Shown here piece by piece: positions 1-36,208 of a stretch of 36,208 nt of DNA. The stretch covers positions 1 through 36,208 of the forward strand of contig JTLS01000060.1 in the NCBI GenBank assembly GCA_000826855.1. The letters run 5' to 3'. The translations under genes were made by a program, and so were the position numbers. The notes under the pieces were generated by a model. That model did no database searches. It saw nothing but the letters and a program-made list of their open reading frames with translations, and was not told the DNA's origin. The stretch comes from Basidioascus undulatus (Eukaryota). Numbering within the stretch: the first letter of the stretch is position 1; each line of letters begins with the position of its first letter.

Positions 1-669
1 CTTGTTCCCACATTAACGTAGTCCCTGCTCCAACCTTACTCGTCTCGTAATCAACCATTGCCCCCACAAGCCCCAGGTAGCCCCCGTTGCGGTCTGCTTC
101 GCTATAAAAACCCCCACGCACGTTCCCCCCGCTGTCCTCCCTTGGCCATTTCGCTGCTGATGCCTCTGCTTTCGGTAGCAGTCAAGCTCCTTACATTCGT
201 CTTCTCGACAGCACGTCGCGTGACCTGCACGCGGGCAGCGCGCATTCCGACAGGTCGAGAATGAAGGGCGGGAAAGGTTAGTCTCCTTTCCTCTCGCTCG
301 GCTGGTCGGCTGGCGGGGGGTGCATGGGCGCGCGCGGGTGGATGGGGATGGCGCATTGGTGGGTATGCGTTGGTGGGTATGCGTTCGGGAAACTAGACAG
401 ATCTCCCAGGCTCCCTGCGGCCAAACATGCGGATGACTGTTCTACCCTTCCCTTCTTTCTCAACGCTTCTCCCGTGCGCCGCGCTCCTTTGTTCTTCTCG
501 TTCTTCACCTTTCTACGCTGACCCAATTGTTGTCCAGCCATTGTCCCTCCGTCTTCCGAAGCGTGTGGGTATGCGCGCCTTCTGCGCACCCGGCCATGTG
601 CGATAGCGCCCTCCAGGCTGAAGGGATGGGAGCGGGCTTCATGGCTGGATTGAGGTGGAGTTTTGGTAA
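1..669 (+). other. Possible 3' end of a spliced gene or gene relic entering from the left edge (unknown product)
   Basis: Intron-like signals on + (donor-like gttagt at about 277; GCTGAC...TCCAG at about 517-537). A short LRR-like phrase NLTRLVINHCP at about 30-65. AT-rich terminator-like tract after TAA at 667-669. No continuous frame could be rebuilt. Confidence 0.2.
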
Positions 670-2856
670 TGTATTTAATAATTGATTCATGAATGAATTC
701 CTTTCCTTCTCCTCGTCTATGCAGCTGTGTGTCTTTCACGTCCTTTCCCTCTTTTTCTCCGATTCCTTCTTTCCCCCTCTGCCTTAATCTTATGTGGTAT
801 TTCCCGAATACGGCATCGGGACGAGCATCGGTCGTGCGCAGATGCTGAAGTTTGTGGAGAGCGTGGTGCCTGGTACGCAGTATAGTTTCCCTGAAGCCTA
901 CCTTACAACGCTCGTCTGTTAACCGTTACCTTGGTCCTGAGATCCTGAACGTTTCCTGTACGTTTGACACTTTTCAAGCTTCAAGCGGAGTTTGGGTGGC
1001 AACGCTGGTGTTTCAAATGATACCTCGACTACGCGATCGCCTGGACCGCTGATGCTTACCAAATTTACTGGTCTACTCATTTCAACCTGCCTCATGACAT
1101 CAGCGACCTTTGAAATTTGTATCACCTCGGACTAGCTGGTCTCGCTCCCCTTGTCGCTGTCGCCAAGGCGTTTGCGTAGGTCTCCCTTGAGTGCCGCTGC
1201 AGCGTTTGCGGTCAGCCGGTGAGGAATCCCGGCCCCGGAAGCTGTCAGGCGCATCTTCCTATCCGCATCTTCCTATCTTCATGCACGACCATTGGCATGT
1301 CGAGGACCTGCCGAACCCGCAGGATTTGACTGTCTCGCTCTGTGAGAAGTGCGTCCGTTCTTCATGTTCCTGAACAGGGTTGACGAGCTCCAGCTTTTTT
1401 CCAGCTGTAATGAAGTACTGGGTCTACTTCGACTATGATCAAAGCTGGCAAGTTGCCGCTCGATGCTGCCTCTCGACTTGACTCGTACTTGCGAGGTCAA
1501 AAAGTTCCTGCCGAGCTGCGAGCGCTTAACGACGAGTGGCGGTTGGCGAGGTGCGCGGGCTGTCCCCTTCTCCTTCTCTGTACAACTCCAGCCTAAATAC
1601 GTTCAATAATGGCCGAGGGTTGTGCCGGGTGCTGTCGGAGCAAGGCACCAGCCATCTTACCTGTGCGCCAAGACAGGCGATGTACATAGTAGCCTATAAT
1701 CAATCTTTTCATCTCACAGGGTTTCTCCTTTCTCAAACAGGTCCAATCGAAGAGCCTCAACCGCTTTCGGTGCGTGCTTCCTGAAGACCTGGAACGGCTT
1801 TGTCTCGACACTTTCACCGAGGAGCTTGCCCCCGCAACAGTCGGAATCGAGCATGGAAACTCCGCTTACAGGCTGTATGAAGGTGGTTTTGGTTTCTGAT
1901 ATCAATTCAGTACCTAAGTTTCCCCACTTACAGCGGTTAACGGTTTACAGGCTAGCCGTACATCCGCGGCTTCACCAACCTCACGACGAGCACCAACATA
2001 CAACTCGGCCACGCCGATCACCATCCCACCCGGTTCAGCCCCGGGCTGTTCAGGAACATGGGCCATCCTGCTTGAGCACTCTGGCCCGTTTGGCTCGGAA
2101 GCCCCTTCTCTCCGCTTCTTCCACATCTTCCTCCAGTCCAACACGAACGTTCGCTGGTGCAAGCGGGAGGTAGACCGCTTGGAGCAGGAATGGGGCGTCT
2201 CTGCGCCGTGCGCACGAGCTCGGCCTCGACCGGGAGGTCTGGCGCCACCTAAGTGTCAACATGTCTCCAGAATGGTGGGGAAAATTGCACTTCCTTCGGG
2301 TTCAAATTCCATTGCTTGCGTGGTCCCTCGCCGGTGAAGTACATCACCTTGCATGCTGCACACATCCAGGACTCGCTCATCGACAAGCGGCGGGTCACAG
2401 TGAAAATTGAGTAGACTTGTCCTGTTATAAAGTATGATATCTTCTGTTCGAGGTCATGTTTGTCCTCCCAAGTGAAGGTCATTCCCGGCGCTGAAAGGTG
2501 CTGGCCCCATACCGTCGGAGCACTCGAATACGGAACGGCGGTCTGCATCGTCAGGTCTATTATACTCCGTCGCATTTATAGGTTTATTGGGACTTTTAGA
2601 AAGTGTGAACCTCAACCACGTAGCGTGACGGGTCCCGCGCTGCTCACATTCCAGCTTCACAGCAAGTCGCCGTGCGTAGCCCTGATGCTAGCGTGGCAGA
2701 GCATGGTATCCCGGCGCAAAGGTATCTCGCAAACGAGGTCCTGATGAGTTTCTCAAAGCTGATTCTCGCAAGATAGAGTCTGGTGAGGTTTCCAAAAGCA
2801 AAACGCGAGAAACAAGTCTTCTTGATCCGCGACTCGGTAACTTGTTGCGGTTCTCC

Positions 2857-2957
2857 AGCTTCGCCAGCCCCACATTGCATATGCTCTCCGCACATTCAGT
2901 TCCCAAGCTTCGCCAGCCCCACATTGCATATGCTCTCCGCACATTCAGTTCCCAAGC
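2857..2957. repeat. Perfect 49-bp tandem duplication (2 copies plus 3 nt)
   Basis: AGCTTCGCCAGCCCCACATTGCATATGCTCTCCGCACATTCAGTTCCCA at 2857-2905 and 2906-2954, followed by AGC. Confidence 0.95.
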
Positions 2958-3757
2958 AAATAAGCTCACAGAATGAGTTATCATTGAAGAAGGAAAAATC
3001 TGTGATTCTTAGCTTGCAGTTTTGAGCGGACCGCGTATAGTACTGCAATCGCGGCGGTACAAGAGCGCGGTCGCGCTGATAATGATGCCCGCTTGAAGGG
3101 AAGGTCTACAAGGCCACTATTTAATATAGAAGCATTATCCGGCTGTACCCCAAAATACAAGTTCCTTCGGGCTAGGTCGGAGCGGTCGCATCGGGTGTTG
3201 TTGAGCCTGCAGATCAGCTCAAGGGGGTGCCTTGTTGGCCATAATACGACATCATGCAGTCCCTTCTTATGCGAGAACAGAGCCTTTTTCTGGGTCACCT
3301 AAATTTTTTTGCTTCATCCAAGCCGCGTTGCAAGGCGGCGAAGAAGGTTAACCCCAGGGCCTCCTAAGCTGTCCCATAGTCGACATCTCCTGTTCAAGAG
3401 GATTTCCTCGGAATTCATACTTTTTGTAATTTACTTGGGCTGGCATCAGTTGCGTTCTGCGATTTACCGTCGGGGGGTCAACTGCACTTACAACGACTGC
3501 AAATGACCGCCGAGCGACTCAAAGCGACTGCATCTGTTGGCATCTCAAGTTGTCTCTTAAGGCATCTGCTTCTGCCGCCAAATCCGCGGACGACTCGCGG
3601 TAGGCAGGCGCCCCCTGGCATCGCGTCGTGGACGCGACTTGCGTTTCGCATCCCCTCACAACCGGCATCCACCTCCCACCGTCTTCCTTCTTAACCCCCA
3701 TCACCTCCGCACCTTACTTAACCCTCCCCACAGCGCTCCTCTTGCTCCCCATCGGCG

Positions 3758-6700
3758 ATGAGCCACCCTCCGCTCTCCACGCTCGTCCGGCAACACCTCC
3801 TCCCCAATGGCGCGCCCTCCTCCGCACGAGAAGATGCTTTCATCGAAGACACAACTGAATTCGCGCAGTCCATCTTGGACACCCACTTGACGTTTTTTCC
3901 GGGCGGGGCGGGGGCTTTGGATGGGCGCGGGGAGGCGGGGCGGCTGAGGGAGGTGGGGGACCAGATCCGACAGCGGTGTGAGTCCCCCTTTCGCTGTGTT
4001 ATCCCCCGAGCGCAAGAAGAAGGCTGAATTGGGAATGGGTTAAAGTTCTCCGACAAGGGAACACCGCCGACGCCCTGCGCGTATCGAACCTCCTCGGCCG
4101 GCTCGAAGCGCAGCACCCGCGCGTCCTCTCCGACCCCGCAGCACACCTCCAGTTCCTCCTCAGCCTCGCCCTCTCCGCGCCCCCGCCTTCCGATACTCAC
4201 CCCAACGCCCCCACCTCCCGGCCTCCCACCCGCGCCGAACGACCACCCACGCGCGCGAGCGCCGCACACCCCCCACCCGCGCCGCCCCCGCCCCAGCGGG
4301 CGGAGGACACCCCTCCGGAGGGGCTGACGAAGGCGGAGGTGCTGAGGAGGTGGAGGGAGGGGAACGGTGCGTATCCCTGCTGGGGGAGAATGCCTGTGGA
4401 GAGGGAGAGCTTCGGATCCTGAAAGGTACACTACTTCCCAGACTCCACCCCCACCCCCGCCCCCGCCCTCCTCCGCGACGTGGTCTACATCCTTCAAGGC
4501 ATCGACGGCGCACATGTTCGCTTCTCCTCCAGCACTGACGCCGCCGAAGTGGGCATGCTCATATCTTTCGACTCCGTGCGTCCCGTTCCATTGCATCTTC
4601 CCGCACCCTAGCTTGATCGCCCTCCCCCACCCATACGCAGAATACCCGCATCCCCCGCCCCACATTCGACCTCATCGTCCGGCTCTCAGAGCTCGGATGG
4701 CTGTACAAGCGCGTCTCTGCGTTCCTGCGCCCGTCTCCGTCCACCGAACAGGGGCAGGGGCTCATCGCGCAGGTGCGTTCCCTCCTCCCCGCTGTCTCCA
4801 CCTCCTCCTCTCTCCCTCTTTCCCTCTTCCTCTTTTTCCCCTCGCCGGCCGATGAGAAGGTACTGAAACAAAAATGTGGATCGCGACAGTCCCTCTCGCA
4901 CCACATCCAAGCGCACCTAACCGACTACTACCGCCTCATCGCCGTGCTCGAGTCGCAGCTGTCGCGCCCGGGCGTGCGACCCGACGCTGCGCTCACGCTC
5001 GGCCGGCTCGGCGTGTGGACGGAGGAATGGAGGTTGCGGATGAGGATGATGAGCGCTATTGTTGAGGGCGCCGCAGGTGCGTCGTTGCTTCCGGGGTGTG
5101 GGGCTGGAGGTGTGGTGGGGAAGGGGGAAGCTGATGCGTTTTGGGAGGGCAGATGCGCACGGCGGCGCGCTCGTTAGTTTGATCCACGGATACACGGACA
5201 ACGGCGATCCCTTCATCCGCAAATTCACCGCCTCGCTGCTCGAAGAGGTCCGTCCCCTCGCCTCCCTCCCCTTGCCTCCTCCCCTTCTCACTCAACCCCC
5301 ACACCACCTGCCTCCCCGCTCAGGTGTCCAAGCCCTTCTTCCACTCCCTCCACACGTGGATTACCTCCGGCGAGCTCCTCGACCCCTTCGACGAGTTCTT
5401 CGTCGCCCTCAACCCCGACTTCTCGTCCTCCGCCCCCTCCTCCTCCCTCCCTGCTCCAAGCTCCTCTTCCATACCCAACGTTGCCGATGCACAGAACGGG
5501 GCGCCTGCGGGCGCGCAGGAGACGGGACGGATATGGGAGAACAAATATGTCGTGCGGGACGGTATGAGACCAAAATTTGTCGGGGAGGGGTTTGGGAGGA
5601 AGGTGCGTTCTGGGAAGGGGGGGAAAGAGAGAAAGGGAGGCTGATGAGGGTGGGGTGTGGACGGGACGGGTGGACGAGGGCAGATCTTCTCGACGGGGAA
5701 GAGCTTGAACTTTATCCGGTACTCGTGCAGGGACGAGGACTGGGTGTCGACGAGGAACAAGCTGTCCTCCGCCGATAAAGGTCCGTCCATCCCCGTCCTC
5801 CTCCCCTCCCATCCTTCCCCTCCTCTCTTTCGCTGAAGCCTCCCTTCCCTTCCCGTCCTCTTCCTTCCCGCTTCCCTGCCATCCGTCACCCCCGCTCCTT
5901 CCTCGCCCTTCCCCGCTCCTTCCTCGCCCTTCCCCGCCCGTCCACCGCCCCCCCCCACACAGTCCTCAAGTACTCGGACATCCCCTCGCTCGAGCGCTCG
6001 ATCGACGTGGCGTTCTCGATCGCGAGCCAGCGCCTGCTCGAGGTCCTGTTCGACAAGTTCCGGCTACTCGACCACCTCGCCGCCCTCAAGCGGTACCTCA
6101 TGCTTGGGGCGGGGGATTTTATCGATATATTGATGGAGTCGCTAGGGTGCGTTCCATACTCCTACAGAGAAGAAGGCAGAGGCGGAGATGGAGGGAAAGG
6201 AGGCAGAAACTGATACAGATGGACGCTTCCAGCCCCTCCCTGGCCCGACCCGCCAACACCCTCTACCGCCACAACCTAACCGCTACGCTCGAAGCGGCCG
6301 TGCGGGGGTCGAACGCGTCCTTCGACGACCCCTCGATCCTGCGGCGGCTGGACGCGCGCATGCTCGAGTACAGCCGCGGCGAGATTGGCTGGGACGTGTT
6401 CACGCTCGAGTACCGCGTCGACGCGCCGCTCGATGCCGTGCTCGACCCCGAGGCGATGCGCGGGTACAGGAAGGTGTTCAATTGGCTTTGGAGGTTGAAG
6501 AGGGTCGAGATGGAATTGGGCAGGGGGTGGAAGAGGGCGGTCGTCGGGAAGAGGACGTTCTTGAAAGTACCGGGTGGGTGGAGCGGTTTTGTTTCGGGCG
6601 GTTTTTTTTTTCTTCCTTTGCCATCCTCCCCTTTCCCACCTTTTCCTTCCCTTCCCCTTCCTCCCGTCCTTCTCCTCGTCCCATTCAATTCCTCCCGTGC

Positions 6701-7479
6701 TCCCGGTCAACGCCGAACTGACGCCAATGGCGGTGCTCTCCAGAACTCGACCACGACTGGCACCAAGCGCGCCTGGCGATGGCGGAGATGATCCACTTCG
6801 TGCGGCAGCTGCAGGCGTACGCGCAGCTCGAGGTGATCGAGTGCAGCTGGGCCGCGCTCCTCGAGTTTGCAAACAAGCGCGAGGGCGACCTGGACGCGCT
6901 CATCGCCGCCCACCGCGAATACCTCGACCGCATCGTGGGGAAGGTGCTGCTCCTGGGTGGGAAGGGCCGAGGGGTGCGTCCTTCGGATGAGATGAAGGGA
7001 AAGGGGGGAGGAGGAAGCGATGGCTGATGAAAGGTCGGGGGGGATAGGACGAGATGCTCCAGCGCATGCGGAAGCTGCTCAGAATCATCCTCGAGTTCCG
7101 CGCAGCAACGGTACGTCCTTTTCCCCGATCCCCAGGTTCTTGTCGCTCACGTCCCGTTTCCCTCGCACAGGACGACCTCTACGCCCTCACTCTCTCACTC
7201 TCCTCGACCCTCAACCCGCACCCGCCCTCGCGTTCCTCAACCCCCTCCACCACCCACCCCGACGCGCCGGCAGGGTCCGACGAGGCGCTGCACCGCGCGC
7301 GCACGCAGGTCGCGCGCTCCGCGGGAGAGTTCCAGGAGCTCGCGCTCCAAGTCGTGCTCGGCCTGCAAGCGCACCCGGATCTGGACGTTAGGTTTTTGGC
7401 CGTACGCTTGGGGTTCAACGCGTTCTATCGGAAGGGGGCCACGGCTGCGGGAGGGAGCGGGGGTGGAGGAGGGAAGTAG
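3758..7479 (+). CDS. SPC98: Gamma-tubulin complex component 3 (Spc98/Alp6/GCP3), multi-exon
   Basis: Spliced exons read LLRDVVYILQGIDG, SELGWLYKRV, QSLSHHIQAHLTDYYRLIAVLESQL, GGALVSLIHGYTDNGDPFIR, IFSTGKSLNFIRYSC, HLAALKRYLMLGAGDFIDILMESL, LARPANTLYRHNLTATLEAAVRGSNA, RRLDARMLEYSRGEIGWDVFTLEYRVDAPL, EMIHFVRQLQAYAQLEVIECSW and FLAVRLGFNAFY. These are GCP3 hallmark motifs. ATG 3758, TAG ending 7479. Confidence 0.95.
5890..5937. repeat. 21-bp tandem repeat (about 2.3 copies) in a polypyrimidine intron of GCP3
   Basis: CCCCGCTCCTTCCTCGCCCTT occurs twice in tandem. Confidence 0.8.
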
Positions 7480-7669
7480 GGGGATGCACACATGCTTTCG
7501 ACGTGACTGCGTTCGGGGGCTGCTGGCTAAGTCGGGATGGGCCACGTTGCTATCACCCTCAATATACACAGCGGGTTCTCCCGAGCGAGCACGCGCCGTG
7601 TCCTGAGGTACCCAGCTTTGAGAGTCTTCAAATTGTTTGTAAGTCAGGCGCCTGACACAAGTTGTGCCT

Positions 7670-8260
7670 TTATAGCCCTGCGCAACTCCTGCCCCGCAGC
7701 GACATCAGATGTTTGCGCCTGTACCCCGATTGAGTTGGAGACGCACTCTTCTCGTGCATGTCCTTGAAATCCTCCCTCGCGTCCTCAGACAATGCCTTCT
7801 CAGCCTCGGCGCGAGGAACGACCTCGTACAACAGCAGTTCGAAGCGGCGAGCGTCTCCACGTACGGGCCGGAGGCGGATGAGGAGCGCCTGCTTGAGGAA
7901 GTTGTCCAGGCTCTCGCGGAGTTTCAAAGCCCAGAAGATAGCCACGTGGAACGCGTTCGTGTGCTTCGCGCACCACCGGCGGAGAGCAATGTGGACTGGC
8001 GCCTCAATATCGTTGCGTTGGCACCAGGCCTTATGCTTCGGCCAGCTCGGCGCGCTGGCATTCGACAGAGAAGTACTGGGCTTTAAGTAAAGAGAAGGAA
8101 GTCAGAAATGCGAGGAAACTGTCCGTATTGTGAGGGACAAGGCCCAGCAAACGTTGAACTTGCGACCTCCCTCCCGAGCTGGCTTCAGGCAGTGCTCGCA
8201 GTGCGAGAGGGGTTTGAGTGATCCGAATTTGCCAGGGGTAGAGGTCGCAGCCCCGCTTTC
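7670..8260 (-). pseudogene. MYND-type zinc-finger protein pseudogene, copy A (boundaries approximate)
   Basis: Minus strand reads SHCEHCLKPAREGGRKFNVC, then an intron remnant, then KAQYFSVECQRAE, a +1 frameshift, and WPKHKAWCQRN. This is the MYND CxxC...YCSxECQxxxWxxHKxxC pattern with Cys replaced by Phe and a frameshift. Downstream reads KQALLIRLRPVRGDARRFELLLYEVVPR. Confidence 0.75.
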
Positions 8261-8899
8261 TGTGTAGTCGAGTGCTGTGGGAGACGGGAAGGCTGATCGT
8301 GGTGGGAAGACAAGGGCGACGGTGCCGACCGCGGCACAAACTGAGGAACGCCACACTGAGCATTGTTTCATTCGTCTCGTCAACTTGATTGGCACACCTG
8401 GGGTCCTGTGCCAGTTGGACCAAGCTTACCCTACGTACAGTTTCGCAATACCCACCAGCAGATTCATTTGTCTTTGGGATCTGGCATCGCAGCAGCGCCG
8501 CGCCGCCTAATTTAGTCAAACCACAATGCGAGCTGATACAAACAAATGTCTTATATACGCAAGCATGTGCGAGATTCAAGGCTTTAGGTGGGAACTACAG
8601 CAGCGACTTGTGCGCGTGAGGGGTGGGATGGGAGAAGGAAAGCAAGAAGGAGCATGCGCAGCCAAAACGACGGTTGAAATGTTCACAAGGAGGAATGGTG
8701 ATGTGGGGTGGGGGAAGGGTCAAGAGGATAAACAAGATGAAGCAGGCGGCAAGATCGTCAGCGTTCAAGAACGACGAGCCAAGAAGGACAGCGGGGGCGG
8801 CGAGGGTGGTTGGGACCTGCTAGTGACGGAACGAAGGGGACCTCCAATCTCAGTAAAATGGTTGGTGTGAGAACACAGTAAGACTGTCTCCAACCACCT

Positions 8900-9389
8900 T
8901 CAGTCCGCCCTCATGAGGTTCTGGGGGCGCCTGTGTCCCTCCTGTGCGCTCAGCTTCAAAGTGCACCTCTCGCTCCCCTGGAGACTGCAGCACAACGGAC
9001 CTGGTAATGATGCGACCGTATTCCGTCTCTACTTTGACTTTGAAAGTTCCCGTCCTGGGGAAGTACAGGATGTCCTGCTCCTCCGTGTTCAATGGGAGGA
9101 CGGGAAGGGGCGGACGAGCACAAGCACGACGGACCCTGACCGTGCCGATCGACTGGGCTTCCCCGACACGGTAGTAGACCCGGTGACCGCTGCGCCAACC
9201 CATCCCAATTAGAAACCTGATGCCCAATTATTGGGATGCAGAGGAGGAGTACATGAGGATCGCGTTCGGCCCGTAGCCGCCCTGGTCGCGCTCCCGCTTC
9301 AGCTGACATCAGGCAACCACAGCAGGCGCGAGACGCACGTCCTCGGTGGCGTGGCCTGCAATCGAGTAGTTTTCGTCCCGGCTAGACAT
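8900..9389 (-). CDS. Small (~79 aa) five-exon protein, SH3/Tudor-like (resembles the DUF2945/Hva1 type)
   Basis: ATG at 9389. Four GT-AG introns (donors gtgcgt, gtactc, gtccgt, gtccgt) with branch-like motifs splice to an open frame: MSSRDENYSIAGHATEDGGYGPNAILIGHRVYYRVGEAQSIGTVRDILYFPRTGTFKVKVETEYGRIITRRPQNLMRAD, stop TGA 8902-8900. An alternative first acceptor would add 7 aa. The family assignment comes from the beta-strand pattern only. Confidence 0.65.
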
Positions 9390-10949
9390 TGATGCAGTCG
9401 GCCGATGGAGGGTTTTAGGAGGATTGAAGTAGACTTTGTATGTCTGGGAACTAGACAGCCTCGAGGAAGTGGTGGTGGGCTCCTGAGAGAAGACTACGAA
9501 ACCGCCGAATTCGGCTTCTTATATATGTCACGGAGCTCCTCGGGTGCCATGCCCGTGTCGGCAAAGGAGCTTCGATGAGCAAATATTGTCCGCCGCTGCC
9601 GTTTCGCCATGGGAAGGCGTGGACGATCGCAGAGTGCAACGAACGTTTCGCGGCAGGCAGCCTCCCCTGTCGTACTCTTCGGTGTTTTGTCAGAAAAAAA
9701 CACAAGGGGGAAGTCCAATGCTGTGGGACCTGAAACTTGTCAGGAGAAAGGGAGGTTGGTGAGGCGTGAGTTCGAGGAGCACGAGTTGAAGTGACATGTT
9801 GACCGAGCGGGATCGTCGGGGGGCTGAAGACTTGGACGTTGCCGTCCGCGCGGCTGGACGCTTTGGCAAGCTTTGGCATACTCGAGCATGGAAGACCCAA
9901 AGAAATTCTCGCGTGCGAGATTGTTTTCTGTTCATTTACACGGGTCACAGGCCGCAGCACCGTGGTTATAAAGCAAGTCCTCTCATGAACTTGAGGGGCC
10001 AGCTAATAGTCACTCGGACTTGCGTGCAAGACTCTCTACATATATCAGCTCATATTCAGTCAGTTTATTGAGGTATGCTTATTAAGCCCATCTAAGGCGG
10101 CCTCTGGACGTTGCATAGGCATGCTCGACAGGCCTGCATGGCGGTCGCTCTGAGCTGGCTGGGCAGTTCTTTTTGAATATAGTGCCGGGTTTCATTGGAT
10201 TAAGGGAAATTTTCTGTGAGTTCTCGCAAATCATTTGTCAATTTGGACCACGGGTAACCCACAACGCCTTTCAAGCGCAATGACCAAACATCATTGAATC
10301 TGCTTGTGCTGTGCTCACCGGTATTAGATGTTTTCTGTCGGAAGGAGGAGGTGGTTGGAGTTGCTCTTAACAACTGATTGGTTGATTAGAAAAATTGATT
10401 TGAACACGGGGAAAAGGTTTTGACCAAGGGCGTGTTTAGAGCGGCAGCAACTGTGTCCACACACACATATTTTACGGGGTAGTTTCAATAACTCAGTAGA
10501 GTGCATCTCCTGCTTTTTCGAGAGAATGTCGCCTATTGATTTCCGTGAGAAAGCAATCTCAAACAAGGAAAAAGACAGTGGTCAAGGCTTATTGGTATGT
10601 GCAGCAGTTTGCAGAAATGCAGTGCGAGTGTTGACTCCGCAACGCCTTCTCGCAAACGATCGCTATACAGCGCTCTTACGCATTCTGTTACTTAAAAATA
10701 AGTATCTGCGAAGCCATGGCACATCTTCGTGGACGAGAGTCCAAATGACAATCAGCCGCCCTCTCAGTCGCACAGCCGACCTTCAGCTCTTCCACCATTG
10801 CCCGGCGGTTCACGACGCATGCTAGAAAGCCTCGTCCAAGCTTCCTCCACGGCAGCTAGCTGGAAGGGATATGGGGACGAGAATGTTGTAGACCGCGAGG
10901 ACGAGCAGCGCCGTGCCCTTCAAACCCTGCGCCACCCCTGACCATGGCC

Positions 10950-11540
10950 CCCGCCTCAGTCCCCGCTCTGTATCTCAAACAGTCTGAAGACGTACATTTC
11001 TGTCGAGAAGCTCCAAACTCTCCAAAAAGTCTGGTCCACATCGCCCAGTGTCTTCTCCTCCTCGTCCCGAGAAATGATCGCGTAAGAGGACGGCTCGAAG
11101 TGGCGGGCGCCTCCCTCCGCTGACAGGGTGCGAGGCGGATGAGGAGCGCCTGCTCGAAGCAGTTGTCGGGCTTTTCGTGGAGCTCGAGGAACAGGCACAC
11201 TACAAGGTGCAAATTGTCGAGGCGCTAGATAGCCCACTTGCGGAGCGCGTTCCAGAATGGCGCGAGCTCGGGGTCGGCGCGAGTGGCCGCGGTGCGCTTG
11301 CAGGTACCCTTGTGCGAAGGCCAGTCTGCGCGCTGGCATTCGACCGGGCAGTAGGAATTTGATAGTGAAAGGGAGTCTCAATGATCTCAGGACATTGTTC
11401 TGGGGTTTGGAGAAGGGGGAGGAAGCGCACCGAGCTTGCAGTGTCCGCACACGTTGAGCTTGAGACCATCCTCCGGCGCCGGTTTGAAGCACTTGTAGCG
11501 CCTTATGTGTGCTTTGTGCAAGCCGGTAGTACCAGGGCTG
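10950..11540 (-). pseudogene. MYND-type zinc-finger protein pseudogene, copy B (boundaries approximate)
   Basis: Minus strand reads RRYKCFKPAPEDGLKLNVCGHCKL, then an intron with donor gtgcgc and an acceptor reading CAA instead of CAG, then SYCPVECQRADWPSHKGTCKRTAA. The first Cys codon is CGC. Downstream EQALLIRLAP is frameshifted into AEGGARHFEPSSYAIISR. Paralogous to copy A. Confidence 0.8.
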
Positions 11541-12023
11541 GTGTGTGGAAGACATTTCGTGGATGCCTAAGAAGGGGTCGCGAAGAGCGGATGGTTGTGG
11601 TGGTGGTAGAAAGCGAAGAAGGGAGCTGCCACGCCGTACAAACGAGGAACGTTGGGCTGAGCTTGGTTCATCCGTGTCGTCAAATTGATGCCGGGTAGCT
11701 ACAAAGCGCTGGGAAAATCAGAAACTATAGAAATATAATTACAATAAAACAATCACAAAACACACAAAGAACCTCCTCGCCACATCGGTGACGTCAATGC
11801 ACCGCTGCCTCTCACCATTATTTCCTGTCCGCATTCGCATTGCGCCTCCAAAGTACTCGGACCAATTCTTTTTTATGATCGAAATCCTGTTCAACCGTCG
11901 CATCTGGCGCCAGCGTGCGGAGAGTTCGAGCACGAAAGTGGTCGGCTGCGAGCTATCCTCCATGCAAGGCCGTCGACAAACCGGCGAGGCAGTACTCCGC
12001 ATCTCTCATGAACGTCATGTATG

Positions 12024-14684
12024 TCAACGCTCCGCAGCTGTAACCACAGCAGGCACAACCAGACCTCTCCCGCCCTGATGCCACCGGTACGCGAGCGACC
12101 TCCGCCGCTTTGCTCGCTCCTCCTCGACGTCACCGCCGCGCTTCGCCCGCGCGAGCGCACCGCGCATGATCGTCCGCAGAACGCGCTGGTAATCCGAGGG
12201 CAGAGTAGCCATGCAGACCTCTAGAATGGCAATGGGACTTAGAATGAAAGGGTCCGGGGACGGCGCGAAGGGAAGACGCACCGAAAGTGCGTATGAGCAC
12301 CTCGCATGCTTTCGTGATGCGCGGGTCGGAGAATGGGGATTTGTGTTTGTCGAGGACAAGGACGAGGTGGAAAGATGGTTGGAGGAGAAAGGGGCCGAGA
12401 ATGAAGGGCGAGTAGGCGAGACCTGGGTCCGACGAAAGCACTCTTTCGGCCGCCTGCAGTGCCTCCCTCCGTTCAGCAAGCGATCGAGTCAAATGGCAAG
12501 AAGCATGAGGAGTACCTCCGCGACCTTCACGGCGTGCTCCGTCGCTTCCTGTTCTGACGCACTCATCTCACCCGATACCCAAAGCTCCGCCACCGCGGCC
12601 TCGTCCATGAGAAGCACCGGATCCCAGCCCCCGGGGGTCCCAACCCTGTCTAACAGCAGCCGACACGCATGCAGCCCGAGCGCAGCGTACTCTATGCCCG
12701 CTCCGCTATCACCGCCGCTGCCAGCGAGCTGCGCAAGGCTCATAGCGTAAGCGTCGAGGTGCGACCGAATCTGGGCCTTCGCGGGCGCAGCGACCGAAGC
12801 GCCGCCGCCGCTGGCTAATTTGATGAGAGGGTGCGAGAGGGCATGATGCAGATCGAGAAGCATTCCGAGGATCGTGCAGAGTGGGAGGAGAGCGCCGAAA
12901 AAGTCGGGGGAGGACGCGTGGACGGTCGGGCCGCGCGGTCGGGAAGTCGAAAGTTGGGTAAAATCGCTCGAGGAGGATTGCCAGAGGTTCTCGGGAGCAG
13001 GATGGAGTAGGGTCTGGCACTCGCTGTCGAGGAGGACGAGCGGCCGGTTGAACGCAAGGCCGAGAATGCGGTCAACCTGCGAGAAGCGCAAGGGAAATTA
13101 AATGGGCGTGAAGTGACAGCGAAGGAGGAGACCCACCATGTAAAGTAGCCAGAAAGTCCTTCTTCGCTCTGCTCGCTCCTCCTCGCCCATCGCGGCTCCC
13201 GCCTGCTCGACCTCGCGCCCAAGCTGGAGCTCCTTCGCGAGCATCCAAGCGCCCGTCCACCAGCGCAGGCTGACGCCCTTGTACTCGCTCGCGCTGAGGA
13301 CGGTTCCCAGCTGCACGTACGTGATCACGTCGTCGAGGCTGCCGCCGCCGCCGGACGGCAGGTCCTCGCCCTCCTGCGTCGGCCGGATGGCGGTCACGCC
13401 GTGCTGGAGCGGTTGGAGCGCCGAGACGCAAAGGTCGAATAGCGTCTGGATCATGCGCGCCCGGAGGACCGGAGACGCGATCAGCACGCCGTCGTCACAG
13501 TTGTACGCGCCGACGCAGAGCATCGCGTAGAGGAGCGTCGGCCGCGTCTTGCGCGGAGACGTCGGGTGGAGGATCGAGCATGGCCGAACGAGGTAGGCGA
13601 GCACTTGTGGCGGGTGTTGGAAGTAGGCGTCGAGGAGCCTGGAGGCGAGGGCGGGAGAGATTGAGGGCGAGGAGGAGGATAGGGTGGGGAAGAGATCGTG
13701 GAGGATGGGATAGCCCGATGTGTGGCCATCTGCTGAAAGGGGAGAGGCCTTTGCGACCGGCGAAAGGGAGGCTGTTGATGAAATAACGTTCAGCGGATCC
13801 CAGCATAAGATAATTGAGACCCAGCAATACGCACAATGTGGTTCGGCAGGTTGAAGCTGTTGCTGCAGCTGGTGGTGAGGGCTCGCTGGTGTGCTGAACG
13901 AGAAGTCCCAGGCCAGCAAGTTGATGCCGGAATCTGAGCGAGCAGGATGTTAAAAAAAATATCGGCCCAGGAATCTCACCCAACTCACTTTGCGCGGGAT
14001 CGAGGACATCGGACAAGTCGGGAGCGGCGAAGGGGAAGTTGAATGCAAGATTCGCAGGCGCGGGCTGAGCAGGGGTCGGCAGCTGAGGCGCCGGCGGTGG
14101 AGGCGGGGTGGGTAGTGGTTGTTGGTTGAGGTGAGGTTGAGTCTGGGGCGGGATGACCGATTGTTGAGCGTTGGTGTTCGAGGGGGAAGGGGAATCGCTC
14201 AGCGAGCTCGACGGGGAAGGCGCCGGCGGCGCCGCACCCGAAGGCGCTGTCGTCGAAACCCTGGCTGCTCTAGCGGCAGCGTCTTTTGTTGACGCTTTTC
14301 CGCGCTTCTTACGAGCGCGAACGTATTCGCATACGACCTTGGCGTCTGTGGAGGAATTGCTTCAGTAACGGCCTCGATCGGGAGGGCACACGCATACATT
14401 CAGGACAGACCTTGACACCGCTGACATGGGTGCAATCCATCGCTATTTGCCCTCCAAACAGCACCTTGTCACCTCTAGAGGACCATCTGACAGAGCGCAG
14501 ACCGTGAGCGCTCTCACCACTTGACTCGGCTCGCATTGCACGCATCGCACGCTCGAGAGATGCGCTGCCGCTTTGGCGGCGACGGTTGCGCCGGGTCTGC
14601 GCCGCTATCGCGGAGCAGCGATGCGGCGCTTGGTGGCTGGGAGGAGTGTAAAGGCGCAGATTGGGTAAGTGAAGCGGGAGACAT
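12024..14684 (-). CDS. xlnR-like: Zn(II)2Cys6 transcription activator of the XlnR/Xyr1/AraR family, multi-exon
   Basis: The spliced DNA-binding domain reads [47 protein letters not shown]. The middle region reads LDDVITYVQLGTVLSASEYKGVSLRWWTGAWMLAKELQLGRE...[42 protein letters not shown]. The C-terminus reads ATEHAVKVAEAAERVLSSDPGL...KACEVLIRTFEVCMATLPSDYQRVLRTIMRGALA...YRWHQGGRGL. All are colinear with XlnR as recalled. No disabling lesion seen. Confidence 0.92.
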
Positions 14685-15414
14685 GATGGTGGTTAAGGTC
14701 AAGCCAGATCCCAGGATCTCGGAGCGCAATTGATGGGCAGATGACCTCCGCTGCATGAACTGCAACTCCGACTGGTGTGCGGCCGGTCCGGCTTCCGATC
14801 AGGTCGCCGGTCAAACCTTGAGATGGCCATGGGCTGTCTCTAAGGACCTGACTTTTGTGCAAATAAAAGATTCGCATGGCTGTCTTTCCTAAGCTTTCGT
14901 GTTTCGATTGGGTAGCAGAGCCCGAACAAACGTGGATAGACATACACCGGGAGGCCGCGGGAGGCGAAGTTGTTGAAGAGCCCTTCTTCGCCAAGGAGTC
15001 ACGCTGGAGTATCCCGTCCCATCTTGCAACACCCTGGGTCGATCTATCTGAGTTGCATTCCGCTGGAAAGCTTGGGGGGAGTACAGATGGGAAAATAAAC
15101 TTCGACTCTTCTTACTCATCCGAACGCTAGTAGGAAACCGTTGAAAGCCGCGTCAGTCCGGCTGGGTCAGCCACGTCGGATTGTTACCGCCTCTTGGCTG
15201 AACTCATGATAGAACTTGTTCACATGTGCCAGTGGCATACGAGATACATATTCCTTGGTGAAGGTACTGGCAGACGCAGGAATATAGAAAGTGCAACTTG
15301 AAAATCCGAATGAAACTACTACTACAGAGACGCAGTCCTTGCGCTTTCATCGCCCTTCGAACTCGAGACTTGACTTCGTTACCGTTACTCAACCCTTGGC
15401 TTGTTCCAGGGGCC

Positions 15415-18253
15415 CTACTCCTTGTGCATCTCGCGATGCTCGACCTCGGGCTTCTCGGTCTCCGCCGTGGAACAACTAGCCTCGATGTCGTCGGCGCCCC
15501 GAGCCGCGAGCGCGCCGGCCACGCCTTGAACACCGCCCTGCGCCATGAGCCGCTGGAACTCCTTCTCCATGTTCCAGGCGAACATCGAGTCGGAAGCGAA
15601 GAGGAGGTCTGTGAGGAAAGCACCGTCAGAGTGAGTTTACTCCAGCGGGTTTGAAAGGTGCAGCCTACCCATCTCCTCGAGACTGCGCTTCGCCGTCTCG
15701 GGCCAGAAGCAGTAGATGACGGGGATCTGTGTATCGGTATCAGCTTTGTAGTGGAGTGGGGGTGACAATTACACTCACATATAGCAAGTTCAGCCCCGCG
15801 TACAGGTAGAAAGTGTTCTCTTGGACCGCATCGAACATGACAGGCGTGAAGAGCGTTCCTGCGCCGAACCCAACAGCCCACCCCGCTTCGATCGGGTATT
15901 CGAATCGTGATCAGCAAGACTCAAAAGCAGCGCAATATATATATTACATATGACTCACCAACACCGAAAGCGTTGCCCTTGGCACGGACCTATAGGAAGG
16001 CGTCAGCGTCGGTTGGATGGTTGGCTTCTTCGAGGAGGCTGACTTCGGTAGGGAAGATCTCAGCAGGACTGCATAAAAAGTGTCAGAGTCTTTTCCTGTT
16101 TGAAGAGCAGAAGACATGAGAAACGGCTCACAGAATGAACGGGACCATGAGCCAGGTAGAAGAGAAGACGAGGGTGAAGAGGAAGATGAACGCGGAAGAT
16201 CTGAAAGCGTTTCCATGGAACATCAGATACATCTTTCGCCTCATGAGTAAAGGAGCTTTAGACGCACGCAGCTCCGTACTGTGCCGCCTTGTCCGGGTTG
16301 TCGACGAGAAGGCGAGACAGTCCGCCGCTGAGGAACAGGCAGACGGCCTGACCGATGGCGCCGTAGAAGAGCGTCTTGCGTCGGCCGAGCTTGTCAATAT
16401 TGAAGGCATTTATCAAGGTGCCTAAGCGCCGATGGAATAGGCCCGTCAGTCGGAGAGCTTGGAGAAGGCACTTTCTGGTTGAAGTGACGACTGACCGAGG
16501 ATGCCGACGGAGTTGTTCAGAGCAGAAAGCCACTGCGCCTTATCCTCCGAGTAGCCAGCTTGGGAGAAGCTGTGAAATTATGTCAGCTGGAAGCTAGGGT
16601 TGGAACGAGACAATTACGGCGGAGGTTTACATCGTCGGGGAGTAGATAGTGGTCGCCGTGATGCCAGTGCCTGTCCGCACCGAACTGAGCATTTGGTTTT
16701 TAAAGCGGCGGTGAGCCCGTTGCGTACCAAACTGCATAAGAATTTGGATCCTGGAAAGCTCAATGGCATTAGGTGTGTAGACACTAAGCGAAGCCTGAGA
16801 GCACGTACCACGCCGCCAGCTGCACCCTGCGAGCCATGTGCAGCTTCCCCCATTTGTAACCCAAGAGCATTCCCAAATAGCTGTTCCGGATACCGCCGGA
16901 TCGTTCGCTCTCAACCATAGTGATGATGTCGTTGTACTCGCTCTTGACCGCCGGGTGGTTCTCGTCGCCGTCTCCACGAAGACGCGTCAGGATGAAGAGC
17001 GCCTCGTCTGCGCGACCCTGCTTGACGAGCCAGCGGGGCGATTCGGGGAGGAACCAGACCGATACGAAGAGGATAAGAGCAGGAATGACCTGGCAAGCTT
17101 GGGCTGAAGAATACGTAAGGAATCGCCAGCGTGTTTCACCGTCACTGAGGTGCCCATTTCACGTACGCAGCCGCCACCGGATCGGACCACGGCCGTCGCC
17201 GGAGAAGCTCATGCCATATCCAAGCCAGTCTGTTGGAAGGTCATGCCATTTGAACAGAGGACGAATGAACCACCTTATACCCTTGACTCACAGGCGACGA
17301 AGATGCCGCCGTAGTTCAGCAAGAAGATCAAGCACTGCAGCGGTAAATTGGATTAGCAACCTGGTAAAGACAGCCGTAATACGTGTACTTGACATACAAT
17401 CATGCGGCCTCGCTCTTCAGCAGCGGCAACCTCCGCCGACCAAGCGGGGGTAACCTGCCCAGGACTCAAAGTAAGCGTGCGCTGGTGAATCTGGATACAT
17501 TTAGTGAACGTACTGTCATCAAATACCCAACTCCTTGGCCCGTGATCACTCTAGCAACAATCATCCACTCCACTATGGAAACGGCAAGATGGGTGGTCAG
17601 CGTCTTCCACGTCCACACGAAGTTGAGTGTGCCGGCTGAACATACCATTCTGAGCGGACGCTTGGAGGGAACCCCCGAGACTAGTAAACGGAAAAGTTGA
17701 GTCAGTACGCTTCTATTGTTAGCTTCATTAAACTTACATGCACCACAGGCAACCAAGCGCGAGCGCTCGCCTGCGTCCGATTTTGTCTGCAAGCCAACCA
17801 CCGCTGCAGGCCCAAAGTTAGACGCCGCAACATGTGAGGCGACGAGCGCAATTGAGGTACCTAAAGCCGCCCACTGTCGGTCTATATCTCGTCAGAACAT
17901 AGCAGTCTGAGCGTGAGAGAGATTTTACTTGCCCAAGGCGCCCAGGTAGTACACGCAGACGACGCCACCCAGCTTGCTTGGTTTCCCTTCAAGGCCCATG
18001 GTCCTATTGGAGTAGAGTGTCAGCCAAGTCCATTCAGAGTACCCTCAAATAGACGGACTCGACGTAGTCCTGTTCAAAGTCGGTCAGCGTGAAGGGGAGT
18101 CCGAAGAAAGTGAAAGCTCACAGGAGAGATGTTGACGCCCCCCATGAGTCCTTGTGCATATCCCTCAAAAGAAATACTGCAGGCGGCAGCCGCATTCAGA
18201 GCGAAGAGTAGTTTTTTAGCGGACAGTGTCCGCCAGGCTTCGAAGATGCCCAT
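15415..18253 (-). CDS. MFS sugar porter (sugar:H+ symporter family), many exons
   Basis: ATG 18253 gives MGIFEAWRTLSAKKLLFALNAAAACSISFEGYAQGLMGGV. Further motifs: GGVVCVYYLG, GGWLADKIGRRRAL, WMIVARVITG, PESPRWLVKQGR, IDKLGRRKTLFYGAIGQ, AEIFPTEV, PETAKRSLEEMDLLFASDS. TAG at 15417-15415. Confidence 0.93.
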
Positions 18254-18357
18254 CGTCGCGACGGCTTGCTGGATGAGGCTGTGCGAGAGGCGCGCGGTCG
18301 CGTCGTGTAGAGAGTTAGGTACGTTTGCGCAAGGGGTCGTGAGACCGTAGAGGAAAT

Positions 18358-18396
18358 GTGGGGGAAATGTGGGGGGAAATTGTGGGGTAAGCGGGG
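18358..18396. promoter_or_regulatory. Four tandem CreA/Mig1-type SYGGGG boxes upstream of the sugar porter; also a canonical G-quadruplex pattern
   Basis: GTGGGG at 18358, 18369 and 18382 (each preceded by AAAT or AAATT) and GCGGGG at 18391, 105-143 bp upstream of the ATG. Confidence 0.6.
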
Positions 18397-18537
18397 CACT
18401 TTATCAAGGAAAGGCAAAGGAAAGGGCACGGGTCGGATCATCGATCACCGAGACAAGGGCAGTACCCCCTTGCGCAAGAGGCAGCATCTGCACCGCTTCG
18501 GCTGATGGTGGTCCACGCTGGTTTGGCTATACGTCAC

Positions 18538-18763
18538 TTAGCCGGGCAGAAGATCCATGTGAGAGCGGAAACCTGGCGGAAAATACGATGGTGTACTGCT
18601 ATCAGCCGCAAGATCGTCGCCCGAGCTCGCCAAATGTCGCCTTCCCAAGCCTTCCCAACGTTTCGGGCCCGGCAGCGGCTTCGCCTTTGTGCGGGCAGAA
18701 GGATCTTAGTGGCATTTACCCGGAGTACATAGGAAGGCAGTAGCATGGCTAAGGTCGGTTAAA
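18538..18763. promoter_or_regulatory. Cluster of XlnR/AraR-type sites in the sugar porter promoter
   Basis: CGGCTAA on minus (18538-18544), CGGGTAAA on minus (18715-18722), GGCTAA on plus (18747-18752), CGGTTAAA on plus (18756-18763). These match the GGCTAR and CGGNTAAW consensus sequences. Confidence 0.55.
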
Positions 18764-19362
18764 TCGACCCTGACACCGATTGCAGACGTTGTGTGGAGTA
18801 CGTATACTGCGAGGTCACGGGGTTTCGAGCAGCTTAAAGCGACAGGGCGTTGCCTGAACTTCGTTTTGATTTCGAGACGACCGTCTGTGGACCGCTCAGG
18901 CTGGCAGCAAGGCCTTCGGTCGAAAACTTTTGAAAAAATTTACTTGCTCTCTGAGAACCACTGCATTCAATACACTGCCGGCGGGCAGTGTTGACAGGCA
19001 GTAAAGGAGATGCACGACACACTTGTCGAGTTTCCCTGAAGGCGTTGAAGCCCGAACCTGAGCCAATGCCTGCGAAAGTAATATCCGCCGGGGAGAAAGC
19101 GCGTATAAGTAGTACAGGTGGGTTCTTGTCAATAAAGTCAGAGTAAAGCGGAATCTGTCATTACAGATCGATGAGCGAGAACGTCGTTGCTGCGCTTGGG
19201 AGTTCGCATGGCGGCAACTTGCTGCACGCTCATGAAGGGCAAAGTAGTGACAGGCGTTCTACAGTGGTACAATACAAGACACACTGAGGTTATGAAGCAG
19301 CGAAATACTCCTTCTAAGGTGAAGATACGGGACAAACTTTTGGTACACAACAGCGGGCGCCC

Positions 19363-21246
19363 TCAGTTCCGCCCTCCCTTCCCATCGTAGAACGAGATGA
19401 CAGCCTGGAGAGAGGTTTGGTCAGAGATATGATATTACTACATGAAAATATCGGAGTACTCACGTATTTGCCCGTCCTCGTCCACGTTCCATTGCTCTCC
19501 TCCACGACCTTCCGCATCTGCTCCTCGCTCGACAGCCCGACACACACATCCGCTTTGCACGTCCGAAGGCTGAGCACGCGGATACCATCCCACCTGTTAC
19601 CCGTCTCGTCCCCCTCGTCCGCACCAATCGCCTTCGGGAACGACGTTGTGTGGGGCCACATGCCGTCCGCAACAAGCTTGCGGTAGTTGAGGTCTCCCTT
19701 GAAGATGACGAGGTCGGACTTGGCGAGCTCTGCGTAGAGCGACGGCGCGAGGGCTTTCAACCGCCAGAAAGAGCCCTGAGTCTGCAGAATTGAAGGCGAC
19801 AGTCAGAATTGGCTGTAGAAGAAGAATACATCCATGTCGGGCTTACAGTCCAGAAGCCGTCGGAGTGCAGAGAAATTTTGCCGCTGTCGAAGAACGTCTG
19901 CCACCGCGAGCGCAAGAAATCGATCTCGGGACGCCGTACGAAGACAGCAGGGTCCTCGAGCAGCGAGAAGAGCGACTTGACGTCCCCAACGAGCACGTCC
20001 GAGACGAACCACGGGAAGTTCTTCGGGTGAAGGACGACGGAAGACGCGTAGCCGGCCTCGAGGAGGTAGGTCGCGAAGATGAGGTCGGCGTAGAGCTCGA
20101 AGCCTAATAATTATGGGTAAGTTATCAATAAGTCCTGTGAAAAATGAAGCAAACAGCTGGAAGCGCACCTGCGTTGTCCAGCACGATGTCGATCCGACCG
20201 CCTTGCAGGCCCTTCATGACATTCCAGACGCTGTCCGTGTCATCGGAGACAATGTTCTTGCGCGATTCTGTGAGATATTGTCAACACTGGGAAAATTCAA
20301 GCCGAAGCTTGAGTGATCGCGTACCTTGGATGGCGGCCTTGCCCTGCAGCTTCTTGATGTCCTCGAAGGACAGGTTCGTCAACAACGACAAGTCGGTACC
20401 GTTGCCCCACAGCGCAATTTGAAGCATGTCGTCCTTTGCGGGAATGGCCGTCAAAACAATTTACAACAAGGAAATACTTCGAACAATATTCACGAAAAGT
20501 AGGCTCTGGGCCACCGGATCAGCCGCAGCCGCCTTGTGCTGCTCAAGCTCGCCGACCAACTCGGTGTAGCGCGCGGCGAGCTCCTCGACGGCCGCCTTCG
20601 ACTGGATGAACGCCGCGTCCTTCTGGCGCGCGAAGATGTCGTAGCGGGACCAAAAAGCGCCCGCGAGAGCGAAGAAGGTCCGGAGCAATCGATACATGTA
20701 ACACTCTGCAGGAAACGTCAGCAGAGGACAGAGGCTGCACGACAGAATGTCAAGGTGGCCCAAGACTCACCCGTGAAGAGCCATGGTGCATCGGCCCAGC
20801 GCGCGGTCGCAAGGAACTTCAACTCGGCGTTGTAAGAAGCAATGTCCTCGGCGCCGTCGTCTTCGAGAGGACTGGGGGAATGTAAGTAAGAAGTAAGAAC
20901 GAGCTGCAACATTGAGGTTGCATTTCAGGATACACCTCAGAAGGTCGTTGGCCTCGATCGCCTTCGCGACATTCTCGATTCGAGCAGCGAGATTGCGACC
21001 CTTATCCTCGTCCTCAGCATAGAGGGCCCCCTCGTCGACAGTCTTGAGGACATCCGCCGCGGCCTGCCGAATGATGACCGACCAGCGCGTGGTGGCAGTG
21101 ATGTGCGCGAAGCTGGTCGTGTCCCCGGTGTGGGAACCGGCTGCACATTACAGGCATCAGTGCGCTGTTGAATAAAAGTAGCGTACACAATTGAAATACA
21201 TACCAACCTCGCAGTCGGAGGGAATGAACTTGATCGGGCGAGTCAT
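19363..21246 (-). CDS. ARMT1-like: DUF89/ARMT1-family metal-dependent sugar-phosphate phosphatase (YMR027W-like damage-control phosphatase), multi-exon
   Basis: ATG 21246. Motifs: SFAHITATTRWSVII, WADAPWLFTECYMYRLL, YDIFARQK, IALWGNGTDLSLL, RIDIVLDNAGFELYADL, LHPKNFPWFVSDV, DLVIFKGDLNYRKLVAD, LRTCKADVCVGL, WTRTGKYAVISF. TGA 19365-19363. Confidence 0.95.
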
Positions 21247-21892
21247 GGGCGACGAAGCGAATTGAACGGTGAGGAGTGTTTGCGATGGCAAGAAACGATG
21301 TCGAAGCAGATGGCGCTGTCGGATCAAGTTCAAGGTGGTTCGGAACTCCGGTTCCCAAATTTCAGGGGAAATGGCGGCACTTCGGAACTGAAGCTCGAAA
21401 AAATGGGGCAAAAGCCGGACGCTGTGAGGCAGGAGGGTATTTACCCTCAATTTACCCGGCTGCCGACTTGCAGCCTTGCAGCCCGTCACTCAAAGCCGAC
21501 TGCTCATTGACGTTCGGGCCGACCTTGAGGAAGTAACGCCAGAAGCTTCAATTCAGCTTGCCGATAACCCAACACATGATCGCTTCCTCGCGGTGACACG
21601 GTTGTGACTGGCGCCCTGAGCCACGAGCCCGGCGACATGCCGCCGCCGCCATGCGTGCAACCGCCACTTCTTACGATGTTGAGCCCCACCAGGAAGCCAA
21701 TCTTGTTCCGAGCGGCTTACCGGTATATGCCGAAATACTGTCGGACGCCGGTGGCTACAGGACCGGCTCCTCTTAAGGACTCTGACCGTCTCTTCCTTCC
21801 TTCCCTTCTCCACAAAAACACTCTCGATCTGCACTTCGCCTACCTCTACTTAATACTCTACATCCAACCGCATCTACCTCAGCTCCACCAAC
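21247..21892. promoter_or_regulatory. 646-bp divergent (bidirectional) promoter between the phosphatase and the kinase
   Basis: Head-to-head ATGs at 21246 (-) and 21893 (+). Contains ATTTACCCGG (21450-21459; CGGGTAAA on minus), TTCGGAACT twice (21339, 21381) and many CGG/CCG triplets. Confidence 0.7.
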
Positions 21893-24133
21893 ATGGCCCC
21901 TGTTGCAACCGACTCTGTTAACCCCAATCTCATGGTGGAACCTGCTGACGCCAACGAGTCGTACGCGCTGGACATGACTGTCCTTGGAATGAACAGTGGC
22001 ACTGCGATGGACGGTATTGGTGAGCTTCTCCTTTCTATTTGGTAGAAGATCCTTAGGAAGTTCTGATCGCTTCTCTATGGCTTCAGATTGCGCTCTATGC
22101 CGTTTCCGTCAGAAGACTGTCGACGCCCCTCTCGAGCTGGAGATCTTGAAGGTATGTCTTTCGAAGCAGACACTTCGGGCCTCTTACGTAGTGGCTAATT
22201 AATTGATTCGACAGTACGACGAGCTCGAAGTTCCGCAATGGATCAAGAAACCCATGCTTCGCATGCTGCAAGAAACTCGCACGACTCCGTCTGAGATGTC
22301 GCAGCTCAAGTCCGTCTCGCCAGAATCCCCTTGCCTTCATAAGCTATTGAGAATGTCAGAAGCTTACTGGTGCCCTGATGCTCAGTGTGCAACTTGGCTT
22401 CATGTTCTCGGAGGCTACAAAGACGTTCAGCGAGAAGCACAACGTTCCTCTGAAGAGCATCGACCTCATCGGGTTCGTGACCTTTCTACAACTTGTCACC
22501 TCCGAGAGCACAAGAACTAAAGCTTATACTCATACTATGACTTCAGTTCGCACGGCCAGACGATTTGGCTGCTCTCCATGCCTAAGGAGGGTGAGACCCG
22601 CTCGGCCATGTGCCTCGGCGAGGGTACGGTCATGGCTGCGGAGACCGGCATTACGAGTGAGTTTCATTGAGTGATACGTTGGACGCCAACTGCAGGTTGA
22701 TCCAATTTAAATCTGCACAGCTGTGACCGACTTCCGGATGGCGGAGCAGGCAGTCGGACGGCAAGGCGCACCGCTTGTTGGCGTATGTCGCTCTCGTTCA
22801 GCTCGTTTTATAATTCAAATATCTGATCAGATGCCATCTTCTGGTTACCAGTTCTTCGATGGTCTCCTCCTCCACCACCCCACGAAAACGCAGATCTGCC
22901 AGGTACGCGATTCCCTGTCTTGCCATGCAACTTGCGGTCAATGCTGACTTACATTATGCGGAATGCAGAACATCGGTGGCATGTCCGTCTCTATCTCGTT
23001 ACTCCCATCCCAATTTTGAGCCAGTGGCTGACAAGGGTCGTCGCAGTGCCAACGTGTGCTTCATTCCCCCGGACAGCGAGGGCGGCATTGACGCTATGTG
23101 GGATTTCGACATGGGACCTGGTCCGTCTTCCTTTACTTCCGCATTTTTCTCGCTTTCAGACCCCGTACTGAACCGGGCTTGATGCGGATCGCAACAGGCA
23201 ACATCTTCATTGACGCCGCCGTGCGTCACTACACCAACGGCGAGCGGGTGAGTTGAGTTGATACGGGGACCTAGGCCCTCGAACCTTTCACAAATTTTAG
23301 TAAACTGACACCCGCAACACAGGAATACGACCGGGATGGCGAGATGGCTCGGCGCGGCACTGTTTGCCAGGAGGTGGTCGACAACTTGTGCGCAACGTCT
23401 CGTCTTTTATATTCTGCAAGGACGGGACTAACCGGAAAAGCAACTTCACACAGCCTCAAGAACCACCCCTACATTCAGCACAATCCTCCGAAGACGACCG
23501 GCCGCGAGGTCTTCGGCGACACGGACGCTTGGGAGCTCATCAAGCAGTGCGAAGCACGCGGTTGCTCGCCCGACGACACTGTCGCGACCATCACTCGCAT
23601 TACGGCGCAGAACATTGTCGACCACTACAGACGCTACGGTCCCCCCGAGGATCAGATCTCTGACATCTACATGGTGCGCCCGCCCCTCCTTTACCGAGCG
23701 TCTTGCCCAGTCCCAACTTGAACAGTGCTGACCTACAACATCTCTGCAGTGCGGCGGCGGCTCGCTTAACCCGGCCATCACGTCCTACCTCCAGTCTGAG
23801 TTCCCGAACTCCCGCATCTGCTCGCTGGACGAGGTCGGTGTCCCCTCAGCCGCCAAGGAGGCTGTGACCTTCGCGATGCAGGGCATGGAGGCCATGCTCG
23901 GCCGCGCGCTCGTCGTCCCCTGCAACTCTGACACCCTCACGCCCAACACCATCACCGGCAAGATCGCGCCGGGCTTGAACTTCCGCAAGCTCATGGCGCA
24001 GTCCGTGCAGTTCGGCGCGAGCGGGAGCGGCGTGGTGAAGGGCAAGGAGAAGGGCCTGCCGATGGTCCGGGATCTGAAGCTCACGAGCAAGTACTACTGG
24101 CCGGATAGCGTGGCGGAGAAGTATGCGGCTTGA
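21893..24133 (+). CDS. lgk-like: Levoglucosan kinase / anhydro-N-acetylmuramic acid kinase (AnmK, UPF0075) family 1,6-anhydro-sugar kinase; 12 introns
   Basis: Spliced product reads [176 protein letters not shown] and [10 protein letters not shown]. Colinear with Lipomyces levoglucosan kinase as recalled. All introns are GT-AG and the frame is intact. Confidence 0.95.
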
Positions 24134-24955
24134 AGGGACGAACTCTGCACATCCATCTGCACTTTTGGGCGACATTGCTTGAATGCGCAAGACCGGGAAA
24201 TTCTTTGACCGCGGTGCCTTCTTTTCTCATAGAGTGTTTTCACTGCAGTTCGGGCCTGTCTCGCTGCTTCTTTCGTCATGCGTTGCTGAGAGAGGCGAGG
24301 AAAAGGACTATCGTATGGCATCAACTCGCCACGCGACAGGCTTTGCGAAGAACTGCATTGCTGAAACGCAAAGAAGCATCATATGAAACTTCTACAGGTT
24401 TTAACACTAAAAACTGATGTTTTATGGAAGTGGCTTCCCTCATGCCTATCACATCACGGCGATTGAAGGCATAGTCCTGGGTGAAGAGTAAGAACGAAAC
24501 GCTGCAATTTCCCATGGAAACGCGCGCCCTGCTGTCCACTTCCGCAAATTTTCAACAGGATAATCGACATGAACACTTTCAGAATCATGAGAAGGGACAA
24601 ACTACAAGAGAGTGAAATATCTCCGCCGCGGCCGGGTGAAGATTTTTACAATGCATGACTCGCTCTGGTGGAGCAGCAGCGCGGAGCTCCCCCGCTCAAC
24701 TGCTCGCCTTGCTGCCCATCTTGCTCTTCCCCGTACTTGCCCCCGCTCAACAGCTTCATTGAATGTCACTGAGCGCGGAAATATGGCAGTTTCACCCGAA
24801 TATGACCAAAATGACCTCACTTTCCTATCACTAACTGCATGGGTGATTCCGCTCGCTGTAGCGACTCCTCTCAGCCCAACTCACGCTCTCCCTCACTCAC
24901 TTTCCCATCAACCTTCCTCATCGCTGAATCTTTACGCTCAATAACCCTTACCACG

Positions 24956-27582
24956 ATGCCTGAAAAAGCCCAGCCTCACCCTTTCAATACCCGTGCAATC
25001 TCGGCAGACGAGCCTTCGCACGCACACACCATGCGATCAACGTCCTCCGAGCCGCAATGCCATCCGAACGACCGCGCTCAAACTGACCGATCGTTTTCGA
25101 GTGCAGTACGGCGTCCGGGTGCAAGTCCACTCAGCCGTAGCCATCGGCCACCCCCGTCTCAGCAGCAGCAGGGGGCGTCGATTTCACGACAAGATGCGCC
25201 GCAGTTCTCGTATCAATCGCAGCACGGCCAACCACCTCCAATCAGCAGGGGCCGCAGCAATATCCGGCTTCTCGAGGGGGGTCTAGAAGATCTGGGGAGC
25301 TTCGGCGAACGAAGTGAGGCGGGTGCGGGAGCGCAGACGCCTGCCGCCGAACGTCGCTGGATGGACGTACGCGCTCCAGATGCAGCATTCGCCCGAGCTG
25401 AATCGTTCTGGGGGATCTGTGCGTATAACAGTTAGCTTGTGAAGGTCGGGCATGTGTGGAGCTCATCCCTCCGTTCCACCGGTACCAATCTCAGGGCTGA
25501 TACAAGAAACCAATCTGGGGCATTGGAGGAGTCGTACGTCTGTCTCTCGCATTGGCCATTCCATTCCTGAGTTGCAGTCTGCTGACGACTGGGTTCCGCC
25601 TGGGCGCAAGGCGCCTCACTCGACCGTATCCCCGAGCATGGCCCGCACTCGCTCGTCCCGAGCAGCAGCACCAAGGCGCACGACAGCGGGACGACCGTGT
25701 CGGAGGAGCTGGGAGGTCAGGTCGGCGGAAGTCTCCACGACGGCGAGACGTCCGACACGGACATTCCGATTGAGAAACCAGAGTGGAACACCTTGGCTCG
25801 CATTCGCTCGCGATCCCGTGAGCCGCTGGCGGAGTGGCTGGGTACGTGCGGCGTTCGACTCCCCGGTTTGTAGGCACGCTGTTATCTCCAGGCATGACGT
25901 TGCTCGTGATGGTCGGCACCGGGGCAGGCTGCCAGACGACCATCTCGCAAGAGTCGCTTGGTGGGCACAGCAACCTCAACTGGTTAGTCTCTCTATCCCT
26001 TTCCATCCGTTTCCGCCCGGCTCCTTCTGATCCCGTACCGCAGGGCTTGGGGATTGGGCGTGATGAGTGCCATTGTCAGTCATGCGCCCTGCACCGCCTT
26101 CGCGCAGTGCTGATGTTTCGCGCAATTGCAGTACATCGTTGGTGGGATCTCGTGCGTGATTACGACCACCTACTTCTCGTAGTTGGATCCGGACTGACAG
26201 GGAGAAACAATGTGGACATATCGACCCAGCTCTGACGTTCGGACTGGCGCTGTTCCGTGAGTGTCCTTCCGAAAGCCTATAATCTTCACAGCGCTGACCA
26301 GGATCACTGTCAGGCGGCTTTCCCTGGCGAATGGTTTGTTCCGATCATCCTCTTTGTTCGAATGGCGTCCTTTACTTACCAGTCAACGCGTCCGCGCAGG
26401 TCCCGGTATACTGGATCGCGCAAGTCCTAGGCGGCATAACGGGTGCCGCGCTCATTTATGCCAAGTAAGCACGTCCTCTATCTTTACCGACCGACCCCGT
26501 ACTGACAGTGTCATTGGAGCTACTATTGTGTTATCTTGCAATATGATCCAGATCACAAGATTCACGGGACGAACGCGTCGGCTAGCTTGTTCGTTACGTT
26601 GCCGGCGCAGAACGTCGCTACGATGGGGCTGGCGTTCTACCAGTTCGTTCTCAAAAGCTATAGTTTCTGGGCTGACCTGAATTTGTGGGAAAAGGAAAAT
26701 TATTGCTACTGCGGCGCTGGCGGTTATTGTGCTTGCGCTCGGGGGAACCAAGCGATGAGATGAGGAGGTGTATGTACGCTGACGGAAGGTGGTAGGACAG
26801 AACAACAACAACCCTTGTGCTGGGTATGAATTGTAAATTGATTTTAGGGTGACAGTACGCTGATCCACCCGTACTCGTGCTTGGTGCCCTCGTAACCGGG
26901 CTGTTCCTCACAGCAGTCCGTCTTCCCTTCCTTGCATCCCTCTCTATCTTACTCACCACCCCACCCCAAAGTAGATCGACATGAGTCCCGTGTGTCTCCG
27001 GCTGTATTCCCCAGTTGGGTGAGCAGGTTCTGATGAATGTGAGCATGTGAGCAGGGCTGGCTCAGCGGCTACACGATCAACCCCGCGCGGGACCTCGGCC
27101 CGCGGCTGTTCTTGTTAGTGATGGGATATGGGACAGAAGTGCGAAACTTCTTTCCCTTCCTTTTCTCTACCCCGTTAACCCCTTGCACTCACACTCCGAA
27201 TCTGGAGCAGTTGTGGAAGCACGACGAGGTCGGTGTACGTCCTCTCCTCGCGCTGCTGTGACTGTGACGGTTCGCTTACTCGTGCTAGTTCGATGAAGCC
27301 GATATACGGCTGCTTAATCGGCGCCATCCTCGGCTGCTTGGTCTACGACGTAGCGATCTACACGGGCGAGGGGAGGTGCGTCTTCACTCCCTTCCCCATT
27401 CTCGCAAGCGGCTGGGGTTAATCGTTGGTGGTGTGATGGCATCGTTCTCAACTACCCGTCCAACCGGGTCAAAGACACTCTGGGCATAACGCGCGTGCAC
27501 TCGATGGTTCGGGACCGTGATGCGCACGCGCAGGGGACGGGAGGAGGGCGATGTCAGCCAGGCGGAGAAGGGGGAGAAATAG
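24956..27582 (+). pseudogene. Aquaglyceroporin (MIP family, Fps1/GlpF-like), probably degenerate; 3' end approximate
   Basis: Long hydrophilic N-terminus, then REPLAEWLGMTLLVMVGTG, YIVGGIS, GHIDPALTFGLAL, VPVYWIAQVLGGITGAALIY, GYTINPARDLGPRLF and GAILGCLVYD. Lesions: the first NPA reads DPA (26223-26231); the expected acceptor just before it reads AACAA; the conserved TM4 Glu reads Lys; no usable donor or frame at about 26745-26850. Confidence 0.75.
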
Positions 27583-28917
27583 GCGCTTCGGTCATACATA
27601 CCACGTGCGGTATAATCTTCAGTTTCACTGATAAACGATTTCACTGGACATTCAAAATGCTTTGGGACAACGATGGTACGGAAAGCGGGGCGACAGCAGG
27701 GAGAGCTTGCGGGTGGGCTTCGCATCCGTCCTGAGACCGGGTCCAATACAGATTTTAAGGCTGTCTCCCAAAGCCAGCGAAGTAATTTGAGTCTAAGAAA
27801 ACAGCAGTGAAAGGAATCTGAAATGTATTAGTTATCTAGACCAGCCCCCTCAAGCACCCCCCCCCTTCAACCCCCTCCCTCAACAGTGGCGAATCGTCAG
27901 CCAACCTACTATACACGCTCTCTCTTTCATGTGAGAAGATGCCCTCAGTCTCTAGCACGGTAGCGACTGAGGGACACGAAGGAGCGAGGCGCGCGAAGCG
28001 GAAGGGCAAGCAAGCTACGTGTCCAGCCCATGGCAGTCGAGGACGGTCGAAGAGCGAAAGAATCGGAGAGGAAATTCTAGCTGAAGTGCCCGTAAATGTT
28101 CAATTCCCATTTCCTCCAACATTTCAAAACCTCAGGCTCTACCGTCCAAAATCACACAGTTGAGCCCTGAATGGCGTTCCTTACGATCTTCAGGCGCATG
28201 CGGTACACGGTGTGCGCCATGAATGAGCAAGGAATTGTTTTGGGGTCGGACGATGACGTCTTGCATGATGATGTGAGCGGTTCAGGTATCCTTAGGCACT
28301 CCAGGCTTTGAGCTGTGAATGGAGGATAATGGTAAGCGCCATTGATGGGCGGTGCGCAACCGCGGCGTTGCAAGTGAGAATAGACAGTTGCACCGTCCGC
28401 CTCGTTTTCTCACTTTATGCAGGTAGACTGGGATTGCCACTGGGATAGGCTGTTTAATGAATACCTGATAAAGGCCGCAGGACATGTACATGCTGAAGGG
28501 CATTGGAGCAGGCGCCTGGAGCGGGCTTTTCTCTGCGTATACGGTAGGAATTTCGGGTCCGGATACGATATGTTGCTATCAGACCTGTTTTGCTATCTCC
28601 TCTCTTTCTTGGAAAAACAAAGACTACCTGAAAATTTTGGGTTCGACGATGGGGACTGCATGGCCATGCTGCACGCCCGAGAGAGCTGCTCATGGGAAGG
28701 GGCGCAGCCATCCCGCAACTGAGAGCCATCCGAGCTGCAGCACTTGGGCTTCTCTACGCACGCTCGAATAGGAACGATATTCAAAAATCCGAACCCCCGC
28801 CATCCTGATCCCCCTTCTTCGTATCCCCAACAACAGCAGGCGTAGCGCTCTCCACGCCTCCCTCTCCCTCTCCCGTTCCTCTCCCTCTCCTACCCCATTT
28901 CCCCCTTCATCCTCCCC

Positions 28918-29928
28918 TCAATTTTCCCCTGCCTTCCCACCTTCCCTTTCCCTCTCTCTCCCCTTTCCACCACCTCCCTCCTCCTCCCTCCTACGCTTCT
29001 CCAGAGCCCCCACCGTCTTCTCCCTGGCCCTGACCAAGCGCTCCGCCTTCTCAACCGTCAGATCCTCCCCGTACTCGGGCGCTTTCCCCGTCCCCGGCCC
29101 GCGTAGCTCGAGTATGCGGGCATCCAGCGCTTCGAGCGTCTGCCTCAGGGAGGCCAGCTCCTCGTGCGCCTGGAACGCGCGGCAGACGGTTTGCGTCACG
29201 GTCTGTATGTGCGAGAACCGGGCGGGGCCGAGCATTGTTCCTGGGAGGGGTGGGTGTGTTTAATGTTAGGTTAGGATGGAATGTGGAAGGGAGGAGGACG
29301 TACCGCCGTACCAGCGAGAGCAGACTACGACGGCCTCCACGATGCCCCTTCCCTCCTCATACCATCAGCTCCCTGCCTCCCAACAACTCCCTCCTTTCCC
29401 CCGACTCACTCTTCCTCCAGCGTCCTAAGCACCCTATTCCCGCCCCCCTTCTCGCCTGCCTCTCACCTCACCTCAGCATCTTCCCCCCTCTGCTTCCTCC
29501 CTCTCGCTCAGGACGCACCGTCGTCCTCCCATCCGCCCTTGACCTCAAAGTCTTCCGGCCCGCCCAAACCGCTCCTCCCGCGCTTGGGTCCCAGAAAGCG
29601 CCATGCGGCCATCTCGTGCGAGGCAGGGTTGGAACGGTGCAAGCGCTGCTTGACGTGCTCGATTGCTGCTTTGGCCTGTCGCCCGCTTCAATGTGTCACT
29701 GTGTTGGGTAGGTGATGGGAGGAAGGTGGAAAGCACCTCGTTTAGTGTGCGAGCGGGGAAGATCATAGCGCTGAACACGCTGTCCCGGTCTGTGAGCGGC
29801 GGGCTGGTCGCGACTGCGGTTGGGTAGCGGGGCGCGGTGGTCAGGAACGAGTCGAGTGAAGATGAGGCACCCTTTGTGCGCTTGGAAGGGGGATCGGAGG
29901 AGGGTGGTGGGGAGGGGATGCGCTTCAT
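28918..29928 (-). CDS. IMPACT/YigZ (UPF0029) family protein without an RWD domain, with a C-terminal coiled coil; multi-exon
   Basis: ATG 29928 gives MKRIPSPPP...SPPLTDRDSVFSAMIFP. Further motifs: PASHEMAAWRFL, GWEDDG, VEAVVVCSRWYGGTMLGPARFSHIQ. These are IMPACT ancient-domain motifs. TGA ending 28918. Confidence 0.88.
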
Positions 29929-30384
29929 GGTCACTGGGTGAGGGAGGGAAAAGAGGATAAGTAGGAGCAAGCCAGGACGCGTCGAGGTCGCGCCCGAACT
30001 TGCGTTATGTTCCTGGCAACAGATTGTCAAACTATCCACCATACCAACTTGCACCAACGAAACGCAAGGGAGCTCGAAGTCGTCTTAGCAAGTGTATGCG
30101 AGACCTACTAAAGTATACAATCAAGTCCTGGTGGCAAGGAAGCAGAAAGGCACGGTAGAGAGAAGAACGTTCCTCAGGCGAGAAGAGCGAAAGTTCGAAG
30201 AGAGGAGGAAAGTGCGAATAGAGACCAGAAGAGATGAGAGATGAGATGGAGACAGACAGAAAAAACACTATGAGCAAAGAAAGAAAGAAAAGAGTCGAAG
30301 CTGCGTTGCGACATGCGAGGGTGCGAGGGATGATGATGGACCGTGGGGGGACGAAGCAAGTGCGGTGGGCAAGCGTGGGGTTGC

Positions 30385-33300
30385 TCAGACGTAGAACCTG
30401 CGTAGTCCAACTGCCCGTTAGCCACCCGGTGACCCGAGAGAATGGGCATAAGAAGACGAAGGGCAGCGACGCACTTCTTGTACAGCTGGAAGAGCAGAAT
30501 GTTGAGGTTGACCTTTGCCGCGCCCTCGCAGAGCGAAATGACGCTCTTGTTCTCAAACTGGAACTGGAGGATATCCTCGAGCCGGAGGTCCTCGGCCTTG
30601 ACCACGCCGGGCACGCCCGCGTGCGTGATCTCGACCGTGAACACGCCCACTTCGTCGGAGGAGAACGTGAGGTAGATGTTGGCGAATTGCCGCGGCGACG
30701 TCTGGTCGATCGAGAGGAGCAGCCCGCGGTCATACAGGCTGCGAGGGGCGTGCGTCACGGGGACTGGACTGACTTGATGGGGTAGGGTAGAGCAGCGGGA
30801 TGGGGACAGGGACTCACTCTTGCGCCGAGTACTTGTACGAGCCGAACTTGGGCGTCTTGCGCCCTGACTGCTTGATGTCGCGGAGGTGGACCCACTGCCG
30901 CGAGAACGGCATGACGAAGCGCTTCTTCCTGTCAAGCGAGAGCCAAATACGTCAGTATCCGCCATCGGAACGCTTCGAGCGAGCACCAGGCGAACGAACC
31001 CCTTCTTCTGCATCGTCCTGCACCGGCAAGTGAGTCAGCAATGCGCCCCGCACAACCGCACCTCAGCGCTGCAAAACGTACTTCATCGACTGCTCGATAT
31101 AGTCGTGGAACGCTTTGTGCTGCATGTCGAGGTACTCCTTCTTCTCCGCGAGGACCTTGAGCGTCGTCTCCATGCTGCGGAGCTCCTTCTGGCGCTGGAG
31201 GCGCTTCCGGTTCCGGCTGCGCACGTCGAGCGCGATCGCGTTCAGGATGCCCTGGTAGTGGTCGTGCCGCGAGAGCTCGCCCTGCGCCTCGAGCTGCATG
31301 CAGCACTCGATCGCCCGCGCCTTGACCTCGCGGTACCGCAGCCTGTTCAACCCCGTCCCGTACGCATCAGCATACAGAGCCATGATGAAGAGCAGTATGG
31401 CTGTCACGCACTGTCGGATGTCGTCGAGCTTGTACCCCGAGCCGAGGAACGGCGTGGGCGGGAGCCGGCTGCTGCGCTTGCGCGTGCGCTCAAGCATCGC
31501 CTCCTTGCGCACAAAGTCCGCCCAGATATACTCGTGCTCCTCCGTGACGGGAGCTATGAAGGACGCGGTGAGGTTCTTCTCCGGCTGGACGCGAAGGACC
31601 GCGAGAACGTGGCGCTTGGCCTGGACCCAGAGTGACTTGCGCGCCGCGTCGGGATCTGCAAATAAAGGCAGCGAACAGCCGTCAGCTCATGAGCTTAAGC
31701 GGAGATTTTCTGTTCAACGCACCCTCGACCTGTGCCGATCGGTTCGCCAGCGTGAGCGAGATCGCGCGCCGACGCGCTTCGTCGAGCTCGCCTGACGCAG
31801 GGAGGGGCGCGCCCCCGAGCTCACCGAGGATGACGCGGAGCGGGTCCTCGGCGTCGGGCGCGAGCGCGTCGAGGTGCTGGTTGAGGAGGGAGTGCATGTC
31901 GTAGATCTCTTGGGGCGAAATGTGGATGGACGGCTTGTGCTGCAGGTTGTGGTCGAGGAACTCGTCCGCGTTGAACTGGCTCTCCGCGTCCGCTACGTCG
32001 GCGACTGCGACATCAAGCCGTCCGTTAGTCTCTCGGTCTGCCCGCATGCCATACAGTGCGATGGCGGGAAACCATGCACCTTCGGTGAACCACCGAGCAA
32101 ACTTCGGCGCCGCGTCCGAGATGTACTCGTTGAGAGGGACGAGGTACGGGTTCTCGTCCCCGAAGAGGGTGCCGATCGCGAGCTGGGTGAGCATCTTTGA
32201 GATCTCGGCGAGGTTCTTGCGCGGGCGGTTGCCCATCACGGTGGGGATGACCGCGAACGTCTCGGGCGTGCTGTGGGGGCGGAGCAGCAACAGGTCAGGT
32301 CAGTACGCCGCCCTGCTGGGTCACACGAGCGAGGTGAGTGGACGCACACGATGGCCGGGTTCAGGTACCGGTAGTAGATGAGCTGGCCGATAGCGCGCGT
32401 GCACGCCGCCTCGCTCTCGTCCTTGAACTTGATCTATCCCCAGCCCATTTTGTCAGCCATCCCACCCCGCGTCGAAGTCCACATCAGAATCAACGCACCC
32501 GCAGCGCCAGGTAAAGCTCGCGTGCGATGTACCGGATACCAAATGGCATGCGCTTCGTCGACGCCTGGATGTCCTCGCGGAAGCTCTCGGTTGCCTGCCG
32601 CAGCTGCTGGAGATCTGTATCCCATCCCATCCATTAGCAGCCGCGCTCTATTGAGAGAAAAGATCCAACGCACGCTGGATAAACACGACGCGCGTCTCCG
32701 AGTCCGCGATGGCCTCGTCATAGGTCACGTCCTTGGGCTTGCGGCTCGGCACGCCCGTCTGGACCTCCTCGTCGTTGATCATCTTCTTCCAGATCTGTCC
32801 TCGCACGATCCCACACCCAATATCAGCTCATCCATATCCCCAAGTGAAGAAAGGGGCAAGAAGAGACGCACAACGACCGGGTCCGACTCGAGGTCGAGCT
32901 GCTGCGCGTCCATGCCGATGATCTCCTCGATGCGCGGGCCGAGCACCTGGACGAGGTACGTGCGCTTCTCGGGCCCGCGGAGGTACTGCATGAGGATTTT
33001 GACCCAGACGAAGTTGCCGCGGACGATGTCCGATAGCGAGCGCGCGGCGGCGATCTCCTCGTGCATCGCGCGCTGCCCACACCAACGACCTCATCAGCAT
33101 CATCACACTCCACCAGACGGAGAAGTGGAAGAAAAGGGATAGGGGACAGAAAGAGGGAGAACGACTCACCTGAAGAAGCTTGAGGAAGTGGTACTCCTCG
33201 CGTGCGGACTGGGTGTACCCGAACAGGGACATGACGACGCCCTCGACGAGCTTGCGGTGGCGGTCGCTGAGCTCGATCCTGCTCATGCGGAAGAACAAGC

Positions 33301-35019
33301 GCGCGAGGTACTCGGGCTGTCGAACCCCATCCCACGCTAAATCCCTGCCTTAGCAATCGTGGCAGCGAGAGAAACGCACCTGAGTCTGCAACCTCCAGAA
33401 CAGCTGCTGGTAGAGCTCGAGCTTCCTCAGCGTCTGCTTGTCGAGCTGGCCCGCCTGGCTGAATGGGTCGCCATGCGCTGCAAGGATGCTCGTCGCGCCC
33501 CTCGCAAGCGTGTGCCCGACGGTGCCGCTGTGCCTCCTAGCAGCCTTGACGAGCTCGTCGAAGCTGAGCGCGTTCTTGACGACGAGCGCGATCTTGACGT
33601 CAAGCTCCTCGACGTCGGCCTCGAGGACCTGGTTGCCTCGGATCGCCTCGAACACGCGCTTGCGCAAGTCGACGAGCTGGATCTCCTCCTCGAAGTCGCA
33701 GTCTGAGTCGTCGAGGAGGTGGACAAACTCCTTGACCGTGCCGAGGGGCACGTTCTTGCCCATCGTGAGCTGCCGGAACGCGTCCCGCTTCTCCTTGCCC
33801 CGGTAAAGCGCCTGGAGCTTGACGATCTTGTCCCAGTTCGAGCGGTAGTGCATCACCTTCTCCCCGTGCTTCACCCGCTGCAGGTGCCCGCGGAGGACGC
33901 TCTGGAGCGTGACCGCGGGCGCGTGCGAGCGAGCGAGGTGCGCGCGCCAATGGGTGTGGTCCCGGCGGACGAGGGCGCCGCGGGCGCGCGCTTGGAGCGC
34001 AACGATCGAGGGCATGGCGGCCTCGAAAGCCTGCGCCTGCGCGAGGACCGTCCTGCGGAGGAGCAAGCCGCGAGCGAGCGCCTGGAGGTCGACGATCGAG
34101 CGCACGACGTCCTCTGCGCTGAGGGCCGCCCGCTGCGCGCCCACTGCGCGACGGAGGAGGGTGCCGCGACCGTGTGCCTGGATCGGAACGACGGACGCCG
34201 ACGCGTCCTTCAGCGCGCTGACGAGGTCGAGGAGTCTTCGTCGGGCGATCTCCGCGAGACACGCCGCCTGGAGGCCGACGAACGTGGGCTCGGCGCTCCG
34301 CAGCGCCGAGACCTTCTCGCCGAACGCGCGGCGGACGAGCGCCCCTCGTGCGCTGGCCTGCAGCCCGACGATGTCCTTCTCGGTCGCAGCGACCTCCTCG
34401 CGCAGGCCCCGGAACCGCTCGCGGACCAGGGCTCCCCGCGCACGAGCCTGCAGCGCGACGATTGCCGTACGCGTACCATCGTCCGACACCGCCGCCGTCG
34501 TCGCGCGGTGCTGCCGCCGGGCAAGCGCACCCCGCGCGAGGGCTTGGATAGACCGGACGGTGGGCTCGGCGCGCCTGATCGACTCGTCCCGGCGCTGGGC
34601 GTATCTCCGCGCGAGGACGCCCCGCATCTGGGCCTGAAGCTTCACGACGGTCGGGGCCGCACGCTCGTTGACCTCCTCCCTCCTCGCGTCCCACTCTCTC
34701 CTTGCGAGGTATCCCCTCACCCGCGCCTCCAAGAACTCACGCCACTCTTTGACCGTCGCAGGCGTGTCGCGCACCACGCTAGAGACGAGCGCTTTGATGT
34801 TCCCCGCGGATTCGAGCTCGTAGCGGAGGGTGGGGAGCGCGGGGTCGGCGAGGGAGAGGACGAGCGCGGAGGAGAGCTCGGAGGGGATGGAAGAGGAGAG
34901 GGCGGAGGAGAGCTGGGTCAGGTGCTGCTGTAGGAGGGCCACTGGGGGGGCGATGTAAGTGGTCTGTCGTCGCTCGGATCGTCGTGTAGCGCATGCTCAC
35001 TGTTGGCGATAGCGCCCAT
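30385..35019 (-). CDS. IQG1: IQGAP-family protein (IQ repeats, RasGAP-related domain, RasGAP_C); no calponin-homology domain visible
   Basis: About 11 IQ-like repeats (LQAxxRGxLxRR) in 33800-34720. Further motifs: VKEFVHLLDDSDCDFEEE, ELDVKIALVVKN, LELYQQLFWRLQTQPEYLARLF, LFGYTQSAREEY, LDLESDP, YYRYLNPAIV, RKNLAEISKMLTQ, YQGILNAIALDVR, FGSYKYSAQELYDRGLLLSI, VNLNILLFQLYKKFYV*. The proposed start is MGAIAN, intron, MALLQQ. Confidence 0.92.
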
Positions 35020-35212
35020 ACCGGACGCGACGACGAGCACAAAGGGGAGGGAGAACGCGCCCAAGTGAGCGTGGGAATCGCCCTGACCGGAGATAAGCCT
35101 CAGCCTTGCGGCCGGTGAGATTCCATAGTCTCCGGCGGCCGTCGAAATATTGCCTCTGAGCAAGCGCCTTCCCATCCACCTTCATCCATCTTACGCATAA
35201 TTCGCATTCGCA

Positions 35213-36208
35213 ATGCCTTCCAACGGCGCACCATCGCAGAAGGCGCAGTCCTCGCGCAAGAGCAAGAAGGCCTGGCGCAAGAACATTGACACCGCCGGCA
35301 TCGAGGCCGGGCTCGAGGCCGCCCGGGACGAGGAGCGCGTGCTGGGCACCAAGGTCTCGGAGCAGACGGACGGGCAGCTGTTCGTTGTTGACACAACGGG
35401 CGATGAGCAAGGTGGGCATTCTGCGCTTCCGTTCTTGTATCTGAAAGCAGAAGGCTGATAATCTAGTGGGAGTTGACAGTCAAGAAGCAGCTCCGCCCCA
35501 AGAAGCCTCTGCGCTCGCTCGCGATCCTCTCCGAGCGGTCCGCAGTCCCCGCCCCGCTGTCAAAGCACCTCCTCAAAGAGCGCTCGCGCTCGTCCTCCTC
35601 GAAGCCGCACATCTCGAACGAGACGAAGGAGCGGCTTCGGCGCGTCGCGAAGCGCAAGCGCCTCGGGCCATTCAACGCGGAGGTCGAGCCTGAGCAGGGA
35701 AGCTCGGCCGCTGCCGCCGGCGTGAGCCGCGCTGCGGAGGAGGCGGGCAAGTATGATTTGTGGGAGCGTGAGAGGGAGGAGGAGGAGAGAAGGGAGGAGG
35801 AGGAGGAGGAGCGCAGGGGGTTCGAGAACGGAGAGAGAAGGACGAAGATCAAGGTGCGTTTCGGGGTCGGCTTCTTTCTAGCGCTGTGACTCGAACGCAG
35901 GCTTATGAGAGGGGGTTACCATTCAGGCTGGCACCCGCCTCGAAGTCCCCATCGCCGTCGAGCCCATCGCGGTCCCGCACCCGGGCACGTCCTACAACCC
36001 CGACAGCGCCGCGCACGAGGCGCTCCTGGCCGCGGCGCACACGGCGGAGCTCGCGCGGCTGAAGGAGGAGCAGCGGTTCGCGGGCGAGAAGGAGAAGCTG
36101 CGCAGGGCGCGCCTCGCGCAGGTCGTCGATGGTGTGTGGGGCGGGATGGAGGTTGGCGAGGGGGACTGGGCGGAGGCGGGTGAGGGGCCCGCAAGCAGGG
36201 CGAGCGCG
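35213..36208 (+). CDS. NOP53: Ribosome biogenesis protein Nop53/GLTSCR2 (5' part; runs off the window)
   Basis: QSSRKSKKAWRKNID, the AIM-like LFVVDTTGD, KPLRSLAILSERSAVPA and AVPHPGTSYNP. Introns at about 35412-35478 and about 35854-35926. Confidence 0.93.

Follow-up and report, generated by a model that had tools for sequence, protein, structure and literature searches.

A sugar porter, DUF89 phosphatase and levoglucosan kinase-like kinase form a gene trio that recurs in fungi and probably serves an undescribed pathway for sugars from burnt plant matter

The window, a stretch of 36,208 nucleotides of Basidioascus undulatus DNA (contig JTLS01000060.1), carries genes for a sugar porter, a DUF89 phosphatase and an anhydro-sugar kinase of the levoglucosan kinase (LGK) type side by side. 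The same neighbours recurred around homologues of the kinase elsewhere, which indicates adjacency beyond chance; since other fungi have the trio in an identical order, it probably represents an undescribed pathway that uses sugars made when plant matter burns. We put at roughly 60% the probability that the window carries one example of an ancient and conserved fungal module for the uptake and activation of 1,6-anhydro-sugars. The claim of an earlier note that no fungal cluster, transporter or regulator had been described for an anhydro-sugar kinase pathway agreed with our literature search, which found none. According to PMC4752346, biomass burning releases very large amounts of levoglucosan and related anhydro-sugars, which also dominate the sugars that fast pyrolysis yields.

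Splice-aware modelling gave complete reading frames for all four genes of the run, namely the regulator, porter, DUF89 and kinase (Table 1). Pfam analysis of the stop-to-stop ORFs of the window identified Fungal_trans, Sugar_tr, ARMT1-like/DUF89 and AnmK on the strands listed there. Positions 12024 and 24133 were exactly the outer stop codons of the run. The introns of the four genes were 45–77 nt long, with GT-AG borders in most and GC donors in two, one of them a doubtful 45-nt intron of the regulator. The three gaps between the four genes (730, 1109 and 646 bp) contained no recognisable Pfam family. The DUF89 and kinase genes were divergent, with start codons 646 bp apart. The description in the earlier note of four contiguous intact genes, with no unrelated gene between them and with the phosphatase and kinase head-to-head (strands - and +), was thus borne out by the spliced models, the gaps and the strands.

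Table 1. Positions in the window of the four genes and of the divergent intergenic region
Feature	Position	Strand	Evidence
Zn2Cys6 / Fungal_trans transcription factor	12024..14684	-	Spliced alignment to P0243-P0261 and model check
MFS sugar porter (Sugar_tr)	15415..18253	-	Pfam, spliced alignment to P0241/P0242, de novo exon chaining, frame check
DUF89 / ARMT1-like metal-dependent phosphatase	19363..21246	-	Pfam, gene models, alignment to solved structures of S. pombe and yeast DUF89
DUF89/kinase divergent intergenic region, 646 bp	21247..21892	.	Gene models
AnmK/LGK-family anhydro-sugar kinase, clade I	21893..24133	+	Pfam, PDB match, model, trees, motifs

Gene linkage was investigated in 80 metagenome loci retrieved by means of an alignment of fungal LGK sequences; 47 of them carried an LGK-type kinase with a best-segment identity of 47–77% to the window's kinase. 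These loci are metagenome contigs, and their taxonomic spread was inferred from trees only. At a nucleotide identity of at least 90% the 47 loci formed 39 groups, 25 of which had an upstream flank of 1.3 kb or more. The first divergent neighbour of the kinase was a sugar porter in 16 of the 25 groups, DUF89 in six and neither in three; linkage was therefore found in 22 of 25 groups, whose kinases were 51–77% identical (best segment) to that of the window. Beyond DUF89 a porter followed, as in the window, in three of the six DUF89 groups (L019/L020, L034 and L036). L034 and L036 matched the window at every one of the four positions and in orientation, with TF(-) porter(-) DUF89(-) kinase(+). 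One DUF89-linked group, L021/L022, lacked a sugar porter in the 10 kb upstream.

The positional control of 25 representative loci showed 19 porter genes in the upstream zones of up to 6 kb next to the kinase (120 kb in all), versus one porter gene in the other 174 kb of the same loci. Among 33 bacterial AnmK-type loci, none had a porter or DUF89 neighbour. A lack of conserved linkage had been set beforehand as the result that would count against a cluster; the porter–kinase and porter–DUF89–kinase arrangements proved to be widely conserved. Separately, an aquaglyceroporin-like gene downstream of the kinase was considered as a fifth member and rejected, with no match in the 80 loci.

The kinase model consisted of 13 exons and 467 aa. 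Two of its exons scored 42.8 and 29.3 bits against AnmK (PF03702; cut-off 24), and its relatives scored 230–283 bits against AnmK in Pfam. The window's kinase was 71% identical to Saitoella P0001 and approximately 60–70% identical to the Lipomyces starkeyi LGK (about 70% over one exon). The N-terminal ATP motif GxxSGTSxDGID was found as a stretch of 12 residues at residue 32 of the model, and the catalytic-Asp motif as DFDMGPGN at residue 223; in addition to the DFD motif, the kinase kept one stretch of 19 residues, another of 10 residues and CGGG. The catalytic aspartate of LGK, which we take to be Asp212 in DFDTGPGN, agreed with the chain numbering in the alignments. Both the catalytic-Asp and the ATP motifs were aligned with LGK in the clade I relative P0001.

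The kinase tree was constructed without the six kinases tested in PMC9476349, the sequences and tree of which are given in the supplements of that paper. It was split into 9 and 39 rows with 100/100 support, and the nine-row clade I comprised the window's kinase, Saitoella and all six DUF89-linked kinases. The sequence of LGK itself stood outside this tree; by bit scores, the solved L. starkeyi LGK was closer to clade II (758.2 bits to P0003) than to clade I (548.7 bits to P0001), while P0001 reached at most 143 bits to any solved AnmK. Fourteen positions separated clades I and II, one of them adjoining the catalytic Asp. These comparisons indicate that the window's kinase is a member of the sister clade and no orthologue of the characterised LGK, so levoglucosan would be only one candidate substrate. 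The earlier label of a levoglucosan/AnmK-type kinase therefore holds for the PF03702 family and the motifs, but the kinase lies outside the clade of the characterised LGK and is not a levoglucosan kinase in the strict sense of clade membership.

The DUF89 model consisted of 9 exons and 461 aa and was of the YMR027W / S. pombe Duf89 type, with three exons scoring 71.6, 64.1 and 33.7 bits (Pfam PF01937). The catalytic set was kept, comprising the DN nucleophile/metal pair, FVSD, KGDLNYRK and CKAD. VLDNAGFELY, FVSD, KGDLNYRK and CKAD aligned with the S. pombe structures, and the lid Asp (WGNGTDLS) was read from the gene model only. The catalytic roles of the Asp nucleophile and Asn, the second metal Asp, the lid Asp and the equivalents of Asp363 and Lys401 follow the account in PMC9062747. 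Because the catalytic motifs are kept, both the kinase and the DUF89 enzyme look active.

In the DUF89 tree, all six kinase-linked DUF89s fell within one 12-row clade (support 100), and none of the six fell in the 21-row clade that followed the species tree; the kinase-linked copies in Pezizomycotina-like contigs thus formed a separate paralogue clade. The DUF89s of the window and of Saitoella fell outside the kinase-linked clade; the copy in the window could therefore be the ordinary DUF89 of the organism.

The porter model consisted of 21 exons and 539 aa, contained the motifs PESPRWL and PETAKRSLEEM, and was of the hexose-type sugar porters, with exons scoring 48.8 and 27 bits against Sugar_tr (PF00083) in Pfam. 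A word-based homologue search with a porter exon returned only two partial proteins. In the porter tree, the porters of DUF89-type clusters grouped together (SH-aLRT 94), apart from other porters, and the window's porter was grouped with them.

Taken together, the trees of kinase, porter and DUF89 agreed on two old modules, and the three partners have diversified together. Module I, the type of the window, consists of a porter, DUF89 and the sister-clade kinase; module II consists of a porter and a kinase, and the characterised L. starkeyi LGK is closest to it. The clade I kinase always adjoined DUF89 where the flank allowed a check, and DUF89 stood beside clade-II-type kinases in none of the 19 groups with enough flank. 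A point against a phosphatase step in the pathway is that, after the kinase, it would look futile if the product were glucose 6-phosphate, and module II works without a phosphatase.

These modules bear on the possibility that the window simply serves ordinary levoglucosan use, in which the kinase would yield glucose 6-phosphate and DUF89 would be a damage-control or overflow phosphatase instead of a pathway step. The identity of the kinase to LGK and its kept motifs fit this explanation, as does the description of DUF89 enzymes as damage-control phosphatases with broad in-vitro substrates (PMC9062747, in line with PDB molecule names). However, module II, the side of the characterised LGK, had no DUF89, all three module I partners had lineages of their own, and 14 positions, one of them beside the catalytic Asp, separated the kinase clades. 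This combination points to a distinct specificity, and ordinary levoglucosan use was considered unlikely.

The regulator model consisted of 9 exons and about 727 aa; its length would be 742 aa should the doubtful GC-AG intron of 45 nt (13339–13383) prove to be coding. Its zinc cluster, CX2CX6CX5CX2CX6C, was spread over exons 1–3 and was followed by a stretch of 17 residues. The Fungal_trans match on the regulator ORF was weak (16.2 bits, under the 23-bit cut-off); Pfam found Zn_clus and Fungal_trans in six of the seven homologues scanned, and Fungal_trans alone in P0243. The Zn2Cys6 and Fungal_trans architecture was thus assigned from the six-Cys pattern in the spliced model and from the homologues, respectively. 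The family was small: out of 1.84 billion, no more than 240 representatives matched at E ≤ 1e-3. This architecture upheld one part of the earlier designation as an XlnR-type activator. The XlnR label itself came from a stretch of 14 residues that presumably resembles XlnR, but GGCTAR, the XlnR binding site, was not enriched in the window (12 sites versus 27.5 expected). Two of these sites lay upstream of the porter, whereas the stretch between DUF89 and the kinase contained none.

A Zn2Cys6 factor, TF5, was present in 20 of the 47 LGK-type loci. At E ≤ 1e-3 the TF part of P0005 had no match in the window. The regulator found there aligned to related loci over the zinc-cluster region only and belongs to a different family from the TF5 of other clusters; its role in the pathway therefore rests on position only. 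From that position, the adjacent factor is likely a pathway-specific activator. As for its membership of the cluster, the TF position was repeated in L034 and L036, but the regulator family was not conserved. The cluster promoters had 31 8-mers in common, which was not above chance (22.5 ± 6.3 expected), and neither the DUF89/kinase intergenic region nor the promoters yielded a significant common motif. The head-to-head spacing of DUF89 and kinase was 486–894 bp in seven related loci, and the 646-bp region of the window is presumed to be a bidirectional promoter.

The unconserved regulator family, the housekeeping genes flanking the four genes in the window and the lack of a common promoter motif are what would be expected of an inherited gene order without common function, or of a cluster transferred horizontally for unrelated reasons. 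Either origin is highly improbable in view of a linkage that persisted in 22 of 25 groups despite the divergence of the kinases, was specific to the position beside the kinase and involved three partners that co-diversified.

In the pathway that we infer for the anhydro-sugar module, a dedicated MFS sugar porter would bring in a 1,6-anhydro-sugar, and the clade I LGK-like kinase would open the 1,6-anhydro ring with ATP to give a hexose 6-phosphate. To our knowledge, ATP-driven opening of the 1,6-anhydro ring is the only chemistry of the LGK/AnmK family. DUF89, transcribed from the same divergent promoter region as the kinase, would then act on the sugar phosphate made by the kinase, and would either free the hexose, in cases where its 6-phosphate cannot be used directly, or guard against an excess of sugar phosphates. 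The adjacent Zn2Cys6 factor would activate the pathway.

A more specific version is possible, with the odds somewhat against it: the clade I kinase and DUF89 may act in two steps, a route that would be new to eukaryotes. Phosphorylation would open the ring of an anhydro-hexose different from levoglucosan, and dephosphorylation would then yield the free sugar. Galactosan would be the best-fit substrate of this route, given that fungi cannot metabolise galactose 6-phosphate further. If the route is real, it would make the linked porters the first eukaryotic transporters dedicated to anhydro-sugars, and it would supply, through the linked DUF89 clade, the first substrate of physiological relevance for any subfamily-III DUF89.

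Kinase and phosphatase might also act in this order in the salvage of anhydro-amino sugars (anhMurNAc of bacterial walls, or anhydro-GlcNAc), the kinase opening the ring and the phosphatase removing the 6-phosphate. The kinase family includes AnmK, and the order has a bacterial precedent; however, by the bit scores above clade I was far nearer to LGK than to any solved AnmK, the transporter was a hexose-type sugar porter, and no enzyme of amino-sugar metabolism, be it a deacetylase, deaminase or etherase, was found in the window or in six Pfam-scanned loci. Such salvage is very unlikely.

For the favoured reading, a module for anhydro-sugar uptake and activation, the conserved kinase-adjacent porters can be named as concrete candidates for native transporters of anhydro-sugars. 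The linkage gives a testable physiological context to a DUF89 paralogue and also to the second clade of LGK-like kinases in fungi, which is uncharacterised, and it brings a small catabolic cluster into the record of fungal genomics.

Compared with known systems, the L. starkeyi LGK (PDB 4yh5, 4zlu, 5tkr) shares with the window's kinase the PF03702 family, the N-terminal ATP motif and the DFD motif; however, it is much nearer to clade II, while the window's kinase belongs to the DUF89-adjacent sister clade I. The Aspergillus/Penicillium-like module II, porter–kinase(–TF5), for which no description was found in the literature either, likewise has a divergent porter and LGK-type kinase with an adjacent Zn2Cys6 factor, but it lacks DUF89, its kinase and porter come from other paralogous lineages, and TF5 is not of the family of the window's factor. 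The bacterial LgdA-LgdB1-LgdB2-LgdC system is also a clustered anhydro-sugar route with its own transporter genes, but as outlined in PMC7676230 it uses oxidative levoglucosan dehydrogenase chemistry with no kinase. It has no homology to any of the window's four genes. YMR027W of S. cerevisiae and Duf89 and Duf8901 of S. pombe (PDB 3pt1, 7t7k, 7t7n) have the same fold family and catalytic residues as the window's DUF89; these three have no assigned pathway, and the kinase-linked DUF89s of Pezizomycotina-like contigs form a paralogue clade of their own. In bacteria, AnmK opens the ring by phosphorylation and the MurNAc-6-phosphate phosphatase MupP then removes the 6-phosphate. Module I would follow the same logic, but MupP is an HAD enzyme and not a DUF89, and it acts on another sugar and in bacteria instead of fungi.

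The DNA of the window was eukaryotic and rich in introns, and both strands held only short stop-to-stop ORFs. A Pfam scan of 116 ORFs from 11.5 to 25 kb of the window returned four families only: Fungal_trans, Sugar_tr (2 ORFs), ARMT1-like/DUF89 (3 ORFs), and AnmK (2 ORFs). The Fungal_trans match was weak (16.2 bits vs. a cut-off of 23). The four gene families and strands proposed in an earlier note from the sequence alone were thus borne out. Homologue-guided gene models were built with a splice-aware protein-to-DNA aligner and a simple exon chainer; the named proteins best matching the window came from Saitoella. All four spliced models were open from ATG to stop. Most introns were 52–77 nt; their donors read GTRNGY and their acceptors YAG, and the branch site was CTRAC-like. 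Two regulator introns were below this range. Two introns were of the GC-AG type, and that in the regulator (45 nt, in frame) may be coding sequence instead.

Gene models and other features in the window
Feature	Position	Strand	Description
MYND zinc-finger exon	11228-11377	-	just past the regulator 3' end
Regulator	12024-14684	-	9 exons, about 727 aa
GC-AG intron	13339-13383		in the regulator model
Porter	15415-18253	-	21 exons, 539 aa
GC-AG intron	17874-17932		in the porter model
Palindromic core, copy 1	18325-18336		upstream of porter
Palindromic core, copy 2	18466-18481		upstream of porter
12-nt word	19205-19216		downstream of the DUF89 stop
DUF89	19363-21246	-	9 exons, 461 aa
Reverse complement of the 12-nt word	21645-21656		DUF89/kinase intergenic region
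Kinase	21893-24133	+	13 exons, 467 aa
Aquaglyceroporin-like (MIP) gene	~25900-27450	+	~1.8 kb downstream of kinase

The kinase exon at 23275–23718 matched Lipomyces starkeyi's levoglucosan kinase (LGK) (E 1.5e-28, about 70% identity over 70 residues), and the full kinase model retained the ATP motif, the DFD catalytic-Asp motif, and CGGG. The window DUF89 could be aligned with the solved DUF89 enzymes of S. pombe and yeast and retained the Asp and Lys whose catalytic role was shown in PMC9062747, as well as the second metal Asp and the nucleophile/metal pair Asp-Asn. The porter model contained the PESPRWL and PETAKRSLEE motifs. The regulator had a canonical six-cysteine cluster, which Pfam missed because it was divided among three exons; of its homologues scanned with Pfam, 6/7 carried Zn_clus and Fungal_trans and 1/7 Fungal_trans alone.

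The window also held a gamma-tubulin-complex gene, an IQGAP-type gene, and Nop53. The MYND exon was part of a gene at about 10.9–11.7 kb. The aquaglyceroporin-like gene had GHIDPA and INPAR motifs and a weak Pfam match (E 8e-4), and no counterpart of it was found in the 80 related loci described below. The four-gene group was therefore flanked by unrelated genes.

A scan of JGI metagenome contigs, in which 12 aligned fungal LGK homologues served as the query, returned 80 loci. LGK-type kinases were present in 47 loci (best-segment identity to the window kinase 47–77%) and ordinary bacterial AnmK in 33 (33–39%). The 47 LGK-type loci formed 39 groups at ≥90% nucleotide identity, and Pfam identified genes of fungal type in six long loci, among them Fungal_trans and an Rsc7 subunit. 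In 25 groups the upstream flank of the kinase was 1.3 kb or longer. The first gene in this flank, on the opposite strand, was a sugar porter in 16, DUF89 in 6, and neither in 3; one of these three had a porter 2 kb downstream. A porter or DUF89 thus adjoined the kinase in 22/25 groups; the linkage is conserved, and its absence from other genomes was among the refuting outcomes listed in the earlier note. In a positional control of 25 representatives, 19 porter genes lay in the 120 kb within 6 kb upstream of the kinase, vs. 1 in the other 174 kb; none of the 33 bacterial AnmK loci had a porter or DUF89 neighbour. The porter came next after DUF89, exactly in the window order, in 3/6 DUF89 groups; in L032 and L033 the flank was too short to show a porter, and L021/L022 had no sugar porter within 10 kb. 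An MFS_1-type transporter (L022:12604-13635, +) lay 1.3 kb downstream of the kinase in L022. The otherwise window-like cluster of L019 had about 2.4 kb of ORFs without family assignment between porter and DUF89 (L019:5704-8148).

In the kinase tree (IQ-TREE, 48 rows, ultrafast bootstrap/SH-aLRT), the kinases divided 9 vs. 39 with support of 100/100. Clade I comprised the kinases of the window and Saitoella complicata (P0001), all six DUF89-linked kinases, and one from a short contig; clade II comprised all porter-paired kinases and Aspergillus, Penicillium, Talaromyces, and dothideomycete proteins. The solved L. starkeyi LGK, placed outside the tree by bit scores, scored 758.2 bits to clade-II P0003 vs. 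548.7 bits to clade-I P0001 and was therefore nearest clade II. Fourteen alignment positions were fixed differently between the clades, some of them inside the GAPL(I/V)(A/G)FF and TAQ(A/N)IV motifs. Another of the fourteen, the residue after the catalytic Asp, was T in clade II, C in 8/9 clade-I rows, and M in the window. The kinases L045:6982-8381 and L053:9944-11344 formed a small third group beside clade I; L045 had neither porter nor DUF89 neighbour, and L053 had a very divergent porter.

The porter and DUF89 trees were quick searches. The porters showed the same division: those of the window, L019, L034, and L036 formed one group (SH-aLRT 94), distinct from the module-II porters (porter and clade-II kinase without DUF89), which had an 11-row core with 100% support. 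Judged from these trees, the kinase and porter lineages are two old modules, the window representing module I (porter, DUF89, and clade-I kinase). In the midpoint-rooted DUF89 tree (49 rows), all six kinase-linked DUF89s fell in one 12-row clade (100), which also held Cyphellophora, Aureobasidium, Staphylotrichum, Echria, and Diplogelasinospora proteins placed by sequence. A 21-row clade that follows the species tree, apparently the ordinary copy, contained none of the six. The window and Saitoella DUF89s branched outside both clades.

In the Aspergillus fumigatiaffinis protein P0005 (1014 aa), an LGK-type kinase and the neighbouring Zn2Cys6/Fungal_trans factor had been merged into one gene model, and this kinase-then-factor order was also seen in L002, L009, L011, and L012. 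With its factor half (TF5) as query, homologues of 149–535 bits adjoined the kinase or porter in 20/47 LGK-type loci, and in L034 and L036 TF5 had the same position and orientation as the window regulator. The TF5 query had no match in the window at E ≤ 1e-3. The window regulator, whose linker may be XlnR-like, came from a small family, with 240 matches at E ≤ 1e-3 among 1.84 billion representatives, and its alignment with the loci was confined to residues 25–82 (zinc cluster and linker). GGCTAR, the XlnR site, was rarer than expected in the window (12 vs. 27.5); two copies lay upstream of the porter, and the DUF89/kinase intergenic region had none. Words common to the cluster promoters were not above chance. 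Its position, which has a parallel in other clusters, is therefore the only ground for counting the regulator as part of the unit. Two copies of a palindromic TTGCGCAA core with C/G-run flanks, a candidate factor site, were present upstream of the porter. The DUF89/kinase intergenic region held the reverse complement of a 12-nt word that lay downstream of the DUF89 stop.

The earlier note knew of no described fungal cluster, transporter, or regulator for such an anhydro-sugar pathway, and none for levoglucosan, native transporters included, was found in the full-text literature, with most subscription journals outside coverage. In the available part of PMC9476349, six kinases were tested, Gal2 was engineered, transporter mining was called an open challenge, and the words adjacent, cluster, neighbor, and upstream were absent. 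Earlier notice of two kinase types in the literature is possible.

The sole known chemistry of the kinase family, according to the available part of PMC10570956, is ATP-dependent 1,6-anhydro ring opening to a sugar 6-phosphate. Given this chemistry and a dedicated porter beside the kinase (directly in 16/25 groups, beyond DUF89 in at least three), the natural reading is that the porter would take up an anhydro-sugar and the kinase would then open its ring by phosphorylation. The DUF89 phosphatase was present in module I wherever the flank permitted a check. Module II, nearest to the real LGK and yielding glucose 6-phosphate, has no need of a phosphatase, and none lay beside its kinase. This contrast suggests that the product of the module-I kinase is a 6-phosphate in need of removal, such as one derived from a non-glucose anhydro-hexose, or that DUF89 would buffer the sugar-phosphate load.
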